DNA of 64,000 bases. Source: Escherichia phage vB_EcoM_ESCO8. The position numbers and the translations under genes are program-made. This document shows positions 1 to 64,000 of the stretch, in pieces. The notes under the pieces are model-generated. The model was not told the DNA's origin. It was given only the letters and a program-made list of their open reading frames with translations, and made no database searches. Positions within the stretch are counted from its first letter, which is position 1. Each line of letters opens with the position of its first letter. The DNA lies in the sequence record OM386653.1. One strand, given 5' to 3'.

Positions 1-9085: not shown

Positions 9086-9167
9086 TGGCCGGGGTGACAG
9101 GATTCGAACCTGCATACTCCAATTACTCGGTTAACGCCTGATTAGAAGTCAGGTGAGATACACCCCG
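9086..9167 (-). tRNA. Atypical tRNA-like gene (UCU-type anticodon hairpin, no canonical D arm)
   Basis: Perfect 7-bp acceptor and canonical T-arm TTCGAAT; internal hairpin CCTGA-CTTCTAA-TCAGG. Confidence 0.35.
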
Positions 9168-9178
9168 TTTTCATAACG

Positions 9179-9208
9179 ACTATAACAAAAAAACTAAGTA
9201 AATGTCAA
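9179..9208 (-). promoter_or_regulatory. Sigma70-like promoter candidate for tRNA array (TTGACA-N18-TATAGT)
   Basis: Read on reverse complement; -10 ends ~12 nt upstream of the first tRNA-like gene. Confidence 0.35.
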
Positions 9209-9224
9209 GACATTTTTTAGGTGT

Positions 9225-9310
9225 TGGTGCAAGTGGAGGGATTCGAACCCTCAATCATTTAAGCGTTGCGTTTTAAGCACAATGTGTATCACCAATTCCA
9301 CCACACTTGC
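9225..9310 (-). tRNA. tRNA-Leu(UAA), type II
   Basis: Perfect acceptor, T-loop TTCGAAT, anticodon loop CTTAAAA. Confidence 0.6.
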
Positions 9311-9341
9311 ATATAGGAGATGCATAGCACCTCCTTTTAAA

Positions 9342-9417
9342 TGGTGGTTCCCCAGGGTTACAATCCCTGCCCTCGACACTTATGAGGTGTGCGCTCTCGT
9401 CAGTGAGCTATGGAACC
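9342..9417 (-). tRNA. tRNA with CAU anticodon, non-canonical T-loop
   Basis: D-arm GCTC/GAGC, anticodon loop CTCATAA, T-loop ATTGTAA. Confidence 0.45.
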
Positions 9418-9424
9418 TTGAATA

Positions 9425-9691
9425 TTAAGCATACTGGGTCATTTCACCAGCTTCGCGTTTCTCCAGAAGAACTGCAATCAAAGCAATAGCTGCTTCTTCT
9501 TCGTGAGGAAGCCCCATTTCATCCAGAAGAGCAAGGAAGTCAATTACCAAACTTTCTGTTTTAAGGCTAACGCTACCATTTTCATTTTCAGTAAGAACTG
9601 ATTCAGGATCAAAAATAAAGATTGCTCCACCTTTATTATCAATCAATACGTGCTTCTCAATCAATTCTTTACCATAAGTCTTTTCTGTCAT
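9425..9691 (-). CDS. Hypothetical protein (88 aa)
   Basis: ORF track; AAGGAGA RBS. Confidence 0.55.
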   Translation of the reverse strand: MTEKTYGKELIEKHVLIDNKGGAIFIFDPESVLTENENGSVSLKTESLVIDFLALLDEMGLPHEEEAAIALIAVLLEKREAGEMTQYA

Positions 9692-9746
9692 AGTTTTCTC
9701 CTTTTGTTTAACTTGTGCTTATCTTAGCAAATAACTAGCTATGTTG

Positions 9747-9857
9747 TCAACTAGTTTTTACAATATTTTTTCTTGATCTGTAACCTAGTGTATAACCACA
9801 TACAAAAGATACAATAGCAATAAAAACAGATAAGCCAAAAATAATTTCTGTAGACAT
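9747..9857 (-). CDS. Small membrane protein (36 aa, one TM helix)
   Basis: Hand translation MSTEIIFGLSVFIAIVSFVCGYTLGYRSRKNIVKTS; AAGGA RBS. Confidence 0.35.
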   Translation of the reverse strand: MSTEIIFGLSVFIAIVSFVCGYTLGYRSRKNIVKTS

Positions 9858-9870
9858 ACTGTTTCCTTAA

Positions 9871-10092
9871 TTATGTGAAATCTAATTCCTCCTCTGGTGC
9901 TGTGTAATTTAGAAGAAGATCAGTTACACTTTGATGTTGATAAACCCTTTCGGGACTGTCGTCGAATGCCAAACTTGTACAAATCGAGCATAGATCCGAC
10001 TCTTGAATATTACCATTCCTGTCTCTACGGGAATGATTAGTCAAGTGTCTGTTACAGGCTCGGCAACGAAAATAAAAATTATGTTGTTTCAT
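9871..10092 (-). CDS. Small zinc-ribbon-like protein (CxxC...CxxC)
   Basis: ORF track; Cys pairs; GAAGGA RBS. Confidence 0.5.
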   Translation of the reverse strand: MKQHNFYFRCRACNRHLTNHSRRDRNGNIQESDLCSICTSLAFDDSPERVYQHQSVTDLLLNYTAPEEELDFT

Positions 10093-10163
10093 AAATCCTT
10101 CGTGAAGCCCATCCAGGGCAGTTGCAGGCTCTCCTTACCTTAATCTTATCACGAAGTTTTTAT

Positions 10164-11897
10164 TTAGTCAACCTGGATGGTTCCCATAGTACGAAGAACC
10201 TCTACATCAACACGGTTACGGATATCAGTAAATGTTTCATCACGTCCTTCTACTTGTGGTGTAATAACCGTACCATCTCTGAAGATAACTTGTAACTCAT
10301 TGTCTTCATCTTGGATATCTTTAAAAGAAAGATTATCCACAAGAGAAAGTTTACCATTTGTATCCTTAACAACCTTAATAAAACCTTTTGCAGAGCGTTT
10401 ACCAGGGTCAGTTTTAGGCTCTTTACTTACCAAAATTTCGTGTTCACCGATGATACTACCTGTTGCTTTAACAGCAAAACCAAAAGTATCTCGTGTATTG
10501 AACTGATAAGTATAACTACCAACACCAAATACAATATTGGAAGCTGCAAAACCTTTCTTCTTCAGTCGGCGTAAGATCTCGTGTTCTCGTTCAACAGTAA
10601 TAGAATCACCATAAATCATACCGATGTGCTGATCAAGAACCTTGTAGCCTTTTCGGTTGATAGTACCACCAAACACTTCCCAAAGGATTTGAATAGAACC
10701 TACTGCTTCACAATAAGGAATCTCATAAGTTTCATCAATACAATCAGCAACACTGCAATCCTGAAGAACATTGTAATACTTATTAACATCAGCCAAATGA
10801 ACTACTTCAGTGGCTGTAGCAATACCATTATTTAAAAGGTCTTCATAGTTAGCAAAAGATTCAACATTGTATCCTGCAACAACTTTAACCGGATCTCCTG
10901 AATCTGGACGAATAACAAGACGACCATTTCGTGACATAATGGATTCTTTCAATTCTACCAGAATGCGAGTCAAGACAGCCCAGTAATCATAAGAATCTGC
11001 TACATATGAACAAAAACCTTCTGGAACAATTTCTTCAATATAGCGGCGAAGAAACTCTTTCTCTGCTACATAACGAAGCCCATCAACATCATCTTTAAGA
11101 TGTGGGAAATGTTTCTTCAGATCTTCAACAATAGCTCCAATGTTAGTCGTTGCTACTGAATGTTCTGTTGCAGGAATAGAACCTGCAACAAACTGGTCAT
11201 AATCAATACCATAATAATCATGCACAGTTTCAATAGCCAGAATATTATCTGTTCCTGTGAAAGATGCCAAATGAGCGATACCACTCTTATAACCATCTTC
11301 GATATTACTTAAACCACGTAGGCTAAAATCATGACACTGGAAGTTAACGTGATCAATATTATCACACGTTGCCATCGCATATGCCATAGCAATACGCTTA
11401 TACTGAAAAGCTGCTGTAGCATTAGTCATTGTCTTCCAAGTTTCATCTGACAATAGTGTTTCCACATAGTTAGTTAACCAAAAGAATTTTTCTAAAGTAT
11501 TATGCACAGTAAACACAGGAACACCAATAGGACACAAAACACCTTCTGGCAGAGATCGAACTTCCAGCGGAAGATAACCTAAATCGTGCAATTCTCCCCA
11601 ACATTCAGCAGAAGGAGCAGAAGCACCTAATGCATTTTTAGACATACGATAAAATTTATTTACTGCTGCACTACGAGACATTTTAAAGAAGCTATCCCAC
11701 ATAGTTACAAGAGCATCAGTAACTGCTCGACGAATACCTAAAACAATTACACCACGTGCTTCACGATCTGCATAGTGTGCAAAGTTTTTATCATTACGAG
11801 GAGTTAAATTAGAGAAAATGAGTTTTGTATTTTGGTTGTACATCTGCTTGTGACCAGGCTTATACCAATCAGTAGCAAAAGGTGCAAAAATATTCAT
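10164..11897 (-). CDS. Nicotinamide phosphoribosyltransferase family protein (NAMPT/NadV-like; possibly Namat-type)
   Basis: 577 aa, NAMPT-like N-terminus and length; AAGGAGA RBS. Confidence 0.75.
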   Translation of the reverse strand: MNIFAPFATDWYKPGHKQMYNQNTKLIFSNLTPRNDKNFAHYADREARGVIVLGIRRAVTDALVTMWDSFFKMSRSAAVNKFYRMSKNALGASAPSAECWGELHDLGYLPLEVRSLPEGVLCPIGVPVFTVHNTLEKFFWLTNYVETLLSDETWKTMTNATAAFQYKRIAMAYAMATCDNIDHVNFQCHDFSLRGLSNIEDGYKSGIAHLASFTGTDNILAIETVHDYYGIDYDQFVAGSIPATEHSVATTNIGAIVEDLKKHFPHLKDDVDGLRYVAEKEFLRRYIEEIVPEGFCSYVADSYDYWAVLTRILVELKESIMSRNGRLVIRPDSGDPVKVVAGYNVESFANYEDLLNNGIATATEVVHLADVNKYYNVLQDCSVADCIDETYEIPYCEAVGSIQILWEVFGGTINRKGYKVLDQHIGMIYGDSITVEREHEILRRLKKKGFAASNIVFGVGSYTYQFNTRDTFGFAVKATGSIIGEHEILVSKEPKTDPGKRSAKGFIKVVKDTNGKLSLVDNLSFKDIQDEDNELQVIFRDGTVITPQVEGRDETFTDIRNRVDVEVLRTMGTIQVD

Positions 11898-11968
11898 AGT
11901 TATGTCTCCTTGTTTGTTAGTGTGGGAGTATCTTACTAAGCATACTCCCTATTGTCAACACTTATTAT

Positions 11969-12862
11969 TTAAAAATTCCACACGTATGGAGATACAATTT
12001 GTTGTTGCAAATCTGACTGATTCTTAACAAGAACACAGGAATCTTCTTGGATGTTATCTTCCCACACATTAAGAGAATGAATGCAGTCAAAGTGCTCACT
12101 TAACTCTTTAAGACCTTTAGAAAAGATACCGTGTGTAACATATAACTCAATCTTACCTGCGTTACGAGCACGTAGCACTTTAGCCAATTCAATAAAAGTT
12201 CTACCTCCGTCACAGATATCATCTACGATCATCAGGTTACGCTTATTGAAATCCTGTACAGAAATGTCTGTACGAACAATAGCACCTGTTGCAGTATCTC
12301 TAACCTTCTCTGCACAGAACACATCTAAAGACATTTTCTTAGATAATTTAAATATTTTCTTAAGAGCACCACCATCAGGACTAACAAGAGCAAAATTCTC
12401 CATACGTAACTTCCACTTTAAAGTTTCGTAAGCAATCTCTTCTTGAGGTATTACACAGAGTCTGTCAAACACTGCTGGAGTAACATCGCTATGTGGATCA
12501 GCAACGATAACACGTGAGAAATTTAATGAATTAATTATAGAAGCAAATGCTTTAACTCCGAATGCTTCCCCAGGTTCACACACTCTGTCTTGTCGTGCAT
12601 ATGGCACATACAGCATGAGTAAATCAACACAATATGGTTTATGATATAGCATATTGTCCAATGCATTCTTAGTCATAACCAAAGTCATCAAGTCTTTAGC
12701 AGATCTTACTTCTAAAGAGAGTAAGATTCTGTCTGTAGCATGATTGAAACCTGATAGATTCGTATCTAGTTGAACATGTTGTTCTCCACCAGAGAATGTA
12801 AAGACTTTAACGTCTACATCAGTAACATAACAGTCAACACCATGTAGAATACTAACTTTCAT
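11969..12862 (-). CDS. Ribose-phosphate pyrophosphokinase family protein (Prs-like; possibly Adps-type)
   Basis: 297 aa; VADPHS and DDICDGGRT motifs typical of PRPP synthetase; AAGGAGA RBS. Confidence 0.75.
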   Translation of the reverse strand: MKVSILHGVDCYVTDVDVKVFTFSGGEQHVQLDTNLSGFNHATDRILLSLEVRSAKDLMTLVMTKNALDNMLYHKPYCVDLLMLYVPYARQDRVCEPGEAFGVKAFASIINSLNFSRVIVADPHSDVTPAVFDRLCVIPQEEIAYETLKWKLRMENFALVSPDGGALKKIFKLSKKMSLDVFCAEKVRDTATGAIVRTDISVQDFNKRNLMIVDDICDGGRTFIELAKVLRARNAGKIELYVTHGIFSKGLKELSEHFDCIHSLNVWEDNIQEDSCVLVKNQSDLQQQIVSPYVWNF

Positions 12863-13271
12863 TGTTTATCTCCTTAGTTGAGTTAGGACTTTATGTTCTC
12901 TACTCTACATACAGATAGATCTAAAGTCAATAGATATTTATTATTTAATTAATAATAAAATTAATAAAGAATCTATTGTTAGTATAGAGTATGTATGTTA
13001 GTATTATAGACATAACATAGTGCTATATGTAGACTACTCAGTTGTCTGTTAGATCATGTATCACAAGATTAGATAACACCCCCTCGCTGCGCTCGGCGTT
13101 TTTCGGGGGTTAGGGTAGCATACTTTTTTGCGTTTGTCAACACCTTTTTGGATTATTTTTAAGTACAACCTAAACCTCCTAAAAACGATTGTAACGAGTT
13201 TTACTGTGAGGTAAGGTGATTGCATATCTTAAAGGCCATTAGCTCGTTACAGAGCCGTACAGGAGGGAATA

Positions 13272-13640
13272 ATGAGGGTCACACGTTACGTTAGAAGTGA
13301 AACAATAGATGGAGGCATAATGTATGCTTTCTACGATGATAAAACTTTTTGTTCTGCATTCTATGAAGAAGACTTGTCTACGGAATGGCAACAAATCATC
13401 TTCTTACTTGACATTTTGAAAAGAAGAGATAACTTTGAAGGTATTGAGTGGACAGTGGGAAGCAAAGTTATCATTCCAGGCTTAAGCAAACATGAGTTGC
13501 TTGACTTAGATTGCAAACTTTGTAATTATCAATTCTCAAAACGTTTACCATTAGAAAGACAGTTAGGAGTTGAGATTCATGTTGACTTGGGCGATGGAGT
13601 ATCCTATACTCTCAACAATCATAGTGCTGACGTTAATTAG
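13272..13640 (+). CDS. Hypothetical protein
   Basis: ORF track; AGGAGGG RBS. Confidence 0.5.
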   Translation: MRVTRYVRSETIDGGIMYAFYDDKTFCSAFYEEDLSTEWQQIIFLLDILKRRDNFEGIEWTVGSKVIIPGLSKHELLDLDCKLCNYQFSKRLPLERQLGVEIHVDLGDGVSYTLNNHSADVN

Positions 13641-13706
13641 TGGGATCACAAAGTGCGTCACAAGCATTTGCGATTGTTTAACACATTTTAAACAAAGGAA
13701 AAATAA

Positions 13707-13904
13707 ATGAATCAAACTATGCAAACAATCTATAGAGTAATTCTTGGTGAGTTCCATGTTGTTAAGTCAACATTGAATTATGAAGAAGCTAAAGAGAATT
13801 TCTTACTTTGGGTTGAAGCATTCTCTGAAGTTGAAAAGGTGAGTTACAATTGTGTAACTTTAACTGCTGATCACGTACCTGTATTGGAGTTTATTAAGAA
13901 ATGA
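13707..13904 (+). CDS. Hypothetical protein
   Basis: ORF track; RBS present. Confidence 0.45.
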   Translation: MNQTMQTIYRVILGEFHVVKSTLNYEEAKENFLLWVEAFSEVEKVSYNCVTLTADHVPVLEFIKK

Positions 13905-14140
13905 AAAAAGAAATTTTAACTGATGTAACATATTCTTGTATTAGCAAAGGCGGTTTATATCGTGTAGTTGGCTTCCCTAAACCAGCAGGTGTATCTAAAG
14001 TATTTGATCCTGTTGTGATCTACGAAGATGTAAGGACTGGTCAACAGTATTGGCGATTCCAGCAAGATTTCTTACACCGCATGGAGGTTGTTGATGGCGA
14101 AAACACCGAAGAAGCGATCCGTAACAAAGCACGCATCTAA
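13901..14140 (+). CDS. Hypothetical protein
   Basis: ORF track; start overlaps upstream stop. Confidence 0.45.
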   Translation: MKKEILTDVTYSCISKGGLYRVVGFPKPAGVSKVFDPVVIYEDVRTGQQYWRFQQDFLHRMEVVDGENTEEAIRNKARI

Positions 14141-14429
14141 AGATGGGGCGGCAAAAGCCGCTCCTAAGAAACAAAAATTTGACACAGAGGCTTTTGTCTT
14201 TGATACCCCAATAGAAAAGATAGAAGAAGCTCTTGCTAAATTTGAAGAACGTGATGCAGATCCTATGGCAGATCCTTTTACAGAGGATGAATTGTACTGG
14301 TTTGGCTGGTGGGTTTTGAATCTACCAGAAGCTAAAAAACGAGGAATGAAGTCAGTTCCTATTTGTGCAAAAGAATCGGCTGTGTTAGGTTTATACGAGA
14401 AGCCTAAAAGAAGGAGCAAAAAGAAATGA
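14094..14429 (+). CDS. Hypothetical basic protein
   Basis: ORF track 14088..14429 adjusted to ATG with GGAGG RBS. Confidence 0.45.
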   Translation: MAKTPKKRSVTKHASKDGAAKAAPKKQKFDTEAFVFDTPIEKIEEALAKFEERDADPMADPFTEDELYWFGWWVLNLPEAKKRGMKSVPICAKESAVLGLYEKPKRRSKKK

Positions 14430-14704
14430 GAAAAACTTATCTGAAGTGTTTGTCTGTTGTGCAAAATGAATGGTATTCAGGTTTGCTGACAGCAGGTAAG
14501 AAATATGAAGTGCTCAATAAACCAGGGGCAAGATTTTCATTAATTAAGAACGACGAAGGCACTGAAATGCTTATTTCAGTTGCAGATTCTGTGTATGGTA
14601 CTTTTGAGTTGGTCTATGAATATGTACCAATTATTCTTGAATACAGCGGTACAAACAAACCTTACACAGCTTTAGATGTGATCAACAACAAAAGGAATAA
14701 GTAA
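14426..14704 (+). CDS. Hypothetical protein
   Basis: ORF track; coupled start. Confidence 0.45.
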   Translation: MRKTYLKCLSVVQNEWYSGLLTAGKKYEVLNKPGARFSLIKNDEGTEMLISVADSVYGTFELVYEYVPIILEYSGTNKPYTALDVINNKRNK

Positions 14705-14898
14705 TGTTTCTTATTTATTCAGGTAAAGCCAAATACATGCAAGGTGTAAAGCGTGTAGAAGTAGCAGATACTGTAACTATAGGAAAATCCTTTATTCTTT
14801 ATTTGTTTTATATCAATGGAGAAAGATTTGCTGTTTCTAAGAAGTTGGTAGATAATGGTAAAACTTGGAAAGAAGAGAAACAGGAAGGGGGTAGATAG
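14704..14898 (+). CDS. Hypothetical protein
   Basis: ORF track. Confidence 0.4.
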   Translation: MFLIYSGKAKYMQGVKRVEVADTVTIGKSFILYLFYINGERFAVSKKLVDNGKTWKEEKQEGGR

Positions 14899-15239
14899 TG
14901 GCTAAAATTCTTTGGTTAGACGATTTAAGAGATCCTAAAGATTATGGTTATGAGGATGCCATTTGGTTAAAATCTTTTGAGGATTGGTTATCTTTTGTTT
15001 CAGATGAAGATAATTTCAATAATATCTCAGAGATACACTTCGATAATGATCTTGGAGAAGATCAAGAAGGATATCATGCGTTCTTAGACGTAGAATGTAT
15101 GTTGTACGCGGGTGAATGGGATGCTCTTAAAACTATCTATGTTCATACATCAAATCCTTCTGCTGCTGGTAAATATATGTTAGCTAAGGAAAATTTTATT
15201 TCATCCTATGGTGTTGAAATTAAACGTGTTAACTATTAA
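14898..15239 (+). CDS. Hypothetical protein (GTG start)
   Basis: ORF track. Confidence 0.45.
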   Translation: MAKILWLDDLRDPKDYGYEDAIWLKSFEDWLSFVSDEDNFNNISEIHFDNDLGEDQEGYHAFLDVECMLYAGEWDALKTIYVHTSNPSAAGKYMLAKENFISSYGVEIKRVNY

Positions 15240-15394
15240 GTAGGTATTATGCATTACTCAGTTTGGTCAGAGTAAGAAGAGGATGAAGGGCGTTTTATCT
15301 ATAAAGAGGAAGAAAACTGTAACGATATGAGTAATGATCTTTTACTTCCTGATTACAGTTTTTTCGCTGATAGATTAAAAGAGTACGGAGAAAA

Positions 15395-15757
15395 TTGATG
15401 TGCGCTACTAATCAACATGATATTTGTTACCAACCTCTTACTTGGATTGGTGAGGATCACTATGCTCAACGTGTTATAGTATGCGCTGCGAATAAGTATA
15501 TTCTTAACAATGGCGAAGAGTTAATTATTCCTTGTGTTAGGCATGCAAATCCTGTACTATCTGCACAACTTAATGTTTTAAAAGATGCAGGATTGATCGA
15601 TAAACTGTTTTGCTTACCTGATAATCAAGGGTTTATTGATCAGTATTATAACTGGTGGAGTCGCAAAGATGCTTATATCATTGCAGATAACGCCAAACAA
15701 ATTAACTACGAAAGAAATGGTCACAACAGTGAACTATTCAGCGAGGGATTATACTAA
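15395..15757 (+). CDS. Hypothetical protein
   Basis: ORF track; RBS present. Confidence 0.5.
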   Translation: MMCATNQHDICYQPLTWIGEDHYAQRVIVCAANKYILNNGEELIIPCVRHANPVLSAQLNVLKDAGLIDKLFCLPDNQGFIDQYYNWWSRKDAYIIADNAKQINYERNGHNSELFSEGLY

Positions 15758-16308
15758 TGTTTATTACAAGTGATTTGCATTTTATGCACAAACGTATCCG
15801 AGAGTTTGCTCCTGAATATCGCCCGTGGGAAGATATGGAGCATATGACAGAAGCACTGATCGAAGCATGGAATAAATGTGCCACAACACCAGGAGTAAAG
15901 ATGTACCATCTTGGGGACTTCTGTTTCGGGACTGAAGAAGATACCCGTAAGATTGCTTCCCGTCTCCAAGGAGATATTACTTACTGTGTTGGGAACCATG
16001 ATTACAGTAAACACAGAAAAGTGCTTGCAGAGTATGGAGAAGTGGTTTATTATGACGAAGTGAAATATCAGAAGCTGTTTTTCGTCTTAAGCCATTACCC
16101 TATGGCTGCCTGGAATAAACAAGGGCATGGATCAATCATGCTACACGGACACTCTCACGGATCATTCCCTGATCATTTGTATGGGAAAATGTTGGATGTT
16201 GGTTGGGACGCACACGGGAAAATCTTGCATTTTGACGAAATCATCTCTATTATGGATAAGCGTGATATTGTTGTTGTAGATCATCATAAGATAATCAAAG
16301 GAGATTAA
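15757..16308 (+). CDS. Calcineurin-like metallophosphoesterase
   Basis: Motifs DLHFMH, GDFCFG, GNHD, HGHSH. Confidence 0.7.
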   Translation: MFITSDLHFMHKRIREFAPEYRPWEDMEHMTEALIEAWNKCATTPGVKMYHLGDFCFGTEEDTRKIASRLQGDITYCVGNHDYSKHRKVLAEYGEVVYYDEVKYQKLFFVLSHYPMAAWNKQGHGSIMLHGHSHGSFPDHLYGKMLDVGWDAHGKILHFDEIISIMDKRDIVVVDHHKIIKGD

Positions 16309-16309
16309 G

Positions 16310-17242
16310 GTGGCTAAGTTCAATTGTGATGACCTGATTGCAAAAGGTTTAGTGCATAAAAAAGAAGTTAAATCTGGAGAGTATGCTGGTCTTGCTGTAC
16401 TTAAATACAAAAACAATGTATTCTGGGATAACTTGTGGAACGTTGACAAACGACTTCTAGATTGTCGTGGGTTGGTTGTTGACTCAGAAGACAATGTTGT
16501 TATTTGGCCTTTTACTAAAATCTTTAATCGTTTTGAGAATGGTACAGATCTTCCAGCAGACCAACTTGTAGATGCTGTCCGTAAAGTAAACGGTTTTATG
16601 GCATCTGTAGGTGTGTACAAAGGGAAACTTGTTGTATCAACAACAGGGAGCCTAGAATCAGATTTTGCAATTATGGCAAAGAACCGTATTGTTTCCGAGT
16701 GTGACGACATAGAGTATTTCATTAAGTGGACAGAAAGTGCAAAAGCAACTTTTCTTTTTGAAATCTGTGATCCTTCTGATCCACATATTGTCGAAGAAGA
16801 ACCAGGCGCATACTTAATTGGAGCAAGAATTCAAAATCTTGATGGGACAAGTTTCATGTTACCTGAAGGTGTTCTTGATGGGATTGCATCTGTTACAAAG
16901 TTTAAACGTCCTGAAGTTTATCCGATGATTAAATTTTCAGATGTTGTTGAAATGTCTAAACATTGTAGACACGAAGGCTTTGTTGTTCGTGAAACAAACT
17001 ACCCGTTTAACTTACTCTTAAAGATTAAGTCACCATACTATCTTGCTAAGAAGTTCCTTATGCGTGGTGGCAATAAGAAGTGGGATATGATTTGGGACAA
17101 CCCAAAAAATGCTAAAGAAATTGTTGACGAAGAATATTATACTTTGCTAGAATGGCTTCGAAATAATTTTACGAAGGTTCAGTGGGCTGCTCTAGATCCA
17201 CAAGAGCGACGTAAAGAAATAGAAAACTTCTTTGGAGGCTAA
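16310..17242 (+). CDS. RNA-ligase-like nucleotidyltransferase (GTG start)
   Basis: KxNG motif (RKVNGF); position between phosphoesterase and kinase. Confidence 0.55.
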   Translation: MAKFNCDDLIAKGLVHKKEVKSGEYAGLAVLKYKNNVFWDNLWNVDKRLLDCRGLVVDSEDNVVIWPFTKIFNRFENGTDLPADQLVDAVRKVNGFMASVGVYKGKLVVSTTGSLESDFAIMAKNRIVSECDDIEYFIKWTESAKATFLFEICDPSDPHIVEEEPGAYLIGARIQNLDGTSFMLPEGVLDGIASVTKFKRPEVYPMIKFSDVVEMSKHCRHEGFVVRETNYPFNLLLKIKSPYYLAKKFLMRGGNKKWDMIWDNPKNAKEIVDEEYYTLLEWLRNNFTKVQWAALDPQERRKEIENFFGG

Positions 17243-17647
17243 ATGAAACAACTTATCATTTTACGTGGTGTTTCAGGCGCAGGTAAATCTACAGTAGCAG
17301 AAATTATTTCTGAAGGTTATTGGCCTATCTGTGAGGCAGATCAATATCATTACACAGAAAACGGTGTTTACGATTGGAAGCCAGAAAATGTAGGTAAAGC
17401 ACACGCATGGTGTCAGAGTATTGTTCGTGATGCTATGGCATCTAATATTAAAAAGATTATTGTCTCTAACACTTCAACCACAGAGAAAGAACTTAAACCT
17501 TATTTTACTATTGCTGAAGAGTTTGGTTATCAAGTTATCTCTTTAGTTGTTGAAAATAGGCACGGTAACGACTCAATTCATGAGGTTCCACAACATATTC
17601 GTGATCAGCAAGAGAAACGTCTTCGCAGTTCACTTAAGCTACAATAA
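17243..17647 (+). CDS. P-loop polynucleotide-kinase-like protein
   Basis: Walker A GVSGAGKST near N-terminus; 134 aa. Confidence 0.65.
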   Translation: MKQLIILRGVSGAGKSTVAEIISEGYWPICEADQYHYTENGVYDWKPENVGKAHAWCQSIVRDAMASNIKKIIVSNTSTTEKELKPYFTIAEEFGYQVISLVVENRHGNDSIHEVPQHIRDQQEKRLRSSLKLQ

Positions 17648-17656
17648 GGAGAGTGT

Positions 17657-17977
17657 ATGGAAATTTATTCTGGTGAAGGTAAGTATTTTACAGTAGTCGA
17701 TAATGGTGAAATTATTATTTATCGCTACGGAAGTGAGTGGAGGAACGAGACAGGAGACGGCTATATCTTATCTTTGCTCAGTTTGATTAATGATCTTACG
17801 GAAGAACTTGAAGAAACAAAACGTTCATATGATGATCAAGTAGATTCATTAGAAAACATTATTTCAGATCTAAATGAAGAAGTTTCTTGTTTGAATGAAC
17901 AAGTTTCAGAGTTAACACTGGAATGTGAAGATTTAAATGATGTTATTGCAGATTTAAATGAACGTCTTAAGGATTAA
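17657..17977 (+). CDS. Hypothetical coiled-coil protein
   Basis: ORF track; heptad-like repeats. Confidence 0.45.
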   Translation: MEIYSGEGKYFTVVDNGEIIIYRYGSEWRNETGDGYILSLLSLINDLTEELEETKRSYDDQVDSLENIISDLNEEVSCLNEQVSELTLECEDLNDVIADLNERLKD

Positions 17978-17980
17978 TAT

Positions 17981-18205
17981 ATGAGCACAGCTATCTATGT
18001 TAAAGGTGTAAGCGAAGATCAACAAATGTTATTTTCATTTGGTGAGAATACTGAAATGGAAGATATGTTTAATGATATCCTTGATGCCCTTTCTTCGGAA
18101 GGGTTCACAATGATTACATACTTTATGGCAACATCTTCTGAATATGTTGATACAGATCTTGAAGATTTGATGGAAGAAATTCAAACTCTTGTGTATAATT
18201 GGTAA
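17981..18205 (+). CDS. Hypothetical acidic protein
   Basis: ORF track. Confidence 0.4.
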   Translation: MSTAIYVKGVSEDQQMLFSFGENTEMEDMFNDILDALSSEGFTMITYFMATSSEYVDTDLEDLMEEIQTLVYNW

Positions 18206-18402
18206 GGTTAACTATGACATTTATTGAAGAACTAACGAGAATTGCAAACGCGCCTAACAGTAGTGAAGATCCTTACTTTATGGTGGATGATTACACTGGT
18301 GGTAATATTGAGGATGCCTATGAACTAGGCAGACTACACGGTGAAATTGAAATGGCTAAATGGGTTCTTTCGCAACTGGAGGTTAAAGATGAAACAAACT
18401 AA
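18199..18402 (+). CDS. Hypothetical protein
   Basis: ORF track. Confidence 0.4.
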   Translation: MVRLTMTFIEELTRIANAPNSSEDPYFMVDDYTGGNIEDAYELGRLHGEIEMAKWVLSQLEVKDETN

Positions 18403-19504
18403 TCCTACATTATATGGTAAAACTTCTACAGGTAAAATTAGACAGTGGTCAGTCTATACCGAAGGTAGTGTTGTAACTGTTGCTCATGGTCAATTAGGTG
18501 GAAAGATCACTAGCAAATCTTATACGGCAGAACCTAAAAATATTGGTCGCTCAAATGAAACAACAGCAGAAGAACAAGCTGAAATAGAAGCTCTTGCCAA
18601 ATGGACAAAGCAAATTAAGAATGGGTATTATAAAACAAAAGAGGAAGCTGAAAACCATGTTCCTTCTACACCCATGAAATGTCAGGATTATAAAGATTAT
18701 GCTGATCGTGTTTTGTTCCCAGGTTATGCACAATATAAATTGAATGGTCTACGTTCAATGATTAACATGCAAGGTGAATGTTTATCTAAAGCTGGAGAGG
18801 TATATAAACTCCCACCTCACTGGGAAGAAATTCCAACCTTCATTAAAGAAGTAGTTGGTCATCCTCTTGACGGTGAAGTTTTTGCTGGTTTGGGTATCCT
18901 TAGCCTTCAACAAATTAATAGTGCGTGGAAAAAGCATAATGCTAACACTCCGCTTCTTAAATACTATGTATATGATGTTCCCGTGCCATCTGTACCATTT
19001 GAGAAGAGGGTTCAAGTTTTGGCTGCTCTCAAAGAAGTTGTTGAAGATAAAGGTTTAGATGAACTCATTTGTGTAGTACATACAGAGTACATTGAAAACC
19101 AAGAGCAGTTTGATGCTTTCTATGCAAAAGCTCTACGTGAGAAAGCGGAAGGTGTGGTGTATCGTAACGCACAAGGTGTTTACGAGTTTGATAAACGTTC
19201 TTATGATGTTATTAAACGTAAACCACGGCAGACGCTTGAAGTTAAAGTGGTAAGTGCAAAGCGTGATAAAAATGGTGACGGGGTATTGACAGGCGAGATG
19301 GAAAATGGTAAAGTAGTCGAATTCCTGATGCGTAAGGATTCAGATGAAACCATTAACTATCGTAAAGCAGAAAATGCCGAAATGTTAATTGGTAAATTTG
19401 TTGAGATTGAGTATGAAGAGTTTTCCGATGGTGGAATACCTACGAAACCAACAGGTGTCCGTTTACGGGAAATGGTGGAGGGAACATGGGAGCCAAGAGA
19501 GTAG
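18390..19504 (+). CDS. ATP-dependent DNA ligase (probable)
   Basis: Motif I KLNGLR; ~370 aa; start at ATG after GAGGT RBS. Confidence 0.6.
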
Positions 19505-20115
19505 ACCTTGTAGGTAAGAAATGCGGTTGTTATACTGTCTTAGAAGAGATTGAAAGGGACAAACATGGCAAAAGACGTTTTACTTGTTCTTGTGATTGTG
19601 GTAATATTTGCACGGTAACTATGGAAACACTTAGGAAGAGTAGAAGTTCTTATTGTTCCAAGTGTAGACCGAAAACAACACAAACAGGAGCATACAAATC
19701 GTGGGAAGCTATGTTAGGGAGATGCTATAACAAAAACAATACTCACTTTGAATACTACGGTGGTCGTGGTATTAAGGTTTGTGATGCTTGGAGAAATTCA
19801 TTCTCTGCATTCTTTGAGGATATGGGAGATAGACCTAAAGGTTTATCTCTTGACAGAATAGACTCGGAAAAAGATTACAGTAAAGAAAATTGTCGCTGGG
19901 CTACAAGGTCTGTCCAGTCATACAATACACGAAAACAGAAAAATAACACTTCTGGTAAAACAGGTGTTGTGTGGAGCGAGAAAGAAAAAAGATGGATTGC
20001 TCGTATATCCTATCAAGGAAAAGATATCCGTCTTGGAGCATTTATTGATATTGAAGATGCTATATCAGCAAGACAGGAAGCTGAAGTATTGTATTTTGGT
20101 AAGATTAAAACATAA
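19486..20115 (+). CDS. AP2-domain/zinc-finger endonuclease-like protein (possible homing endonuclease)
   Basis: N-terminal Cys cluster; C-terminal AP2-like VVWSEKEKRWIARISYQGKDIRLGAF. Confidence 0.55.
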   Translation: MGAKRVDLVGKKCGCYTVLEEIERDKHGKRRFTCSCDCGNICTVTMETLRKSRSSYCSKCRPKTTQTGAYKSWEAMLGRCYNKNNTHFEYYGGRGIKVCDAWRNSFSAFFEDMGDRPKGLSLDRIDSEKDYSKENCRWATRSVQSYNTRKQKNNTSGKTGVVWSEKEKRWIARISYQGKDIRLGAFIDIEDAISARQEAEVLYFGKIKT

Positions 20116-20126
20116 AGGAGGTTGCA

Positions 20127-20318
20127 ATGAACATTGAAGTTATTTTGATTCTTGTGTTGCTTTCTCTTGTTGCTTGTGGTATAATTTTCGCATCAACTTT
20201 CCCTCACCCAACATGGTGGCAGAAGGTTAGTCTGATGATTGTCTACGGTGCAGCAGGTGTACAAATGGGTGCAGTTGTTGTATATCTGGTGGAATTTACA
20301 AAACAATATTTTAAATAA
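20127..20318 (+). CDS. Small membrane protein (2 TM)
   Basis: ORF track; hydrophobic helices. Confidence 0.5.
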   Translation: MNIEVILILVLLSLVACGIIFASTFPHPTWWQKVSLMIVYGAAGVQMGAVVVYLVEFTKQYFK

Positions 20319-20327
20319 GGAGAAACA

Positions 20328-21050
20328 ATGATTGAGAATTTTTTTAAACAAGTAAAAGTGGACAATAGCTTCTTTATCAAAGCTGCCGATCAAATTGTTG
20401 CTTGGAATGCTAAGGCACGTGGTGGAGTAACTCCAGAATTTACTCAAGAGATGTTTGAAGCTCAACTTTCTTTTGTACGCGAAGAACTAAAAGAGTTTCA
20501 AGCAGCAGCACAGGAAAATGATCACGTTGAATTACTTGATGCAGCAGCAGATATTTTTGTGGTAGCCTCCTACCTGGCGTTTATGTTCTTTGGTAAAGAA
20601 GGTGTTGATAAAGCTCTGGAAATGCCAACAGGAGATGTTCTGGCAGAGAACATTTACGATGTTATCATTGAATTTGATAAAATGGTAGAAAATGACTTGC
20701 AATTTGCCTTAATGTCTCTTACACTTACCCGTATGGCACGAGATACTTTGGTGCGTTCTGTTTATAACGAGAAGAAGGTTATGCGTGAAGTGTTGAATAG
20801 CAATGAGTCCAAGTATCCTACCAAGAAGCAACTCCTGGCTATTTGGGAAACTAAGGATATTATTGAAGCTCTTGAAAAAGAGTGCGATGCTATCGAGATG
20901 CGAAGCAAAGATCGTGCAGAAGGTTCTTATACTGGGGTACATGCTGTATATAACGAAGTTCAAAAGGTGTACGTATTCTTTGATGACAAAGGTAAAATTA
21001 TGAAACCATCTACCTTTGTTAAACCTAATATCGCAGCAATCATTGCTTAA
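20328..21050 (+). CDS. MazG-like nucleoside triphosphate pyrophosphohydrolase (possible dNTPase)
   Basis: All-alpha acidic motifs (EELKEF, ELLDAAADI). Confidence 0.5.
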   Translation: MIENFFKQVKVDNSFFIKAADQIVAWNAKARGGVTPEFTQEMFEAQLSFVREELKEFQAAAQENDHVELLDAAADIFVVASYLAFMFFGKEGVDKALEMPTGDVLAENIYDVIIEFDKMVENDLQFALMSLTLTRMARDTLVRSVYNEKKVMREVLNSNESKYPTKKQLLAIWETKDIIEALEKECDAIEMRSKDRAEGSYTGVHAVYNEVQKVYVFFDDKGKIMKPSTFVKPNIAAIIA

Positions 21051-21056
21051 GAAATA

Positions 21057-21078
21057 AAGCCCCTTCGGGGGCTTATTG
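21057..21078 (+). terminator. Stem-loop terminator (AAGCCCC-TTCG-GGGGCTT)
   Basis: GC stem, short T-rich tail. Confidence 0.45.
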
Positions 21079-21086
21079 GAGGTATT

Positions 21087-21365
21087 ATGTTAACAGCAGA
21101 AGATATCTTTAAACACGGTTTGCGTCAGGTAATCAAATCCTTGAAGAATGCAGGTATTGAAGATATCACACAGGAAATTGTTGGTTTAGAAAAAGAAGGT
21201 AAGAGAACAGAATTTAAGTTTTACACAGAAGAACAGTGGCTGAGTAATCCGCAAAACAAAGCTAATGAGGCTGTTAGTCTGTTTGGTAAATCTTATAAAG
21301 GATTTAAATATCCTGATCATATTGTCGAATATGATGGTGTAAAATATTTTGTAGTTATTATTTGA
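21087..21365 (+). CDS. Hypothetical protein
   Basis: ORF track. Confidence 0.45.
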   Translation: MLTAEDIFKHGLRQVIKSLKNAGIEDITQEIVGLEKEGKRTEFKFYTEEQWLSNPQNKANEAVSLFGKSYKGFKYPDHIVEYDGVKYFVVII

Positions 21366-21375
21366 GGAGAAAACT

Positions 21376-22260
21376 ATGTTTGCTAAAAATTTCAAATCTT
21401 GCGTAACCCTGATTTCTGGTGATGGTCTGTCTATTTCCGCACTGAACACAGTAACAGACAAACCGCTGGATTTTGTTGTGGCACAGGGTCAACAAGCACA
21501 TACCATTGGTCTTGTTCGTTTTGAAGATGATGGTTCCTATGTAAAAGTGTTCTCTGGTTTAGAGGTTATTAAAGTAGGGCAATCTGTTAAGAAAGTTAAC
21601 AAGAAAAAAGTTAAACGCATTCTTAATGAAAAACTCCAAGAGATGGAACAAGAGTTTATTGCTGCAAATCCTACTAAAGAATTCTTCTTGGACAAAGAAA
21701 GTAAAAAAGCAATTGAGGCTGATATCGTGTTTTCTCTGCTCCCAGAAACAGAGGCAGATGATTTCTATAACTATGTTGTTGTAGACACTGAAAACAGTAT
21801 TACCTACGTTCTTAATGGTACTAAGAAAATTAGTGAAGATATTGCTGTGTTTCTTCGTGAGGTGTTGGGTACTTTCCCAGTCCTGCCGTTTAGTGTACAC
21901 GAAGAGGCCATTATTAAAGGTTTTGATACCATCTTAGAAGAACATGAGGCTGAACGACTGACCCTTGGTAATTATATTAAACTTGAAGATTCTGAAGGTG
22001 TGGTTGTATGGAGTAAAGAATCCCTTTATGAATCTCGTGCAGTAGAACTTATGGAAGATGGTAAGCACGTTGTTGCCATTGGCCTGGAATATGACGGTTT
22101 CGTTAACTTTATTGTTGATAAAGAATTTAAGTTGAGTGGTATTAAATTCCCTAAATACTTTAACGATGAAGAAGGATCTTTTGAAGCATCTGTCCTTCTG
22201 TGCTTTAATGAAATCCGTGGTATTATGCAAGACCTTATTAAGTCAACTATTCAAAAATAA
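21376..22260 (+). CDS. Hypothetical protein (294 aa)
   Basis: ORF track; RBS GAGGAGAA. Confidence 0.5.
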   Translation: MFAKNFKSCVTLISGDGLSISALNTVTDKPLDFVVAQGQQAHTIGLVRFEDDGSYVKVFSGLEVIKVGQSVKKVNKKKVKRILNEKLQEMEQEFIAANPTKEFFLDKESKKAIEADIVFSLLPETEADDFYNYVVVDTENSITYVLNGTKKISEDIAVFLREVLGTFPVLPFSVHEEAIIKGFDTILEEHEAERLTLGNYIKLEDSEGVVVWSKESLYESRAVELMEDGKHVVAIGLEYDGFVNFIVDKEFKLSGIKFPKYFNDEEGSFEASVLLCFNEIRGIMQDLIKSTIQK

Positions 22261-22263
22261 TAC

Positions 22264-22293
22264 TTGACTTACTAATTTAATATGTGTTAATAT
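22264..22293 (+). promoter_or_regulatory. Sigma70-like promoter candidate (TTGACT-N18-TAATAT)
   Basis: Hexamers upstream of 22336. Confidence 0.35.
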
Positions 22294-22335
22294 GCCTACC
22301 TACTTAGTTAGGTGGGCTTTTAAGGAGACACACCA

Positions 22336-22548
22336 ATGAAAAAACTTCTTGTCGGTTTACTTTTAGTAATCAGTTCTTATTCTTATGCTGGTCAAATAAC
22401 TTTAATTAATTCTGGAGAACAAGTTTCTGGAAGTACAAAATACTGTTTTTACTCTAACGGTATGTACGACAAGGTTATAGAGGTTTCTGCAAGTCGTCAG
22501 TGTCCCTACACACGAACATTCTCAACAGAGAGTTCAGATGATGAATAG
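22336..22548 (+). CDS. Small secreted protein (signal peptide)
   Basis: N-terminal MKKLLVGLLLVISSYSYA. Confidence 0.5.
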   Translation: MKKLLVGLLLVISSYSYAGQITLINSGEQVSGSTKYCFYSNGMYDKVIEVSASRQCPYTRTFSTESSDDE

Positions 22549-22640
22549 GAGGTAATATTAGCGGTTACATTTTAATCCAACCGGAAGACCTGCACAAATA
22601 TGTTGACGAGAACACAATTCTTGCAATAGACTACGATCAA

Positions 22641-23675
22641 GTGGCGTTCCAAGCATCTTCAGCTTTAGAACAAAGAAAAATCCACGCTGTACACAAGGCT
22701 TCCGGTAATGTAAAAGAGTTTGAAACAAGAACAGATTTTTGGGGTAAATCTTCAAAAAATATTGGAGGATGGTTAGGAGCACTTAACGCGCAACGCGAAG
22801 CTGCTGGTAAGAAGTTGTTCTCCAAGGAAGATTTTGAAATAAAAGATGTTCAAATAGTCCCAGAGAATATTTCTTTTACGTTTCAAGCTGCAAAGACAAA
22901 AATAACCCAGATGGTGGATCACCTAAAACTTCAAAAGTATTGCGGTGTCATCGGGGTAGGAAAAACCTTCCGGCATTCTTTCAAAATGCCAAAAGAATAT
23001 AAATCAGAACGATCAGATTTAAGACCAATCCAATTATCAGATACTAAAGATTATCTAGTTGAAAAACATAACGGTGACGTTGTTACTGGTATTGAGGCAG
23101 ATGATGCTTTAGAAATCTATGGATATGCAGGGTATAAAGCCTACAAGGAAACTGGTAAGTTTTCTCATATTGTAGCATCTATCGACAAAGATAGCTTACA
23201 CACACCAAGTTTACTCTTTAACTTTTATAAAGAGGATGGTGTTTATAAAAATCCTTGTGTTATTCTGATTGATGAATCTATCGGTGATATCTGGATCGTA
23301 GAAAAAGGTAAGAAAAAAGAAGTTAAGGGTTGGGGTAGTTACTGGTTAGCTTATCAAATGCTAATGGGCGATAAGACAGATAGTATTCGACCTTACCAAG
23401 ATTTCGATGTTAAGTTTGGAGATATTACTTGCTTTAATCTTATTTCCAAATGTAAAACACAGGCTGAACTTTTTCAGACAGTTAAAGATCAGTATTATGA
23501 ATGGTTCCCAGATGGCGTTAAATTTACTTCTTGGGATGGTGAAGAAGTAGAAATGACAACTGATGAATGGATAGAGACAATTTTTCAGTTGGTATATATG
23601 AAACGTTGGGCGAATGATGAAACAACTTTTGAAAGTATGCTACAAGCATATATTTCAGAGCAGGAGGAACATTGA
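22641..23675 (+). CDS. Hypothetical protein with EADD motif (possible nuclease); start uncertain
   Basis: ORF track (GTG start); GIEADDALE motif. Confidence 0.4.
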   Translation: MAFQASSALEQRKIHAVHKASGNVKEFETRTDFWGKSSKNIGGWLGALNAQREAAGKKLFSKEDFEIKDVQIVPENISFTFQAAKTKITQMVDHLKLQKYCGVIGVGKTFRHSFKMPKEYKSERSDLRPIQLSDTKDYLVEKHNGDVVTGIEADDALEIYGYAGYKAYKETGKFSHIVASIDKDSLHTPSLLFNFYKEDGVYKNPCVILIDESIGDIWIVEKGKKKEVKGWGSYWLAYQMLMGDKTDSIRPYQDFDVKFGDITCFNLISKCKTQAELFQTVKDQYYEWFPDGVKFTSWDGEEVEMTTDEWIETIFQLVYMKRWANDETTFESMLQAYISEQEEH

Positions 23676-24634
23676 GTAAATTAACAGACGAACAGAAAGC
23701 CTTGATTGTATCTATGAAAGCACAAGGTTATTCTTCGCGTAAGATTGCACAAGAGGTGTTGGGAAGTTCTACTAAGAAGAGCACAGTAAATGATTACTTA
23801 GCTCGTGTAAATTCACCACATCGTGGTGCTCCGCAAGATAAAGGTGGGCCAGTAATTAAAATTATTGACGTAGAGACAGCACCGGAGATTGTGTATAGCT
23901 TCTCACGTTTCAAAGCCTTTATTGCACCTGAACAAGTTATTCGTCGAGGTTACTTGCTTTCCTATTCCTCTGCTGATTTAGAAACAGGGGAAGTAGAAGG
24001 TAAGAACCTTAGCAATTACCCTTTGTTTGACATAGATCATACAGATGATTGGGAATTATGTCAAGATCTCTGGCACTTACTTGACGATGCAGATATTGTG
24101 ATCGCGCACAATGGTATTAAGTTTGATAAGGCTTATATTAACCAACGTTTTGCTTTTCACGGTATGGAGCCACCATCGCATTATGTTGTAATTGATACAC
24201 TCAAGGCAGCTAAGAAGCAGTTTGCACTACCTTCTAATGCGCTTAAAGAAATGTGTTTGTATTTTGATACAGAAAACTTTAAACTTGATAATGAAGGTTT
24301 TCCTTTGTGGAAAGCATGTTGTGAAGGAGATAGACATGCCTTCTTCCGTATGCAAACATACAACGATGGTGATGTTGTTTCTCTTAGAGATCTTTACATC
24401 AAACTTCGTGCATGGATTCCACAACATCCTAACGTATCTGCATTCTATGACGATGAAAAACTTCGTTGTCCTCGTTGCGGTAAAGAGCACCTTGAAGTTG
24501 TTCCTGGTAAGGTTTACACAACAGCGGTTAGTACATTCCAAGTGCTAAGATGCACATCATGTAATAGCCTGTCTCGTGGACGTGTTAATTTGCGTAGCAA
24601 AGAGAAGCGTGTAAACACTGTTATTGGAATTTAA
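23672..24634 (+). CDS. DnaQ-like 3'-5' exonuclease with N-terminal HTH and C-terminal zinc ribbon
   Basis: Motifs IIDVETA, IAHNGIKFD, YNDGDVV; CPRCG...CTSC. Confidence 0.6.
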   Translation: MSKLTDEQKALIVSMKAQGYSSRKIAQEVLGSSTKKSTVNDYLARVNSPHRGAPQDKGGPVIKIIDVETAPEIVYSFSRFKAFIAPEQVIRRGYLLSYSSADLETGEVEGKNLSNYPLFDIDHTDDWELCQDLWHLLDDADIVIAHNGIKFDKAYINQRFAFHGMEPPSHYVVIDTLKAAKKQFALPSNALKEMCLYFDTENFKLDNEGFPLWKACCEGDRHAFFRMQTYNDGDVVSLRDLYIKLRAWIPQHPNVSAFYDDEKLRCPRCGKEHLEVVPGKVYTTAVSTFQVLRCTSCNSLSRGRVNLRSKEKRVNTVIGI

Positions 24635-24635
24635 T

Positions 24636-24665
24636 AAAAAGGGGCGAAAGCCCCTTTATTTTTGG
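24636..24665 (+). terminator. Rho-independent terminator (GGGGC-GAAA-GCCCC + T-run)
   Basis: Stem-loop followed by TTTATTTTT. Confidence 0.7.
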
Positions 24666-24672
24666 AGGATTT

Positions 24673-25074
24673 ATGACTACAGCACTGGATATTCAAATTG
24701 ATGGTGATCACTACAAACGTATGCGTATGCAACCTTTGGAACTTGCATATCTAATTGGTGCAACTCCTTGTTTCACTAAGTTAGCTAAGTATGCTTGTCG
24801 AAACAAAGGTGATCGTGTGATCAACCTAAACAAAGCGATTCACGTTATTCATATTGAAAAAGAATTAAGTGATAAGTATTACAATATGTTGTATGAAGCC
24901 TACCCTAACTTAAAAAATCCTGTAAAAATTGAGTTAGCTAATCAGCTAATTGATTTATACACAGATGATGATCTTGTTCGTAAGGCTTTAAAAGCAATGT
25001 ACAAAGGTAAATATATTGAAGCAGCAGATGCTATTGAAACATTGAAGGAGAGTGTAGATGGCTTCTCACGGTAA
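24673..25074 (+). CDS. Hypothetical protein
   Basis: ORF track; GGAGG RBS. Confidence 0.5.
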   Translation: MTTALDIQIDGDHYKRMRMQPLELAYLIGATPCFTKLAKYACRNKGDRVINLNKAIHVIHIEKELSDKYYNMLYEAYPNLKNPVKIELANQLIDLYTDDDLVRKALKAMYKGKYIEAADAIETLKESVDGFSR

Positions 25075-25252
25075 ACAATACGGAGAGGGTGAAGTATATA
25101 AAATATACAATAAACGTGGAGATAAACTCTTATATACAATCACAATCCCAGAAAACATGTGTAAGGCTGGTTTAGACCGTATGCTTTTCTTTAAATATAA
25201 CATTCCACCTGGAGATTATGTAGCTAAAAAGGTGAGCACTATTGGAAAATAA
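25058..25252 (+). CDS. Hypothetical protein
   Basis: ORF track. Confidence 0.4.
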   Translation: MASHGKQYGEGEVYKIYNKRGDKLLYTITIPENMCKAGLDRMLFFKYNIPPGDYVAKKVSTIGK

Positions 25253-25817
25253 AGAACCTAAAGTTATTTGGGGAGATGGAACACCTTGGAAAACTCAAGC
25301 AGCCTTTTATACATATTTAAGGGGTTGCTTAAGGAAAGCATGGGTGAGACACCCGAATAAGATAAAAAAGATCCAATCTGTACGATTTAAAGCTGATAGA
25401 TTGGATAAAGATGGAAATATAGTCTTAGATAAGAAAACAGGCAAACCGAAACAGGTTTGGAATTGTAAGTGTGAATTGTGTGGACATACAGGAGGTATGA
25501 AAGACTTTCAAGTAGACCATATTAATGCAGCAGGTACATTAACCTGTTATGAAGATATCCCAAGTTTTGTTTTACGCCTATTGTACGTAACAGAAGACGA
25601 CCTGCGTGTAGTTTGTAAGCAGTGTAACGCTATCCTGGCTTACGCTGACAAGCACGATATGACATTCAGGGAAGCAAAAGCGGAGAAGGAAGCGATAGCT
25701 TTATGCCAGTCTAAAAAGGATAAAAATTGGCTAACGAAGCGCGGAATTTCACCAGAAAGTACAGTAAGTAAGAGAAGAAAACAAATAGTAAAAATTCTTC
25801 TTGACGAAGAGAAATAA
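25242..25817 (+). CDS. HNH endonuclease (possible homing endonuclease)
   Basis: CKCELCGH...QVDHINAAG...CKQCN motif. Confidence 0.6.
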   Translation: MENKEPKVIWGDGTPWKTQAAFYTYLRGCLRKAWVRHPNKIKKIQSVRFKADRLDKDGNIVLDKKTGKPKQVWNCKCELCGHTGGMKDFQVDHINAAGTLTCYEDIPSFVLRLLYVTEDDLRVVCKQCNAILAYADKHDMTFREAKAEKEAIALCQSKKDKNWLTKRGISPESTVSKRRKQIVKILLDEEK

Positions 25818-25828
25818 TAAAGTATTAT

Positions 25829-25850
25829 CGCTCCCACAAATGGGAGCGTT
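25829..25850 (+). terminator. 8-bp hairpin (CGCTCCCA-CAAA-TGGGAGCG), weak terminator or RNA structure
   Basis: Perfect inverted repeat; poor T-tail. Confidence 0.35.
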
Positions 25851-25862
25851 AGAGGAGAAAAT

Positions 25863-26426
25863 ATGGCTAAACTTTATTTCCGATATAGTCCGATGAACAG
25901 TGGTAAAAGCACACATCTGCTACAAACAGCTTGGAACTATAAAGAAAGAAATATGAAAGTTCTTCTTTTAACTTCAGCTTTAGATACCAGATCTGGTTGT
26001 GCTATTGCTTCTAGGATAGGTATTAAAGAGGAAGCAAAACCAGTTAAAACAAAAGAAGATATGCTGGAAATTTATACACAACTTAAAGAAAATCCAGTCG
26101 ATGCAGTATTTGTGGACGAATCACAATTCCTAACTAAAGATATGGTTGACATTCTTGGAGATGTGGTAGATAATTACGATATTCCTGTATTCTGTTATGG
26201 GCTTAAAACAGATTTTGCTACAGAATTGTTTGAAGGTTCTGAACGGTTATTAGCCATAGCAGATTCAATTACAGAATTGAAAAGCATTTGTAAATGTGGA
26301 AGAAAAGCTATTTTCAATGCTAGACTTATCGACTCTAAAGAACAGATTGTTATTGGAGGAGAAGACATTTACGAAACAATGTGTAGAAAATGTTATAACA
26401 GGAGAAATAATGCGTCTAGTATGTGA
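25863..26426 (+). CDS. tdk: Thymidine kinase
   Basis: P-loop SPMNSGKST; C-terminal CxxC zinc motifs; 187 aa. Confidence 0.8.
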   Translation: MAKLYFRYSPMNSGKSTHLLQTAWNYKERNMKVLLLTSALDTRSGCAIASRIGIKEEAKPVKTKEDMLEIYTQLKENPVDAVFVDESQFLTKDMVDILGDVVDNYDIPVFCYGLKTDFATELFEGSERLLAIADSITELKSICKCGRKAIFNARLIDSKEQIVIGGEDIYETMCRKCYNRRNNASSM

Positions 26427-27000
26427 TTGGGATTTAGTAATAGCTCCTGCCGATATAGAATGGTTGAGTTGGTTAAATGCGGTAAGTAGATCTAATATCA
26501 AGTTTGATAAGACACAAAAGACTGTGCATTATGATATTACGAAATATTTTCCTGATTTTAAAAAGCAATTTGGTGTAGATCCTTACTCTTTTTGGGATAA
26601 CCAACATCTATATGATACTATGGGAGTAGTACCTAATAGTACAGATGTTGTTCATCGTATAATTGCAAATGGAGCTAATATATCTATAGCAAGCCACACT
26701 AAGGGTGGACACCTTAGTTCTAAATATAGACACGTAACACGATCTTTAGATAAAGTGGACTTTAGTAGAACATCTGGTAATGGCTTTTTCGCAACAAAAG
26801 AAAAATACTTATTACCTTGCGACGTAACTATTGACGATAGGGCTGAAAATCTTGTCCTATTTCCAGATGAAACGTTGAAAATATATTTCAACACTATTTA
26901 CGAAGATCCATACTTGGAAGAGTTAAAGAAACTTCCTAATGTAATTATCACTGGTTTAGATAATCAGTGGGAAGAAATTGAAAGTATTTTACTACCTTAA
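26410..27000 (+). CDS. 5'(3')-deoxyribonucleotidase, HAD family (probable)
   Basis: ORF track 26296..27000 trimmed to ATG after AGGAGA RBS; DWDLV HAD motif I. Confidence 0.55.
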   Translation: MRLVCDWDLVIAPADIEWLSWLNAVSRSNIKFDKTQKTVHYDITKYFPDFKKQFGVDPYSFWDNQHLYDTMGVVPNSTDVVHRIIANGANISIASHTKGGHLSSKYRHVTRSLDKVDFSRTSGNGFFATKEKYLLPCDVTIDDRAENLVLFPDETLKIYFNTIYEDPYLEELKKLPNVIITGLDNQWEEIESILLP

Positions 27001-27009
27001 GGAGAAATA

Positions 27010-27981
27010 ATGACAAACTCTATTTCAGCAAAAATTATTGCACACTCTCAAACATCTGAAGGTAAGGATATTGTTACCTTTGAACTTGAATATCCTCGAA
27101 TCATTCACTCTGAATTGATGACGCATCGTTTGTTTTCTCGTAATGCCGCATCAAGTCGAGCTATCCCTGTTAAAACTCTAATTGAAATGGTACGGCAATC
27201 TCCAGCACGTCCTTATCGTTTTGGTGCTAACCAACCAGGTATGCAAGATAAAGGCACAGATCACGATGCCCTGATTGATGCAGGTTACACTGCAAAAGAA
27301 TGGTGGGACTTGGCTGCGCTAAGTGCTGCACGTTTTGCAGAAGAGTTTGCCCTTGCTGGTTATCATAAACAGGTTGCAAACCGCCTACTAGAACCATTCC
27401 AGCGTATGAAGACTGTAGTAACCACTACAGAGCTAGAAAACTTCTTGTGGTTGCGCGTAGATGCTGATGCAGATCCTACTATTGAGGCTCTTGCTAAAGA
27501 AATTAAAAAACTGTATGAATCTTCTGAACCATATCTTCTTTTCCCAGGGGAATGGCATACACCTTACGTTAATCGTGATCGAGATCCAGAAACTGGTATG
27601 ATCCGTTATTTCTTGGGTGAAACCTTCTCCAACGAGAAAATGTTGACAGAAGAGGAAGCAAAAGCTATTTCAGCTTCTTGTTGCGCTCAGGTAAGTTATC
27701 GTAAATTGAATGATACTAAAGATAAAGCATTGGATATCTATTCTCGTTTGCTGTCTGGACAAAAGGTACATGCATCTCCGTTTGAACACCAGGCAACGCC
27801 AATGAAAGAAATGGATTTGTCAGGATTAAAACAACAGAAAGGTGGTATTAATATTCCTCCGTTCCCTACTTCTTGGGAAGAAGGTATTACACATATGGAT
27901 CGTAAACATCGTTTGTGGAGTGGAAACTTCTGTGGTTGGATTCAACATCGTCAACTTTTGACTAACCATACAAAATGGTAA
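27010..27981 (+). CDS. thyX: Flavin-dependent thymidylate synthase
   Basis: ThyX signature HRxFSRNxxSSR. Confidence 0.75.
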   Translation: MTNSISAKIIAHSQTSEGKDIVTFELEYPRIIHSELMTHRLFSRNAASSRAIPVKTLIEMVRQSPARPYRFGANQPGMQDKGTDHDALIDAGYTAKEWWDLAALSAARFAEEFALAGYHKQVANRLLEPFQRMKTVVTTTELENFLWLRVDADADPTIEALAKEIKKLYESSEPYLLFPGEWHTPYVNRDRDPETGMIRYFLGETFSNEKMLTEEEAKAISASCCAQVSYRKLNDTKDKALDIYSRLLSGQKVHASPFEHQATPMKEMDLSGLKQQKGGINIPPFPTSWEEGITHMDRKHRLWSGNFCGWIQHRQLLTNHTKW

Positions 27982-27998
27982 TCAACTTAAAATTATAG

Positions 27999-28027
27999 TT
28001 GACTTTTAATTGAGATTCGTGTAGTAT
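27999..28027 (+). promoter_or_regulatory. Sigma70-like promoter candidate (TTGACT-N17-TAGTAT)
   Basis: Hexamers upstream of 28079. Confidence 0.35.
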
Positions 28028-28078
28028 AGGCTAACGTTAGGAGAGCTATGCTCTCCTTAAAAGAGAGAAGGAGAATTT

Positions 28079-28489
28079 ATGTCACTAATTAATACAACCA
28101 TTTGGGCGACCGTAAGTATGTCTACCATTAAGGCTACACCGATCTGGAAAGAAATGGCTAAAAAGCACGGAGGAAAAATTCCTCACGAGTATCATAACAC
28201 TACATTGCGAGCAGCATTAGTAATGCTTGGTATGTCTACCGATGGACATTATACAGTAGAACGTGGTGTTAATATTCGTAGTAACAACAATCGACGTGTG
28301 GTGTTTGCAAATACTACATTGTATACTTTCCCAGTTCGACAAGACTATAAATATAAGCGAATCTATCAAGGTGTAGATATTTTGCACTTTGGAGAAGAAG
28401 ATTTTACAGGTTGGGGTAGCTCTCATATCAAAATGGAAGACTTCGGAAATGAACATGATCCATCACGAGATGATGATTCTGAATTCTAA
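28079..28489 (+). CDS. Hypothetical protein
   Basis: ORF track; RBS. Confidence 0.5.
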   Translation: MSLINTTIWATVSMSTIKATPIWKEMAKKHGGKIPHEYHNTTLRAALVMLGMSTDGHYTVERGVNIRSNNNRRVVFANTTLYTFPVRQDYKYKRIYQGVDILHFGEEDFTGWGSSHIKMEDFGNEHDPSRDDDSEF

Positions 28490-28750
28490 TTGAGAGGCCA
28501 AATGACAGAAAGTAATAAATATGAAGGCTGTGAAATTGAAGTCTATTTTGATGAAACATTAGGTTGCAATGTAACAGTTATCCTTGATACATCTAAAAGA
28601 TTATCACCAAAAAGACAAGAAGCAGACCGCAAAGCAAAGGCAAAAGGTTTTGAAGGTATAGATCATTTTGAAGGTTTTCTATACGCAAATGGCTTATATA
28701 ACGAGATGCGTGGCGGTTATGATGTAGATGTTCTAAACATGCACAATTAA
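28490..28750 (+). CDS. Hypothetical protein
   Basis: ORF track. Confidence 0.45.
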   Translation: MRGQMTESNKYEGCEIEVYFDETLGCNVTVILDTSKRLSPKRQEADRKAKAKGFEGIDHFEGFLYANGLYNEMRGGYDVDVLNMHN

Positions 28751-28761
28751 TAGGAGAGGAA

Positions 28762-31023
28762 GTGACTCAGTATCTAAGCAAATCTATCCGTTATGTAACA
28801 AAAACAAACGGCAAGAAAGAAGAATTTAATCCAGAAAAACTTCGTAAATGGTCAGAGTTTGCTGCTGGTAAATTAAATTGGTCTGAAATTGAACTTGAAG
28901 CTGTTAAACGTTGTTACGACGGTGTGCCTACTCGTGATTTACATAAAGCTATGATAGCAGCATGTATTGATAAGAAAGATCAGGCATATAGTGATATGGC
29001 AGGTCGGTTACTTCTTGGTATGATTTATAAACAGGCTCATGGGGGATATCACAATATCCCCTCCCTCCTGGATTTCTACAATATGTCTGTAAGTAAAGGC
29101 TATTGGGGAAAAATGGATTATACAGAAGAAGAAATTATTGAGATTGGTAAAATTGTCAATCACGATAAAAACCTAACTTATGGTTATTCCGTACTGCGCC
29201 AGATGGTTGATAAGTATCTTGTGAAAGATGCGATCAATGATGTGGTTTTTGAATCACCACAATTTTTATTCATTGGTGTAGCAATGAAGGTAATGGAAAT
29301 CCAACCAAAAGATCGCAGAGTAGAAGACATTAAACGTCTATATACCTACGTAAGTGATCTTAAGATTAATTTACCATCACCTTATTTAACAACTTTGCGT
29401 ACTAAGATTAAAGGTAGTGCTTCTTGTTGTCTGTTTAGAGCAGATGATACAGCAGAATCTTTAGCAATTGCTAACTATCTTGCTCATGAATATACATTGA
29501 ATAATGCAGGTATTGGTGTTAACCTCCAAACCCGTGCTACAGGACAAGGTGTTAAGAACAACCGTATCGTTCACGGTGGTCTTTTACCATATCTGAAATG
29601 GATGGAGACAAGTGTTGGAGCATCAAAACAAGCAAGCCGTGGTGGAAGTGCAACAGTAACGTTTACAATATTAGAACCTGATTTTGAAGATCTGGTACGT
29701 TTGAAAAACCCAACTACTGTTAGTGAAAAACGAGTAGATAAACTTGATTACTCTATTGTAGTAAACAATGCTTTCCTGCGACGTGCAGCAAAAGGTAAAG
29801 ATTGGATGCTAGTCAGTTATGACGAAGCACCAGAACTCTATGAGGCGCTTTATAAAAGCGAGGAAGAGTTTGAAGAAGTATATGAAAAAGTTAGTCGCAA
29901 ACGAATTAAGAAGAAGTTTGTAAAAGCACGAGATCTTCTGGCAGAAATTATTACACAAAGAGCAGAAACAGGACGTATTTATATGTTCTTTGCGGATAAT
30001 GCTAATAAGCATACTCCGTTTAAGGATGTTATTTACCAGTCAAACTTGTGCCAAGAAATTTTCTTACCTACGAAAGCATTTCACAATATGACTGATCTTT
30101 TCACAGGTGAGAATACAGAAGACCAAGAATTGGCATTATGCTTCCTGTCTTCTATTGTAGCTGGTCGTGTTACACCAGAAGAATATGAAGATGTTGCATA
30201 TTATACCGTTCTAACTATTGATAATGTGATTGAAACAATGCAGTATCCGTTTAAACATAACGAAATCACTGCTAAAGCACGTAGGTCTATCGGTGTAGGT
30301 ATTACAAACCTTGCACATTATCTGGCAAGTAATTTTGTTACTTATTCAGATCCTTACGGCAAAAAACTAATTCACGAATTAGCAGAAAGACATTATTATT
30401 GGTTAGCAAGAGCTTCTCTTCGTTTGGCAAAAGAGAAAGGTAATGCAGAATGGATGCATAAAACCAAATGGCCTGAAGGATGGTTGCCTATTGACACCTA
30501 CGCTAAAGCTGTAGATGATATTGGCAATTTTAAACTTAAAATGGATTGGGAAGGTTTACGACAAGATATCATTGCACAAGGCGGTATCCGAAATAGTGTA
30601 TTAGCAGCTATTGCTCCGAATGAGTCCAGTAGTCTTGTAAGTAATACGACTAACTCTGTGTATCCTGTACGTGATACTATAGTTTATAAACAAAGCCAAA
30701 AAGGTAATGTTCTGTTTATTGTGCCAGATTACGATAAACTAAAAGATATTTACCAATCGGCTTGGGATACGCCAGATAAAGATATGGCTGAAGCATATGG
30801 ACTGTTGACTAAATTCTTAGATCAAGGTGCATCATGTGATAAGTGGATTGACTATTCTAAGATGGAAGGTGGTCGTTTATCCATTAAATCAGAAATGCAA
30901 TATATCCTTCAGTTTGCAAAACTTGGTGGTAAATCTTTGTACTACCTAAACAGCAGAACAAAATCGGCAACCTCACTCGCTCAAGAGGATGAAGAATCCG
31001 GTTGTGAGGCTTGTAAGATGTAA
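28762..31023 (+). CDS. nrdA: Ribonucleotide reductase class Ia large subunit
   Basis: 753 aa; C-terminal CxxC redox pair; adjacent nrdB. Confidence 0.8.
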   Translation: MTQYLSKSIRYVTKTNGKKEEFNPEKLRKWSEFAAGKLNWSEIELEAVKRCYDGVPTRDLHKAMIAACIDKKDQAYSDMAGRLLLGMIYKQAHGGYHNIPSLLDFYNMSVSKGYWGKMDYTEEEIIEIGKIVNHDKNLTYGYSVLRQMVDKYLVKDAINDVVFESPQFLFIGVAMKVMEIQPKDRRVEDIKRLYTYVSDLKINLPSPYLTTLRTKIKGSASCCLFRADDTAESLAIANYLAHEYTLNNAGIGVNLQTRATGQGVKNNRIVHGGLLPYLKWMETSVGASKQASRGGSATVTFTILEPDFEDLVRLKNPTTVSEKRVDKLDYSIVVNNAFLRRAAKGKDWMLVSYDEAPELYEALYKSEEEFEEVYEKVSRKRIKKKFVKARDLLAEIITQRAETGRIYMFFADNANKHTPFKDVIYQSNLCQEIFLPTKAFHNMTDLFTGENTEDQELALCFLSSIVAGRVTPEEYEDVAYYTVLTIDNVIETMQYPFKHNEITAKARRSIGVGITNLAHYLASNFVTYSDPYGKKLIHELAERHYYWLARASLRLAKEKGNAEWMHKTKWPEGWLPIDTYAKAVDDIGNFKLKMDWEGLRQDIIAQGGIRNSVLAAIAPNESSSLVSNTTNSVYPVRDTIVYKQSQKGNVLFIVPDYDKLKDIYQSAWDTPDKDMAEAYGLLTKFLDQGASCDKWIDYSKMEGGRLSIKSEMQYILQFAKLGGKSLYYLNSRTKSATSLAQEDEESGCEACKM

Positions 31024-31029
31024 TGAAAC

Positions 31030-31053
31030 TAGGGGGCTTTGTCCCCCTTTCTT
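31030..31053 (+). terminator. Rho-independent terminator (GGGGG-CTTTGT-CCCCC + TTTCTT)
   Basis: Stem-loop just after nrdA stop. Confidence 0.6.
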
Positions 31054-31063
31054 AAGGAGGAAT

Positions 31064-31399
31064 ATGCCTACATTAGTTGTATTACCTGGAGCAACACCAC
31101 AAAGACGCTGGGGAAATTATACACTGGTAGATAGTAAAGATTTTACATTCGATTGGTGTTGTCATTATATTGCAGGTTTTCAATTTTCCAGTGTTGAAAT
31201 ATGGGCTTCCAATGATCCCGAAGCTACCTGGTATGCTTTAACCAGGGCAAGATATGAGGGAGAAGTTACTGTACTACTCACAAAGAGTGTATGGAACGCA
31301 TTAGAGAAGGCTTACATAGAGAATGGTATGGAGAGAGAACACATTGATACAATAAAAGCAATGTGTGATATTGTGGAGGATTTAAATGGCAGCAATTAA
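31064..31399 (+). CDS. Hypothetical protein between nrdA and nrdB
   Basis: ORF track 30989..31399 trimmed to ATG after AAGGAGG RBS. Confidence 0.45.
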   Translation: MPTLVVLPGATPQRRWGNYTLVDSKDFTFDWCCHYIAGFQFSSVEIWASNDPEATWYALTRARYEGEVTVLLTKSVWNALEKAYIENGMEREHIDTIKAMCDIVEDLNGSN

Positions 31400-32471
31400 T
31401 TTATACAACGACACTTACAAAGAAGGTTTCTACCCTGTATTTTTGGGAGAACAGTTAGGTATTTTTGATTCTATTAACGTAACATACCCAGAAATGCATC
31501 GTCTGTACAAACTACAAAAACAGCAAGATTGGGATGAAAACGAAGTAAACTTAGATCAGACACGAAAAGATTTCGTAGCTTGTTCTAAAAGCAACTATGA
31601 TGTTATGATCAAAAACCTATCTTTCCAATGGGAAAATGATTCACTTGCTAAATCAATCATCACTTTGTTTGCACCATTTTTAAGCAACAACGAAGCATGT
31701 GCAATGATGATGAAGCAATCAGAAATGGAAGTTTTACACGCTTTGACATATTCTGAAATTATTCGTCAGTGTATCCCTAATCCAAATGAAGTTATCGATC
31801 AGATCATGGAGAATGAAAGAATCTTCCAGAGGATGGGTATAGTTGAAGAGATAATGAGTGATCTGGCAGAGGCAGGACATAAATATGCTCTAGGTCTGAT
31901 TGAGAAGGATGATAACCTTCGTCTACTGATCCTGAAAGGAATGATTGCACTTATCGGTCTGGAAGGTATTCAGTTCATCTCCTCTTTTGCTGCAACATTT
32001 GCCTTAGCAGAGCAGCAATTGTTTGTAGGTGCAGCTAAACTCATTCAAAAAATTATGTTGGATGAACTATTGCACGTTAAAATGGATTATGCTATTATTG
32101 ATGCACTGCTGAAAGATCCTGTTTGGAGAAAAGTATACGAAGACAATATCGACGTTCTGACAGAAATTCTTGATACGGTAGTTGGACAAGAGGAAGATTG
32201 GTGTGACTATCTGTTTAGTGAAGGAAGGGTTATCGTTGGTGGTAACGCAGAGTTGTTCAAACTTTGGGTTTACTTCAATGCCGCGCCTATCTATCGCAGA
32301 CTGAAAATGAAACACAAATTCCGTGCACCGAAGAAAAGTCCACTGCCTTGGATGGATGTTTGGTTAAATCCAGATCAAATTCAAGCAGCAGCACAGGAGA
32401 TCCAAATTACAGCTTACAAACTGAATTCAGCAAATAAAGATGTAAGTGACGACGAGGAGTTAGATTTTTAA
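31386..32471 (+). CDS. nrdB: Ribonucleotide reductase class Ia small subunit
   Basis: 361 aa; Glu/His helix motifs typical of the di-iron site. Confidence 0.8.
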   Translation: MAAINLYNDTYKEGFYPVFLGEQLGIFDSINVTYPEMHRLYKLQKQQDWDENEVNLDQTRKDFVACSKSNYDVMIKNLSFQWENDSLAKSIITLFAPFLSNNEACAMMMKQSEMEVLHALTYSEIIRQCIPNPNEVIDQIMENERIFQRMGIVEEIMSDLAEAGHKYALGLIEKDDNLRLLILKGMIALIGLEGIQFISSFAATFALAEQQLFVGAAKLIQKIMLDELLHVKMDYAIIDALLKDPVWRKVYEDNIDVLTEILDTVVGQEEDWCDYLFSEGRVIVGGNAELFKLWVYFNAAPIYRRLKMKHKFRAPKKSPLPWMDVWLNPDQIQAAAQEIQITAYKLNSANKDVSDDEELDF

Positions 32472-32689
32472 TGAAACTACTTTGTGTTGGATTAATTTCT
32501 GACTTCAAAGACGTTTTCGAAAAGGGAGCCTCTTACGAGGCTTCCGAATTGCAGAATGGTTTCTGTGATGTTTACGGTAAACGTTTAAAAAAGAATGGTG
32601 ATCATTGGCTAGGAGTTCTGTCTTGCGGTCATATTATAGTTAATGGTGTAGCCAAGTTTGAAATTATCAAAGGAGAAAAAGATGATTGA
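32471..32689 (+). CDS. Hypothetical protein
   Basis: ORF track. Confidence 0.4.
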   Translation: MKLLCVGLISDFKDVFEKGASYEASELQNGFCDVYGKRLKKNGDHWLGVLSCGHIIVNGVAKFEIIKGEKDD

Positions 32690-32864
32690 TTTTGTTGATG
32701 TAGATATTAATTCTGACTTAACAGAAGATGAAGGTGGCGCTTTTGTGTGTTCAGATGGGGAAAAATGTTTTACTCTGATGGTAGAAACTTATGATGGTAT
32801 CACAGAAATTCTGTTAACAGAGAATGAGTTAAAACAGATGTTAGAAAAGATTGAGGAGCTTTAA
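32658..32864 (+). CDS. Hypothetical acidic protein
   Basis: ORF track. Confidence 0.4.
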   Translation: MKLSKEKKMIDFVDVDINSDLTEDEGGAFVCSDGEKCFTLMVETYDGITEILLTENELKQMLEKIEEL

Positions 32865-33002
32865 TAATGGATGATGTAAGTATTTGTCCTATCTGCGGGG
32901 GTACTGGGAATTTTATTGTTAGTATGGAACAATTTATTCCTTGTTGGAATTGTAACGGCTTAGGTTTCGTTCATACAGAAGAAAAAGAAGAGGAGGAAGA
33001 TA

Positions 33003-33329
33003 GTGGGGGTTGATATTGCATGGCGTATGTTACAGGGTGCACCTTTTAATAAATGGGAAGAGGCTGTAGGAGAAGATCCTAGAATTGAAGAAGAATTTGA
33101 TGGAGATTTTAATTGGTTCTTACAAGAAGGTCTTGATTTAAGCCGTATCTCTCCTTTCTATGATGCTGATGAATCTTATTGCATATATGGCATTTATTTA
33201 GAAGGTGGCGAAGGAAGTATAGCTGTAGATCTTGAGCAACTAAATAAGAATGCAAAAGAAGCCTACGCACAACTTCTTGAAAAATATAACATTGAAACGG
33301 AAACTATTATTTCTCAACACGTTTGGTAA
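33003..33329 (+). CDS. Hypothetical protein (GTG start)
   Basis: ORF track. Confidence 0.4.
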   Translation: MGVDIAWRMLQGAPFNKWEEAVGEDPRIEEEFDGDFNWFLQEGLDLSRISPFYDADESYCIYGIYLEGGEGSIAVDLEQLNKNAKEAYAQLLEKYNIETETIISQHVW

Positions 33330-33342
33330 GGAGGATAGTAGA

Positions 33343-33540
33343 ATGATGCTAGATCAACTGATCAATACTCCTCGCGTAACAGTAAGTCCAAAAACATTTG
33401 CATCACTTTTAGAAGATGCTAGAGAGGTTTATAACTTTACTGAAGAAGAGATTCCTGTTCCTGTTGAAAAAGGTTCCAGATGGTTGTTTTATGAAGGTAT
33501 TATTTTTACTGAAGGGAATAATTGGAAGGAGACTAAATGA
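33343..33540 (+). CDS. Hypothetical protein
   Basis: ORF track 33250..33540 trimmed to ATG after AGGAGG RBS. Confidence 0.4.
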   Translation: MMLDQLINTPRVTVSPKTFASLLEDAREVYNFTEEEIPVPVEKGSRWLFYEGIIFTEGNNWKETK

Positions 33541-34526
33541 AATACTTAGTAACAGGTGGTTTAGGCTTTATTGGAAGTGCAGTAGTTCGTTTCCTGGCTA
33601 AAAATACTAAGAATGATATTTACGTTATAGATAAATGGGGTTACGCTTCAGACCCTAGAAATTTATCAGAAACACCTAATGTAAAGTTTTGTCGTGTTGA
33701 CTTGACAAATGCGCAGTTAACTGCTAAGATTGTGGCAGATGTTAATCCAGATTATATAATGCATCTTGCAGCAGAGAGTCACGTAGATAATTCAATAGCA
33801 TCACCGAGTGTTTTTATAAATTCAAATATTGTTGGAACATTTAATCTTCTAGAGGCTGTTCGTTTAATGGGAGATAAATCAAATCTTAAAATGTTCCATC
33901 ATATTTCAACAGATGAAGTGTATGGTGATATGGAAGAAGGGGATTATCCGTTTACAGAACAGAATCCTTATAAACCAAGTAGTCCATATGCTGCATCTAA
34001 AGCTGCAAGCGATCATTTGGTAAGAGCATGGCATCGTACTTATGGTATTCCGACAGTTATAACAAATTGTTCAAATAATTTTGGAGCATATCATCATCCA
34101 GAAAAACTAATACCTAAAACGATAACAAATATCTTGATGCATAAACCAATCCCTGTTTATGGCAATGGTCTTCAAGTAAGAGATTGGTTATACGTTGACG
34201 ATCACGCAGAAGCATTACACCTAGTAGTAACTAAAGGCAAATCTGGAGAAACATATAATATTGGGAGCAGAAACCCTAGAACTAATATTGATGTAATCTA
34301 TATGATTTGTGATTATATGGATGCGGTGTATCCATCTGAAACAGATGCTTGTAGCCTCATTGAAATGGTTACAGATAGACCTGGACATGATTTAAGATAC
34401 GAAGTGAATCCTTATAAGATTGAAAAGGAATTAGGGTGGAAAGCTAAAGGCATATTTGAAGAAAAACTTTATTCAACCATTGATTGGTATGTAGATAACA
34501 AAGAGTGGTGGGAAAATAAAGTTTAA
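33537..34526 (+). CDS. rfbB: dTDP-glucose 4,6-dehydratase
   Basis: N-terminal TGGLGFIGS Rossmann motif; 329 aa. Confidence 0.75.
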
Positions 34527-34534
34527 GGAGGAGT

Positions 34535-35404
34535 ATGAAAGGTATTATCTTAGCAGGTGGTAGTGGAACAAGACTTTACCCAGTTACTAAAGGGGTTAGT
34601 AAACAACTATTACCAATTTATGATAAGCCTATGATTTATTATCCACTCTCTGTCCTAATGCTTTCTGGAATTAGGGAAATACTAATAATTACAACACCAG
34701 AAGATCAAATTAATTTTGTAAATCTTCTAGGTGATGGTTCTTCTTTTGGTATTTCCCTACAGTATGCAATACAGGATAGCCCAAGAGGTTTAGCAGAAGC
34801 GTTTATTATTGGTGAGAACTTTATTGGTGAAGATTCTGTAGCACTTGTGCTAGGTGATAATTTATTCTTTGGTCAGAGTTTTGGTAGCATTTTAGATTCT
34901 GCTAAAGAACATATTGAAAAGAATGGTGGAGCTAATATTTTTGGGTATCACGTAAATGATCCTGAAAGATTTGGTGTTGTTGAGTTTGATTCTGAAGGTA
35001 CAGTGGTGAGTATTGAAGAAAAACCAAAAGCACCAAAAAGCAACTATGCAATCACAGGCTTGTACTTTTACGATAATTCTGTTGTACAGAAAGCTAAAAG
35101 CGTTAAACCTTCTGCTAGAGGGGAGTTAGAGATTACAGATATAAATGAGATGTACTGGAAAGAAAAGGCTTTACGTGTCTGTAAACTAGGAAGAGGTTTC
35201 ACTTGGCTGGATACAGGAACACATGAAAGTCTTATGGAAGCATCTCAATTTGTTCATGCAATAGAAAAGCAACAAGGTATGAAGGTTGCATGCCTGGAAG
35301 AGATTGCTTTTAAAAATGAATGGATTACTTTAGACTCTGTAAAAAGTTCTGGAGAGGTTTTAAGTAAAACAGACTACGGTAAGTATTTACTTAAATTAAA
35401 ATAA
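34535..35404 (+). CDS. rfbA: Glucose-1-phosphate thymidylyltransferase
   Basis: N-terminal [14 protein letters not shown]. Confidence 0.8.
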
Positions 35405-35416
35405 AGGGGGAATTAA

Positions 35417-35971
35417 ATGATTCAAGCAACAAAAATCGAAGATTTGTTGATCATTCAACCTGACGTTTACGGAGATGAACGTGGTTTTTTCTTAGAAAGT
35501 TTTAATCAGGCTTTATATGATCAATACATAGGTAAACAAAACTTTGTCCAAGATAACCATTCACGTTCTATTCGAGGAGTTCTACGTGGGCTTCATTTTC
35601 AAAAGAAAAACCCACAAGGGAAGTTAGTACGTTGTGTTCGTGGTGAAGTTTATGATGTTGCTGTAGATATTAGGGTTGGTAGTCCAACATTTGGAGAATG
35701 GGTAGGTGTTCTCTTATCTGAAAAGAATAAAACACAATTTTGGATTCCTCCTGGTTTCGCTCATGGCTTTGTTGTGATTAGTGACATTGCTGATTTTGAA
35801 TATAAATGTACAGAATATTACGATCCGACTTCAGAGTGTAGTCTTGCGTGGAATGATCCAGATATCAATATTGATTGGGGTTTTGATTTAATCTTTAATG
35901 ATATTAATTTTAAACCTATCTTGTCACAAAAAGATCAGCAAGCCAAAACACTAAAGGAGATCATATTTTGA
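35417..35971 (+). CDS. rfbC: dTDP-4-dehydrorhamnose 3,5-epimerase
   Basis: Cupin motifs; 184 aa. Confidence 0.7.
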   Translation: MIQATKIEDLLIIQPDVYGDERGFFLESFNQALYDQYIGKQNFVQDNHSRSIRGVLRGLHFQKKNPQGKLVRCVRGEVYDVAVDIRVGSPTFGEWVGVLLSEKNKTQFWIPPGFAHGFVVISDIADFEYKCTEYYDPTSECSLAWNDPDINIDWGFDLIFNDINFKPILSQKDQQAKTLKEIIF

Positions 35972-36798
35972 CAAAATTTTTAATCTTTGGTTCAAAAGGT
36001 CAATTAGGACAGTCTTTGGCAAAAGTTGCGCCCGAAGATGTTATTTTGATTGAAGCAAGTGATGTAGACATTACCAACTTTAAAGATGTTATGAATAGTC
36101 TTGTACAGCATGTGCCTGATGTTGTTGTGAATTGTGCGGCTTACACGGCAGTAGATAAAGCTGAAGAAGATGTTAACACCTGTATAAATGTTAATGCATA
36201 CGGTGCAACAAACATTGCCAAAGCATGTAATGATTTACTGATACAGTTTGTACATATTTCAACAGACTATGTTTTTGATGGGCATGTTGCTGGCACAGAA
36301 GATAGTAAAACAAACCCCTTGAACACCTACGGTTACAGTAAACAATTAGGTGAAACTTTAGTACAAACAGTTTGTCCTACAGCACTTATTATCAGAACAG
36401 CTTCTGTTTATAGTGAATTTGGACATAACTTTTTGAAAACTATGTTGGAACGCTACAACGGTGGTCAAAAAGAATTTAATGTAGTATGTGATCATTTGTC
36501 ATGTCCTACTTATGCACCTGATCTTGCAGAAACAATTTTTAAACTTGTAAAAGATGGTGTAAATAGTAAAGTTGTACACTATGCAGGTGCAGATTATATT
36601 TCTTGGTATGATTTTGCACGAAAGATATTTCTTGTTATAGATTTATCTGTTACAGTTAATCCTGTATCTGCTTCAACCTATAATTCCAAAGCAGTCAGAC
36701 CAGCAACATCTTATTTAAAAACAGATCCTACTTTAAATCCGCGAAGTGTTGATAGCGGTATTGTAAGAACTTTAACTATACTTTTAAACAAGGAGTGA
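35968..36798 (+). CDS. rfbD: dTDP-4-dehydrorhamnose reductase
   Basis: N-terminal IFGSKGQLG Rossmann motif; 276 aa; follows rfbC. Confidence 0.7.
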   Translation: MTKFLIFGSKGQLGQSLAKVAPEDVILIEASDVDITNFKDVMNSLVQHVPDVVVNCAAYTAVDKAEEDVNTCINVNAYGATNIAKACNDLLIQFVHISTDYVFDGHVAGTEDSKTNPLNTYGYSKQLGETLVQTVCPTALIIRTASVYSEFGHNFLKTMLERYNGGQKEFNVVCDHLSCPTYAPDLAETIFKLVKDGVNSKVVHYAGADYISWYDFARKIFLVIDLSVTVNPVSASTYNSKAVRPATSYLKTDPTLNPRSVDSGIVRTLTILLNKE

Positions 36799-37061
36799 AA
36801 ATGAATTTTATTATCTACGGTAAACCAAATTGTCCTTTCTGCACTAACGCTAAGATTCTACTAGAACAGCGTGAACAGGATTTTAAATATCTTACCTTAG
36901 ATGAAGACTATTCTTTAGATCAGATTCAGAATCTGGTTTTAGAGAAAACAGGTGTTCTACCACGCACATTTCCTCAGATTTTTGTGGAAGATGGTGAACA
37001 GCTAACCCACGTAGGAGGTTTTTCTGAACTACGTGAATTCATGGCTCAGATTGCGGAGTAA
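36795..37061 (+). CDS. Glutaredoxin-like protein
   Basis: CPFC active site near N-terminus. Confidence 0.7.
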   Translation: MKMNFIIYGKPNCPFCTNAKILLEQREQDFKYLTLDEDYSLDQIQNLVLEKTGVLPRTFPQIFVEDGEQLTHVGGFSELREFMAQIAE

Positions 37062-37065
37062 CAAT

Positions 37066-37209
37066 ATGAAAGGTAAACAGAAACGTAAGATCTTTTCTCG
37101 TGCTTTGGCAACAGAGCTTAAGTCCCAAACTAAAAAGACGAAGCCTAAACGTGAAATGTCTCCTGAACACCTACTGTTTCAAGAGCTAGATCATGGGGAG
37201 GGCGACTGA
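37066..37209 (+). CDS. Small basic hypothetical protein (47 aa)
   Basis: Hand translation; lysine-rich. Confidence 0.3.
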   Translation: MKGKQKRKIFSRALATELKSQTKKTKPKREMSPEHLLFQELDHGEGD

Positions 37210-37221
37210 TATAAGGAAAAC

Positions 37222-37722
37222 ATGGCTAAAGTAGTTGATGTGTTTGATATGTTACGTTTTGATGAAGGACTAAAGCTAACTGTATATCCTGATACCGAAG
37301 GGTATTGGACAGTTGGTATTGGACACCTTCTGACAAAACTCAAAGATAAAGCAGAAGCTATACGCATTCTTGATAACTTAGTAGGTAGAAAAACCAATGG
37401 AGTTATTACTGAAGCGGAAGCTAGAAAAATCTTTGAGAGTGACGTAAAGAAAGCGATACAACAAATCCATTCAAGTACCATACTATCTCCTATTTACGAT
37501 AAAGTAAGTCCTAATCGTAAAATGGCTATTATTAATATGGTATTTCAAATGGGGTTGAAAGGTGCAGAATCTTTCAAAAATAGCTTGACTTTAGTGAGTA
37601 ATTCATATTATACTCAAGCCTCTATAAATTTACGTAAAAGTAAATGGTATCGCCAAACGCCTAATCGCGCAGAGCGTGTAATTCAGGTACTTAAAACTGG
37701 AACATTAGACGCTTATAACTAA
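37222..37722 (+). CDS. Endolysin, T4-lysozyme-like
   Basis: Close match to T4 lysozyme along its length. Confidence 0.85.
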   Translation: MAKVVDVFDMLRFDEGLKLTVYPDTEGYWTVGIGHLLTKLKDKAEAIRILDNLVGRKTNGVITEAEARKIFESDVKKAIQQIHSSTILSPIYDKVSPNRKMAIINMVFQMGLKGAESFKNSLTLVSNSYYTQASINLRKSKWYRQTPNRAERVIQVLKTGTLDAYN

Positions 37723-37748
37723 ACAAAGGGGCGAAAGCCCCTTTTATA
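37723..37748 (+). terminator. Rho-independent terminator (GGGGC-GAAA-GCCCC + TTTTAT)
   Basis: Stem-loop after endolysin stop. Confidence 0.7.
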
Positions 37749-37760
37749 AGGAGTGCAAAC

Positions 37761-38513
37761 ATGGGAAACAAAACCGCAAAGGCTCGTCGTCAATCAGCAG
37801 CCAATGATGACAAACGTGCCAGTCGTTATGCGGCTAAAGCAGTAGGAAATGATGATTACCGTCTTGATGAATTTACCCCTGTTGGGAATCAAGAAGCTAT
37901 TGTAAGAAGCATGGTTTGGAATGATTTAACCATTGTTAATGCCCCAGCAGGAACAGGAAAAACGACAACAGCACTATGGAAAGCATTGCAAATGCTTAAA
38001 GCTGGTGACTTCAGAAAGTTGATTTTCCTTAAAAACCCGACAGAAGTAGGTGATGATCAAATTGGTTTCTTATCTGGAGATAAGACTGATAAACTAGCAG
38101 CACACTACGAATCAACTAAAAGAATTTTCCAACAGTTTATGACTGCAAATAAATTGGAAAACGATATTGCAAGTGGCAAAATTGAACTTAATATTCCAAA
38201 CTATGCACTAGGTGCTACGTGGGATAACAGCATTATTCTTATTGATGAAGTTCAACTTATGTCACCAAATACAGTAAAACTTCTCCTTGAGCGAGCAGGT
38301 CTTAATACACGTATTGTCATTATGGGTGATGTTAATCAAACATATGCAATTAAACGAAGAGCTAACGGGTTAGGTGATTTGTTAGATCGTGTTGTTCCTA
38401 TTAATGAAGAAGGAGAAAGGGAAGCTATTGTGGATTTTATTGGTTATGTTGAAATGACAACTGCTGATAACCAACGTTCCCGTTTGTCTCAGTTCATCAC
38501 GGAAGTATATTAA
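37761..38513 (+). CDS. phoH: PhoH-like ATPase
   Basis: Walker A NAPAGTGKTT; 250 aa. Confidence 0.7.
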   Translation: MGNKTAKARRQSAANDDKRASRYAAKAVGNDDYRLDEFTPVGNQEAIVRSMVWNDLTIVNAPAGTGKTTTALWKALQMLKAGDFRKLIFLKNPTEVGDDQIGFLSGDKTDKLAAHYESTKRIFQQFMTANKLENDIASGKIELNIPNYALGATWDNSIILIDEVQLMSPNTVKLLLERAGLNTRIVIMGDVNQTYAIKRRANGLGDLLDRVVPINEEGEREAIVDFIGYVEMTTADNQRSRLSQFITEVY

Positions 38514-38549
38514 TAATTACAAGGCAAGGATGCCTGTTATGGAGGTTAA

Positions 38550-39044
38550 ATGACGCTAATTGAGATTGATCGCAATGGTATTGATGAATGCTATCAAGCT
38601 GGCTTAGTTAAGCCGAATGAGTTTAGACAGATTTATATTGACAAGATTGAAAAAGAAATATCTCTTCGTTTAGAGAACATGACAACTTTGCAAAAAGTTC
38701 AGATGTTTTTTAGTTGGTTAAAAGGCGAGGATTGGCTAACTAAATATTACCAGGAATTATCTGATAGTCAAGAAGGCTTGTTTGAGTGTATAATAAATAT
38801 AGCTGGGTCTAATTCAGAATTACTCCTGATTGATGAAGAAGATTCTAAACTTCTTTTTCTTAGCAGTATCTTTCACAAGAAATCTATGTTAGTAAGAAAT
38901 TGCAGTGATTTACTAAATCATCCACTAACAAGAACTAATAAAATTCTTGTGGATAAAGAAACACTAAGAGCTATTGATTACCTCCGTAAATATGTAAGCG
39001 GTGGTAAAGCAGTCCTTAAAACACTACAGGAGGAAGTACAATGA
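38550..39044 (+). CDS. Hypothetical protein
   Basis: ORF track. Confidence 0.45.
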   Translation: MTLIEIDRNGIDECYQAGLVKPNEFRQIYIDKIEKEISLRLENMTTLQKVQMFFSWLKGEDWLTKYYQELSDSQEGLFECIINIAGSNSELLLIDEEDSKLLFLSSIFHKKSMLVRNCSDLLNHPLTRTNKILVDKETLRAIDYLRKYVSGGKAVLKTLQEEVQ

Positions 39045-39694
39045 CAACAATTATTGCAACACGTAACAAAATTCTGTCTGACGGTAAAGTAACAGTAGGT
39101 AGTCGTGTAGACACTTTAAATTTCAAGAAAGTGCGTAAAATTGGGGATTACCTTGTTGGTGGTGCAGGACGTCTGTCTTCTATCTTGACTTTCTTTTCTT
39201 GGTTCGAACAAAACTTACAATGCCAAGCAGCACAAGAGACAATCCCAGGTTTGGTGATCCAGTCAGATCCTGATAAAGAAGATGAAGAGTTTGTGGCATT
39301 GGTTGTTCACCCAGACGGTAAAATTTATATGCACGAGGGTAATAATCCAACACGAGCATATCCTTTAACTGAAGATTATTATGCTGTTGGTAGTGGGGCA
39401 GATTTTGCTTTAGCAGCTTTAGATGCAGGGGCAACTCCAGAAGAAGCGATGGAAGTTGCAAAACTACGAGATGCTTTTTCCGGTGGTGAAACTTTTGTCG
39501 AAGAGATCGAAGAACAACTGGAGCTAACAGCGGAAGATATTCTGAACTTCAGCAAGGAGCAACTAATTAGTATGCTGTTGACTGGTGATCCTGATAGTGA
39601 TGAAGCTGAAAGTATTTTAGCAGAAATGAAAGAATCACAAGAAAAAGTATTGACAGTCTCTGAAAAACTTGATAAAGTGTCCTCTGATAATTAA
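39041..39694 (+). CDS. HslV-like N-terminal-nucleophile peptidase with acidic C-terminal extension
   Basis: MTTIIA (Thr at position 2) and HslV-like block KKVRKIGDYLVGGAGR. Confidence 0.55.
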   Translation: MTTIIATRNKILSDGKVTVGSRVDTLNFKKVRKIGDYLVGGAGRLSSILTFFSWFEQNLQCQAAQETIPGLVIQSDPDKEDEEFVALVVHPDGKIYMHEGNNPTRAYPLTEDYYAVGSGADFALAALDAGATPEEAMEVAKLRDAFSGGETFVEEIEEQLELTAEDILNFSKEQLISMLLTGDPDSDEAESILAEMKESQEKVLTVSEKLDKVSSDN

Positions 39695-39705
39695 TCTAGT
39701 ATAAA

Positions 39706-39727
39706 CCCCCCTTTAAGGGGGTTATTA
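39706..39727 (+). terminator. Stem-loop terminator (CCCCCC-TTTAA-GGGGG + TTATT)
   Basis: GC stem, short T-rich tail. Confidence 0.5.
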
Positions 39728-39736
39728 GGAGGAGAT

Positions 39737-40165
39737 ATGTTACCAGTACCTGTAACCTTTGTAGAAAAAGCCTACTACTCTTTAGAACAAAACTGTAAAA
39801 GAGCTAAAAATTTTATTGAAAGTTTAGCAGAACAGCGTTACACTGTATCTAAAAAGGGATGGTTCAGAACTTCACAATATTTAGTCAACCCTTTCGGAGA
39901 AGTTCGTGTGTTGTATGGCAACACAGAAAATATCTTAGAAAGAATGTTAGAACTAGATAGGATCTCCTCCTGTGATTATCAACTGTTGAAATTTTACGAT
40001 GTGTCAGAAAGCGTTAAAAACTTTCTTGACGACTTATGTAAACGAAAAACAGAAGAAGATACAATACCAGTATCTATGGAAGAATTAACATTCTTAAGAG
40101 ATATTATGGTTTTTGAAGAAGACCCTGAAATCACAAAAGAGGAGATTTTAAGTAGTGGCAAATAA
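39737..40165 (+). CDS. Hypothetical protein
   Basis: ORF track; GGAGG RBS. Confidence 0.5.
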   Translation: MLPVPVTFVEKAYYSLEQNCKRAKNFIESLAEQRYTVSKKGWFRTSQYLVNPFGEVRVLYGNTENILERMLELDRISSCDYQLLKFYDVSESVKNFLDDLCKRKTEEDTIPVSMEELTFLRDIMVFEEDPEITKEEILSSGK

Positions 40166-40664
40166 GTATGATCGTCCACCAACTGATTACTATCCTACTC
40201 CACAAAAATGTATAAATGCATTATTTAGTGTAATAGATTTTAATAACCTTAAAGAAGAAGGTTTTATTTTTGCAGAACCGTGTAAAGGCGCTGCTGCTGC
40301 AATTTATCAACATTTTCCAGAAGGATCAGAATATTGTGAGTTAGAAGAAGGGAAAGATTATTTTAACCACGAATGGCATACTAAGCCGGATATTATAATC
40401 ACAAATCCCCCATTCAAACTTGCACTTGAGTTCTTGCAAAAGAGCTTAAAAGAAGCAGACGTTTGCATATACTTGTTGCGTCTTGGGTTCCTAGAGTCTA
40501 TTAAACGAAGGGAATTCCATAAACAGAATCCACCAACAAACTTGATTGTTCTTTCTGAACGACCATCTTTTGTTGCAGGTGGTACTGATAAGACAGCATA
40601 TGCTTGGTACGTCTACGACCCAAAAAACAGGCTGGGTTTAACTCAACCTTTCTATTTTGTTTAA
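40155..40664 (+). CDS. Small N6-adenine DNA methyltransferase (probable)
   Basis: Catalytic motif IITNPPF; ~169 aa. Confidence 0.55.
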   Translation: MANKYDRPPTDYYPTPQKCINALFSVIDFNNLKEEGFIFAEPCKGAAAAIYQHFPEGSEYCELEEGKDYFNHEWHTKPDIIITNPPFKLALEFLQKSLKEADVCIYLLRLGFLESIKRREFHKQNPPTNLIVLSERPSFVAGGTDKTAYAWYVYDPKNRLGLTQPFYFV

Positions 40665-40677
40665 GAGGAGCATTTTT

Positions 40678-40908
40678 ATGACCGAGAAATTTACTGTTAC
40701 TATGGAACTCACCTTTGATGAAGAAGATTTTGATCTTCATGTATCAACTAAAGCAGATAACATTCACACAACACAGAGTGTTGCAATCGCTATGTTCTTT
40801 AAACAAGCTATTGCAAAACAAGCTGAAGTATGTGCTGGTTTAGCTGTAGAGTATGCAGAAGTTGTCAAGGTTCTTGAAAGTGCTCGTAACGGCGATTGGG
40901 ATGAATAA
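40678..40908 (+). CDS. Hypothetical protein
   Basis: ORF track 40657..40908 trimmed to ATG after AAGAGGAG RBS. Confidence 0.45.
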   Translation: MTEKFTVTMELTFDEEDFDLHVSTKADNIHTTQSVAIAMFFKQAIAKQAEVCAGLAVEYAEVVKVLESARNGDWDE

Positions 40909-41111
40909 TGGCATACAATTACTATCTGGTATATTTTAACGAAACTAAGAAAAAAGACACAGGAACTAATGTTTATGCGGAATCCGAAGAACACGCAAAA
41001 GCTATTGGTTCCGTGCTTCTTTCTAGAATAGCAGGTGAAGAAATTCCTGTAGAGGCTATTTTTGCAGAAGTTGACCCTGGTATTCAAGAGGATGATATTA
41101 CCACTACTTAA
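40908..41111 (+). CDS. Hypothetical protein
   Basis: ORF track. Confidence 0.4.
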   Translation: MAYNYYLVYFNETKKKDTGTNVYAESEEHAKAIGSVLLSRIAGEEIPVEAIFAEVDPGIQEDDITTT

Positions 41112-41114
41112 CTG

Positions 41115-41143
41115 TTGACTTTAACATTAAGGTAGTGCATACT
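41115..41143 (+). promoter_or_regulatory. Sigma70-like promoter candidate (TTGACT-N17-CATACT)
   Basis: Hexamers upstream of recombinase gene. Confidence 0.3.
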
Positions 41144-41168
41144 TCCTGTAACAGAACAGGAGGGTATT

Positions 41169-41831
41169 ATGAAGTTTGTACTGTATCATCGACTTTCTAA
41201 GAAGAAACAACAAGGCAACCAGTATGGTATAGAATCACAGGAAGCAGATATTCAACGCTTCCTGGATTCACAAGAAAATTATACTATTGTAGGTAGCTTT
41301 GCAGAGTTTTATTCGGGTAAAGGCGATTGGAAGCAACGTAGAGAGCTTGTAAAAGCTGTTAATCTTTGTAAAGAAACAGGTGCTACACTTGTTGTTGCTA
41401 AGGTTGACCGTCTTGGACGTAACACAGCCTCTGTTGCAACCTTATTAGAGATGATTAATGTACGAATAGCAACTATGCCCTCCGCTGAAAATATGATAAT
41501 AAATATTTTAGCAGTTCTGGCAGAAGAAGAGGCTCGTGCAATATCTGATCGTGTTAAGAAGAGCCTTAAGGTAGCAAAAGCGAAGGGAACGCTTCTTGGT
41601 GCAGCAAACCCTAAATACAAAAGAACAGATTATACGAAAACGGAAGAAGCAAAACGCTCAAAAGAGTTTGCGCTTTCTTTAAAAGATTCTTTAGTTGCAT
41701 ACAGAGCTTGTAAAACGCCATATATGACGATTGCAAAGCATCTGAATGAATCAGGAAAGAGAACTATTCGTGGGAGTTTGTTCGATGCCAAAGCGGTACA
41801 ACGTCTTTGTGCAAAATTGAATATTAAATAA
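41169..41831 (+). CDS. Small serine recombinase (resolvase/invertase family)
   Basis: N-terminal YHRLS; VAKVDRLGRN motif; 220 aa. Confidence 0.6.
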   Translation: MKFVLYHRLSKKKQQGNQYGIESQEADIQRFLDSQENYTIVGSFAEFYSGKGDWKQRRELVKAVNLCKETGATLVVAKVDRLGRNTASVATLLEMINVRIATMPSAENMIINILAVLAEEEARAISDRVKKSLKVAKAKGTLLGAANPKYKRTDYTKTEEAKRSKEFALSLKDSLVAYRACKTPYMTIAKHLNESGKRTIRGSLFDAKAVQRLCAKLNIK

Positions 41832-41840
41832 GGAGGAAAC

Positions 41841-42044
41841 ATGGTAGTTCAATCTTTTGAGGAGACTGTTAAAAAACAATTCCTATCGAAGCGAGCGATG
41901 GTTGAATTTTTGCATTTTCTCGAAGTAGATAGGGTACTTATTGAGACTACACCAGATGGTAACTGGCAAGTCTCGTATATTGCCACCAGGCATATCGTAG
42001 ACAGTACGAAAGAAGAAAGTTCGGAAGTTACGGTTGCTAGTTAA
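41841..42044 (+). CDS. Hypothetical protein
   Basis: ORF track. Confidence 0.4.
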   Translation: MVVQSFEETVKKQFLSKRAMVEFLHFLEVDRVLIETTPDGNWQVSYIATRHIVDSTKEESSEVTVAS

Positions 42045-42055
42045 AGGAGTTAAAT

Positions 42056-42628
42056 ATGCGTTTAGCTTTTAACGGGAAGATAAGCACAGCAAACATATTA
42101 TCAGCCATAGGATTATTAGGTAAAAAATTCACACCTTTCAGTTTACCTGTTTGTGTAGATTTTGATCATGTATTTGATATTAATAATCCTTCACGTTGTA
42201 TCGCCAGAAGTAATATTGATAACCCAAGTGAAAATCTGTTTTATATTACTAAACCATCCCAGGCAATTTTGAATCAATGGGAAGCAGGTCTGATTAAACC
42301 AGGTAAATATTTTGCATTACTACCTTGTAAATCATTGGCTATAGAGGACAGTCTAAACTATGCAAACAATCTTGTTGTTACAGCATTCATTGTCTCAGAA
42401 AAAGAAGAAACTGCGGCACTTGCAAACACTGTTAAATCTTTGTATGATGCTTTGGGTGTTACTTACACTACCTTCGTTTGTGAAGATATTCCACATTGCG
42501 TTGAATTCGTGGTGAATGGTGTAACTGTATGTCGTGTAGAAACAACTCAAGACGAAGACGTTTTTATTACTGTAGCCGATGTAATATCTGAACCTGTGTT
42601 TAGCTACGCAGTTTCATTAACACATTAA
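42056..42628 (+). CDS. Hypothetical protein
   Basis: ORF track. Confidence 0.45.
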   Translation: MRLAFNGKISTANILSAIGLLGKKFTPFSLPVCVDFDHVFDINNPSRCIARSNIDNPSENLFYITKPSQAILNQWEAGLIKPGKYFALLPCKSLAIEDSLNYANNLVVTAFIVSEKEETAALANTVKSLYDALGVTYTTFVCEDIPHCVEFVVNGVTVCRVETTQDEDVFITVADVISEPVFSYAVSLTH

Positions 42629-42638
42629 GGAGAAGGGG

Positions 42639-42965
42639 ATGAAAATAACGACAGAACAGGCTTTAATAGACAAAGGAAGGGAAATCTTAGAAAGTCATTT
42701 GGAGGATATTCAAAGGACTCCAGGGTATCTCGGCTGGCGTATACAAGAAGCCGTCGATTTTCTACCCCGTAAAAATAAAGAGATTGAAGTAAGATCTCTA
42801 TTCCTCCTTGTTAAAGTAGATGGTGACGCTATATACAAAGATGTAGCGTCTCACATTGAACAAATAGAAGAAAAAGCCTACAAAGAATTTGCAGATCTTG
42901 TTGTAGAACATAATATAGAAGGTAAAGTTAATATCTTTATACTTATGGATTTTGAGGAGAGTTGA
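42639..42965 (+). CDS. Hypothetical protein
   Basis: ORF track. Confidence 0.45.
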   Translation: MKITTEQALIDKGREILESHLEDIQRTPGYLGWRIQEAVDFLPRKNKEIEVRSLFLLVKVDGDAIYKDVASHIEQIEEKAYKEFADLVVEHNIEGKVNIFILMDFEES

Positions 42966-43708
42966 TGCTAGTATATCAAGAAATTAGTGTAAAAGATGAT
43001 CAAGACCTGTTTATTATTGGTGATTTACATGGTTGCTTTGATTTGTACCAGAAAGGTGTTAATACTTTAGGTATCCGAGATCAAGATGTTGTTGTATCTT
43101 TAGGAGATCTTACAGATCGCGGCAAGCAGAATTTTCGTTGTGTTGTTGAATTCACCAGAAAGCTAAATCGTTATGGTATTCGTGGAAATCATGAAGATAT
43201 GATGATTAAAGGGTTGCTAGAAGGTGATAGACGATATTACGAATGTTGGTTTCAGAACGGAGGCCATACAGTTCTAGACGAGTGTGGAGAAGAGGGTGCA
43301 ACTGCTCTTGCTTTGATGCTAGAAGATTTACCTGTTGTACTTGTTGTCAATTATCGTAATATGAAACTAGGCTTTATTCACGGTGGGTATCCTTCAGTTT
43401 TGGAACATTTACCAGTGACAGAAGTTTTGCCATTTTGTTTGAATATGAATAAAGAGCAAGTTTCTCGATTCACAGAATCTTTAATGTGGGATCGTGATAT
43501 GATAGATTGCGCACTTGAAGGGATTCTTCTTCCTAGAGTTTCAGGAGTAGATTATGTATTTCACGGGCATTCTTATGTTCCTAAACCTGTGATTAGCAGT
43601 AATAGGGTATATATGGACACAGGATCTTGCTTCAATGGTAATTTAACCTTTGCATATTTTGATGATTCAAATACGTTACAATTTTATTCTACTTTAGAGG
43701 AGGACTAA
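42962..43708 (+). CDS. Ser/Thr protein phosphatase, PP-lambda-like
   Basis: Motifs GDLHG, GDLTDRG, GNHE. Confidence 0.7.
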   Translation: MMLVYQEISVKDDQDLFIIGDLHGCFDLYQKGVNTLGIRDQDVVVSLGDLTDRGKQNFRCVVEFTRKLNRYGIRGNHEDMMIKGLLEGDRRYYECWFQNGGHTVLDECGEEGATALALMLEDLPVVLVVNYRNMKLGFIHGGYPSVLEHLPVTEVLPFCLNMNKEQVSRFTESLMWDRDMIDCALEGILLPRVSGVDYVFHGHSYVPKPVISSNRVYMDTGSCFNGNLTFAYFDDSNTLQFYSTLEED

Positions 43709-44028
43709 TGTATAAAATCACAATTAAAGAAACAGTAGGAGAACTTACGAAAGAAACTACTATTGAGACGGAAGATGTTGAGTTAGTCAAAGAGCTTTTA
43801 TTTCCAAAACCAGAAATAAAAGATAATGATGAACAGTTGGATGAAGATAATGAGACAGCAAGGGATAAATGGAAGAAACAACTAGCGGAGATTTGGAAAA
43901 AGCCTGAAGTAACTCCTCCATTTGATCCTCGTAGACCTTATAATCCTTGGGAAATTGGAAGCCCTTGGTTTACGTACCCTATCACTCCAATTGTTAATCC
44001 AATTGTTACTCCCAATATTACTTGTTAA
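43708..44028 (+). CDS. Hypothetical protein
   Basis: ORF track. Confidence 0.45.
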   Translation: MYKITIKETVGELTKETTIETEDVELVKELLFPKPEIKDNDEQLDEDNETARDKWKKQLAEIWKKPEVTPPFDPRRPYNPWEIGSPWFTYPITPIVNPIVTPNITC

Positions 44029-44038
44029 GGAGAAAACC

Positions 44039-44617
44039 ATGAGCGATTTATTCTACACAGGTGTTGGTAGCAGAGATATTACAGACGAAGAATGGGATAC
44101 TATGGTATCTGTTGCAAAATGGCTATCTACATGGTTCATTTTGCGATCTGGTAAAGCAGAAGGTGCAGATTCCGCATTTGAATGCGGGGTATATGATAGT
44201 GGGAACAATACAAAGAAAGAAATATACATCCCTTGGCTCTCGTTTAAAGGTAATGAAATAGAGGGAGAGGTTATTGTTCTTGACAGACCAGATAGTGTAA
44301 ACTATGCTTTAACCTTGCAATATGCAAAAGAATTGCATCCAGCTTGGGACAGATTATCTCAAGGTGCTAAAAAATTACATCAAAGAAATATCCACCAAGT
44401 TCTTGGAAGAGATCTTGAGAATCCAAAACCATCTTGTTTTCTTTTAGCTTGTGCAAATACAGATAAAAATGGAGATCCTTTAGGTGGTACAAGAACAGCT
44501 TGGATGTTGGCTAAAAAGTTTAATGTTCCTTGTTTTAATATTCGAGGTAAAAGTAAAAAACAAATTTTCGAATTTATTAAGCCTATTTTAGAGGAGAATG
44601 GTCTTGTCCAGAAATAA
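44039..44617 (+). CDS. DprA/Smf-like Rossmann-fold protein (putative)
   Basis: ORF track 43922..44617 trimmed to ATG after AAGGAGAA; motifs GVGSRD and SGKAEGADSAFE. Confidence 0.4.
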   Translation: MSDLFYTGVGSRDITDEEWDTMVSVAKWLSTWFILRSGKAEGADSAFECGVYDSGNNTKKEIYIPWLSFKGNEIEGEVIVLDRPDSVNYALTLQYAKELHPAWDRLSQGAKKLHQRNIHQVLGRDLENPKPSCFLLACANTDKNGDPLGGTRTAWMLAKKFNVPCFNIRGKSKKQIFEFIKPILEENGLVQK

Positions 44618-45122
44618 TATAAGCGTCATTAAAGATAGCTTTATTGATGTAACAAACGATATTGTACCTACAATACAATATATAGTTGAGGCACAAGGTT
44701 TAAACTTTATACGTGATAAAGTTAAGATTGTTTTTCATAACACTCCAGGTTTTGTAACAGTGGGTTCAACAAAAACGCCGTGCTCTACAGATCTGATTAC
44801 TTTAGACAAAAACTTAACACAAGAAGAAGTAGAAATTCTTAACCTCTATTGGTTAGGTTTTAAAAGATACGAGGATACAGCTTTATCCAGAATGTCAACT
44901 ATTTTAGCTAATATTCTGGTTCGGAAAATTTCTAAAATATGGGATGAAGAAAACCCAGATGAAATAGTTTTACACTTTGCTAAACCGGAAGACGGGGCAT
45001 ATGATATAGACACATCTGAAATGGCTTATGGATTTATTATTTCTGGTAATGTATTACAGATGGAATCTTTATTGTATGTTGAGACAGTAAAACACAATAA
45101 CAACTACGAGGAGGTTGTATGA
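44598..45122 (+). CDS. Hypothetical protein
   Basis: ORF track. Confidence 0.4.
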   Translation: MVLSRNNISVIKDSFIDVTNDIVPTIQYIVEAQGLNFIRDKVKIVFHNTPGFVTVGSTKTPCSTDLITLDKNLTQEEVEILNLYWLGFKRYEDTALSRMSTILANILVRKISKIWDEENPDEIVLHFAKPEDGAYDIDTSEMAYGFIISGNVLQMESLLYVETVKHNNNYEEVV

Positions 45123-45376
45123 AAGGTTTAGAGTTTAACTTTGTAGATGCGTGGGAAGGATGGGATGAACTAGGAGTAGGGGATTTATGTTTTTATGATG
45201 TTACCTTGAAGGAAGAATACAAACATCTAGCTCCTAGTGAAGATTGCGATGTGATTCTATCTATTCTGTTAAGTCAGTCTATAGTGCAATTCGATTTCTT
45301 AAAAGGTAGTGAATGTATTGAAAGTAAAGCATTCCGTTTAGAAGTTTCTCTTGGTGAAGAAGTTCCTGTAGAATAA
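45119..45376 (+). CDS. Hypothetical protein
   Basis: ORF track. Confidence 0.4.
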   Translation: MKGLEFNFVDAWEGWDELGVGDLCFYDVTLKEEYKHLAPSEDCDVILSILLSQSIVQFDFLKGSECIESKAFRLEVSLGEEVPVE

Positions 45377-45379
45377 TAT

Positions 45380-45404
45380 AAACCCGCTTCGGCGGGTTTT
45401 TTGT
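45380..45404 (+). terminator. Rho-independent terminator (ACCCGC-TTCG-GCGGGT + TTTTTG)
   Basis: Canonical stem-loop and T-run. Confidence 0.75.
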
Positions 45405-45432
45405 TGACAACACTAGTTTTTTCGAATAAACT
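45404..45432 (+). promoter_or_regulatory. Sigma70-like promoter (TTGACA-N17-TAAACT)
   Basis: Directly after terminator, upstream of 45459. Confidence 0.45.
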
Positions 45433-45458
45433 ACAGAAAAACAGAAGAGGAGTTTAGC

Positions 45459-45869
45459 ATGTATTATAGTGATTATTTTGTAAACCCAACAAAAGAACAA
45501 CTTCAATCAGCAGTGGATAAGATGCAGATTGTAGTTAAAGAATGTGAGAAAATAAGAAAACAACTACAAGAGGAGACTGTTGTTGTTAATAAATGGTTTG
45601 GTCTTAAGAAGAAAGTTGTTAGTAAACACAATATCATCCTTGAAAAAGCAAAAACGACAGGAACTAGTTACGCCTTACAAGCCTTGTTACTAAATTACAT
45701 TGATATAGAACAACATTCTCTTCTGCACTGTTGGCTTAACAGCCCTGGTATTGAGGATCTCTTGTTCTGGTTATCGTGTGAATCTGTACTTTTAAATGAG
45801 AATGAGGCTTACCGTTTAAACTTCTGCCTCAAGGCAGAATTACCAGCTAGTGTTAAGGAGAAGAAGTAA
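45459..45869 (+). CDS. Hypothetical protein
   Basis: ORF track; GAGGAG RBS. Confidence 0.5.
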   Translation: MYYSDYFVNPTKEQLQSAVDKMQIVVKECEKIRKQLQEETVVVNKWFGLKKKVVSKHNIILEKAKTTGTSYALQALLLNYIDIEQHSLLHCWLNSPGIEDLLFWLSCESVLLNENEAYRLNFCLKAELPASVKEKK

Positions 45870-45871
45870 TA

Positions 45872-46861
45872 ATGAAAGTTTTAAGTCTTTTTGATGGTAT
45901 GTCAGGAGGAATGCTTGCGCTAAAAAGTGCAGGTATTGAAGTAGATACATATTACGCTTCAGAATTAGACAAATTTGCCGTAGCTGAAAGCCAAGCAAAT
46001 TTTCCAGATATTATTCAGTTAGGTGATGTTACAAAATGGAGAGAATGGGATATCCCGTGGGGAGAAATTGATCTTTTGTTAGGTGGTAGTCCGTGTCAAG
46101 GCTTCTCTTCTTCTGGTAAGGGTTTGAACTTTCAAGATCCGCGATCTAAGCTATTCTTCGAATATGTTGAAATTCTTGAACATATTAAAAAGTTTAATCC
46201 TAATGTTAAGTTCATGCTTGAAAACGTTAAGATGAAAGCGGAGTGGGAAAACGTGATCACAAGTTACTTAGGTGTTGATCCCGTATTCATTAACTCCGCA
46301 GATTTCACGGCACAGAATAGACAACGTTTATACTGGTGCAACTGGGAAATAAAACCCTGGGAGATTACCAATGAAGTGTTGCAAGATATCATTGAAGATG
46401 ATAGTATTGTAGACAGAGATAAGGCTTATTGCATAGATGCAAATTATGCCAAAGGTGGTAATATAGAACAGTATTTTGAAAAGAGTCGCAGACAACTGGT
46501 TTTTTATCCGGCAGCAATATATGGGCGTAGAATTAATGAAAATGGCAAACGTAGTACATCTAAAACTGATCGTTTGGTACATTGTTTGGAAGTTCAGGAC
46601 AGTGGAAAAACTCGTTGCCTCACAACTGTGCCTAAAGACGTACTATTAGCTTATATTCCACCTGGAAGATATCTAGATGCCTTTGAAAAATTAAGTGAAG
46701 GCGTACATTATAGAAAGTTAACGGTTAAAGAGTGTTGCCGCTTGCAAGGTGTGCCAGATGACTACTTTAAAGTGAGTAGTAACACACAAGCATATAAGAT
46801 GTTAGGCAATGGTTGGACTATACCTGTCATTGCACATATTCTTAAATGTATGGAGGAATAA
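45872..46861 (+). CDS. DNA (cytosine-5)-methyltransferase
   Basis: Motif I FDGMSGG, motif IV GGSPCQGFS, motif VI ENV. Confidence 0.75.
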   Translation: MKVLSLFDGMSGGMLALKSAGIEVDTYYASELDKFAVAESQANFPDIIQLGDVTKWREWDIPWGEIDLLLGGSPCQGFSSSGKGLNFQDPRSKLFFEYVEILEHIKKFNPNVKFMLENVKMKAEWENVITSYLGVDPVFINSADFTAQNRQRLYWCNWEIKPWEITNEVLQDIIEDDSIVDRDKAYCIDANYAKGGNIEQYFEKSRRQLVFYPAAIYGRRINENGKRSTSKTDRLVHCLEVQDSGKTRCLTTVPKDVLLAYIPPGRYLDAFEKLSEGVHYRKLTVKECCRLQGVPDDYFKVSSNTQAYKMLGNGWTIPVIAHILKCMEE

Positions 46862-46983
46862 TGGAAACATTGTGGAAAGGCTGGAAGACTGCTGTGATAG
46901 CTTTTATAATTCCATTAACTTTTCTTGGTTGGTGTTTTTGGGAATTTATCTTTTGGTTAATTTCCCATATACATTGGGGGTAA
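46861..46983 (+). CDS. Small membrane protein (40 aa)
   Basis: Hand translation; ATG overlaps upstream stop; GGAGG RBS. Confidence 0.4.
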   Translation: METLWKGWKTAVIAFIIPLTFLGWCFWEFIFWLISHIHWG

Positions 46984-46984
46984 T

Positions 46985-47593
46985 ATGACTCAAAAAGTTG
47001 CATATCAAGTAGATCGTGAAGATGGTGAAGGTAGTGTTGTAGTTTTTGATACACATGGTCTTGCAGCAAGACGCAAAGGTGCTTGTCTACTGGACATTGG
47101 TGGTGAAGATGAATACTGCACTGTACGTAGAGTAAAAGAATTTGATCAATATGCTGAAAAAGGTTTTGTACCCGTGAAAGCACTATTAGAAGCTGGATGG
47201 TGGATACCTAGTGCACATGATTATGATATTTTGGAAGATACAGATGAATTCAACAGTGAAGATTTTGTTTTTTCTCTGGATGAAAAATGTGTTTGGAAAA
47301 ACTGGGATGAAATGGAACGCCATGCTTATTTTATAAACGAAGCATTAGATCGTAAAACTTGGTTTGAAAATACAGTTAAAGCAGCGTATCCTCAATTTAC
47401 TTTTACACAGTTTTGGGGTGGCCCACATCATATTACTCATACAGCATATTTCGAGTTCCCAGGTTCACGTTATAAAGGTACTGTTTATTGGGATTGGGAC
47501 GAGAACAAAGAACCTTCTGCTCAAGATTTCCGTTGCTATGTTTGTCAAGGTGATCAAGAAGCCCTTGACAAGTACCTTAAAAGTCTGGTATAA
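46985..47593 (+). CDS. Hypothetical protein
   Basis: ORF track. Confidence 0.5.
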   Translation: MTQKVAYQVDREDGEGSVVVFDTHGLAARRKGACLLDIGGEDEYCTVRRVKEFDQYAEKGFVPVKALLEAGWWIPSAHDYDILEDTDEFNSEDFVFSLDEKCVWKNWDEMERHAYFINEALDRKTWFENTVKAAYPQFTFTQFWGGPHHITHTAYFEFPGSRYKGTVYWDWDENKEPSAQDFRCYVCQGDQEALDKYLKSLV

Positions 47594-47610
47594 TCCGTAA
47601 AACTTAACCA

Positions 47611-47636
47611 AAGCCCCAATCAGGGGCTTTATTTGT
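47611..47636 (+). terminator. Rho-independent terminator (GCCCC-AATCA-GGGGC + TTTATTT)
   Basis: Stem-loop and T-run. Confidence 0.6.
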
Positions 47637-47647
47637 GTGGAGGATAT

Positions 47648-48178
47648 ATGGGTTTTGATGATATGTTATTATATGAGGAGGCTTGTGTGAAAGAAGCTAT
47701 GGCTTTACCAGTTTTATCTATTGATATTACAACAGTAGACACTTTTTCAGATTGTGAAACGTGTGGATCGTATTCGTCTATTGTACATGAAGTTAGTGGG
47801 GATTTAGGCACTTACGAAGATGGAGATTATGCAAGTTGTTTAGGTGATAATCGAGATGGTGAAGTGGCGAATGTTGCAAACTGGATTGCTTCTAAGTTAA
47901 AAGAAAGAAATCGTCCGTTCCCTAATCTTCTTACACCAGAAGCTATGCTTAAAGCTGAACAAGAGATGTATGATTATGGTTATAAAGTAGATTATGACTA
48001 TAATGATCCTAAATATAAAAAATTGAGTGACAAGTATTGGGAACTAGCTAATGCTTATGATAAATACTACTCTACAGAAAACATTGTTAAATTGTTTTTA
48101 GATTTTGGAGTAGAAATTAATTGGGATTTCGAAGAGGAAGAGCGTTACGACGCATCTTCTTGGGATGATGATTACTAA
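47648..48178 (+). CDS. Hypothetical acidic protein
   Basis: ORF track 47633..48178 adjusted to ATG after GGAGG RBS. Confidence 0.45.
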   Translation: MGFDDMLLYEEACVKEAMALPVLSIDITTVDTFSDCETCGSYSSIVHEVSGDLGTYEDGDYASCLGDNRDGEVANVANWIASKLKERNRPFPNLLTPEAMLKAEQEMYDYGYKVDYDYNDPKYKKLSDKYWELANAYDKYYSTENIVKLFLDFGVEINWDFEEEERYDASSWDDDY

Positions 48179-48189
48179 GAGGATATTGA

Positions 48190-49002
48190 ATGCGAAGAGT
48201 AATTTTTGTTAGTGGCGCAGGTTTAAGTGCAGACAGTGGGATTCGAACGTTCCGAACAGACACAGATAGTGGTCGTGCCTTATGGGAAGAATATGACTTA
48301 GAAGAGGTCTGCGATATTGGAGCTTTCCAAGCAGGTTATCGTGTGAGAACATCTCCAGATCTTCCAGTGGTCGGTGGTGTAGACGAGAACGGTATGGACT
48401 TGTATGCCAAAACACACGAATTTTATAACAAAAGACGTGTTGAGCTTAAAGATGTACAACCTAATGCTGCACATATTCAAATAGCAAAGTGGTTTAAGGA
48501 ATATCCTAACCAAGTAGTAAACTTGACAACAAACGTCGATGATCTACTAGAGCGAGCAGGTGTGGACAGGGATTCTGTTATTCACGTGCACGGGTATCTC
48601 CCTGAAGTAGTTTACCGTATGCATCCTGGAGATTACAAAACACTGGTAGACATTGGTTACAATAGTATAAACATAGATGATTATAACTGGGTGAAGCCTA
48701 ATGTTGTATTTTTTGGTGAGGCTGCACCTTTGTATGCAGATATGGCTCACTTGTTTGATACTTTGACCATGCAAGATTTGGTTGTTGTAGTAGGATGTTC
48801 AAACCAAGTTATCAATTTTAATTGGGAATTATTCCCTGCACTTAATATGGGTACAAAAATGATTGTTGTTAACCCAGGAATTAATTACGAAGAAACTCTT
48901 CTTTACGAAGATAGAGGAGTCTTTGTTTACAGAGAAAAGGCAGCAGATGCTTTTAGCAATCCTGCTTTCATAAAAATGATAGAAGATCATTTGACTAAGT
49001 AA
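48190..49002 (+). CDS. Sir2-family (sirtuin-like) NAD-dependent protein, no zinc ribbon
   Basis: Motifs GAGLSADSGIRTFR, TTNVDDL, HVHG. Confidence 0.65.
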   Translation: MRRVIFVSGAGLSADSGIRTFRTDTDSGRALWEEYDLEEVCDIGAFQAGYRVRTSPDLPVVGGVDENGMDLYAKTHEFYNKRRVELKDVQPNAAHIQIAKWFKEYPNQVVNLTTNVDDLLERAGVDRDSVIHVHGYLPEVVYRMHPGDYKTLVDIGYNSINIDDYNWVKPNVVFFGEAAPLYADMAHLFDTLTMQDLVVVVGCSNQVINFNWELFPALNMGTKMIVVNPGINYEETLLYEDRGVFVYREKAADAFSNPAFIKMIEDHLTK

Positions 49003-49008
49003 CTTGAC

Positions 49009-49033
49009 CAAGGGGCGAAAGCCCCTTTTCTTA
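49009..49033 (+). terminator. Rho-independent terminator (GGGGC-GAAA-GCCCC + TTTTCTT)
   Basis: Stem-loop and T-run. Confidence 0.7.
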
Positions 49034-49045
49034 TAGGAGAATATT

Positions 49046-49303
49046 ATGACCACAGAACAAATCGTTAAAGACCATTTTATGATGCACTACGTTTATTACT
49101 TCAATAATAATCAACAGAAAGGTGAGGGATTTTGTTATCTATCCGCACAACAAGGTTTTGGTATCCGTCAAGCAGATATTAACGGGGCAGTGGCTGGAAT
49201 TACAAAAGGCTTGGTTGCAAACCTTAAAGATAATGTTGTTGTTGTCCCAACGTGCATCTCTTATCTCTCAACCTGCCCTGAAGAAGATTTTATGCATTCT
49301 TAA
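49046..49303 (+). CDS. Hypothetical protein
   Basis: ORF track; last plus-strand gene before strand switch. Confidence 0.45.
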   Translation: MTTEQIVKDHFMMHYVYYFNNNQQKGEGFCYLSAQQGFGIRQADINGAVAGITKGLVANLKDNVVVVPTCISYLSTCPEEDFMHS

Positions 49304-49367
49304 AACCTCCTGTAACGCATTCTAACGCACTTTTTATTTTAGTAATACGTTTCCCTATCTAATGCAA

Positions 49368-49406
49368 ACAAAAGCCCCTAGAAGCGATTCTAGGGGCTTT
49401 ATTTTA
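49368..49406. terminator. Bidirectional terminator at convergent junction (GCCCCTAG-loop-CTAGGGGC)
   Basis: 8-bp perfect stem flanked by A-run and T-run. Confidence 0.7.
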
Positions 49407-49478
49407 GTCTTCTGTAAAATATCCTATGACAACAATGATAAAGATGATTAACACTACGATACTCTCTAATAAAGTCAT

Positions 49479-49700
49479 CTACAGATCTCGTTCATATAGT
49501 TCAATTATCAATTCATCCTCTGCTGTTATCGTACCAATTTGCCAAGTGTGAAGATAAACCTCTGTATAAGAGTGTATCTTACTATCTAACAAGCACAACC
49601 ACGTATTGTTGCTTACCTTTTCTTGAATATGAACCTTAACCACGAAAGGGTGAGGGTTATCTACTAAGAAACCAATACTACCTTCTACAACTACAGACAT
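49479..49700 (-). CDS. Hypothetical protein
   Basis: ORF track. Confidence 0.4.
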   Translation of the reverse strand: MSVVVEGSIGFLVDNPHPFVVKVHIQEKVSNNTWLCLLDSKIHSYTEVYLHTWQIGTITAEDELIIELYERDL

Positions 49701-49740
49701 AATACCTCCTATTGTTTATGCTAAGACAAATAAAAACACA

Positions 49741-49769
49741 CATACAAGAAAACCCGCCGGAGCGGGTTT
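49741..49769 (-). terminator. Rho-independent terminator on minus strand (AACCCGC-CGGA-GCGGGTT)
   Basis: Stem-loop followed by T-run on minus strand. Confidence 0.6.
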
Positions 49770-49774
49770 AGCTG

Positions 49775-50098
49775 TTATACAATGTGTTTTGTTTTAACGT
49801 GCGAAGATTTAAAAATCTTATTATGTAATGAAATACAACTATCACGGAACACATAGTAGTTAACAACATCTGGTTTATCAACACAGAGTGTAGCCACAAC
49901 TTTCATAGGTATAGATACATTCTCACGAAGAGTAATACTACCTTTCAAACGTTCAGATGAAATGTGAATCAAACCTTCTTTTTCATCAATGATAACTTCT
50001 TTAACATTTTTGAAATTATAACAAGAGTTGTCAACATAAGATACCCTTGCTTTTGTTTGCTTCTGTTTAGGACGAGAACCAGTGTTTATTTTTTGCAT
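49775..50098 (-). CDS. Hypothetical protein
   Basis: ORF track. Confidence 0.45.
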   Translation of the reverse strand: MQKINTGSRPKQKQTKARVSYVDNSCYNFKNVKEVIIDEKEGLIHISSERLKGSITLRENVSIPMKVVATLCVDKPDVVNYYVFRDSCISLHNKIFKSSHVKTKHIV

Positions 50099-50106
50099 AG
50101 TTTTCC

Positions 50107-50394
50107 TTATTTGCTTTCACGAGCAAAATAATAATTTTCATATTCATTACGTGTAACGATTTCTGGATGATCAGGTTCACCGTAACTAAGTTTAATTTCA
50201 GGATACACTTTGGTGTTGAATAGACACGTAACACCTCTCATATAATATCCTGTAGGACTTAAGACAACATCATCTTCACTTACACTTGAGAATTTTATTT
50301 CACCATTAGTATCTTTGACGACAATAAGAGCATGTTCAGGCCAATCAAGATTCTCTTCTTTCAGTTTTTCATAAACTTCTTGCACTAGTTCCAT
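50107..50394 (-). CDS. Hypothetical protein
   Basis: ORF track. Confidence 0.45.
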   Translation of the reverse strand: MELVQEVYEKLKEENLDWPEHALIVVKDTNGEIKFSSVSEDDVVLSPTGYYMRGVTCLFNTKVYPEIKLSYGEPDHPEIVTRNEYENYYFARESK

Positions 50395-50403
50395 ATTGCC
50401 TCC

Positions 50404-50577
50404 TCAGATTACAAATTTTTCTTCTTCTGGTTTCTCGTAGTTGGGAGAATAAACGTGGGATGGATTAAAACCTTTAAAGCTACCCCGCCCTTTTCGTGGA
50501 CAATTGAATGTTTTAGCTTTGTGATCACCAAAAGATTTACCACAATGTACACATTTATAATTGGTATCTTTGAACAT
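50404..50577 (-). CDS. Small zinc-finger-like protein (57 aa)
   Basis: Hand translation MFKDTNYKCVHCGKSF...; AAAGGAGAG RBS; preferred over overlapping track ORF 50409..50606. Confidence 0.45.
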   Translation of the reverse strand: MFKDTNYKCVHCGKSFGDHKAKTFNCPRKGRGSFKGFNPSHVYSPNYEKPEEEKFVI

Positions 50578-50733
50578 TTTACTCTCCTTTGAAAGATAGG
50601 CTGCACAGCAGTACAGCCTTTTAAAAAATTAGTGTTTAAATTTTTCGATTACTTCGTCAACTTTAGCGATGATAACATCCTGGTACTTGTGACCAAAATA
50701 ACCAACAACAACACCAACAATAAACGTCATCAT

Positions 50734-51333
50734 TTACTTCTCCTTTTTAACTATAATGGCTTCTTCATTCAGAGTAAACAGCAAGGAAGATGTATCACCA
50801 ACACACCTTGCACCTGGAATGAGTTCTAAAATTTTAGAGGATATAGCAATAGTATCTTCATCCAGTACATATTCTCCAGGTAACAATCTTAATGTTATTG
50901 GAAAATCTACGGATGCCAAACCAGAGAACATCCCATCATTAAGAAGAACAACTTCTAAACCGTTGCCTTCTTGTTGTGCATTATGCACTTTTTCCGGTAA
51001 GAAGTCAATACATTGATTTAAAATTTCCACATTTAATTCTACACCAGTCCGAGCTTTATAAACTCTAGCCAAATCTATGATCCGAGGATCAATACTGGCG
51101 TAAGGAGATTCTAGGTGTTTTGGGTCAATAGGAGCAACGCGCAATTTACCATCGAGAGATATCCACGTTACAATCCACATTTCACCAACCCCAGGTTGAT
51201 CTCGCGCAGTAAGGAATTCTACTAATGCTCCAGGATTAGGCATTATGTAATCTTGTGTGATCAACATGTTCTTCACTCGCAAAAGCATTCCTGGCTTCAG
51301 TAAGCCCTTCTCACCACTCCAATATTCTTTCAT
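50734..51333 (-). CDS. Hypothetical protein (start at MKEYW with AGGAG RBS)
   Basis: ORF track 50734..51378 trimmed. Confidence 0.5.
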   Translation of the reverse strand: MKEYWSGEKGLLKPGMLLRVKNMLITQDYIMPNPGALVEFLTARDQPGVGEMWIVTWISLDGKLRVAPIDPKHLESPYASIDPRIIDLARVYKARTGVELNVEILNQCIDFLPEKVHNAQQEGNGLEVVLLNDGMFSGLASVDFPITLRLLPGEYVLDEDTIAISSKILELIPGARCVGDTSSLLFTLNEEAIIVKKEK

Positions 51334-51346
51334 TTTTACTCCTGAT

Positions 51347-51619
51347 TTAATGTCGTAGTTCACTAAACTTACAAACAAAGTGAACGTTAAGAAAAGTTAG
51401 TTTTCGATCTGGTGTAAACTCTGTTACTGTTTTATACACCTGTGCAATACCGAACCTGTTGACAGCAGGTACTGATAGTTGGCTTATACATTTCATAGCT
51501 GATAGTTTTGCCTCTTCTTCAGATGCAAAATAAGTAAACATACCTTCTTCGTCAACTATAATTTCTTGTGTAACACAATCTACAAAACAAAAGAAAACAT
51601 TAGGTAATTTTTCCGACAT
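51347..51619 (-). CDS. Hypothetical protein
   Basis: ORF track. Confidence 0.4.
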   Translation of the reverse strand: MSEKLPNVFFCFVDCVTQEIIVDEEGMFTYFASEEEAKLSAMKCISQLSVPAVNRFGIAQVYKTVTEFTPDRKLTFLNVHFVCKFSELRH

Positions 51620-51620
51620 A

Positions 51621-51833
51621 TTAGTTGTTCCTGTACTTAGAGAACAAGGTATTGACTAACCAGTCAGCAAACAGTAATCCAAGTGTACCAATACCGTAAC
51701 CGATAAGCATAATGTAAGGCACTGCCTTATTTTCATTACCTGTCATTACTTCAGGAAAAATCAAAAATACAATACCGTTACCAACGATAATCCAGAACAT
51801 AAGAAACACAAACATACGAAGCAACATTGTCAT
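51621..51833 (-). CDS. Small membrane protein (2 TM)
   Basis: ORF track; hydrophobic. Confidence 0.45.
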   Translation of the reverse strand: MTMLLRMFVFLMFWIIVGNGIVFLIFPEVMTGNENKAVPYIMLIGYGIGTLGLLFADWLVNTLFSKYRNN

Positions 51834-51834
51834 A

Positions 51835-52017
51835 TTATTCTTCCTCCTTCACTTCTTCAACTTTACGAAGCATACGTTTATCAAATGTAGCTTTCTGTAG
51901 TTGTTCATTAACATCAAACCATACCACTTCGCAAGTATCATAAGTAGATACCATTACAGTCATTAACATTTCTTCACTGGCAAGACGTACAATATCACCT
52001 GTTTTAATATTTACCAT
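51835..52017 (-). CDS. Hypothetical protein
   Basis: ORF track. Confidence 0.4.
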   Translation of the reverse strand: MVNIKTGDIVRLASEEMLMTVMVSTYDTCEVVWFDVNEQLQKATFDKRMLRKVEEVKEEE

Positions 52018-52421
52018 AACTCCTCCAGAAGTTTACCAAGTTTAGTTTTAAATTCATTATCCCACGCTATACGAACTATGTCAAGATCACCTTGTGCATT
52101 ACGTTTTGTATCTAAGTAGTAACCACCATGCTCATAGCGGTGTTTTATATGCTCGATCAGACGTTCTTTACCACTCTTGGATAAATAGTCATCAAATTCC
52201 CCATTGAAAAGGTCTAAGATTGTTTGTCTATTATCTCCTAGTTGGGTGATTCTAAAACTAATCAAAGATCCCTGTAAACCTATATCTGTTTGTTTAAGAG
52301 AAAACCCATGACCAAAGCCGCCTGTAACTATAACAAGCGGTTTTCCTGTGATAGAGCTTTTAATAACATCTTGCTTAGGTTCTGCCAAAGATGTTAGAAA
52401 CTCTTTTAACCATTTGAACAT
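52011..52421 (-). CDS. Hypothetical protein
   Basis: ORF track. Confidence 0.5.
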   Translation of the reverse strand: MFKWLKEFLTSLAEPKQDVIKSSITGKPLVIVTGGFGHGFSLKQTDIGLQGSLISFRITQLGDNRQTILDLFNGEFDDYLSKSGKERLIEHIKHRYEHGGYYLDTKRNAQGDLDIVRIAWDNEFKTKLGKLLEELW

Positions 52422-52526
52422 AAACTCTCCTGTGTGGCGTGGCTTTGCCTAAGCGCCGAAGGCGCGGATCAAATATAAGCTGAATTTATTACGCCCAGGT
52501 AGCCAGGGCGCATAAATATCAGAAAT

Positions 52527-52775
52527 TTACCATCGAATAACTATTCGAGTAAAGTTTTCATCGTAATGAGATGTTTCTGTATCAATAAAAGTTAAAAAAC
52601 CTTCAGCATCCAAGCTAACTTTTACGAAAGTTGGATAAAGCGTGTATATAGCAGCTTCTCTGTCTCCATCTTTAGCTGCTCTTTCAATATACGCGTAGAT
52701 GTTTTGTAAACTCTCCTTTGCTTTGTTAAGTTCTGCGTTTTCTGCCAGTTCTCTCATTTTATCTGCTACAGTCAT
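52527..52775 (-). CDS. Hypothetical protein
   Basis: ORF track. Confidence 0.45.
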   Translation of the reverse strand: MTVADKMRELAENAELNKAKESLQNIYAYIERAAKDGDREAAIYTLYPTFVKVSLDAEGFLTFIDTETSHYDENFTRIVIRW

Positions 52776-53044
52776 TTGTCAGTATCCTTTTCAATAAAGC
52801 CTGTGGTTTTACAAGGTACACATTCATACATTTGTCCAACATCTGCAACCACCCAACCCATTCCATTGCAATAAGGACAGATTGTTTTGTTCTCTTTAGC
52901 ATACACAGCCAGAAGTCTTTCTTCTAGCTTGTTGTAATCAGCAAGAAGAACATAGTCTCCTTCTGGATCTGGTACAATATCACATTGACCAGCAGCACCT
53001 TGGCTGTACACCTCTAAACCATATCGTGTAACCATTATCCCCAC
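52772..53044 (-). CDS. Small Cys-containing protein (CDIVxDPxG family)
   Basis: ORF track; paralog of 57550..57774. Confidence 0.45.
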   Translation of the reverse strand: MGIMVTRYGLEVYSQGAAGQCDIVPDPEGDYVLLADYNKLEERLLAVYAKENKTICPYCNGMGWVVADVGQMYECVPCKTTGFIEKDTDK

Positions 53045-53253
53045 TCCGCAATCAGTTTTGGATTTTCTGCACGAGAATAGAATGTTGTAATGTCACCGTA
53101 AGTGTACTCTTGTTCCGACAGTTTTACAAGAGAGATCATTTCACGATCTGGAGTACCAGGAATCCAGTCAAATACAGCAACGCCACGTGGTGTTACATAG
53201 AAACCAGATGTATTACCCGTAAACTTATCTTTTCCTTTATATAATTTGTACAC
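53035..53253 (-). CDS. Hypothetical protein
   Basis: ORF track. Confidence 0.45.
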   Translation of the reverse strand: MYKLYKGKDKFTGNTSGFYVTPRGVAVFDWIPGTPDREMISLVKLSEQEYTYGDITTFYSRAENPKLIAEWG

Positions 53254-53460
53254 TTTCTACTCCTCATAGATAGAATCTATTAAAAACCTGCTATCAATCG
53301 GTATAAACAGTTTTACTTTTCGTAAAAAACATGCTACCCTAATCTTATATACCGAGCGATAGCGAGGTAGAGAATATTCCATGTTATACATGGAAAGAGT
53401 ATATGTAATGTTACTAACTCTATAACTAACTATATACTCTTTATACCTTACTTACTACTC

Positions 53461-53724
53461 TTATTGAAGTTCAAAGATATCCCCATCTCCATCATATCCA
53501 TACTCTAACTCTCCTGTATCATATAATACAATAAAGTCTGTATCATCTTCAATAAAAGATTTAGCATAGTCTACTAACTCTTCATTATCTTCATACCCTT
53601 CCAGGTACTCAATACGACCATTGATACATTTAGCTGCAACAACTCCTGGGCCATTGCTTGGAGTCCACTCACTGTATACTCGCATACCTAATTCTTTAAT
53701 CATTGTTTGTCTCCTCATAATCAA
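53461..53724 (-). CDS. Hypothetical protein
   Basis: ORF track. Confidence 0.45.
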   Translation of the reverse strand: MIMRRQTMIKELGMRVYSEWTPSNGPGVVAAKCINGRIEYLEGYEDNEELVDYAKSFIEDDTDFIVLYDTGELEYGYDGDGDIFELQ

Positions 53725-53920
53725 TGTAGTTGTAACACTTATTCTTTAAGAAATCTTCTGCTTGTTTATTGTGTTTTAGAATGATGCACTTCTCTTTGTT
53801 CTGTTCTACATCATTATGTAGATTGTACAAGTTAGATGCACCATACAGAATACCAATTAACAAAAGCAAAGAGATTGCTGTTGATAACAAAAATTGTTGC
53901 AACTTGTTTACAGACTTCAT
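53696..53920 (-). CDS. Small membrane-anchored protein (KExCIxxKH family)
   Basis: ORF track; paralog of 57784..58032. Confidence 0.45.
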   Translation of the reverse strand: MKSVNKLQQFLLSTAISLLLLIGILYGASNLYNLHNDVEQNKEKCIILKHNKQAEDFLKNKCYNYIDYEETNND

Positions 53921-54143
53921 AAACCCTCCTTATCGTTAGTACACATTGATACTAACAAGAAGTTAAGATCGTGTCAACATCTTTGTGTTAATTTTATCCA
54001 CTGTTCACATTCTTCTTTTGTGTCGTACTCTACAGGCTTTCCTGTATCATTTCCACAACCATCTCCGAACGTAGCCCACCAGGAGAATAGAAAACAAGTT
54101 TCTCTTACTCTCCACTTATTGGCATAAGGTACAACATAATAAC

Positions 54144-54395
54144 TCATAAGATTGTGATCCTTAGTTCATTTTCTAAGGTGTGTCTCACACATTCTTTGAA
54201 ATTGTTATCAACATAAACCACACGTACCCCATGAGGTGTTTCTTTACATTCAAACACATTATATACAGTGTCAGATAAGACATGTTGTACGTTTACTTGT
54301 CCAACACCATCTTTAACCACAACCATTACTTTCAGTAAACTTGTATGGTTTTTAACTTCATCTTCTACGTATGCTACAACATCTTTGATATTCAT
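54144..54395 (-). CDS. Hypothetical protein
   Basis: ORF track. Confidence 0.45.
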   Translation of the reverse strand: MNIKDVVAYVEDEVKNHTSLLKVMVVVKDGVGQVNVQHVLSDTVYNVFECKETPHGVRVVYVDNNFKECVRHTLENELRITIL

Positions 54396-54691
54396 CGTTT
54401 CTCCTGTTTAAGTACGATATAAGATTGACGAGATTTCCATCGTCCCATCTTAACAAGGCAAATAACGCCTCTCTTTAACAGATATTTCATATCTTCGTCA
54501 TAAGCTGTTTGCAATTGCCACTTACTGTTAACAGGAAGAGAACCATGTACCCTTAAGTGAGCTAACAGATACTTTCTTCGCTCCTTCCCATAAGGCAGAT
54601 ATTGCCATTCTTTCTTTGATACAGGTTCGTGTACTTTACGATGCCAGTAAGTAAGGTGTCTTCTTTTATGTAAACCCCTATTCCTTACCAT
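54392..54691 (-). CDS. Hypothetical basic protein
   Basis: ORF track. Confidence 0.45.
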   Translation of the reverse strand: MVRNRGLHKRRHLTYWHRKVHEPVSKKEWQYLPYGKERRKYLLAHLRVHGSLPVNSKWQLQTAYDEDMKYLLKRGVICLVKMGRWKSRQSYIVLKQEKR

Positions 54692-54930
54692 TATACCTCT
54701 ACCTCCGTTACCCCAGGATCTCTAGTCCAGGTATAGTAGAGCATACCATCTTCTTTCAGTGCAATGCGATCACTTTCGTCTCGAAGATATAGGTCACATA
54801 CTACGCGCAGTTGCGGATCTGATCCGAGTAGTTCTGAAACAATAAGGTCATCACCGCTCATACGAGCAACAATCACTGCATATTGACCAGTATCTGCATC
54901 AAAAATTGGTTGTCCGATGTTTAATTGCAT
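54691..54930 (-). CDS. Hypothetical protein
   Basis: ORF track. Confidence 0.45.
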   Translation of the reverse strand: MQLNIGQPIFDADTGQYAVIVARMSGDDLIVSELLGSDPQLRVVCDLYLRDESDRIALKEDGMLYYTWTRDPGVTEVEV

Positions 54931-55115
54931 TGTGTTGTCTCCTTATTCAGTACATTGTTTTGTGCTGCGCGCCAGCACTCATAAAAACCTTGGGTTAATG
55001 GCATAGTGTAATTTCCAGAAGGATCTCTTTCGAGATCCCCATCTGCATAACAACCACTACCTAAAAACCATTTTTCAAAATCGGATAAATCATCCCAATC
55101 TACACTATTTTCCAT
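54921..55115 (-). CDS. Hypothetical protein
   Basis: ORF track. Confidence 0.4.
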   Translation of the reverse strand: MENSVDWDDLSDFEKWFLGSGCYADGDLERDPSGNYTMPLTQGFYECWRAAQNNVLNKETTQCN

Positions 55116-55116
55116 A

Positions 55117-55608
55117 TTATACTGTCTTATACCCTACAATAGCAACCTGATTCGTAGGCTTCCAACGACCAATAATCTCACCAGAAATCTCTGTGCTACC
55201 ATTTATGTATTGGTAATGGGTATCATCATGATTAACCCACGCCATAACGTCAAGAGTAGGGGTTTTGACGTGTACCAGTAGTGTAGCCCATTCTGGGGCT
55301 TCTTTAATATCTACAGAATCTTGCCAATCTTCTTCGATGTGCCAAGTAGGTTCACCATCAACATCTGTAACGAAGAAACGAGCTTTCATACGTTTAAAGA
55401 ACATTGGTGTATACCCATGATCGCACTCTGGGGTAAAATCATCCATCGTCTCGTCATAGGTGAAATATTGTCCATCTTTGTAATGAAAAGATGCGCAAAA
55501 TAGTTCATTACGAGCAGGAACATGCCATACAGCTACAAAACTACGACCATGTGGATAATGTTTAACCTCTTGCATAGTTTCCTCCTTATTTTTATTCAAA
55601 AGAATCAA
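55117..55608 (-). CDS. Hypothetical protein
   Basis: ORF track. Confidence 0.5.
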   Translation of the reverse strand: MILLNKNKEETMQEVKHYPHGRSFVAVWHVPARNELFCASFHYKDGQYFTYDETMDDFTPECDHGYTPMFFKRMKARFFVTDVDGEPTWHIEEDWQDSVDIKEAPEWATLLVHVKTPTLDVMAWVNHDDTHYQYINGSTEISGEIIGRWKPTNQVAIVGYKTV

Positions 55609-55936
55609 TTCGATTTTGTTCTATGTCAATTGCAGCATCTAAGATAAGTTTTAATGCTTCGAATTGCAAGTCTTCCTCTAAAGAGAAGACATATAAAACA
55701 ACGGATTCCAAGTAAGACAGCACTCCAAGACTAAGCGTTGCAATTTCTACTCCTGCATCGGAGAAGCCTGTTTGCAAAATTTCTTTGAAGAAACGCTGTT
55801 TATCAACAATAGCAGATAAAATAAGCGTTTTACGCTCGTCTGCTGATCGCACTGTGCAGTATATGTTGCTAAAAGAATCTAGCCACATTTTGATCATACC
55901 TTGTCGGTACATAAGGATTTCAATATCAGCTAACAT
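55592..55936 (-). CDS. Hypothetical protein (start at MLADIEI with AGGAGA RBS)
   Basis: ORF track 55592..56035 trimmed to remove overlap with upstream ORF. Confidence 0.45.
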   Translation of the reverse strand: MLADIEILMYRQGMIKMWLDSFSNIYCTVRSADERKTLILSAIVDKQRFFKEILQTGFSDAGVEIATLSLGVLSYLESVVLYVFSLEEDLQFEALKLILDAAIDIEQNRIDSFE

Positions 55937-55937
55937 A

Positions 55938-56105
55938 TTATTTCTCCTCTGGAGAAAGGTTTGCATTAACTTGATAGTAAAAATCAAAATCTTTGTGTTG
56001 ATCGCACCATTCTTGAGCGTCTTTAAATGACGCAAATTGCATAGTGAATGTTGCCATCCACGTGTTCATACTTTTATTGAACTTGTCGATAAAAAATGTT
56101 TGCAT
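55938..56105 (-). CDS. Hypothetical protein
   Basis: ORF track 55938..56126 trimmed to ATG after GGAGG RBS. Confidence 0.4.
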   Translation of the reverse strand: MQTFFIDKFNKSMNTWMATFTMQFASFKDAQEWCDQHKDFDFYYQVNANLSPEEK

Positions 56106-56338
56106 TATTCCTCCCATTTTATCCAAAGGCAGTATTCTGGAACATAAACCTCCTTCCCTTTGTTATTTACAAAGGTGTACTCCACAAATTCTGCTTTATA
56201 TGTTTTGTTATATTCCTGTGCTGCTGGCACAGGACATTTTGTAATGCGCGTTTCAGTCCAACGGCGGTGTATAACCGCCTTGTTCTTTGGATCAAACGGA
56301 TGTATAAAGTGTGTTTTACTCATGCGCCATTTCCACAA
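56105..56338 (-). CDS. Hypothetical protein
   Basis: ORF track. Confidence 0.4.
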   Translation of the reverse strand: MWKWRMSKTHFIHPFDPKNKAVIHRRWTETRITKCPVPAAQEYNKTYKAEFVEYTFVNNKGKEVYVPEYCLWIKWEE

Positions 56339-56720
56339 GATTTTTAATCATAGTTTCTCGACAGAGATTCCACATGTCCGAAGCAACCATAGAGGCATAT
56401 TCATCGGGGTTGGATTCTGGTAAAATCTCTTTAACTGCTTCTGGTGTCGGGTTGCACATAGCAGGTAGTGCTTTAAGTGCATCTTCAATAGAGAGCTTCT
56501 TACCTTCACTGTAAATAACTTCGTAAGCATAGTCATTTACATCTTCTGGAATATCTTGATCCAGGTAACGCACAGTAGAGTTATGCATTTTGTTCATAGC
56601 TTCACTAACACCAGCGCCACAAAGCTGTGCAACTTCTTTAGAGATACAGTCACAAATAACAACTTCATAAGGTTGTCCACCATAATACTGTGCATTATAT
56701 TTGATTTTAACAGACCACAT
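56316..56720 (-). CDS. Hypothetical protein
   Basis: ORF track. Confidence 0.45.
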   Translation of the reverse strand: MWSVKIKYNAQYYGGQPYEVVICDCISKEVAQLCGAGVSEAMNKMHNSTVRYLDQDIPEDVNDYAYEVIYSEGKKLSIEDALKALPAMCNPTPEAVKEILPESNPDEYASMVASDMWNLCRETMIKNLVEMAHE

Positions 56721-56786
56721 CTTACTCTCCTTATTTAACGTGTTTTAGCAATTCAATGCGATGCCCTTCAAACATAATCTCTTTCA

Positions 56787-57371
56787 TTACACATCCTCCA
56801 TTTGGAACATCTTCTTGTGGTTAGAATAGATCTGTTTGAAAATCTTGTCAAGGCGTTCATATGATTCTTTATGCTCTTGTTTCCATCCGTGATTTCGGAT
56901 TTTATCTGCTAGGTCATACGCCTCGCATAAAACTTTGGCAAAGTTGGTATTATCTATAGCACAAGCCTCAAAACCTTGAACTAAACCCTCTACATCATAC
57001 CACGTATAGTCAGAGTCACTAGGAGGCTTTCCTGCATCGGCTAAACGTTGCCTCACCCATTCGATACGTTTTTCATTCAAATGGCACTTACCTTCTCTAC
57101 ACTCTTGTTCTAATTCTTCTTTAGATTCATTGAATGGGTGAAGGACAGGTAGCTCTGCTTTTTGCAATTGCTCCAGATATTCTCCTACAATACGCATAGC
57201 TTCACTGTGTGTACACTTTCTACCTGTGTGCCAGTAACGGAAGATACTTTCTGTTAAACAGATGTTTTTACTAAACATCGCATTGTCTTTAACATTCACT
57301 CTATTAGCCCAGTCTAAATAATATACATAAAACTGCAATAATTCATAACTGCTTGGTATAATTTTACTCAT
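56787..57371 (-). CDS. Paralog-family protein A (LLQFY / LHPFN / CHxN / WVxxR motifs)
   Basis: ORF track; shares motifs with 57995..58363, 60287..60661, 60802..61218. Confidence 0.5.
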   Translation of the reverse strand: MSKIIPSSYELLQFYVYYLDWANRVNVKDNAMFSKNICLTESIFRYWHTGRKCTHSEAMRIVGEYLEQLQKAELPVLHPFNESKEELEQECREGKCHLNEKRIEWVRQRLADAGKPPSDSDYTWYDVEGLVQGFEACAIDNTNFAKVLCEAYDLADKIRNHGWKQEHKESYERLDKIFKQIYSNHKKMFQMEDV

Positions 57372-57549
57372 AGCCTCTCCTTAATTGTGAAAAATGTTAT
57401 CAATCAATATGACTAGTAATACAAGGATAGAAGGGAGTAGGAACAGAAATCTTAACATTATGTGATGCGTGTGAGAAGCGGCTTTAGCGCCAGCCGCCAG
57501 TAAGCCTACTAATCCTACAATAAAGAGCAGTTGTTCAGGGACACCCATA

Positions 57550-57774
57550 TTATGGAACACTTGGATACTCCGTAAGTTCGGCTAACAATTGGATATGTGG
57601 ACACGTGAATTGTTGTCCTGGATAGCGTGAGCTAATATCATCCAGCAAAGCAATCACAGCATTGTGCAATGCTTCGTAATCTTCATAATACACCATCTCT
57701 CCATTAGGATCTTCAACAATATCACAGTGACAAGCGTGAGCAGTACACGCATCCCATTCCAGACGTTTTACCAT
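57550..57774 (-). CDS. Small Cys-containing protein (CDIVxDPxG family)
   Basis: ORF track; paralog of 52772..53044. Confidence 0.45.
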   Translation of the reverse strand: MVKRLEWDACTAHACHCDIVEDPNGEMVYYEDYEALHNAVIALLDDISSRYPGQQFTCPHIQLLAELTEYPSVP

Positions 57775-57783
57775 AAACCCTCC

Positions 57784-58032
57784 TTACTCATACATTTGAT
57801 AAGATACATAACGATTGCAATCAAGTGCGAGAAACTTTTCAGCATTTCTTTGATGCTTGAACACAATACACTGTTCTTTTTTAGCTGCACTTTCACGAGC
57901 TTCTCTTGCCATATACTCACCTAAACGAACGATACCAGAGAATAACACGTATGCAAGAATAAGACAAACAGTGATTGCACAGAAAGTTTTAAACTTAACC
58001 ATTGTATTCCTCCATATCACGAATACGATCAA
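57784..58032 (-). CDS. Small membrane-anchored protein (KExCIxxKH family)
   Basis: ORF track; paralog of 53696..53920. Confidence 0.45.
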   Translation of the reverse strand: MIVFVIWRNTMVKFKTFCAITVCLILAYVLFSGIVRLGEYMAREARESAAKKEQCIVFKHQRNAEKFLALDCNRYVSYQMYE

Positions 58033-58363
58033 TCACCCATTGTACACGTTCTTTATTAAGGTGTGCAATGCCTAGCTCTGTTTCCGTAAAGTAGTGCGAG
58101 AAATCCGTATTAAACGGATGTAAATGGTTCAAACCCGCTTTCTTAAATTGTTCCTTCATTTCCTCTCGTACAGAGGATTGGAGCTTTGATACATTCTCAA
58201 CATCTTTTATCCAAGCAATATTGTATAAGAAGTCTACAAGACACGTGCAAAGACCATAATGCTTTTTGCTAAAGTTTGTATCTTCTTGTTCTAACCACCA
58301 TTCATAAAATTGTAGCAAATAGGGGCTGCTTTTCATGTTACACACTTTATTATTTTCTTGCAT
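57995..58363 (-). CDS. Paralog-family protein B
   Basis: ORF track; motifs LLQFYEWW, GLCTCL, LHPFN, RVQWVIDRI. Confidence 0.5.
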   Translation of the reverse strand: MQENNKVCNMKSSPYLLQFYEWWLEQEDTNFSKKHYGLCTCLVDFLYNIAWIKDVENVSKLQSSVREEMKEQFKKAGLNHLHPFNTDFSHYFTETELGIAHLNKERVQWVIDRIRDMEEYNG

Positions 58364-58372
58364 GGTTTCTCC

Positions 58373-58672
58373 TTAATGCCAATCTACGATCACTGAATCT
58401 ACAAAACCCTCTTTGGTGTTTAAAGCATACACCTTACTAAGCCCACGCTCTCGTAGTGTTTCCATAGCAAGATCAATCAAATCAACTTGTCGTTTCTTTG
58501 CTTGTTCATTTTTTGGATAGTCATCCAAACCGAAAACAGACGGTTTAAATGCTTTGGAGTATTTGCCAGTCTTAGCCTGATCATAACAGTCCTGAATAAT
58601 TTCCTCAATAGGAAACCATAAACCTTCTCCACTTTGCTTTGCAATACAACGCAGTTTTTCTGTAACAGTCAT
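58373..58672 (-). CDS. Hypothetical protein
   Basis: ORF track. Confidence 0.45.
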   Translation of the reverse strand: MTVTEKLRCIAKQSGEGLWFPIEEIIQDCYDQAKTGKYSKAFKPSVFGLDDYPKNEQAKKRQVDLIDLAMETLRERGLSKVYALNTKEGFVDSVIVDWH

Positions 58673-58881
58673 TCTTCCTCTCCTTTCAATTTACACTCAA
58701 AGATACCATTCTTAATGTTATCTGTCAAATAAAGACTATCTTCTATCTCTTCTTTTGTATACACATAAGCCTCCTTTTCCACGTCTGTCAGACCTTGCAT
58801 CGGAGCTAGTAGCCACCAGCTCCGCCAGTCAAACATAGGAGACTTATCAGATACACGAAGAATGTATCTGTCATTACACAT
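58669..58881 (-). CDS. Hypothetical protein
   Basis: ORF track. Confidence 0.45.
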   Translation of the reverse strand: MCNDRYILRVSDKSPMFDWRSWWLLAPMQGLTDVEKEAYVYTKEEIEDSLYLTDNIKNGIFECKLKGEEE

Positions 58882-58884
58882 ATA

Positions 58885-59337
58885 TTATACGATGTTCACA
58901 CTAATATCTGCAACACCAACAAGAGAATAGATTTCAACTACACTCTGTGTACGATCCAGCTTGTAACGTTTCGCCTCTTTTTCAACTTCCTCATGGGAGA
59001 TGGTTTCCATGATCGGAACTCCATCCACTACAAGCAGGTATTTCTCTTCGTGTTTACTTTTTGGTGCTTCCTCTAAGACTTCTACAAAATACTCAAACTC
59101 ACTTTTTGCAAGCAACGTGTAACACTGAAGAAAGTCTCCTTCATTTTGAGCGATAATTTCTTGTTCTCCTGCTAAGGATTGCAAAGCAGTGACACCATAC
59201 CAATCATCCACATCTAATACACGAAAATAGGAATCACCTAAAAAAGAAGCAATCCTACTATTGCACTCAGACACATTAGCAAACTTACGGATATAAGATG
59301 CGTTCTTAAAACGATACACTTTACCAATTTCAAACAT
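58885..59337 (-). CDS. Hypothetical protein
   Basis: ORF track. Confidence 0.5.
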   Translation of the reverse strand: MFEIGKVYRFKNASYIRKFANVSECNSRIASFLGDSYFRVLDVDDWYGVTALQSLAGEQEIIAQNEGDFLQCYTLLAKSEFEYFVEVLEEAPKSKHEEKYLLVVDGVPIMETISHEEVEKEAKRYKLDRTQSVVEIYSLVGVADISVNIV

Positions 59338-59539
59338 TACACAACTCCTTATTGTTCAAGGGTAAAAGGAATGATTTCACCATAGCTGTATTGCATGGCA
59401 TTCACTTCTGCTTCTGCACGTTGTGCTAGTTCTAGTGTTGCACAGATTTTGTAAGGTACAGTGCTGCATTGGCTCCAGCCTGGGGTATTCTTTGTTACTA
59501 AGTACACAGTAGTTTGTTTATCCATCTTCTTTTCCTCTT

Positions 59540-59797
59540 TTAAACAGTATATTCGTGTGGAAGGAAAACATAGTCTTCTCCTTCAACAACATCAACTACT
59601 TTCCACTTCCAGCCAGGTACTTGGCTCATTGTCTTGAATGACACATAAGCAACTCCGCTGTAAGCGATATCGGCATCTAATATAAGAGGGAAAGCAACGT
59701 GTGTCAACCCCAGATAACCACAATTATTTTCAATACACACCTGAATGCTTTTCATGTTATGCTCCATTAAAGACGGGGCGCGTAGCGTTACGTTCAT
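59540..59797 (-). CDS. Hypothetical protein
   Basis: ORF track. Confidence 0.4.
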   Translation of the reverse strand: MNVTLRAPSLMEHNMKSIQVCIENNCGYLGLTHVAFPLILDADIAYSGVAYVSFKTMSQVPGWKWKVVDVVEGEDYVFLPHEYTV

Positions 59798-60215
59798 CGT
59801 TCACTGTAATAAGGTTTTTCATAACCATAACACCCTGAATATAGCCTAGCCAACGATGGCGTTTGGTTTCAGACATACCATTACACCCATTCTGAATTTC
59901 ATTCAACATCCACAGTAAGTGGGAAACACCTGTTTCACTGGTATCTGGATCTTCTACAGAACTAAGAATAGTTTCATAGCGTTCACAAATTTCTGGGTAG
60001 AATTCATAATCCTGTTGTACATCTCGCATTTCTCGAATGAAGTGACGAGCAATAGGCTTCCCACGAAAATATTCATTGATGAAATCAATAACACACATCT
60101 CACTGCCTGTCACCACGGAAGGCGTTCCTATGTTAAATTGAACACTCACACCGCATTCTTTTACAAGATTATGTACACGCTCCGTGTTAGCAAGATACAA
60201 AGATACAGTTTTCAT
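59757..60215 (-). CDS. Hypothetical protein
   Basis: ORF track. Confidence 0.5.
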   Translation of the reverse strand: MKTVSLYLANTERVHNLVKECGVSVQFNIGTPSVVTGSEMCVIDFINEYFRGKPIARHFIREMRDVQQDYEFYPEICERYETILSSVEDPDTSETGVSHLLWMLNEIQNGCNGMSETKRHRWLGYIQGVMVMKNLITVNDERNATRPVFNGA

Positions 60216-60286
60216 TTACACCTCTCATTAGTAGTTTTGTTATGCGCGATATTGCATATTTTATGGAACACAGTGTACAGGCATTT

Positions 60287-60661
60287 CTATTCAATGCAAG
60301 CATTATTTGCATCTTCGATTCTGTCTTTCACCCATTGAAGACGTAACGTGTTGGTATGACACGCCAAGTCTATACACTCTGAAAGGTAATCCATGCAATC
60401 TGCATTGAACGGAAGATTGTAGTCCAGTCCTGCACATGTAAATTGTTTCCTCATTTCGTATTTCAAACTATCCAACAAACGATCACGCCATCTTTTATCT
60501 TCTTCTCTAGTTACCTCACCAACAAAATCATCTACATAATCTACCAGACAACCACATAAGCCACTCGTTGTGCGATTCATTGCAGGATGGTTGGCAATCC
60601 ATGCTTTATAGAATCGTATTAAAGCTGCACTACTCAACGGAATATTACTTTTCATGATCAC
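60287..60661 (-). CDS. Paralog-family protein C
   Basis: ORF track; motifs LIRFYKAW, GLCGCL, LPFN, RLQWVKDRI. Confidence 0.5.
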   Translation of the reverse strand: MIMKSNIPLSSAALIRFYKAWIANHPAMNRTTSGLCGCLVDYVDDFVGEVTREEDKRWRDRLLDSLKYEMRKQFTCAGLDYNLPFNADCMDYLSECIDLACHTNTLRLQWVKDRIEDANNACIE

Positions 60662-60827
60662 CTCCTAACTTAAGTATTCTACCTAGCAGATAAAAGAATG
60701 CCTGTATTGCACTAAGGAACATACACAAAATAATAAGAAGTCCGAAACCGACAAAACCTGCTTTTATCATTAACCAAACTATTCCAACCAATTCCCACAT
60801 TCTACACACCCTTACATGAATCGGCAA
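60645..60827 (-). CDS. Small membrane protein
   Basis: ORF track; hydrophobic; start uncertain. Confidence 0.35.
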   Translation of the reverse strand: MPIHVRVCRMWELVGIVWLMIKAGFVGFGLLIILCMFLSAIQAFFYLLGRILKLGGDHEK

Positions 60828-61218
60828 TACGATCTTTCACCCACTGCAATCTCCCTGGGTTCGTATGGCAAGAATGTTTCTTACCTTCATCTTCATAACA
60901 CAGAAGATCATCATTAAAGGGCAGGAAGGAGGATAGCCCAGCACACGTGAATTGCAATTTCATCTCTTCCAGCGTTTTGCTACGAACCATTTTGAAATGT
61001 TCTATATCTTCTTGCGTAGGCTTTTTCTTTGACATAGCGGATGCCAGATAATCCATAAGGCAAATACACAAACCAACATTCTCACGATGCATTGAGGAAT
61101 GATCTTCCATCCATGCTTTGTAGAATTCTAACAGCAGTGGACTGCTAAGAGGAACACACATATCAGACTCCTTTATAAGATTACGTTTCATGCCACACAT
61201 CATATAGCATCTTTTCAT
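60802..61218 (-). CDS. Paralog-family protein D
   Basis: ORF track; motifs LLEFYKAW, GLCICL, LPFN, RLQWVKDRI. Confidence 0.5.
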   Translation of the reverse strand: MKRCYMMCGMKRNLIKESDMCVPLSSPLLLEFYKAWMEDHSSMHRENVGLCICLMDYLASAMSKKKPTQEDIEHFKMVRSKTLEEMKLQFTCAGLSSFLPFNDDLLCYEDEGKKHSCHTNPGRLQWVKDRIADSCKGV

Positions 61219-62840
61219 CTGTTACAAGAACAGCAACATAGGAACATCATTAATGAAGGATTTAGTATAGGATTTCCCTATCAATTATTCTATATATACC
61301 TATTATTTTTAACACACCCCTTTGTACATAATATAGACAAATAAATATCTATGCCACAAAAATTTTCCGGTATACCCGATTTATTTCGACACACCCCCTT
61401 TTCATAAACGTAAAGTCAATAATATCAATAACTTGCCGCAAAATACTGCTCGCTTGCGAGAGGTGCTTAACGCGATTTTCAGCGCCCCCCGATTTCTGCC
61501 GACCGTCCCCCTCAAATATCAATGAGAATTATTATCATTTGCATTATCATTCAATGACTTATAAGACTTTTGATTATTTTCTGAGCAAGAAAGGCACTAC
61601 TCACAACAAAACAGATAAATTCTAAGTAAATCAATGGCTTGGCATTTCTAAACATCTATATACACCTTGCCAAATGAAATGATCTGGCGTGAAATAGTGC
61701 CACCCGTGGAAGATAGCTGATAATGATTCTCATTTGCATACTTTCTGTACTATAAAACCGACTAAAAATCAAGATAATTCTATTTTATTGCGCTTTTAAG
61801 AAAGTAGGCTCAACAAATGGTAAGTTATATTGCAACAAATAGGGATAGTTATGCCCGACAAATAACAACAATAGTATGAAAAATCATCTATTCGGATGTA
61901 AATAATTTTGCGCAATAGCACTGTGTTCCCATAGCGCCCCCTGGAGGGTGGCGCATTATGATCATCAATGTCATTATTCACCATGTTTATTATTGCATAG
62001 CTTATATTATAGCCAATGTTCTAAACATTAGCTAATAATAACGCACCGCAACAATGTAAGGGAATACAATATACCATGTATATTGTTGCGCTTGCAATTG
62101 TTGCAAGCTACATAAGCACAGATAATAACTATCGGTGATGGTTATTATGTGGGGTGTGTAGTTGCGTTATTATTAGCCGCCTATGTGTCCGGCATAGGCT
62201 GCTAATGATACGCTTGCGAATTATATTTCTTGTTATAGTTATTGTATGGAATGATTACTGTATGAAATGATTATTTAGGTAATAGATAGGAAGGTAAAGA
62301 TTAGATCATAAATAGATAGGATATTAATTATTTAGTAATGTTACTAACAATTTAATAGTTACTTTGTGCAACAATTCGATAGATTATAGTTATAGTTTTA
62401 AAGGTTAGATAGATTATATTTAGCTTAGTAATGATTTATATTGGTTATTGTTGTTTAATATAAGGTTATCAATGAGATAGTAACAGTAAGTTATAAATAA
62501 AGGTGAGATAATTAGTTTTAATTTAGTTAGATAACTTATTATTTTATAGGTTAGATGGTCATAAGTTAAGAATGATTATCATTATTGCATTATGCAGTTT
62601 ATTGCATAAATAATCAGCTATAAATAAGAATGATTATCATTTAAGAGGAAAGACAAGAAAAAGGCTGTTTTTTCCCGATAGTTACATTGAGAAATTAAAA
62701 ATAAGCGGTCTAAAACACGCTGTAAGCGCCTTATGATCTTCATGGTATGGTTGTTCATCTGCTCCTTGATTAGCTCGATACCGCGATCTATTCACTTTTT
62801 TCGGTGAACGTTTTTGATAGGTAAAAGCTATCATATTTAT

Positions 62841-62872
62841 TTAGGTAAAAAGAAAGGGCGCTTTGTGCGCCC
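62841..62872 (-). terminator. Rho-independent terminator on minus strand (GGGCGC-TTTGT-GCGCCC + T-run)
   Basis: GC stem then TTTCTTTTT on minus strand, immediately downstream of 62889..63272. Confidence 0.6.
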
Positions 62873-62888
62873 TGGTATGAAATGTTAT

Positions 62889-63272
62889 TTACTGATAAGC
62901 AGGATCGTTTGTTATATCAATCCAATGAGCTAAATTAATTTTATTTTTTGCTTTCATTTTCTCGATCAAACGTTCGGCTAATGTCTCGGAACGAATATAA
63001 ACATAATCGCTAAAATCTTGCCCCGTTTCTTCGTCGATCATTTCCCTGTATTCAACCTTGCCGATAAACGCATGATTCAGCGCATAAGTTTTACCCGTGT
63101 ACCAGTTGTGTAAATGAATCTCGCATTTATAATCGTCGCTATAACCTTCGGTTGTTCTAACTTCAACCAAGTCACCTTTAAACACTGATAAGCACCACAT
63201 AGGATCACGATCTACAGCGCCGTTAAAATCTTTACCGTTTACAGTCGCTGCCAGGTTGATGATATTGCTCAT
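62889..63272 (-). CDS. Hypothetical protein (GC-richer accessory gene)
   Basis: ORF track; composition differs from phage core. Confidence 0.45.
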   Translation of the reverse strand: MSNIINLAATVNGKDFNGAVDRDPMWCLSVFKGDLVEVRTTEGYSDDYKCEIHLHNWYTGKTYALNHAFIGKVEYREMIDEETGQDFSDYVYIRSETLAERLIEKMKAKNKINLAHWIDITNDPAYQ

Positions 63273-63347
63273 GGTGATTCCTCGTTTACCGTTTAAAATT
63301 GTTTGCCCTACACGATAACTATAAATTAACAGAGGCTATAAAGCAAG

Positions 63348-63656
63348 TTATTTTTCATAGAATTTTTCTACTGTGATATTCTTCCCAGTGGGATTAGCTA
63401 CTTTCAAAATTTTATCATGTACTGGACGCCCAAAAGAATAAGATCCGTATACAGTAAACCAATAATCACCGTCAGGCTGTACTATCACCGCTGCATAGGG
63501 TACGCCTTTTTCGTTATTGCTGACATAATAGATCACATTGCCGTTAATAGCCTCAGCGCGTTTAATTTGTTCGATCATGATATGATTCCTATATTGAGCG
63601 GGAAACCATTTCCCGCCTACGTGATAAATAATAATGTAAGCGTGATCCGGTGTCAA
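63348..63656 (-). CDS. Hypothetical protein (GC-richer accessory gene)
   Basis: ORF track. Confidence 0.45.
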   Translation of the reverse strand: MTPDHAYIIIYHVGGKWFPAQYRNHIMIEQIKRAEAINGNVIYYVSNNEKGVPYAAVIVQPDGDYWFTVYGSYSFGRPVHDKILKVANPTGKNITVEKFYEK

Positions 63657-63669
63657 TAGATAAAGTTAA

Positions 63670-63906
63670 TTATTTTGCATAATCAATAACAGCGCAGATT
63701 TTATCATTTACATCTTGTAAATCAAAGGCATAGGCGATCTTGCCTTGCAATTTTCCACGGGTGAAACAGATACGATAAACGCCGTTTTTACTATCCTCTT
63801 CTGATTTTAGTATTTTTGCAACCGTTGCAATTAACAGATCATCAGAGTAAGCGATAAAGCCACCACGTAAAATAGGTGATTTTTTGAGGATCATGACTTC
63901 TTTCAT
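63670..63906 (-). CDS. Hypothetical protein (GC-richer accessory gene)
   Basis: ORF track. Confidence 0.45.
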   Translation of the reverse strand: MKEVMILKKSPILRGGFIAYSDDLLIATVAKILKSEEDSKNGVYRICFTRGKLQGKIAYAFDLQDVNDKICAVIDYAK

Positions 63907-64000
63907 TTTCTTTTTCCTGTTTTCGTTTTGGGTATGTTCTACCCTCTAAAAACAATATTAAACTGTTGTGATTTATCGGTCAATAGATGAGATTGTAAAG

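What the first reader, a model, noticed from the sequence alone, without database searches (positions are those of the whole stretch)
10164..12862. Adjacent NAMPT-like and PRPP-synthetase-like genes: candidate NAD+ reconstitution counter-defense
A 577-aa nicotinamide phosphoribosyltransferase homolog sits next to a 297-aa ribose-phosphate pyrophosphokinase homolog (VADPHS, DDICDGGRT). This pairing matches the described phage NARP1 architecture (Adps plus Namat), which rebuilds NAD+ from ADP-ribose and nicotinamide after NAD+-depleting defenses. Sequence alone cannot separate this from ordinary NadV/Prs salvage.
Basis: partly seen in the sequence, partly recalled or inferred. Interest (0 to 1): 0.7.

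Follow-up and report, generated by a model that had tools for sequence, protein, structure and literature searches.

The report
Known phage NAD+ rebuilding gene pair
These two adjacent genes in a phi92-like E. coli phage are a near-identical copy of the already catalogued NARP1 counter-defence pair (Adps plus Namat), which rebuilds NAD+ from ADP-ribose and nicotinamide; the call is correct but not new.

Summary
Two minus-strand ORFs, 11969-12862 (297 aa, Prs-like) and 10164-11897 (577 aa, NAMPT-like), lie 71 bp apart in a Justusliebigvirus (phi92-like) coliphage.

The NARP1 interpretation holds on every sequence-level test I could run.
- The NAMPT-like protein matches the SPbetaL1 Namat crystal structure best and is 40% identical over its full length to the knockout-validated Bas63 Namat.
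- It carries the published Namat clamp-helix signature (GSYTYQFNTRD).
- The Prs-like protein scores like validated Adps proteins and unlike E. coli Prs on three independent profiles, and keeps the catalytic lysine.
- No NMN adenylyltransferase exists in the closest complete genome, so NARP2 is excluded.

It is already known. The supplementary tables of Osterman et al. 2024 list the phi92 and PaulScherrer (Bas60) proteins as an Adps with a Namat within 10 genes and as an Adps-associated Namat. The window's proteins differ from Bas60's by 1 of 297 and 4 of 577 residues. I found no experiment on this genus.

Caveat: the PRPP-type Haemophilus ducreyi NadV nests inside the Namat clade, so the motif and the adjacency carry the argument, not the clade.

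Side lead, outside the window: phi92-like genomes encode an unlinked Macro protein 41% identical to the validated ADPR-1''-phosphate phosphatase Adpp.

The parts
11969..12862 (-). adps: ADP-ribose pyrophosphokinase (Prs-like, 297 aa), first gene of the pair
   Evidence: ORF. PHROG 619 scores: window 306 bits, Bas63 Adps 333, SPbetaL1 Adps 248, E. coli Prs 193. TIGR01251 scores: window 119, Bas63 139, SPbetaL1 106, E. coli Prs 423. My own Adps HMM, built without phi92-like sequences: window 259.5 bits, E. coli Prs 122.7. It has the features [DE]PHS, KxR[DN]xxTGxI and DDICDGGRTF, and K186 corresponds to SPbetaL1 K162. It differs by 1 residue from the Bas60 protein and 2 from the phi92 protein in Osterman Table S1.
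10164..11897 (-). namat: nicotinamide ADP-ribose transferase (NAMPT fold, long form, 577 aa), second gene of the pair
   Evidence: ORF. Best PDB sequence hit is 9W5X/9W5W SPbetaL1 Namat at E=7e-118, against 2e-100 for HdNadV and about 1e-48 for mammalian NAMPT. It is 40% identical over its full length to Bas63 Namat, E=3e-137. The clamp helix GSYTYQFNTRD is at residues 460-470; the catalytic His is in ATEHS (H246) and the catalytic Arg in IRPDSGD (R330). The AF2 model has pLDDT 90.9, and the best Foldseek hit is 9W5X at E=5e-49. It differs at 4 of 577 residues from the Bas60 protein listed as 'Adps-associated'.
12902..12930 (-). sigma-70-like promoter candidate upstream of adps (TTGACT-17-TAGAGT), in the roughly 400-bp AT-rich divergent intergenic region
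   Evidence: Consensus scan only; sequence read. Not evidence of function.
12870..12875 (-). Shine-Dalgarno AAGGAG, 7 nt before the adps ATG
   Evidence: Read from the sequence.
11930..11958 (-). promoter-like element TTGACA-17-TAAGAT inside the 71-bp adps-namat gap; it overlaps an 8-bp inverted repeat (GGGAGTAT at 11942-11949, ATACTCCC at 11924-11931)
   Evidence: The element type TTGACW-N17/18-TAAGAT occurs 4 times in the window against 0.11 expected, and 3 of the 4 lie at 9.7-12.0 kb on this strand. Function is inferred.
11906..11911 (-). Shine-Dalgarno AAGGAG, 8 nt before the namat ATG
   Evidence: Read from the sequence.

Best explanation
This is a core two-gene NARP1 module of a phi92-like (Justusliebigvirus) coliphage. 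Many bacterial defences (SIR2-HerA, DSR1/2, type I Thoeris, SEFIR) cleave NAD+ into ADP-ribose and nicotinamide. When that happens, the Prs-like enzyme (Adps) uses ATP to pyrophosphorylate the ribose of ADP-ribose, giving ADPR-pyrophosphate. The NAMPT-like enzyme (Namat) then joins nicotinamide to ADPR-PP and regenerates NAD+ in one step, without needing host NMN-to-NAD enzymes.

What is shown here: homology, signature residues, gene arrangement and membership of the published catalogue. What is inferred from characterised homologues (SPbetaL1 in vitro; Bas63 and FADO by deletion): the chemistry and the anti-defence phenotype. Early expression from host-type promoters in front of each gene is inferred from consensus matches only.
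For: (1) Namat side. The best PDB sequence match is the SPbetaL1 Namat crystal (E=7e-118), against about 1e-48 for mammalian NAMPT. The protein is 40% identical over its full length to the Bas63 Namat, including both long-form insertions. GSYTYQFNTRD fits the published Namat consensus GS-X-phi-X-phi-X-phi-TRD with aromatics at positions 3 and 7. In my sample the motif was present in 9 of 9 phage proteins with an adjacent Prs-like gene and in 0 of 5 without one, and those five carry NMNAT genes nearby or are KVP40-like. In a bootstrapped NJ tree the window protein sits in the clade with both validated Namats. 119 of the 120 closest database relatives carry the aromatic clamp helix. The AF2 model's best structural match is 9W5X.

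(2) Adps side. Profile scores track the validated Adps proteins, not E. coli Prs, in PHROG 619, TIGR01251 and a non-circular HMM of my own. The three loops DPHS, K-V-R-D-x-x-T-G-x-I and DDICDGGRTF match Bas63 Adps and differ from Prs, and the catalytic Lys is conserved.

(3) Arrangement. Same strand, 71-bp gap, adps first, as in Bas63.

(4) No NMNAT in the closest complete genome.

(5) Osterman et al. Tables S1 and S2 list the phi92 and PaulScherrer proteins as an Adps with 'Namat within 10 genes: Yes' and as an 'Adps-associated' Namat. The window proteins differ from the PaulScherrer proteins by 1 and 4 residues, and the window Adps differs from the phi92 Adps by 2.
Against: I found no biochemical or genetic test of any Justusliebigvirus NARP1 in the searchable literature.

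The clamp loop is not a textbook match. After TPR the window has N-D-K37-N38-F39, so the 'fourth residue' said to stack on adenine in Lys-type loops is Asn rather than an aromatic such as Bas63's Trp; an aromatic follows one position later.

HdNadV, a PRPP-type NadV crystallised with NMN, nests inside the Namat clade in my tree. Clade position alone therefore does not prove ADPR-PP specificity.

Namat enzymes keep residual PRPP-dependent NMN synthesis in vitro (PMC12774641), so some classical salvage activity is not excluded.

My Adps tree had a single cellular Prs as outgroup.
Confidence: 0.87

Rival explanations
1. Ordinary nucleotide and NAD salvage. The 297-aa protein is a real PRPP synthetase and the 577-aa protein a real Nampt/NadV that makes NMN from PRPP and nicotinamide, with the host's NadR or PncC finishing NAD+ synthesis. 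On this view the pair is an auxiliary metabolic boost, not a defence-product recycler.
For: Generic annotation models accept both proteins: TIGR01251 at 118.8 bits against a cut-off of 113, and NCBIfam PRK09198 at 461 bits against 405. GenBank records call them Prs and NAMPT. Namat keeps about half of human Nampt's PRPP-dependent activity in vitro. HdNadV, a PRPP-type enzyme, is a close relative.
Against: All specific Prs equivalog and subfamily models are missed by a wide margin (50-100 bits against cut-offs of 296-536), whereas E. coli Prs scores 423-533 on the general Prs models TIGR01251 and PRK01259. SPbetaL1 Adps gave no Prs-type product in vitro, and Bas63 overcame SIR2-HerA in a pncC nadR double-deletion host. 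The window protein has the aromatic clamp that HdNadV and the Nampts lack. In the published analysis 97% of Adps-clade genes sit next to a Namat, while cellular prs genes almost never do.
Confidence: 0.07
2. NARP2-type pathway: Nampt plus a phage NMN adenylyltransferase builds NAD+ from PRPP, nicotinamide and ATP.
For: The NAMPT fold is shared, and some coliphages (for example the jumbo phage EJP2) do use this arrangement.
Against: There is no NMNAT in the window or in the 145-kb Eryne genome, either by annotation or by tblastn with three phage NMNATs (best E=0.039). The window protein lies outside the KVP40-like/NMNAT-associated clade and shares only 26-33% identity with its members. The published survey found no phage that carries both pathways.
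Confidence: 0.01
3. Extended, dispersed NARP1-AP. The pair works as NARP1 but is also fed by an unlinked Macro-domain ADPR-1''-phosphate phosphatase encoded about 83 kb away in phi92-like genomes. That would let the phage also survive the RES-type (aRES) NAD+ phosphorylase defence.
For: Eryne CDS0066 (244 aa) has a Macro domain (31.2 bits against a cut-off of 22). It is 41% identical (E=2e-36) over the whole length of the validated Vibrio phage Gary Adpp, and 45% identical to the Macro gene two genes downstream of Namat in Pseudomonas phage TIETA. It is conserved at 95% identity or more in 54 phage records. The aRES paper scanned only two genes either side of each operon, and phi92-like phages are absent from its table.
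Against: The gene lies outside this window, so I could not show that it is in the same genome. The same Macro family (T4 Tk.4-like) is common in phages without NARP1. It has an extra N-terminal region of about 93 residues of unknown function. No experiment exists.
Confidence: 0.35

Closest known systems
NARP1 of Escherichia phage JohannRWettstein (Bas63; genes 79-80), the genetically validated coliphage system (Osterman et al. 2024)
   Same: Same gene order (adps then namat), same strand and a short gap. Both Namats are the long form with the same two insertions (577 and 593 aa). The Adps loops DDICDGGRTF and VTHGIFSKG are identical. Both have a Lys-type clamp loop (TPR-x-D-K) and a GSYTYQ-aromatic-x-TRD clamp helix.
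   Different: Only 35% (Adps) and 40% (Namat) identity. The host phage belongs to a different family-level group (Felixounavirus against Justusliebigvirus). The fourth clamp-loop residue is Asn, where Bas63 has Trp. The second insertion is shorter. The window version has a promoter-like element in the intergenic gap. Bas63 has been tested by deletion; this one has not.
NARP1 of Bacillus phage SPbetaL1 (Adps and Namat; PDB 9W5X and 9W5W), the biochemically and structurally characterised system
   Same: Best sequence and structure match in the PDB for the 577-aa protein (E=7e-118; Foldseek E=5e-49, TM 0.92 on the target). Catalytic His and Arg are conserved and so are both aromatic clamp-helix residues. 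The Adps catalytic Lys (K162) is conserved.
   Different: SPbetaL1 Namat is the short form (about 490 aa, no insertions) with an Arg-type clamp loop. Its Adps has DDLSSFGGTF and THAENS loops and is only about 35% identical over 176 residues.
Catalogued phi92 and PaulScherrer (Bas60) proteins (FR775895_00103/00104, MZ501100_00239/00240) in Osterman et al. Tables S1 and S2
   Same: Essentially the same proteins: 1 and 2 residue differences in Adps (Bas60 and phi92), and 4 of 577 in Namat against Bas60. The DNA is 98.9% identical.
   Different: Nothing of substance; this window is another isolate of the same genus.
Haemophilus ducreyi NadV (PDB 9KE8 and 9KEO), a PRPP-type bacterial nicotinamide phosphoribosyltransferase
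   Same: Close homologue (E=2e-100, 42% identity over aligned columns), nested within the Namat clade in my tree.
   Different: It lacks the clamp aromatics (GAQTYQRNTRD) and the Lys/Arg clamp-loop residue, was crystallised with NMN, and is the short form. I do not know its gene neighbourhood.
NARP2 of Vibrio phage KVP40 (Nampt plus Nmnat)
   Same: Same overall purpose (restoring NAD+ during infection) and the same NAMPT fold.
   Different: Different clade (26-33% identity), a GGGLLQ-type helix instead of the clamp, partnered with NMNAT rather than Adps, and uses PRPP.

Membership tests
NARP1 (Adps + Namat) | An adps gene within 10 genes of a namat gene (the operational definition used in both papers) | tested here: met
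   The genes are adjacent, on the same strand, 71 bp apart, adps upstream.
NARP1 (Adps + Namat) | The Prs-like protein belongs to the Adps clade, separate from cellular Prs | tested here: met
   PHROG 619: window 306 bits, E. coli Prs 193. TIGR01251: window 119, E. coli Prs 423. My own HMM without phi92-like sequences: window 259.5, E. coli Prs 122.7, leave-one-out members 131-332. It groups with Namat-adjacent proteins in an NJ tree, though with only one Prs outgroup. The near-identical phi92 and Bas60 proteins are listed in the published table of Adps homologues.
NARP1 (Adps + Namat) | The Adps catalytic lysine (SPbetaL1 K162, whose mutation inactivates the enzyme) is conserved | tested here: met
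   K186 sits in an invariant alignment column. The K162A mutant is listed.
NARP1 (Adps + Namat) | Namat catalytic core: the phospho-histidine and the Arg equivalent to SPbetaL1 R306 | tested here: met
   ATEHS (H246) and IRPDSGD (R330) are conserved.
NARP1 (Adps + Namat) | [quoted passage not shown] | tested here: met
   The window has G-S-Y-T-Y-Q-F-N-T-R-D at residues 460-470.
NARP1 (Adps + Namat) | Selectivity-clamp loop: the third residue is Arg, Lys or Tyr, with a stacking residue at that position or the next | tested here: inconclusive
   The third residue is Lys (K37) as in Bas63, but the next is Asn (N38), with Phe at position 39. The same TPRNDKNF loop occurs in 60 of the 120 closest relatives. 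The clamp forms across the dimer, so a monomer model cannot settle the question.
NARP1 (Adps + Namat) | Enzymology: ADPR + ATP gives ADPR-PP; ADPR-PP + nicotinamide gives NAD+, with ADPR-PP preferred over PRPP | not testable with these tools
   Shown only for the SPbetaL1 and Paenibacillus foliorum proteins.
NARP1 (Adps + Namat) | Phenotype: rescues the phage from NAD+-depleting defence systems | not testable with these tools
   Shown for Bas63, FADO and SPbetaL1 knock-ins. I found no test of a phi92-like phage.
NARP2 (Nampt + Nmnat) | An NMN adenylyltransferase is encoded by the same phage | tested here: not met
   None in the window or in the complete Eryne genome, by annotation or tblastn (best E=0.039).
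NARP2 (Nampt + Nmnat) | The NAMPT homologue falls in the KVP40-like clade | tested here: not met
   Separate clade, 26-33% identity, helix of GGGLLQ type.
NARP1-AP (NARP1 with associated Macro phosphatase Adpp) | A Macro-domain gene within two genes of the NARP1 pair | tested here: not met
   The ten flanking ORFs have no Macro hit. An Adpp-like Macro gene exists in related genomes, but about 83 kb away and outside the window.
NARP1 with RyDEP | A RyR-domain (PF02026) gene inside or beside the operon | tested here: not met
   No RyR hit among the flanking ORFs. Positive control: mycobacteriophage Baudelaire gp81, which lies between its adps and namat genes, hits RyR at 31.5 bits.
Housekeeping ribose-phosphate diphosphokinase (Prs) | Reaches the curated NCBIfam cut-offs of the specific Prs models (equivalog, and subfamily other than TIGR01251) | tested here: not met
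   Scores of 50-100 bits against cut-offs of 296-536. Only the broad TIGR01251 subfamily model is passed, at 118.8 against 113. E. coli Prs scores 423-533 on TIGR01251 and PRK01259.

The most novel reading that the evidence does not exclude
phi92-like phages run a dispersed version of the extended pathway NARP1-AP. An unlinked Macro-domain protein (Eryne CDS0066; 41% identical to the validated ADPR-1''-phosphate phosphatase Adpp) would convert the product of RES-type NAD+ phosphorylases into ADPR for the Adps/Namat pair in this window. The published operon-based count of NARP1-AP (15% of NARP1 phages) would then be an underestimate, and this genus would be resistant to aRES. The Macro gene lies outside the window.
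Probability: 0.3. Interest if true: 0.35.

Novelty: already known. Interest (0 to 1): 0.15.

Why it matters
As a discovery it matters little. The pathway was described in 2024, its selectivity determinants in 2026, and the near-identical phi92 and Bas60 proteins are in the original catalogue.

It has practical value. GenBank and PHROG labels ('ribose-phosphate pyrophosphokinase', 'nicotinamide phosphoribosyl transferase') hide a counter-defence system in a genus that includes therapeutic and model phages (phi92, Bas60). Knowing it is there predicts that these phages resist SIR2-, TIR- and SEFIR-type NAD+ depletion.

The analysis also gives a usable rule for telling Namat from NadV by sequence: the aromatic clamp helix plus an adjacent Adps, not clade position. 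And it flags a testable extension, the unlinked Adpp-like Macro protein.

Tried and rejected
(1) NARP2. I searched the window and the whole Eryne genome for NMNAT with three phage NMNAT queries and by annotation. Nothing was found.

(2) Operon-embedded accessories (Macro/Adpp, RyR/RyDEP). Ten flanking ORFs were scanned with Pfam and none hit. The positive controls, TIETA Macro and Baudelaire RyR, worked.

(3) The idea that the 577-aa length marks an unusual Namat. Rejected: both insertions are shared with Bas63 and with Erwinia, Klebsiella and Pseudomonas phage Namats, and with all 120 closest database relatives.

(4) The idea that the 867-aa relative P0214 is an Adps-Namat fusion (Rosetta-stone evidence). 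Rejected: its N- and C-terminal parts are both Namat, and the extra roughly 260 residues interrupt the IRPD|SGDP motif. The insert looks intein-like from its boundaries (it starts with Cys and ends GN|S), but Pfam gave no intein or homing-endonuclease hit.

(5) Using clade membership alone to call a Namat. Rejected once 9KE8 proved to be H. ducreyi NadV nested in that clade.

(6) Literature search for experiments on Bas60 or phi92 against NAD+-depleting systems. None found; Bas60 appears only in CBASS and DarTG/NADAR contexts.

(7) Intrinsic terminators around the pair. None on the coding strand.
Full report
**Observation.** The two ORFs are exactly as described, both on the minus strand: 11969-12862 (297 aa) and 10164-11897 (577 aa), separated by 71 bp. 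The 577-aa protein hits Pfam NAPRTase (E=2.3e-37), PHROG 448 'nicotinamide phosphoribosyl transferase' (E=1e-187) and NCBIfam PRK09198 (461 bits). The 297-aa protein hits PHROG 619 'ribose-phosphate pyrophosphokinase' (E=2.9e-91) and, weakly, the Prs models. The quoted strings VADPHS and DDICDGGRT are present. The stretch is 98.4-99.2% identical to more than 50 genomes of phi92-like coliphages (Justusliebigvirus), including phi92 itself and BASEL phage Bas60/PaulScherrer.

**What is published.** Osterman et al. (bioRxiv 10.1101/2024.02.11.579819) described NARP1. A Prs-like enzyme, Adps, pyrophosphorylates ADP-ribose, and a NAMPT-like enzyme, Namat, joins ADPR-PP to nicotinamide to give NAD+. 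The pathway was validated by deletion in Bas63 and FADO and by biochemistry with the SPbetaL1 proteins. NARP2 (Nampt plus Nmnat, from KVP40) is the alternative pathway. Lan et al. (PMC12774641) solved SPbetaL1 Namat (PDB 9W5X, 9W5W). [quoted passage not shown]
- The supplementary tables of Osterman et al. list phi92 (FR775895_00103/00104) and PaulScherrer (MZ501100_00239/00240). The Prs-like proteins appear among 'Adps homologs' with 'Namat within 10 genes: Yes', and the NAMPT-like proteins are marked 'Adps-associated'.
- The window's Adps differs from the PaulScherrer protein at 1 of 297 residues and from the phi92 protein at 2. Its Namat differs from PaulScherrer's at 4 of 577.
- The system in this window is therefore already catalogued.

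**Independent test, Namat side.**
- By sequence against the PDB, SPbetaL1 Namat is the best hit (E=7e-118). It is followed by 9KE8/9KEO (2e-100) and then mammalian NAMPT (about 1e-48).
- Against the knockout-validated Bas63 Namat the match is full-length: 40% identity, E=3e-137.
- The catalytic His (ATEHS) and Arg (IRPDSGD, equivalent to SPbetaL1 R306) are conserved. The clamp helix reads GSYTYQFNTRD, which fits the published signature at every position.
- I fetched 11 further phage loci from both sides of the identity break seen in a tblastn survey. With Bas63, the seven loci on the high-identity side all have a Prs-like gene immediately upstream. The five on the low-identity side have none, and carry NMNAT genes nearby or are KVP40-like.
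- The aromatic clamp motif was present in 9 of 9 proteins with an adjacent Adps and in 0 of 5 without one.
- A bootstrapped NJ tree puts the window protein inside the clade that holds both validated Namats, sister to a Vequintavirinae (Erwinia) phage protein.
- 119 of the 120 closest relatives in the 5.8-billion-protein database carry the aromatic clamp helix.
- An AlphaFold2 model (pLDDT 90.9, pTM 0.90) matches 9W5X best (Foldseek E=5e-49).

**Independent test, Adps side.** Pairwise BLAST alone is not decisive: 136 bits to Bas63 Adps, 83 to SPbetaL1 Adps and 72 to E. coli Prs. Profiles are decisive.

| Protein | PHROG 619 (bits) | TIGR01251, cellular Prs (bits) |
|---|---|---|
| Window 297-aa protein | 306 | 119 |
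| Bas63 Adps | 333 | 139 |
| SPbetaL1 Adps | 248 | 106 |
| E. coli Prs | 193 | 423 |

- PHROG 619 may contain phi92's own protein. I therefore built an HMM from 11 Namat-adjacent proteins with no phi92-like member. The window protein scores 259.5 bits, inside the leave-one-out range of true members (131-332). E. coli Prs scores 122.7.
- Three features shared by Namat-adjacent proteins and absent from E. coli Prs are all present: [DE]PHS, K-x-R-[DN]-x-x-TG-x-I and DD[IL]xxxGxTF. The lysine equivalent to SPbetaL1 K162, which the authors mutated to inactivate Adps, is invariant.

**Exclusions.**
- No NMNAT is encoded in the window or in the complete genome of the closest annotated relative (Eryne), by annotation or by tblastn with three phage NMNATs. 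This is not NARP2.
- None of the ten flanking ORFs is a Macro (Adpp) or RyR (RyDEP) protein, so this is the core two-gene form. Positive controls from other loci worked.
- The 577-aa length is not special. Both insertions are shared with Bas63 and with other Namats from phages of Gram-negative hosts, and are confidently folded in the model. They are a helical hairpin at about 246-290 and a small alpha/beta subdomain at about 343-399.

**Caveats.**
- 9KE8/9KEO is Haemophilus ducreyi NadV, crystallised with nicotinamide and with NMN, so it is a PRPP-type enzyme. In my tree it nests inside the Namat clade, yet it lacks the clamp aromatics (GAQTYQRNTRD). Clade position alone is therefore not proof of ADPR-PP specificity. 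The motif and the Adps partnership carry the argument, and the window has both.
- The clamp loop is TPR-N-D-K-N-F. The Lys matches the Bas63 type, but the next residue, said to stack on adenine in Lys-type loops, is Asn rather than an aromatic. Phe follows one position later. The same loop is the commonest among close relatives (60 of 120). Because the clamp forms across the dimer, my monomer model cannot resolve this.
- I found no experiment on any Justusliebigvirus NARP1.

**Expression (inferred only).** Each gene has an AAGGAG Shine-Dalgarno sequence. A sigma-70-like site lies upstream of adps, at 12902-12930. An element TTGACA-N17-TAAGAT lies in the intergenic gap, at 11930-11958. That element type occurs 4 times in the window against 0.11 expected by chance, and three copies sit directly in front of namat and the two small genes downstream. 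This fits an early region transcribed by host RNA polymerase, but it rests on consensus matches only.

**Verdict.** The finding is a correct recognition of an already catalogued counter-defence system, so interest is low. The most novel reading my evidence leaves open lies outside the window. phi92-like genomes encode an unlinked Macro-domain protein that is 41% identical over the full length of the validated ADPR-1''-phosphate phosphatase Adpp. It might extend this NARP1 to RES-type defences.

Noticed in passing
Related genome, not the window: Escherichia phage Eryne PQ529420 54747-55481 (L017:4747-5481, minus strand): Unlinked Macro-domain protein of 244 aa (Pfam Macro 31.2 bits). It is 41% identical (E=2e-36) to the validated Vibrio phage Gary Adpp (ADPR-1''-phosphate phosphatase of NARP1-AP) and 45% identical to the Macro gene beside Namat in Pseudomonas phage TIETA. 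It is conserved at 95% identity or more in 54 phage records. phi92-like phages are absent from the aRES paper's table, which scanned only two genes either side of each operon.
   Followed up: partly
window 48190-48999 (+): Phage-encoded SIR2-family protein of 270 aa (Pfam SIR2, 81 bits), an NAD+-using enzyme family, in the same genome as the NAD+ rebuilding pair. It is 31% identical to a Sir2 gene that lies 2.4 kb downstream of the Nampt/NMNAT genes of jumbo coliphage EJP2. Function and any link to NARP1 are unknown.
   Followed up: partly
window 14898-15239 (+), and roughly 15.7-17.7 kb downstream by correspondence with PaulScherrer locus L001: A cREC_REC 'cyclic-phosphate processing receiver' domain ORF (PF20274, 54 bits) is followed by phosphoesterase, RNA ligase and polynucleotide-kinase genes, an RNA-repair cluster 2-5 kb from the NARP1 pair. 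The same repair genes flank NARP1 in Erwinia phage pEp_SNUABM_01 and Pseudomonas phage TIETA. In Eryne the cREC_REC ORF is labelled 'nudix hydrolase', which looks like a misannotation.
   Followed up: partly
window 6630-9417 (-): An array of 16 tRNA genes starts about 750 bp downstream of namat on the same strand, interspersed with small ORFs.
   Followed up: no
window 9721-9750, 10143-10171, 11930-11958 (-) and 33702-33730 (+): Repeated promoter-like element TTGACW-N17/18-TAAGAT: 4 copies against 0.11 expected by chance. Three copies lie directly upstream of namat, the 73-aa ORF and the 88-aa ORF.
   Followed up: partly
window 11924-11949 (-): An 8-bp perfect inverted repeat (GGGAGTAT, 10 nt, ATACTCCC) in the adps-namat gap overlaps the -10 of the promoter-like element. 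No T-run follows, so it is not a classical terminator. Its role is unknown.
   Followed up: no
window 9871-10092 (-): A 73-aa ORF immediately downstream of namat has two CxxC pairs (zinc-ribbon-like; weak RecR_ZnF hit at E=0.004, below the cut-off) and its own promoter-like site. It is conserved in phi92-like phages as a hypothetical protein.
   Followed up: partly
PDB 9KE8/9KEO (no locus): Haemophilus ducreyi NadV, a PRPP-type Nampt, nests inside the phage Namat clade (sister to the SPbetaL1 and Staphylococcus phage proteins, bootstrap 100) but lacks the clamp aromatics. This suggests either a phage origin for this plasmid-borne NadV or loss of the clamp.
   Followed up: partly
database protein P0214 (867 aa, on a 92-kb metagenomic contig): A long-form Namat interrupted by an insert of about 260 aa exactly inside the catalytic IRPD|SGDP motif. 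The insert starts with Cys and ends GN|S, so it looks intein-like, but Pfam gave no intein or endonuclease hit.
   Followed up: partly
L010:3579-3989 (Mycobacterium phage Baudelaire gp81) and L007:5894-6373 (Pseudomonas phage TIETA): Examples of the two known NARP1 accessories, seen while sampling loci: a RyR-domain (RyDEP-like) gene between adps and namat in Baudelaire, and a Macro (Adpp-like) gene two genes downstream of namat in TIETA.
   Followed up: yes
database proteins P0061, P0062, P0090, P0103: Adps-like proteins 43-46% identical to the window's occur on bacterial records: two complete Geminocystis (cyanobacterium) chromosomes of 3.9-4.2 Mb, a shorter Geminocystis contig, and Thorsellia anophelis. 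This fits the published note that some NARP1 copies are chromosomal. I did not inspect the context.
   Followed up: no

Follow-up and report, generated by a model that had tools for sequence, protein, structure and literature searches.

The intergenic spacer that separates the leftward Prs (ribose-phosphate pyrophosphokinase) gene from the rightward gene block in a phi92-like Escherichia phage appears to be a divergent promoter region, in which a G+C-rich island would represent a conserved cassette, one of three per genome, made up of a host-type promoter and a G·A mini-hairpin. The C5/G5 clamp hairpin that overlies the island would be incidental. The probability of this interpretation was estimated to be approximately 55%. 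Read in the minus-strand sense, the cassette extends over ∼60 bp (13083-13140) and is composed of TTGACA, a 17-bp spacer ending in TGC, TACCCT, AA and then CGAGC-G(N)1-2A-GCGAG. All positions refer to the window, which is the entire 64,000-nucleotide stretch of DNA that was analysed.

The cassette appears to be undescribed so far. It was annotated as such in none of the 57 GenBank records matching the spacer, literature searches with the conserved 9- and 10-mers returned unrelated primer sequences only, and nothing relevant was found in the literature on promoters or transcriptomes of Justusliebigvirus or Phapecoctavirus.

The divergent spacer and its flanking genes

The window originates from a member of Justusliebigvirus (Stephanstirmvirinae), and a 1.3-kb query around the spacer matched 55 phage records at 95-99% identity. 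The spacer has exactly the extent that was originally predicted, 409 nt (12863-13271), and is bounded by the start of Prs on the minus strand and an ATG at 13272 on the plus strand. The equivalent region of phi92 lies at 47.77-48.18 kb, in the interval between gp107 (Prs) and gp106A, where ribosome-binding sites are the sole annotation; the majority of the GenBank records covering the spacer carry no annotation there. No tRNA or tmRNA was found within the spacer. The spacer had also been described as AT-rich, which is correct for the region as a whole (34.0% G+C, compared with 36.9% for the window) and particularly for positions 12863-13078 (25.5%), but the hairpin itself lies within an island of 55.6% G+C (13079-13141).

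The spacer may be regarded as a compound divergent region, in which each flanking operon would have its own proximal sigma70-like promoter and the autonomous cassette would lie between the two (Table 1). The -35 element of the candidate Prs promoter is represented by TTGACC in the Klebsiella phages and in Citrobacter phage Tr1, and by TTGATC in a further relative (L009). The rightward candidate is weak in the window and falls below the scan threshold. Clearer rightward promoters were found in the relatives, these being TTGACA-17-TATCAT in the Klebsiella phages, TTGACT-17-TACCAT in Tr1 and TTGACT-17-TATCTT in L009, the alignment of this region being poor and the positional equivalence among relatives being our own reading of it.

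Two further elements of the spacer are palindromic. The core of the A+T-rich tract, AATTAAT, is invariant in all relatives, while some genomes have insertions of 12 nt after 12935 or of 11 nt after 12958, and the tract is annotated as a 'repeat_region' in phage inny. The imperfect 17-bp palindrome is represented in Tr1 by AGACAACTCAGTAGTCT, in which the mismatched position is the same, and is not conserved in the Klebsiella relatives.

A small open reading frame on the minus strand spans the cassette promoter and is probably not a gene. The polymorphic C-run inside it (+1 or +2 nt) shifts the reading frame, and neither Tr1 nor the Klebsiella phages possess an equivalent. A small gene is annotated at the spacer in VEcB, Eryne, cardinal and KMB37, although the open reading frame annotated in VEcB is a different one.

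Table 1. Location of genes, candidate promoters and sequence elements in and around the spacer, with the second cassette of the window
Feature	Position	Strand	Composition	Basis or remark
Prs (ribose-phosphate pyrophosphokinase) gene, heads leftward block	11969-12862	-		Open reading frame; 99.7% identity to annotated Prs of phi92-like phages
Candidate proximal leftward sigma70-like promoter for Prs	12902-12930	-	TTGACT 12930-12925, 17 bp, TAGAGT 12907-12902	Consensus scan, 9/12; predicted activity
A+T-rich palindromic tract	12935-12968		TTATTTAATTAATAATAAAATTAATAAA, with variable tandem duplications	Overlapping palindromes
Imperfect 17-bp palindrome	13031-13047		AGACTACTCAGTTGTCT	Conserved in Citrobacter phage Tr1
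Small open reading frame, probably not a gene	13061-13225	-	54 aa from ATG, or 35 aa from TTG 13168 behind AGGAGG	
C5/G5 hairpin	13079-13109		C5 13079-13083, 21 nt, G5 13105-13109	Sequence; C-run polymorphic, arms not conserved in sister genera
Conserved G·A box	13083-13095	-	CGAGC-GCA-GCGAG	Stem halves invariant in all orthologous and paralogous copies
Predicted leftward transcription start	13103-13105	-		Canonical -10 to +1 distance
Putative sigma70-type extended -10 core	13110-13140	-	TTGACA 13140-13135, 17 bp, TGC 13120-13118, TACCCT 13117-13112, AA 13111-13110	Conserved geometry, bacterial analogues
Candidate proximal rightward promoter	13189-13217	+	TTGTAA 13189-13194, 17 bp, TAAGGT 13212-13217	Read from sequence; predicted activity
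First rightward gene, hypothetical, 122 aa, homologue of phi92 gp106A	13272-13640	+		Open reading frame and phi92 annotation
Second cassette, B type	53312-53366	+	TTTACT 53312-53317, 17 bp, TGC-TACCCT-AA 53332-53342, CGAGC-GATA-GCGAG 53353-53366	Antisense to both flanking minus-strand genes

The C5/G5 clamp hairpin

The original prediction centred on a CCCCC run and a GGGGG run 21 nt apart and on a TTTTT run following them. Both arms are present with this spacing, but TTTTT (13099-13103) lies within the loop, past an inner 5-bp stem (CGCTG/CGGCG, 13085-13098), and the G5 is followed by TTAGGGTAGC. The arrangement C5-N(3-30)-G5 gave three matches at two loci in the window, compared with 0.07 expected. 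The other of these loci, at 39706, is intergenic and looks like an ordinary terminator.

It had been predicted that the hairpin is not the terminator of any gene, and this was borne out: both flanking genes diverge from it, so no flanking gene can terminate there. As an intrinsic terminator in general the structure was rejected on several grounds. The T5 trails the inner 5-bp stem only, TTAGGG comes after the G5, and the sequence after the clamp on the minus strand is UGUUAUCU; in addition, there is no co-directional gene upstream and the relatives lack the clamp and the T-run.

One alternative is that the C5/G5 stem-loop and the T-run together make up a functional RNA hairpin (a terminator, attenuator or switch) on a rightward transcript, or that the stem-loop is itself a structured origin element, and this is considered very improbable. 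The rarity of the C5-N(3-30)-G5 arrangement would agree with such a function, as would the terminator-like score of the inner stem with T5 on the plus strand and the folding of the whole spacer, which is better than that of shuffled sequences (z = -3.2 for the plus strand, -3.5 for the minus strand). In addition, positions 13097-13116 are 80% complementary to 13168-13187 as a 20-nt inverted repeat, which would provide an alternative partner for the G-run. However, the stability of the clamp fold was unexceptional on either strand (z = -0.7 to -1.7) with the T-run inside the loop, and a single terminator-like site was found where 0.7 was expected by chance. The comparative data argue in the same direction. 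The C-run varies between C5, C6, C7 and C4AC among near-identical genomes, represented here by seven distinct Justusliebigvirus sequences; the C5/G5 arms are unpaired in Tr1 and the Klebsiella relatives, where the T-run is gone; and the clamp and T-run are missing from Tr1, the Klebsiella phages, Phapecoctavirus and the other two copies of the cassette. These comparisons largely refute a functional clamp hairpin.

The suggestion that the region forms a regulatory switch found no support either. No switch based on alternative pairing was found; the inner stem of the hairpin lies within the outer one, so that both can form together, and the T-run is missing from the relatives. The clamp straddles the predicted start site of the cassette and is neither a terminator nor a conserved feature. 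It exists because the polymorphic discriminator run happens to complement the G-run after the box, and as the complement of the G5 occupies positions -4 to +1, the clamp would not be expected to form in the leftward transcript. The prediction of a divergent control region with an embedded structured element was correct in part: such an element is present and is conserved, but it is not the C5/G5 hairpin with TTTTT. Judged by sequence comparison, the conserved unit of the spacer is the probable promoter with the small G·A hairpin, on top of which the clamp is a lineage-specific accident. The feature as first described is mostly ordinary, namely a divergent promoter region with an accidental hairpin.

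Conservation of the cassette and its probable promoter core

The synteny of the region is kept in Citrobacter phage Tr1, in three Klebsiella phages (with Prs 62-64% identical) and in one IMG/VR contig. The spacer flanks of the cassette have a mean column identity of 47% in these relatives, whereas the cassette block is nearly invariant and consists of CCTCGCT[G/T]CGCTCGGC, ∼12 nt, TTAGGGTAGCA[T/C] and, downstream, GTCAA[C/T]. The seven distinct Justusliebigvirus sequences exhibited no variable column from 13083 to 13149, while the flanks varied and the adjoining C-run varied in length.

A whole-genome scan of a 148,885-bp relative located exactly three cassettes, and the box was found nowhere else in that genome. 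The cassettes correspond to ∼7.9, 47.9 and 129.8 kb in phi92 coordinates, and the copies are referred to here as A (that of the spacer), B and C. Phapecoctavirus phages such as phAPEC8 likewise carry the cassette, and it was found in the Klebsiella and Citrobacter relatives and in distant contigs, one with 27-37% protein identity (L028) and one with no detectable protein relatedness (L265). Together, the IMG/VR search, the metagenome scan and all other loci yielded 38 distinct cassette sequences.

The orientation of the copies was variable. Copy A is divergent, with its promoter facing Prs, and the C-type copies have the same direction as the genes downstream of them (gp209 to gp208 in phi92 and gp029 to gp030 in phAPEC8), while B-type copies run antisense to the genes on either side in three lineages. 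One class is antisense whichever strand is functional, and therefore the cassette would be autonomous or act at the level of DNA, rather than solely as an mRNA promoter. Conservation of the antisense B-type copies is the main unexplained observation, and a simple mRNA-promoter role would not fit it.

The promoter core of the cassette has the features of an extended -10 promoter: a -35 element near TTGACA, a spacing of 17±1 bp, TAnnnT and TG at -15/-14. The distance between the -35 and -10 elements was 17-18 bp among the 38 variants, with the exception of one pair (L331 and L359) in which there is no -35 element. The sixth base of the -35 element is mostly A across the copies, and B-type copies mostly carry TTTACT as a conserved -35 element of their own. 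The sequence between the elements drifts freely, in a 14-nt variable stretch, while the elements themselves stay conserved. TACCCT matches the -10 consensus at three of six positions and is below the threshold of the promoter scan. With respect to the predicted start site, the seventh base after TACCCT is a purine following a pyrimidine in most of the 38 variants when their spacers are read by eye; in the window copy this seventh base is C (13105), and the purines G (13104) and A (13103) come next.

The same core was found outside this group of phages. Among matches in IMG/VR, TTGAC was located exactly 15 nt from TGCTACCCTAA in 70 of 113, representing ∼35 unrelated families, compared with 11 of 55 at the same spacing for a TAGGGT control. 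Gene orientation as called crudely from open reading frames was noisy among unrelated phage families and was given qualitative weight alone. In bacterial genomes an identical 31-nt pattern, mostly with TTGACA, was found 9-18 nt 5' of two FMN riboswitches, two T-box leaders and one tRNA. The cassette core is most likely a real housekeeping-sigma promoter, neither exotic nor phage-specific, because bacterial riboswitch, T-box and tRNA units have the same core. The proposal that TGCTACCCTAA marks a phage-specific class of promoter was weakened: in IMG/VR it is found at the correct spacing at ∼6 times the level of the TAGGGT control, yet ordinary bacterial genes in many phyla use the core.

The cassette shares TTGACA, the 17-bp spacer, TG at -15/-14, TAnnnT and a purine start with extended -10 sigma70/sigmaA promoters of bacteria and of early phage genes. 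It differs from these in three respects. The 11-mer ATGCTACCCTAA is frozen across the three paralogues and several genera, which is beyond the need of an ordinary promoter; a fixed hairpin box is added in the initially transcribed region; and one class of cassette opposes its neighbouring genes. Sequences 3' of the promoter core were more structured than shuffled sequences over 41 families (mean z = -1.36, p = 7e-8), with z = -0.13 for the upstream control. Around the start site there is also an inverted repeat in which some changes look compensatory; its stems are 2-6 bp long, and none was significant individually (p = 0.02-0.9).

The G·A box and the proposed role of the cassette

The box is positioned at ∼+10 to +22 from the predicted start. 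It has the potential to pair through a closing C-G, a tandem 5'-GA/3'-AG mismatch and two G-C pairs, leaving a G(N)A-type loop. The pattern used to search for cassettes left 3-4 loop bases free, and the loops recovered in the 38 variants were GAA (19), GATA (12), GCA (5) and GAAA (2), with no others. The loop changes between otherwise similar cassettes, as in L331 and L359, in L349 and L350, and in the C-type copies of phi92 and phAPEC8. There is no compensatory covariation, because the box stem never varies, and the loop rule is the sole structural support for the box; all 38 variants conform to GC-G(N)1-2A-GC.

GCGNAGC/GCGNNAGC is the rule for extraordinarily stable DNA mini-hairpins, which have been documented at the complementary-strand origins of G4, St-1 and alpha3, at RSF1010 ssiA and in the hairpin promoters of N4 (PMC13037366). 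The cassette obeys the same sequence rule, its variants differing at N positions only. However, the known mini-hairpins work in single-stranded DNA or together with a polymerase or primase of their own, whereas the cassette motif is in duplex DNA 3' of a sigma70-type promoter. GCGNAGC as such was not enriched genome-wide, with 23 occurrences against ∼22 expected.

When the three copies and eight related loci were scanned against Rfam, no family was assigned at threshold. The GA-cis RNA (RF02987) scored 21.3 bits against copy A, below its gathering threshold of 34.7 (E = 0.31 in 3.5 kb and 0.022 in 251 nt). The strand is the same, and the terminal hairpin in the GA-cis model, GCcGAgcGaAagcGAgGGGG, is almost base-for-base that of the window, CGCCGAGCGCAGCGAGGGGG, with C-C/G-G, tandem GA, GC/GC and a G..A loop in common. 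In contrast, the 5' half aligns only via AGGAGG upstream of the predicted start, and GA-cis was absent from the matches with E up to 10 for the regions of copies B and C or for the eight related loci. The resemblance to GA-cis is a lead and not evidence of membership. GA-cis-like hairpins elsewhere in IMG/VR (GCCGAGCGNNAGCGAGGGG) amounted to four matches, which were G+C-rich, had no promoter-like context and by eye appeared to be due to chance.

The plan of a promoter with a stem-loop is also that of the PeSL (promoter-early stem-loop) cassettes, reportedly described by Arbiol et al. in 2010 from T4-type phages as modules of a host-type early promoter and a stem-loop. PeSLs are said to be short, repeated, dispersed among small early genes and common to diverged genomes, which suggests modular mobility. 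The likeness is one of general plan, and the cassette differs in having only three copies, in having its hairpin 3' of the start rather than 5' of the promoter as in PeSLs, and in its invariant G·A sequence.

According to the preferred interpretation, host RNA polymerase with the housekeeping sigma factor would bind the cassette through the consensus -35 element, the extended -10 TG and the weak -10 element, and leftward transcription would start at ∼13104. The invariant purine-strand hairpin would then form at ∼+10 to +22, in the 5' end of the nascent RNA or in the displaced non-template DNA, and is taken to be what the cassette is there to deliver, a signal at the level of structure that would mark three of the genome's promoters. 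The transcript from copy A would extend over Prs, NAMPT and the tRNA array; the search for minus-strand terminators revealed none ahead of Prs on the cassette side.

The box could instead be a duplex DNA operator at +10 to +22 for a phage-encoded regulator that would turn the three promoters off or on in the early-to-middle transition, with the hairpin incidental. Repressor operators typically sit just downstream of the start, and the location of the box just 3' of the start would suit one. Box and promoter core are invariant in the three paralogues and across genera, as would be expected of a shared protein site, and the early genes of phi92 include several annotated as 'potential transcription regulators'. 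However, no candidate binding protein was identified, and the halves GAGCG and GCGAG constitute a mirror or direct repeat and have no dyad symmetry. The spacing between them varies by 1 nt (GNA or GNNA), so that a protein site would be put out of phase. Variation is furthermore limited to the N positions of the loop, as a hairpin predicts. An operator is considered distinctly unlikely.

Origins linked to transcription provide another precedent, as in oriF and oriG of T4, the primary origin of T7 with phiOL and phiOR, and RNA II of ColE1 with its primosome assembly site. These would resemble the cassette in that the transcript rather than coding content matters, in their independence of orientation, in the existence of several copies and in the structured or, as at copy A, A+T-rich region downstream. 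They differ in that the promoter is MotA-dependent in T4 and served by the phage RNA polymerase in T7, while that of the cassette is predicted to be of sigma70 type.

It is accordingly conceivable, if rather unlikely, that the three cassettes are transcription-activated replication origins, at which RNA from the host-type promoter would form an R-loop and a hairpin of the displaced strand would act in the manner of a single-strand initiation signal to load primase or helicase. The purine-rich 5' part of the RNA would stay hybridized, the displaced non-template strand would form an SSB-resistant mini-hairpin, and the A+T-rich tract of copy A would be the unwinding element. This reading would account for placement independent of orientation (A divergent, C co-directional and B antisense) and for three dispersed copies. 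The set of loops suits the DNA rule (GNA or GNNA, with any N) better than the GNRA rule for RNA, because GATA is the second commonest loop, and like mini-hairpins are those of the G4, St-1 and alpha3 origins and RSF1010 ssiA (PMC13037366). The conserved A+T-rich tract lies ∼140 nt downstream of copy A, but no comparable tract was noticed beside copies B and C when their sequences were read by eye, and neither iterons nor DnaA boxes were apparent when the spacer was read. The same promoter core also serves as an ordinary gene promoter in bacteria.

The minimum of the cumulative GC skew at ∼13 kb does not assist the origin reading, as it coincides with the switch in gene orientation, and the further turns of the skew, at 49 and 62 kb, follow gene orientation as well; the authors of the rV5 study came to the same conclusion on GC skew and gene orientation in their phage (PMC3606486). 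A terminus or pac site at the spacer was rejected, the 343-bp terminal repeat of phi92 mapping to ∼61.5-61.8 kb of the window. The end of the ALITA record inside the spacer was taken to be an arbitrary linearization because the terminal repeat maps elsewhere.

That the cassettes are R-loop origins of the Stephanstirmvirinae with an SSB-resistant hairpin, or else that the hairpin is a new cis-acting signal close to the promoter, in RNA or DNA, by which RNA polymerase is reprogrammed at these three promoters alone, can be put forward as a tentative proposal at best. The cassette provides a handle on the early start sites of the host polymerase and on the start of replication in phi92, phAPEC8 and their relatives, a group of widely used therapeutic and model coliphages. 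A functional hairpin in the cassette would place a mini-hairpin of the GCGNAGC type, known previously from the sites listed above (PMC13037366), in large double-stranded DNA phages and under strong purifying selection.

Sequence variation and inverted repeats in the spacer

The spacer between the minus-strand Prs gene and the first rightward gene contains an A+T-rich tract, in which alternative insertions of 12 nt (ATTTATTATTTA, at 12935) and 11 nt (AATTAATAAAT, at 12958) differ among Justusliebigvirus genomes; the tract therefore behaves as a variable-number repeat. The same tract is labelled 'repeat_region' in the record of phage inny. The homopolymer C-run at 13079-13083 was found as C5, C6, C7 or C4AC across near-identical genomes; these length differences may stem from sequencing error in the homopolymer or from genuine hypervariability. 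Just one other C5/G5 hairpin exists in the window, at 39706-39721 (+); it consists of CCCCCCTTTAAGGGGG followed by TTATTAGGAGG and ATG and looks like an ordinary intergenic terminator directly ahead of a ribosome-binding site.

Two further inverted repeats, of 20 nt and 9 nt, bracket the −35 of the cassette (the promoter core plus G·A-hairpin box) and the rightward promoter candidate, and folding of the entire spacer gave z values of approximately −3.2 to −3.5 on both strands. Neither repeat was found by eye in the Citrobacter phage relative Tr1 or in the Klebsiella relatives. The positions of these features are shown in the table.

Features located in the window
Feature	Position	Strand	Remark
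Array of 16 tRNA genes	6630-9417	-	Downstream of Prs and NAMPT
Inverted repeat, 20 nt, 80% complementarity	13097-13116 with 13168-13187		
Inverted repeat, 9 nt, perfect	13190-13198 with 13243-13251		
Cassette copy 2 (promoter and G·A hairpin)	53312-53366	+ (sense)	Antisense to both flanking genes
Genes flanking cassette copy 2	53461..53724 and 53035..53253	-	

Further copies of the cassette and its promoter core

The antisense placement and TTTACT −35 of cassette copy 2 are kept in other lineages. A C-type cassette, co-directional with the genes it precedes, was located in a Klebsiella-phage-like contig (L024, 4723-4830, promoter sense), where a strong hairpin of 14 bp and TTTTCTTTT come after it, directly ahead of the next gene's ribosome-binding site. 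This order of promoter, box, terminator and gene is similar to that of an attenuator. In the phi92-type C copy a hairpin is present at the equivalent position, but without the U-tract.

The promoter core, TTGAC-N15-TGCTACCCTAA, was found again in ~35 unrelated phage families (IMG/VR loci L036-L148), often with hairpins or family-specific short repeats directly 3' (for example L043, L060, L123 and L136), and also in bacteria of many phyla, where riboswitches, T-boxes and one tRNA lie downstream of it (genome loci L206-L325). Because of this recurrence, TACCCT with an extended −10 TG looks like a −10 variant in wide use. With an A+T-rich upstream tract, the core was also present in L053 (1251-1281) and ~30 similar IMG/VR contigs of ~43 kb, which are taken to be T7/SP6-like podoviruses; here it has the DNA polymerase gene, together with a 73-aa gene, on one side and a metallophosphoesterase gene on the other, and is antisense to every gene in the stretch examined.

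Genome terminus and tRNA genes

Positions 61248-61810 are the counterpart of phi92's left end and take in the 343-bp direct terminal repeat of that phage; the window therefore crosses the physical genome terminus. The adjoining 62-63 kb has a G+C content of just 30% and a skew reversal.

The GenBank record of phi92 annotates a 151-nt 'hypothetical tRNA' within the NAMPT gene (L001, 1756-1906; window gene region 10164-11897 (-)). This is probably an annotation artefact, as ARAGORN detected no tRNA in the matching part of the window. Leftward transcription starting in the spacer would reach the array of 16 tRNA genes.

Follow-up and report, generated by a model that had tools for sequence, protein, structure and literature searches.

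Cleavage of tRNA is now regarded as a major arm of bacterial immunity, used by PrrC, RloC, retron-PtuAB, PARIS, OLD and Cas13, and to our knowledge the phage T4 proteins Pnkp and Rnl1, which counter the anticodon nuclease PrrC, are the only experimentally understood viral repair answer to it. Metal-independent host ribonucleases, among them PrrC/RloC-type anticodon nucleases and HEPN toxins, leave a 2′,3′-cyclic phosphate and a 5′-OH, and the logic of the T4 pair is to heal both ends and then to seal them. The T4 kinase shares its polypeptide with a C-terminal HAD (DxDxT) 3′-phosphatase, and the genes for Pnkp and Rnl1, pseT and rnlA, are not adjacent. Toprim nucleases, by comparison, leave ligatable ends for which healing is unneeded (PMC12445682).

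Comparable enzymes have been described in other settings. Bacterial Pnkp/Hen1 and Pnkp1-Rnl-Hen1 (Clostridium thermocellum, Capnocytophaga; PMC2190708, PMC4411300) join kinase, phosphatase and ligase activities; in the CthPnkp type these sit on one polypeptide, with a phosphoesterase of the lambda-phosphatase clade and with Hen1, while Pnkp1-Rnl-Hen1 keeps its ligase as a separate protein. The split enzymes of Mucorales (PMC11571804, PMC10946426) comprise a stand-alone Rnl1/Trl1-type ligase and a small P-loop kinase. That system is one of eukaryotic housekeeping splicing, not viral counter-defence: its ligase requires a 2′-phosphate, NAD+-dependent Tpt1 carries out the final step, and the 3′ end is handled by a 2H cyclic phosphodiesterase instead of a metallophosphoesterase. 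Also close to the present locus is the sirtuin-centred ‘type 2’ RNA-repair neighbourhood of phage rV5/Mydo, described computationally by Iyer et al. 2022 (PMC9503650), which shares with it a T4-like ligase, a cREC protein, a kinase, a MazG-like gene and a calcineurin-like gene; each of these components has a homolog in the rV5-like phage JohannBauhin. The neighbourhood type has therefore already been predicted, and near-identical phages already carry the annotation ‘phosphoesterase / RNA ligase / polynucleotide kinase’ in GenBank, so that what follows confirms a prediction and is not a discovery.

Layout of the operon and its surroundings

The window analysed here, a 64,000-nucleotide stretch of Escherichia phage vB_EcoM_ESCO8 (OM386653.1), carries on its + strand the genes for a metallophosphoesterase (PE; 15757..16308, 183 aa, ATG start), an RNA ligase (16310..17242, 310 aa, GTG start) and a small kinase (17243..17647, 134 aa, ATG start). 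They form a co-oriented, translationally coupled and tightly packed operon, in which the PE start overlaps the upstream ORF (TAATG), a single G separates PE from ligase (TAA-G-GTG) and the kinase gene directly follows the ligase gene (TAA-ATG). Shine-Dalgarno sequences for the three starts (GAGGGA, AAGGAG and GGAGG) lie within the preceding genes. The three reading frames at 15757-17647 proposed in the initial annotation were all found where it had placed them, as were the motifs GNHD, KVNG and GAGKST in the respective proteins, although the PE motif that it gave as GDxxG is in fact GDFCFG (residues 53-58), that is, GDxxxG. Unlike in T4, kinase and ligase here belong to one operon of three genes, the 134-aa kinase is without a HAD domain, and the candidate phosphatase is a metallophosphoesterase. 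Where the rV5/Mydo type is split into two divergent units, the trio here forms one co-directional operon.

The trio is real, but a module of exactly three genes, as first described, is probably too narrow. A cREC protein with a cyclic-phosphate processing receiver-like domain (14898..15239, +; PF20274 cREC_REC, 54 bits against a cut-off of 27) is a likely fourth member. It has Rec-like acidic residues (WLDDL 6-10, HFDND 47-51, HTSNP 83-87), and its gene lies in the ligase/kinase interval in phapecoctavirus-like loci and directly 3′ of the ligase in rV5-like phages; cREC proteins are predicted to open 2′,3′-cyclic phosphates (PMC7824862, PMC9503650). Between cREC and PE lies a 120-aa ORF (15395..15757, +; phrog_839, 4e-47; no Pfam match), whose stop forms the overlap with the PE start. 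It is lineage-specific, occurring in only 3 of 80 related loci. An ‘anti-restriction nuclease’ label for the upstream p839 and small ORFs appears in one record only, with no PHROG or Pfam clue to function.

Downstream, an ATP-dependent DNA ligase (18341-19504) begins 0.7 kb from the module, and a MazG-like nucleotide pyrophosphohydrolase (20328..21050, +; Pfam PRA-PH 3e-7, phrog_671 6e-28) is a peripheral member of the published rV5/Mydo neighbourhood type, homologous to the 714-nt gene 3′ of the sirtuin in JohannBauhin. In a promoter and terminator scan, site counts equalled the shuffled expectation (29 vs 26.5; 5 vs 4.1); the sole suggestive site was a terminator-like hairpin at 21062-21082, 3′ of the MazG-like gene. 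When the operon proteins were scanned with PADLOC, the sole match to a defence-system model was a weak one, of the kinase P-loop to CARF-PDDEXK-AAA.

The phage tRNA array (6630..9417, −) was initially counted at about 18 genes; we found 16 with ARAGORN and 14 with Rfam, including one extra at 9089-9167, for a union of 17, and therefore place it at 16-17 genes, among them Lys-UUU, Tyr, Asn, Gln and Thr-UGU. To call the module ‘next to’ this array is loose: the array is 6.3 kb upstream on the opposite strand, with a NAMPT/PRS-like gene pair and small + strand ORFs in between.

Protein families of the ligase, kinase and phosphoesterase

Judged by sequence profile and structural model, the middle protein is an Rnl1-family ATP-dependent RNA ligase with a nucleotidyltransferase fold and a full set of catalytic residues, predicted to carry out sealing. 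Pfam RNA_lig_T4_1 (PF09511) matches residues 52-244 with 53.0 bits (gathering cut-off 28.3), phrog_562 matches at 5e-68, and a profile search of the PDB reaches T4 Rnl1 only (2c5u, 9do4; E 8e-10), with catalytic residues aligned. The KVNG motif (92-95) holds the motif I lysine, K92 (codon at 16583). The residues R53, K70/F72 (the Rnl1-specific upstream Arg and Lys/Phe), K92-V-N-G95 (motif I, KxxG), E151, E222-G223 (motif IV, EG) and K238/K240 (motif V, KxK) align to T4 Rnl1 and are invariant in 24 homologs; their T4 equivalents are, in the same order, R54, K75/F77, K99, E159, E227-G228 and K240/K242. The AF2 model (pLDDT 91.4) retrieves T4 Rnl1 and Trl1-LIG as best Foldseek matches (E 8e-13 to 1e-11), followed more weakly by Rnl3 (about 1e-9), Rnl2 (about 1e-6) and Rnl5 (about 1e-5). 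The fold whose absence would have spoken against the initial annotation is present by Pfam, PDB profile and AF2/Foldseek alike. With T4 Rnl1 the protein thus shares family, fold and aligned essential residues, but it is shorter (310 aa vs 374 aa), as is its C-terminal helical part, which is roughly half as long as the T4 domain; TM-scores are 0.60-0.64. The C-terminal 65 residues are helical and conserved, with K247, K248, R252, K257, W292 and R300 invariant. In T4 Rnl1 the C-terminal helical domain confers tRNA specificity.

The third protein is predicted to be a stand-alone minimal P-loop polynucleotide 5′-OH kinase, acting in 5′-end healing. It matches AAA_33 (1.5e-9), phrog_2071 (1e-57) and phrog_505 ‘polynucleotide kinase’ (5e-9), and its P-loop reads G9-x-x-G12-A-G-K15-S16-T17, with GAGKST at 12-17. 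K15, R106 and D33, the last at the general-base position, are invariant among homologs; in the profile alignments D33 (EADQYH) falls on the Asp that Pnkp1 (‘NRDDF’) and CthPnkp have there, and R106 on a lid Arg of CthPnkp. The best PDB profile matches are RazKIN (9D8A, top), Pnkp1 (4xrp), the CthPnkp kinase domain (4gp7), T4 Pnk (1ly1/1ltq), which belongs to the same kinase clade, and PSTK. E-values to the polynucleotide kinases and PSTK range from 5e-5 to 7e-4 (5e-5 to 5e-4 for the polynucleotide kinases), which is of moderate significance, and gluconate and adenylate kinases match more weakly than polynucleotide kinases. RazKIN is a biochemically proven stand-alone RNA 5′-OH kinase whose partner is a stand-alone Rnl1/Trl1-type ligase (PMC11571804). 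A dNMP kinase, which the initial annotation had named as contrary evidence, was not found: the PDB profile search returned polynucleotide and tRNA kinases and neither dNMP kinases nor NadR/NRK. We also considered a nicotinamide-riboside kinase of NAD+ salvage and rejected it, since NadR/NRK structures are missing from the profile matches and the kinase fuses to RNA ligase. These N-kinase::ligase-C fusion ORFs (421-432 aa) occur in two lineages, and kinase::ligase ORFs occur at L044, L058 and L065. Near the fusions we recognised no phosphatase, only an Rnl2-type ligase, DUF3307 and a 236-aa ORF.

The first protein is a binuclear metallophosphoesterase of the aq_1665 (PDB 1xm7) family (phrog_547, 5e-55), not of the lambda-phosphatase/CthPnkp type. 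The DxH/GD/GNH/H/GHxH ligand pattern of that family is present as seven metal ligands in DxH (SDLH 5-8), GDFCFG, GNHD (79-82), H113 and HGHSHG (130-135), and 1xm7 is the closest structure in both sequence and fold. Identity to Aquifex aeolicus aq_1665 is only 22-27%, and the latter is a cellular structural-genomics metallophosphoesterase without assigned function or partner. We predict that PE is the RNA 3′-end healing enzyme, removing 2′,3′-cyclic phosphate and/or 3′-phosphate. Homologs of PE are fused to a kinase (P0488) and to an Rnl2-type ligase (P0362), and are joined to a HAD_SAK_2 ‘Swiss-army-knife RNA repair’ phosphatase in two further proteins (P0375, P0460). A further candidate PE-kinase fusion, P0263, was rejected: it is a chimera produced by a deletion, in which PE motif V, the kinase P-loop and the ligase are all missing.

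Reading the trio as Pnkp-type, as first proposed, therefore holds for the three activity classes, while PE is of another family, the ligase is of Rnl1 type and Hen1 is absent. Indeed, none of the hallmarks of CthPnkp (fusion into one polypeptide, a lambda-phosphatase-clade phosphoesterase, Hen1) is seen here, and Pfam found no methyltransferase domain in any ORF of the + strand cluster at 13.2-21.05 kb. The window showed a single methylase, a C5 DNA methylase (45872-46861).

Linkage across phages and the heal-and-seal reading

Linkage was surveyed in the 7-kb neighbourhood of 41 non-redundant ligase lineages (38-97% identity; 80 related loci). Within that distance of the ligase we found the kinase in 37/41 lineages and PE in 38/41, and they adjoin it (<300 bp) in 28/41 and 24/41, respectively, so that PE, an ‘occasional’ phosphoesterase in PMC9503650, is a near-constant partner here. 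Gene order within the trio varies, with at least four different arrangements among the 41 lineages. Because the linkage persists despite shuffled order, and because of the fusions, a reading in terms of RNA healing and sealing is well supported, as it also is by family and fold membership and the conservation of catalytic residues. The operon is probably a split ‘heal-and-seal’ RNA repair pathway, with tRNAs as its most likely substrate; the enzymatic activities themselves, how PE and cREC share the work, the substrate RNA and the identity of the host nuclease are what we infer. PE, possibly after cREC has opened the cyclic phosphate, would clear the 3′-terminal phosphate to leave a 2′,3′-diol, the P-loop kinase would phosphorylate the 5′-OH, and the ligase would self-adenylate at K92, move AMP onto the 5′-phosphate and close the nick. 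The healing pair of PE and kinase fits lesions that end in a cyclic phosphate and a 5′-OH, and by analogy with T4 Pnkp/Rnl1 the likeliest substrates would be tRNAs with nicks in the anticodon loop. The proposed link to phage tRNAs is moderate: in 17/41 lineages the ligase has tRNA genes within 7 kb, and many module-bearing lineages have none close by. The tRNAs of the array are possible substrates or replacements and serve as context only. Besides the position of the array and the moderate E-values of the kinase, two observations count against the heal-and-seal reading: the lack of a recognisable phosphatase near the kinase-ligase fusions, and lineage L090, in which PE and cREC occur while ligase and kinase are missing.

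The strongest competitor, though an unlikely one, is the NAD+-dependent, yeast-like pathway of Iyer et al. 2022, in which cREC/PE would produce a 2′-phosphate, the ligase would seal, and a sirtuin acting like Tpt1/KptA would strip the 2′-phosphate from the junction; PE, MazG and NAD+-reconstitution genes would handle ADP-ribose by-products and NAD+ supply. Neighbourhoods with sirtuin, T4-like ligase, cREC, kinase and MazG (plus calcineurin-like genes) are given in section 3.7.3 of PMC9503650, and among our relatives a sirtuin adjoins the module in 11/80 loci, in rV5-like and phapecoctavirus-like phages; it is adjacent in JohannBauhin and in L004-L013 and L016. The window itself also encodes a sirtuin homolog (48190..49002, +; Pfam SIR2 1e-22) with 57% and 48% identity to the in-module sirtuins of phapecoctavirus-like and rV5-like phages, respectively. 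In 18/41 lineages the ligase has NAMPT/PRS genes in its vicinity, and its fold matches the 2′-phosphate-dependent Trl1 ligases no less well than T4 Rnl1. However, the sirtuin of the window is 31 kb downstream of the module, 69 of the 80 loci are without a sirtuin within 7 kb, and the ligase profile reaches T4 Rnl1 and no Trl1 structure. NARP1 stands alone in 42/54 Adps-seeded lineages. Additionally, a binuclear PE could clear cyclic and linear phosphates alone, as CthPnkp/lambda-phosphatase does (PMC2190708), in which case a 2′-phosphotransferase is unneeded.

Slightly less probable again is that PE, with cREC, breaks down small molecules, either cyclic phosphates or nucleotides (immune signals, 2′,3′-cNMPs, ADP-ribose cyclic phosphate) and not RNA ends, and sits beside ligase and kinase solely by sharing an early anti-defence island. 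The nearest characterised structural neighbours of PE (LpxH, YfcE, MJ0936) do act on small diesters, the island also has NARP1/NARP2, Macro, HD-hydrolase and MazG genes, and one lineage (L090) keeps PE and cREC with ligase and kinase missing, so that the two can persist without sealing. Yet PE tracks the ligase far more closely than NARP1, near which it lies in only 8/54 Adps-seeded lineages, its gene is translationally coupled to the ligase gene, and fusions with an RNA ligase, with a kinase of polynucleotide type and with a HAD phosphatase of RNA repair are found among its homologs. The same low count opposes a role for PE in extending NARP1 as the ‘phage phosphatase’ against aRES defence, which we rejected, as that phosphatase, Adpp, has a Macro domain and is no metallophosphoesterase.

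It is improbable that kinase and PE heal DNA ends (3′-phosphate, 5′-OH nicks) for the downstream DNA ligase in replication or repair. Related polynucleotide kinases also phosphorylate DNA (PMC11571804), and an MPE nuclease and Mre11 are among the structural neighbours of PE; but a DNA ligase within 7 kb of the RNA ligase (17/41 lineages) is a less frequent partner than kinase or PE, fusions of the kinase in the loci seen involve the RNA ligase and never the DNA ligase, those of PE include RNA ligase and RNA-repair domains, and the central Rnl1 gene would be left unexplained. That the ligase serves mainly in tail-fibre attachment, as T4 gp63 does through its second activity, and has unrelated neighbours is very improbable: only the PHROG/pharokka name ‘RNA ligase and tail fiber protein attachment catalyst’ suggests it, whereas all catalytic residues are invariant, the gene lies in an early/nucleotide-metabolism region away from tail genes, and it is tightly linked, in some phages fused, to the kinase.

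Beyond this locus, the heal-and-seal reading may tentatively be extended to the aq_1665-type PE at large, about 17,000 clusters at 50% identity (E <= 1e-10), as a very large RNA 3′-end healing family that, with cREC, forms a third widespread route of clearing cyclic phosphates, next to those of T4 Pnkp, with its HAD phosphatase, and of bacterial Pnkp, with its lambda-phosphatase-type domain. The boldest version of this extension would tie the module to NAD+ metabolism, with the sirtuin as an RNA 2′-phosphotransferase and NARP1/NARP2 supplying or recycling NAD+, and such wiring would be why NAD+-reconstitution genes adjoin the module in 18/41 lineages. Characterising the module would assign roles to cREC and to a large family of orphan metallophosphoesterases, and would reveal which defence nucleases are neutralised and why it travels with tRNA arrays and NAD+-reconstitution genes.

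Hundreds of sequenced phages (617 records) carry the split operon; they infect E. coli, Klebsiella, Pseudomonas, Vibrio and Acinetobacter. The module is not discussed in the BASEL paper (PMC8594841); engineerable phages of the BASEL collection are among its carriers, as are therapeutic candidates.

The ligase-kinase operon

The module lies in a Justusliebigvirus-type E. coli myophage (Stephanstirmvirinae) and, over 14800-17700, shares 97-98.5% identity with many GenBank phages, including BASEL phage JohannJBalmer (Bas62). Several records named 'Campylobacter phage', with C. jejuni as host (MG065639, MG065645, MG065656 and MG065689), are 97.5% identical over the module; their naming probably reflects host mislabelling or contamination of the deposits. 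The three ORFs that the initial annotation described are present on the plus strand: a phosphoesterase (PE, 15757-16308, 183 aa), a ligase (16310-17242, 310 aa, GTG start) and a kinase (17243-17647, 134 aa). The quoted motifs are also present, with one correction, as the second PE motif is GDFCFG (GDxxxG) and not GDxxG. A single base separates PE from ligase and none separates ligase from kinase, and the Shine-Dalgarno sequence of each start lies within the preceding gene. The three genes almost certainly share a transcript and are coupled at the level of translation. Upstream, the stop codon of a 120-aa ORF (15395-15757, +; phrog_839, no Pfam match) overlaps the PE start (TAATG). Of 80 related loci, just 3 have this ORF; one GenBank record calls it an 'anti-restriction nuclease', whereas the others call it 'hypothetical'.

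The feature is real and was correctly interpreted, but it is largely anticipated. GenBank records label the trio 'putative phosphoesterase / RNA ligase / polynucleotide kinase' (Bas62, Bas53) or 'RNA ligase/RNA repair' (ECGD1), and computational studies have described this kind of neighbourhood (PMC9503650, PMC7824862). The present analysis contributes an assignment of the PE to the aq_1665 type and not the Pnkp type, a PE-ligase linkage that is near-constant, as opposed to 'occasionally' in the literature, the evidence from fusions, and a test that sets the PE apart from NARP1, an NAD+ reconstitution pathway.

The ligase scores 53 bits against Pfam RNA_lig_T4_1 (cut-off 28.3), and a profile of 24 homologs (48-85% identity) matches only T4 Rnl1 in the PDB (2c5u, 9do4; E 8e-10). 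In the profile alignment, R53, K70/F72, K92 (KVNG), E151, E222-G223 and K238/K240 superimpose on the established essential residues of T4 Rnl1, and all are invariant across the family. The AlphaFold2 model (pLDDT 91.4) has T4 Rnl1 and fungal Trl1 ligase domains as its nearest folds (E ~1e-12, TM 0.60-0.64), with Rnl3, Rnl2, Rnl5 and DNA ligases ranking behind. The first refuting condition, that the middle protein would lack a nucleotidyltransferase fold, therefore does not hold. The subfamily is represented in 617 phage records.

The kinase hits AAA_33 at 1.5e-9 and the polynucleotide-kinase family of PHROG at 5e-9. When a profile built from 20 sequences was run against the PDB, the best matches were RazKIN (9D8A), Pnkp1 of the Pnkp1-Rnl-Hen1 complex, the C. 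thermocellum Pnkp kinase domain, T4 Pnk and the tRNA kinase PSTK, at E-values of 5e-5 to 7e-4; neither a dNMP kinase nor a nicotinamide-riboside kinase was among the hits. The P-loop lysine, D33 (the Asp at the general-base position) and lid arginine R106 are invariant in the family. The protein is thus predicted to be a polynucleotide-type kinase, and the second refuting condition, a dNMP kinase, does not hold either; the statistical support is moderate rather than overwhelming. RazKIN is a biochemically validated stand-alone RNA 5′-OH kinase from Mucorales, partnered with a stand-alone Trl1/Rnl1-type ligase (PMC11571804).

An aq_1665-type phosphoesterase that follows the ligase

The PE has the full set of seven ligands of a binuclear metallophosphoesterase (D6, H8, D54, N80, H113, H132, H134), each of them invariant. 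The enzyme is not, however, of the lambda-phosphatase/CthPnkp type that a 'Pnkp-type' label would imply, and its profile reaches a single PDB entry, Aquifex aq_1665 (1xm7, function unknown; E 1.7e-20). This large family comprises 17,148 clusters at 50% identity (E <= 1e-10), and our literature search found no paper characterising an aq_1665-type member. Four multidomain proteins rank high among the PE profile's matches, joining PE to an AAA_33 kinase (P0488, 328 aa), to an Rnl2-type RNA ligase (P0362, 524 aa; PF09414, motif KIHGTN) or to HAD_SAK_2, the 'Swiss Army Knife RNA repair' phosphatase domain (P0375, 372 aa; P0460, 417 aa). Such fusions link the orphan family with RNA end processing without any appeal to gene order. 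A further candidate, P0263, is actually a chimera produced by deletion, with PE at its N-terminal and kinase at its C-terminal end. The window also encodes a classical lambda-phosphatase-like metallophosphoesterase (42962-43708, +; PF00149, 3e-13), unlinked to the module here; this type is a proven healer of RNA 2′,3′-cyclic phosphate ends in CthPnkp and lambda (PMC2190708). In three Vibrio-phage-like loci (L068, L077, L081) such a gene adjoins the ligase.

A ligase-seeded search of viral contigs returned 80 loci (38-97% identity); clustering at 70% identity reduced them to 41 lineages. Of these, 37 have a kinase homolog no more than 7 kb from the ligase (28 within 300 bp), and 38 have a PE inside the same distance (24 within 300 bp). 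Gene orders vary: PE-LIG-KIN, KIN-LIG-PE, LIG-KIN-PE, PE...LIG-cREC-KIN, and PE/KIN divergent from LIG-cREC.

A serious rival is that the PE belongs with the neighbouring NARP1 pathway rather than with the ligase. A NARP1-type (Namat/Adps) pair sits beside the module at 10164-12862 (-), comprising a NAPRTase-family NAMPT-like gene (577 aa) and a PRS-like gene (297 aa); this type of pair has been experimentally demonstrated in BASEL phage Bas63 (bioRxiv 10.1101/2024.02.11.579819). NARP-type genes occur within 7 kb of the ligase in 18/41 lineages, with layouts corresponding to NARP1, NARP1-AP (Macro inserted) and NARP2-like (NMNAT-Nudix). A second search, seeded from the PRS-like gene, gave 54 lineages; the NAMPT partner adjoins in 53 of these, whereas a PE is nearby in only 8, five of which also carry the ligase. 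Set against the 38/41 ligase-seeded lineages, this shows that it is the ligase, and not the NAD+ pathway, that the PE tracks. A 2026 preprint describes 'phage phosphatases' attached to NARP1; the PE is not that enzyme, which is a Macro-domain protein.

Candidate further members and decay of the module

The module need not be limited to three genes. The cREC gene (14898-15239, +; PF20274, 54 bits) encodes a receiver-like fold predicted by the Aravind group to open cyclic phosphates (PMC7824862). It lies between ligase and kinase in phapecoctavirus-like relatives and directly after the ligase in rV5-like phages, and is a plausible fourth pathway member. A MazG-like gene (20328-21050, +) and a sirtuin homolog (48190-49002, +; SIR2, 1e-22) complete the neighbourhood type described by Iyer et al. 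2022 for phages V5 and Mydo (PMC9503650, section 3.7.3), although here the sirtuin has moved 31 kb from the module; in rV5-like and phapecoctavirus-like relatives it adjoins the ligase/kinase genes. Taken together, the neighbouring genes for RNA repair, NAD+ reconstitution, Macro, HD-hydrolase and MazG resemble a counter-defence island of variable content. The stretch from the DNA ligase gene to the MazG-like gene is interrupted by an inserted HNH homing endonuclease (19486-20115, +; phrog_374, 2e-72); JohannJBalmer has none at this position. Beside the sirtuin, a 181-aa ORF with no Pfam match is called 'putative aminoacyl-tRNA synthetase' in GenBank. A protein of 111-113 aa with Lys-rich N- and C-terminal tails (14088-14429, +; phrog_6208), whose gene immediately precedes and overlaps that of the PE in L029 and in phapecoctavirus-like loci, may be a further partner, perhaps RNA-binding.

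Evidently the module is dispensable and decays in some lineages. For example, one 149-kb contig from a related phage retains PE and cREC at the same operon position (L090:4239-5725) but has no ligase or kinase gene; the P0263 chimera is a separate case. In two lineages kinase (N-terminal) and ligase (C-terminal) form single ORFs of 421-432 aa with all motifs intact, and neither PE nor any other recognisable phosphatase is nearby. Both situations speak against a pathway in which all four parts are obligatory. A conserved 236-237-aa ORF without a Pfam match (L044:5304-6014, L064:5416-6129), located some 550 bp upstream of the fusion gene, could be the missing end-healing enzyme. A tmRNA-like gene with tag peptide AANDANYGDYALAA (L055:13189-13591) lies ~5 kb downstream of a fusion gene.

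Repair model and tRNA genes

T4-like direct repair is the most economical model. The PE, acting alone or after cREC has opened the ring, would turn the 2′,3′-cyclic phosphate end into a diol, the kinase would phosphorylate the 5′-OH, and the Rnl1-type enzyme would seal the nick. A requirement for both healing enzymes suggests that the lesions come from metal-independent RNases, for instance PrrC or RloC. Toprim nucleases like P2-OLD leave 5′-P/3′-OH ends that T4 ligases join without healing (PMC12445682). We infer least firmly that tRNAs would be the likeliest substrates, from the T4 analogy and the presence of tRNA genes within 7 kb of the ligase in 17/41 lineages.

The tRNA array reported beside the module exists at 6630-9417, on the opposite strand and 6.3 kb away; it holds 16 genes by ARAGORN, 14 by Rfam and 17 in union, rather than ~18. 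Rfam alone detects a tRNA at 9089-9167 (-; 38.6 bits), and ARAGORN calls three (6945-7020, 8933-9022, 9342-9417) that Rfam does not report at its gathering score. In two rV5-like loci (L016:270-367, L082:669-765) an over-long tRNA gene of 97-98 nt, annotated tRNA-Lys in GenBank and read by ARAGORN with a four-base anticodon, may contain an insertion or intron, which if true would be of interest beside an RNA ligase module.

Follow-up and report, generated by a model that had tools for sequence, protein, structure and literature searches.

Two HNH-type genes of Escherichia phage vB_EcoM_ESCO8 (record OM386653.1), both real open reading frames, are unrelated to one another and different in kind. 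They are probably to be read as a selfish gene of the homing type at the 3' end of the ligase gene (HNH-1, 19486-20115) and a fixed, vertically inherited nuclease (HNH-2, 25242-25817), a joint reading that builds on the observed distributions, junctions, domain folds, family relationships, and selection. The stretch of 64,000 nucleotides analysed here (the window) belongs to a Justusliebigvirus, a phi92-like E. coli myophage. A first-pass annotation had read the two genes alike as homing endonucleases of the free-standing type, which holds for HNH-1 and not for HNH-2. It had also described an AP2/zinc-finger gene overlapping the 3' end of the ligase gene, correctly, as HNH-1 occupies 19486-20115 and the ligase ends at 19504. 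The features discussed below are the following.

18389..19504, + strand: ATP-dependent DNA ligase (Pfam DNA_ligase_A_M, E = 4e-11; phrog_114, E = 1e-75), start set from the homologous phi92 gp091 and from the annotation of muut
19468..20302, + strand: replacement cassette of 835 bp (209 bp in HEG-minus genomes), from a multi-genome alignment
19468..19504, + strand: recoded ligase tail (last 12 codons and stop) at the left junction, from the genome alignment
19486..20115, + strand: HNH-1, putative free-standing homing endonuclease gene (HEG) of the IPA-HNH class, from domain and family evidence
19513-19665 (approximately aa 10-60): CapR-like zinc ribbon of HNH-1
19681-19935 (approximately aa 66-150): divergent His-less domain of HNH-1, putatively ββα
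19948-20103 (approximately aa 155-206): C-terminal AP2 domain of HNH-1
20127..20318, + strand: predicted membrane ORF of 63 aa, HEG-linked allele replacing the phi92 gp090-type allele
24638..24657, + strand: terminator-like hairpin 3' of the DnaQ-like exonuclease gene (consensus match only)
25242..25817, + strand: HNH-2, zinc-bound HNH nuclease of the His-Me finger type, counterpart of phi92 gp081, from motif, fold, and family evidence
25464-25637 (approximately aa 75-132): catalytic core of HNH-2
25863..26426, + strand: thymidine kinase (tdk), genus-specific, abutting HNH-2 (Pfam TK, E = 1e-54)

Base composition shows no anomaly over HNH-1 and HNH-2, and neither has a paralogue within the window. 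An Rfam scan of 18000-27000, group I and II introns included, matched zero families. Promoter-like sites are at chance level (29 versus 28.8 expected), and no promoter was assigned.

An 835-bp cassette at the end of the ligase gene

HNH-1 is probably a selfish element of the homing type, with the 3' end of the ligase gene as its putative target: it is sporadic at one locus, its presence is incongruent with the flanking sequences, and diverged flanks travel with it. It occurs in 5 of 55 Justusliebigvirus records, corresponding to three phages (VEcB, muut, and PaulScherrer), in copies at least 99% identical, after which the next-best match among phage records falls to 44%. The 50 other Justusliebigvirus records miss about 626 bp at this point. 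No description of polymorphism at this locus in Stephanstirmvirinae was found in the literature searched.

HEG+ genomes carry the 835-bp cassette where HEG-minus ones have 209 bp, and the junctions are sharp (19467/19468 on the left, approximately 20303 on the right). Immediately to the left, from 19229 to 19467, the HEG-minus phage cardinal is identical to the window. The cassette is approximately 99% identical between HEG+ genomes, differing from the window copy at 8 of 835 positions in muut and PaulScherrer and at 17 of 835 in a locus from IMG/VR (L012). In the right flank, the sites that differ from the window number 9 in alia and 14 in cardinal, both HEG-minus, versus 19 in muut and 35 in PaulScherrer, both HEG+. 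The flanks of HEG+ genomes are as near or nearer to those of HEG-minus genomes, and HEG+ genomes do not form a clade in the flanks.

At the left end of the cassette, 14 of the 37 nt of the recoded ligase tail are unlike every HEG-minus genome, and both an SD-like GGAGG (19477-19481) and the ATG of HNH-1 (19486) lie inside this tail. With the putative ribosome-binding site and the start of HNH-1 carried within the ligase ORF, the ligase would be left intact. The HEG-minus tail is identical in phi92, cardinal, and alia (36/36 nt) and nearly so in the Phapecoctavirus phiWec179 (32/36). At the right end, the 63-aa ORF shares 67% aa and 75% nt identity with the second small ORF of phiWec179, and only 35% aa identity with phi92 gp090. 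This allele is absent from every HEG-minus Justusliebigvirus and is likely a co-converted flank of HNH-1.

In five other contexts, the nearest relatives of HNH-1 (48-82% identity) are found at the 3' end of a ligase gene or with the same gene arrangement. Four of them (P0003, P0004, P0005, and P0010; 48-54% identity) are directly 3' of a DNA ligase gene in differing phage backgrounds. For the closest (P0002, 82%), gene coordinates show the same layout as at the HNH-1 locus. In two of the five contexts, L018 and L019, a second copy of the ligase tail is fused to the C-terminus of the HEG. This duplicate keeps CGT AAG/A ATG A...TGG GAA/G CC, like the ligases of HEG-minus genomes, and the functional tails are each recoded in their own way; the ligase tails of three HEG+ lineages are recoded differently from one another. 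In distant lineages the identity of the HEG (48-50%) approximately tracks that of the ligase (46-49%), hence long co-residence also occurs. These comparisons suggest a mobile element that has the 3' end of the ligase gene as its place of insertion or its target, and the lineage of HNH-1 would be a specialist of this end of ATP-dependent DNA ligase genes in phages. The first-pass view of the ligase-adjacent gene as mobile, to be judged by presence or absence in relatives, is supported by its presence in 5 of 55 records, the sharp replacement junctions and diverged flanks, the independence of its presence from flank relatedness, and the position of its nearest relatives at ligase 3' ends in other lineages.

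The locus provides a phage selfish gene as a natural polymorphism, since near-identical coliphages from public collections differ by one 835-bp cassette. E. coli K-12 was the isolation host of several of these coliphages (muut, alia, and PaulScherrer/Bas60 of the BASEL collection). As near-identical K-12 phages exist with and without the cassette, homing, co-conversion, and marker exclusion are directly testable by crosses.

Domains, class, and proposed mechanism of HNH-1

HNH-1 shares several traits with T4-type free-standing HEGs (Seg/Mob, such as SegG and MobE) and with the HNH_3-AP2 endonucleases (I-HmuI group; Magnani et al. 2004, cited through PMC10448857). These lie between or overlap conserved DNA-metabolism genes without disrupting them, are sporadic, co-convert flanking markers, and alter the presumed target in the HEG+ allele. 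HNH-1 resembles them in insertion, sporadic distribution, probable flank co-conversion, and altered presumed target. Its putative catalytic core is another one, lacking both GIY-YIG and the canonical His.

Pfam and NCBIfam scans of HNH-1 give no match and no HNH model even at E ≤ 10, so its domain calls are drawn from structure and family-level evidence. A PDB sequence search finds bL31-like and AP2 matches only, a Foldseek search against PDB finds AP2 only, and neither finds a nuclease. The family profile (A3) aligns with ICP1 ORF59 over 137 columns (hhalign probability 97.4%, E = 1e-11). HNH-1 is a member of the IPA-HNH class of HEGs already described from phages (the ICP1 gp59/gp115-116/gp209 class; Barth, Dunham and Seed 2023, PMC10448857), throughout which homing is putative. 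The IPA-HNH/AP2 family counts at least 7,976 relatives. Like the class, HNH-1 has a C-terminal AP2 DNA-binding domain and an HNH-like domain so divergent that the Pfam HNH_3 profile misses it. Also like it, it is free-standing, without intron, beside an essential replication gene (it overlaps the ligase 3' end, as ICP1 gp59 follows the DNA polymerase gene), and variable between close relatives. Unlike ICP1 gp59, it adds an N-terminal CapR-like zinc ribbon and a YGGRGI motif. The putative ligase-3'-end target and the duplicated, recoded tail of the HNH-1 clade are new with respect to the described IPA-HNH, and a probable target can be given to one clade of this recently named class.

Conservation in the HNH-1 family is highest in the central domain. 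Among 45 sequences, R79, Y91, G92, G95, W102, D112, R124, Y131, N135, C136, and W138 are invariant. The general-base His position, at the end of β1, is occupied by Arg (R124) in 45/45, where ICP1 gp59 has Lys, and there is no invariant His in the core; the class can be flagged as lacking the canonical catalytic His. By their position in the His-Me motif, N135 (45/45) would be the structural Asn that precedes β2 and N147 (42/45, His in 2) the metal ligand of the helix, and Y131 is the Tyr of the Ω-loop. A linker His found in 38/45 relatives was considered as the missing catalytic residue and rejected: it is absent from HNH-1 and its closest ligase-associated relatives, and so is not essential in this clade. 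Catalysis, if any, would proceed without the canonical general base, and Y131 may substitute for it, as in PacI (His-Me finger group 20; PDB 3m7k/3ldy). PacI gives HNH-1 a weak structural score with no sequence-level match, and it is a homodimeric restriction enzyme without AP2 or zinc-ribbon modules; the Tyr of HNH-1 would play this role by analogy.

When HEG+ and HEG-minus phages infect the same cell, HNH-1 would recognise, through its zinc ribbon and AP2 domain, the HEG-minus ligase tail (approximately CGTAAGATGATTCCAGGTACTTGGGAACCAGCAGAGTAA), and the protein would cut or nick nearby; repair would then copy the HEG plus flanking donor sequence from the HEG+ genome. The HEG+ allele would be protected by the recoding of the last 12 ligase codons, and the same recoding would give HNH-1 its ribosome-binding site and start codon. 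Cleavage, target site, and immunity are what we infer here. The putative target is absent from the window, which is also the chance expectation, and the recoded tail may simply create the SD and ATG of HNH-1, or reflect divergence of the donor lineage, instead of conferring immunity. The literature searched holds no biochemical evidence of cleavage by any IPA-HNH protein.

It is unlikely that HNH-1 is no nuclease at all but a sequence-specific DNA binder with a dead His-Me-like core, a transcriptional silencer or anti-defence factor like CapR or CasPR whose patchiness reflects the flux of accessory genes by recombination. The replacement of the general-base His by an invariant Arg, with no invariant His in the family core, and the lack of Pfam HNH and Foldseek nuclease matches are consistent with it, and His-Me groups without the catalytic residue (Smad MH1, Enpp) bind DNA or substrate (PMC5714182). 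CasPRs, which combine a CapR zinc finger with AP2, silence cas genes by DNA binding (bioRxiv 10.64898/2026.02.23.707548). The zinc-ribbon cysteines of HNH-1 (C34/C36/C38 and C57/C60, a CxCxC...CxxC module) resemble those of CapR (C33/35/37 and C56/58), Pfam CapR matches 2 of 45 relatives, and the CapR/CasPR modules are derived from or related to HEG DNA-binding modules. However, CasPRs are described with helical linkers and no mention of a nuclease-like core, whereas in HNH-1 the core, putatively ββα, is highly conserved and the genomic setting bears the marks of homing. The 11 invariant core residues look like an active site and unlike a linker, the Ω-loop Tyr of PacI is among them, and the work of a regulator would not explain its place at ligase 3' ends in five or more backgrounds, or the duplicated, recoded ligase tail that flanks it. 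Even less probable is a history of loss, with the cassette ancestral to Justusliebigvirus and deleted in most lineages. The covariation of HEG and ligase identities in distant lineages does suggest old associations, and the divergence of the cassette in HEG+ genomes (1-2%) approximates the genome background. Yet HEG-minus genomes carry their own ligase tail and their own allele of the downstream ORF (35% aa identity), which simple deletion of the cassette cannot yield. Their tail, common to the sister genus, is hence the ancestral state, and the flanks do not unite the HEG+ genomes.

A conserved nuclease next to tdk

HNH-2 is a fixed, vertically inherited part of a replication, recombination, and nucleotide-salvage module and not a homing endonuclease. 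Its ββα fold holds the D-H general base, the Asn, and a zinc site of two CxxC pairs, with the catalytic residues and zinc ligands intact in every aligned member. The core is preceded by a conserved N-terminal domain (W..GTPW...YLRGCLR.AW) and followed by a helical, possibly SAP-like, domain. These terminal domains are its own when it is compared with zinc-bound phage HNH nucleases (GVE2 HNH, Gme HNH, HK97 gp74 type) and T4 endonuclease VII. A PDB sequence search returns nothing. Assignment to the T4 endonuclease VII family (PF02945) was rejected on family profile and fold, Pfam Endonuclease_7 scoring below threshold (14.4 versus 23.6 bits), as does Pfam HNH. An Endonuclease_7-like gene beside the HEG in another locus (L020) was considered as a homologue of HNH-2 and rejected (hhalign probability 11%). 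Nor is HNH-2 a terminase-associated packaging HNH of the HK97 gp74/GVE2 type, as it is not adjacent to terminase or portal, which by collinearity with muut lie at approximately 1100-4900 of the window, about 20 kb away.

The first-pass annotation had considered the tdk-adjacent gene mobile unless relatives all carried it at the same position, and this is what is found: HNH-2 is present at the same position in 55/55 Justusliebigvirus records. A further 78 records of the Phapecoctavirus-like sister group have it at 60-80% identity (position checked in Mt1B1_P17 only), and there is no presence/absence polymorphism in these 133 Stephanstirmvirinae records. Where checked, it is syntenic and diverges in step with its neighbours, under strong purifying selection (dN/dS 0.083, an approximate value because dS between genera is saturated, ~2). 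Across 763 phage records there is one copy per genome, and in four unrelated phage groups the gene adjoins 5'-3' exonuclease genes. The variable gene at this locus is tdk, not HNH-2: tdk is absent here in Mt1B1_P17, whereas 55 records have it at 99% identity or more and none falls between 60 and 99%. The position of the hairpin (one of 6 terminator-like sites in total, versus 4.6 expected) and the overlapping start and stop codons suggest that HNH-2 lies within a gp083-gp082-HNH-2-tdk-NT5C-thyX unit.

One might still suppose that HNH-2, too, is a homing endonuclease that a sweep has fixed in Stephanstirmvirinae and other phage groups and that lives on there selfishly, for example as a Mob-like HEG mobilising adjacent cargo such as tdk. 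Barth et al. place ICP1 gp179 with the Mob-like HNH HEGs, putatively and on domain grounds (PMC10448857, whose supplements do not break gp179 down by isolate). The HNH-2 profile matches ICP1 ORF179 (E = 8e-19), which is probably gp179, and homologues in Barbaviruses are annotated as "HNH homing endonuclease". The boundary of the tdk indel abuts the 3' end of HNH-2, and there may be a past or residual selfish role. We regard the supposition as improbable, given the absence of polymorphism, the single copies, the co-divergence with neighbours, the operon-like setting, and the recurrence beside 5'-3' exonucleases. HNH-2 is also unrelated to ICP1 ORF80, which bears a bona fide HNH HEG annotation, and fixed HEGs are expected to decay, whereas HNH-2 keeps its catalytic residues and zinc ligands throughout at a low dN/dS.

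As a vertically inherited nuclease, HNH-2 would most likely work alongside the adjacent 5'-3' exonuclease on DNA of the phage or the host, either as an enzyme that resolves or debranches junctions or in the breakdown of host DNA; this cellular role we infer. A broader and tentative proposal, on balance doubtful, is that the IPA-HNH/AP2 family consists of homing endonucleases that cleave DNA with no general-base His and use the invariant Ω-loop Y131 in a PacI-like, possibly covalent or Tyr-activated, chemistry. The HNH-1 clade would be a dedicated ligase-3'-end parasite whose carrier gains immunity through the recoding of the final dozen ligase codons. As a linked possibility, HNH-2 would be the partner with which the 5'-3' exonuclease resolves junctions or degrades host DNA in over 760 phage genomes. 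An "HNH endonuclease" annotation in a phage does not always denote a mobile element, as the tdk-adjacent HNH-2 has the behaviour of a core gene, and its repeated association with a 5'-3' exonuclease suggests a housekeeping nuclease role.

Genomic setting of the two genes

The 12 kb around the two genes studied here are 98–99% identical to those of phi92-like E. coli myophages (VEcB, muut, PaulScherrer, phi92, and others). These belong to the genus Justusliebigvirus, subfamily Stephanstirmvirinae, represented here by the 55 records matching the 12-kb region at at least 95%, and the gene order of the window is collinear with that of phage muut. The first-pass annotation placed one gene at the DNA ligase gene (HNH-1, an AP2/zinc-finger protein) and another at the thymidine kinase gene tdk (HNH-2), and both ORFs are real as given:

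18389-19504, + strand: ATP-dependent DNA ligase (Pfam PF01068)
19486-20115, + strand: HNH-1, 209 aa, sharing the last 19 nt of the ligase gene
25242-25817, + strand: HNH-2, 191 aa, TTG start, with 45 nt between its end and the thymidine kinase gene
25863-26426, + strand: thymidine kinase (Pfam TK, E = 1e-54)

Both are free-standing, because no intron or any other Rfam family was found in 18000-27000. Base composition shows nothing anomalous across either gene, and neither has a paralogue within the window. The annotation also proposed both as free-standing homing endonuclease genes (HEGs). This is supported for HNH-1, given its presence or absence among relatives and its junctions, and refuted for HNH-2, which shows no polymorphism and is syntenic where checked.

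HNH-1 at the 3′ end of the ligase gene

Only five phage records, from three phages (VEcB, muut, and PaulScherrer), contain HNH-1 at 99% identity or more, and one IMG/VR contig has a further copy (98%); the next-best match among 50,697 phage records has 44% identity. In the remaining ~50 Justusliebigvirus records the region aligns as two pieces, without ~626 bp, and phi92 has gp090 immediately after its ligase gene, gp091. Phage cardinal, one of the genomes without HNH-1 (HEG-minus), has zero mismatches with the window in 19229-19467, then differs at 14 of the 37 nt that follow (the final 12 codons of the ligase and its stop), and regains identity from about 20303. The HEG-minus ligase tail (CGT AAG ATG ATT CCA GGT ACT TGG GAA CCA GCA GAG TAA) is shared without change by phi92, cardinal, and alia, even though the 24 nt before it vary (17/24 in alia), and the Phapecoctavirus phiWec179 matches it at 32 of 36 positions. 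The tail of genomes with HNH-1 (HEG+), CGG GAA ATG GTG GAG GGA ACA TGG GAG CCA AGA GAG TAG, creates GGAGG and the ATG of the HEG, and HEG+ genomes keep a full-length ligase, of 371 aa with either allele. Downstream, a 63-aa ORF (20127-20318) has 35% identity to phi92 gp090 and 67% (75% in nucleotides) to the second small ORF of phiWec179; its window-type allele is found in no HEG-minus Justusliebigvirus. Since the ligase tail is recoded and the downstream allele swapped, the polymorphism is, judging from these alignments, a replacement cassette and not a simple insertion or deletion, with 835 bp in HEG+ genomes (19468-20302) standing in for 209 bp. The cassette looks as if it had been imported from a diverged donor.

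The interval between the ligase and pyrophosphohydrolase genes is variable in Stephanstirmvirinae. It contains one or two short ORFs that are predicted to encode membrane proteins and fall into different allele types (e.g., 1752-2138 of contig L006), and its matched span is 528-768 bp across genomes. A terminator-like hairpin on both strands (21057-21082) lies directly 3′ of the MazG-like pyrophosphohydrolase gene. A second short mosaic patch is found at 17300-17500, where identity to phi92 is 63-80% inside a small ATPase gene (17243-17647), against more than 90% in the surroundings.

Between the window and either muut or PaulScherrer, the cassette differs at 8 of 835 nt. The flanks do not group HEG+ genomes together: right-flank mismatches from the window number 9 in alia and 14 in cardinal (both HEG-minus), 19 in muut and 35 in PaulScherrer (both HEG+), and PaulScherrer is nearest to HEG-minus PHB05. 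Five lines of sequence evidence, namely, distribution, junctions, flank incongruence, location at the ligase end, and recoding pattern, thus indicate that HNH-1 is mobile.

The nearest relatives of HNH-1 found in a collection of 5.8 billion proteins are also at ligase 3′ ends or share its layout. The closest (P0002, 82%) shares the layout by its gene coordinates, overlapping the gene before it by the same 19 nt and being followed by a small ORF. Two others (P0005, 48%, and P0010, 50%) immediately follow PF01068 ligases with 46-49% identity to the window ligase, in two different phage backgrounds. In loci L018 and L019 (carrying P0004 and P0003; 52-54%), the HEG comes after a ligase C-terminus, and the ligase tail is repeated as the C-terminus of the HEG itself (…KPVGVGLRKMNSNWEPLE, then stop). 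The remnant tails downstream in these two loci retain CGT AAG/A ATG A…TGG GAA/G CC, like the ligase genes of HEG-minus Stephanstirmvirinae, and the functional upstream tails are recoded differently in each of three HEG+ lineages. Most simply, these patterns would make the ligase 3′ end the homing site of HNH-1, with a putative site near CGTAAGATGA...TGGGAACCA in HEG-minus DNA, and the recoded tail would protect HEG+ carriers, as a candidate immunity. The recoding in the window may instead, or in addition, serve to place a Shine-Dalgarno sequence and a start codon within the ligase ORF. The sequence proposed as the target does not occur in the window, though chance alone predicts this.

Three points appear to be new, with no mention found in the searchable literature: the specificity of the HNH-1 clade for ligase 3′ ends, the ligase tails that are duplicated and recoded, and the Justusliebigvirus polymorphism. 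Phages already isolated, several of them able to grow on E. coli K-12, make the HNH-1 system directly testable. In the metagenomic contig L018, an ORF two genes downstream of the HEG (1537-2199) resembles by eye gp59 of phage ICP1 (an LDKD... motif and an AP2-like C-terminus); together with P0004 it would be a HEG cluster.

Domains and catalytic residues of HNH-1

Pfam and NCBIfam scans give no match to HNH-1, even at E ≤ 10, and PHROGs families labelled HNH endonuclease include it (phrog_374, E = 2e-72). The AlphaFold model, made with 45 homologues, is confident (pLDDT 91) and shows three parts, of which the AP2 domain is the C-terminal one. The N-terminal Cys-rich zinc ribbon, in which C36, C38, and C57 are invariant, weakly resembles bL31 (E = 0.009), and Pfam CapR matches 2 of the 45 relatives. 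The central domain has a ββα topology (β121-124, β136-139, α141-146) and is the best conserved region of the family. A class of AP2-associated homing endonuclease genes whose HNH-like domain is too divergent for Pfam HNH_3 has been described as IPA-HNH (Barth, Dunham and Seed 2023, PMC10448857), and HNH-1 fits this profile. Its family profile matches the founding member, ICP1 ORF59 (gp59), which comes after the ICP1 DNA polymerase gene, with an hhalign probability of 97.4% (E = 1e-11) spanning the core and AP2. The Tyr equivalent to Y131 of HNH-1 is conserved in gp59, whereas R124 is replaced by Lys. HNH-1 is a new member of this published and biochemically uncharacterised class; the searched literature gives no experimental verification of homing for any IPA-HNH gene.

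A linker His ("xHG") between zinc ribbon and core is kept in 38 of 45 family members. The segment bearing it is absent from HNH-1 (window 19660-19685, aa ~59-66), where the model is least confident (pLDDT 64-78), and from its closest ligase-associated relatives (P0001-P0004, P0006, P0011, and P0016).

A less likely reading, which fits the missing catalytic His, is that HNH-1 binds DNA without catalysis, in the manner of CapR or of the CasPR anti-CRISPRs, the latter joining a CapR zinc finger to AP2. In the His-Me finger classification, PacI has no catalytic His and relies on a Tyr of the Ω-loop, and groups with neither residue (Smad MH1, Enpp) bind but are inactive (Jablonska et al. 2017, PMC5714182). 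A Tyr-dependent, PacI-like mechanism is plausible by analogy for HNH-1, because its Ω-loop contains Y131, which like N135 is unchanged throughout the family (45/45), and N147 is found in 42/45. A dead binder fits poorly both with these invariant core residues and with the homing signature at the ligase end. An origin of the polymorphism through loss of HNH-1 rather than gain is also disfavoured, as HEG-minus genomes hold different alleles without deletion scars, and their tail is common to the sister genus.

HNH-2 and the thymidine kinase locus

HNH-2 is a protein distinct from HNH-1. It has the classical signature CxC-x2-C … D-H … C-x2-C-N, invariant in 38 relatives, and its matches to Pfam HNH and Endonuclease_7 are sub-threshold. 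It is single copy per genome (763 phage records, 764 places), at at least 95% in 55 records, a number equal to that of Justusliebigvirus, and at 60-80% in 78, which form the Phapecoctavirus-like group. No presence/absence polymorphism is seen in these 55 and 78 records, the outcome that the first-pass annotation named as refuting mobility. Its identity with Phapecoctavirus Mt1B1_P17 (76%) falls within the range of its neighbours (exonuclease 86%, DnaQ-like 74%, gp083 55%, gp082 75%, NT5C-like 63%, and ThyX 72%), and its dN/dS of 0.083 is the lowest among six genes compared, with dS saturated. HNH-2 and the ORF before it overlap by start and stop codon, and a terminator-like hairpin (24638-24657) lies upstream. 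No evidence supports HNH-2 mobility, and its conservation, synteny, and selection speak against a fixed HEG. ICP1 gp179 is listed among Mob-like HNH HEGs by domain content (Barth et al. 2023, PMC10448857). In the comparison made here, however, the family of ORF179, a distant homologue of HNH-2, shows no relationship to ICP1 ORF80, and in the window lineage it has the behaviour of a core gene.

Distant homologues (26-38%) are repeatedly found beside 5′-3′ exonuclease genes: immediately after an exodeoxyribonuclease gene in PAK_P1; between 5′-3′ exonuclease and ligase, annotated as endonuclease VII, in Chaseviridae; and, as ORF179 of ICP1, three genes 3′ of an exodeoxyribonuclease that itself follows RdgC and a T5.141-like gene. 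In the window, HNH-2 is within a module of RdgC, exonuclease, and DnaQ-like genes. It is an already-annotated conserved gene, which we read as a probable housekeeping nuclease partnered with the 5′-3′ exonuclease. It might resolve or debranch junctions before packaging, or alternatively break down host DNA to supply the salvage genes next to it (tdk, NT5C-like, ThyX, and NrdAB). In the 50 kb examined, no other resolvase is annotated. In a phage lineage with a ligase-associated HEG, a 204-aa Endonuclease_7-type gene (L020, 4327-4941) directly precedes a DnaQ-like exonuclease gene; membership in the HNH-2 family was ruled out (hhalign probability 11%), and, being in the same module, it may be a functional analogue.

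The gene truly variable at this locus is tdk, which Mt1B1_P17 lacks between its HNH-2 homologue and the NT5C-like gene, these two being direct neighbours there. Thymidine kinase is genus-specific: all 55 Justusliebigvirus records share it at 99% identity or more, no homologue between 60% and 99% exists anywhere in the phage collection, and its nearest relatives (~52-54%) are in Cronobacter phage GAP32 and T4-like phages. This suggests that tdk was acquired horizontally next to HNH-2. Since the indel boundary abuts HNH-2, a past selfish or cargo-mobilising role of the latter is conceivable, with low probability.

Elsewhere in the window, collinearity with muut points to a four-gene dTDP-rhamnose biosynthesis cluster (RmlA, B, C, and D-like; ~33537-36798), an unusual cargo for a lytic phage, and, on the minus strand, to a cluster of about 15 tRNA genes (~6380-9420) between the lysis/terminase region and the NAD-salvage genes.
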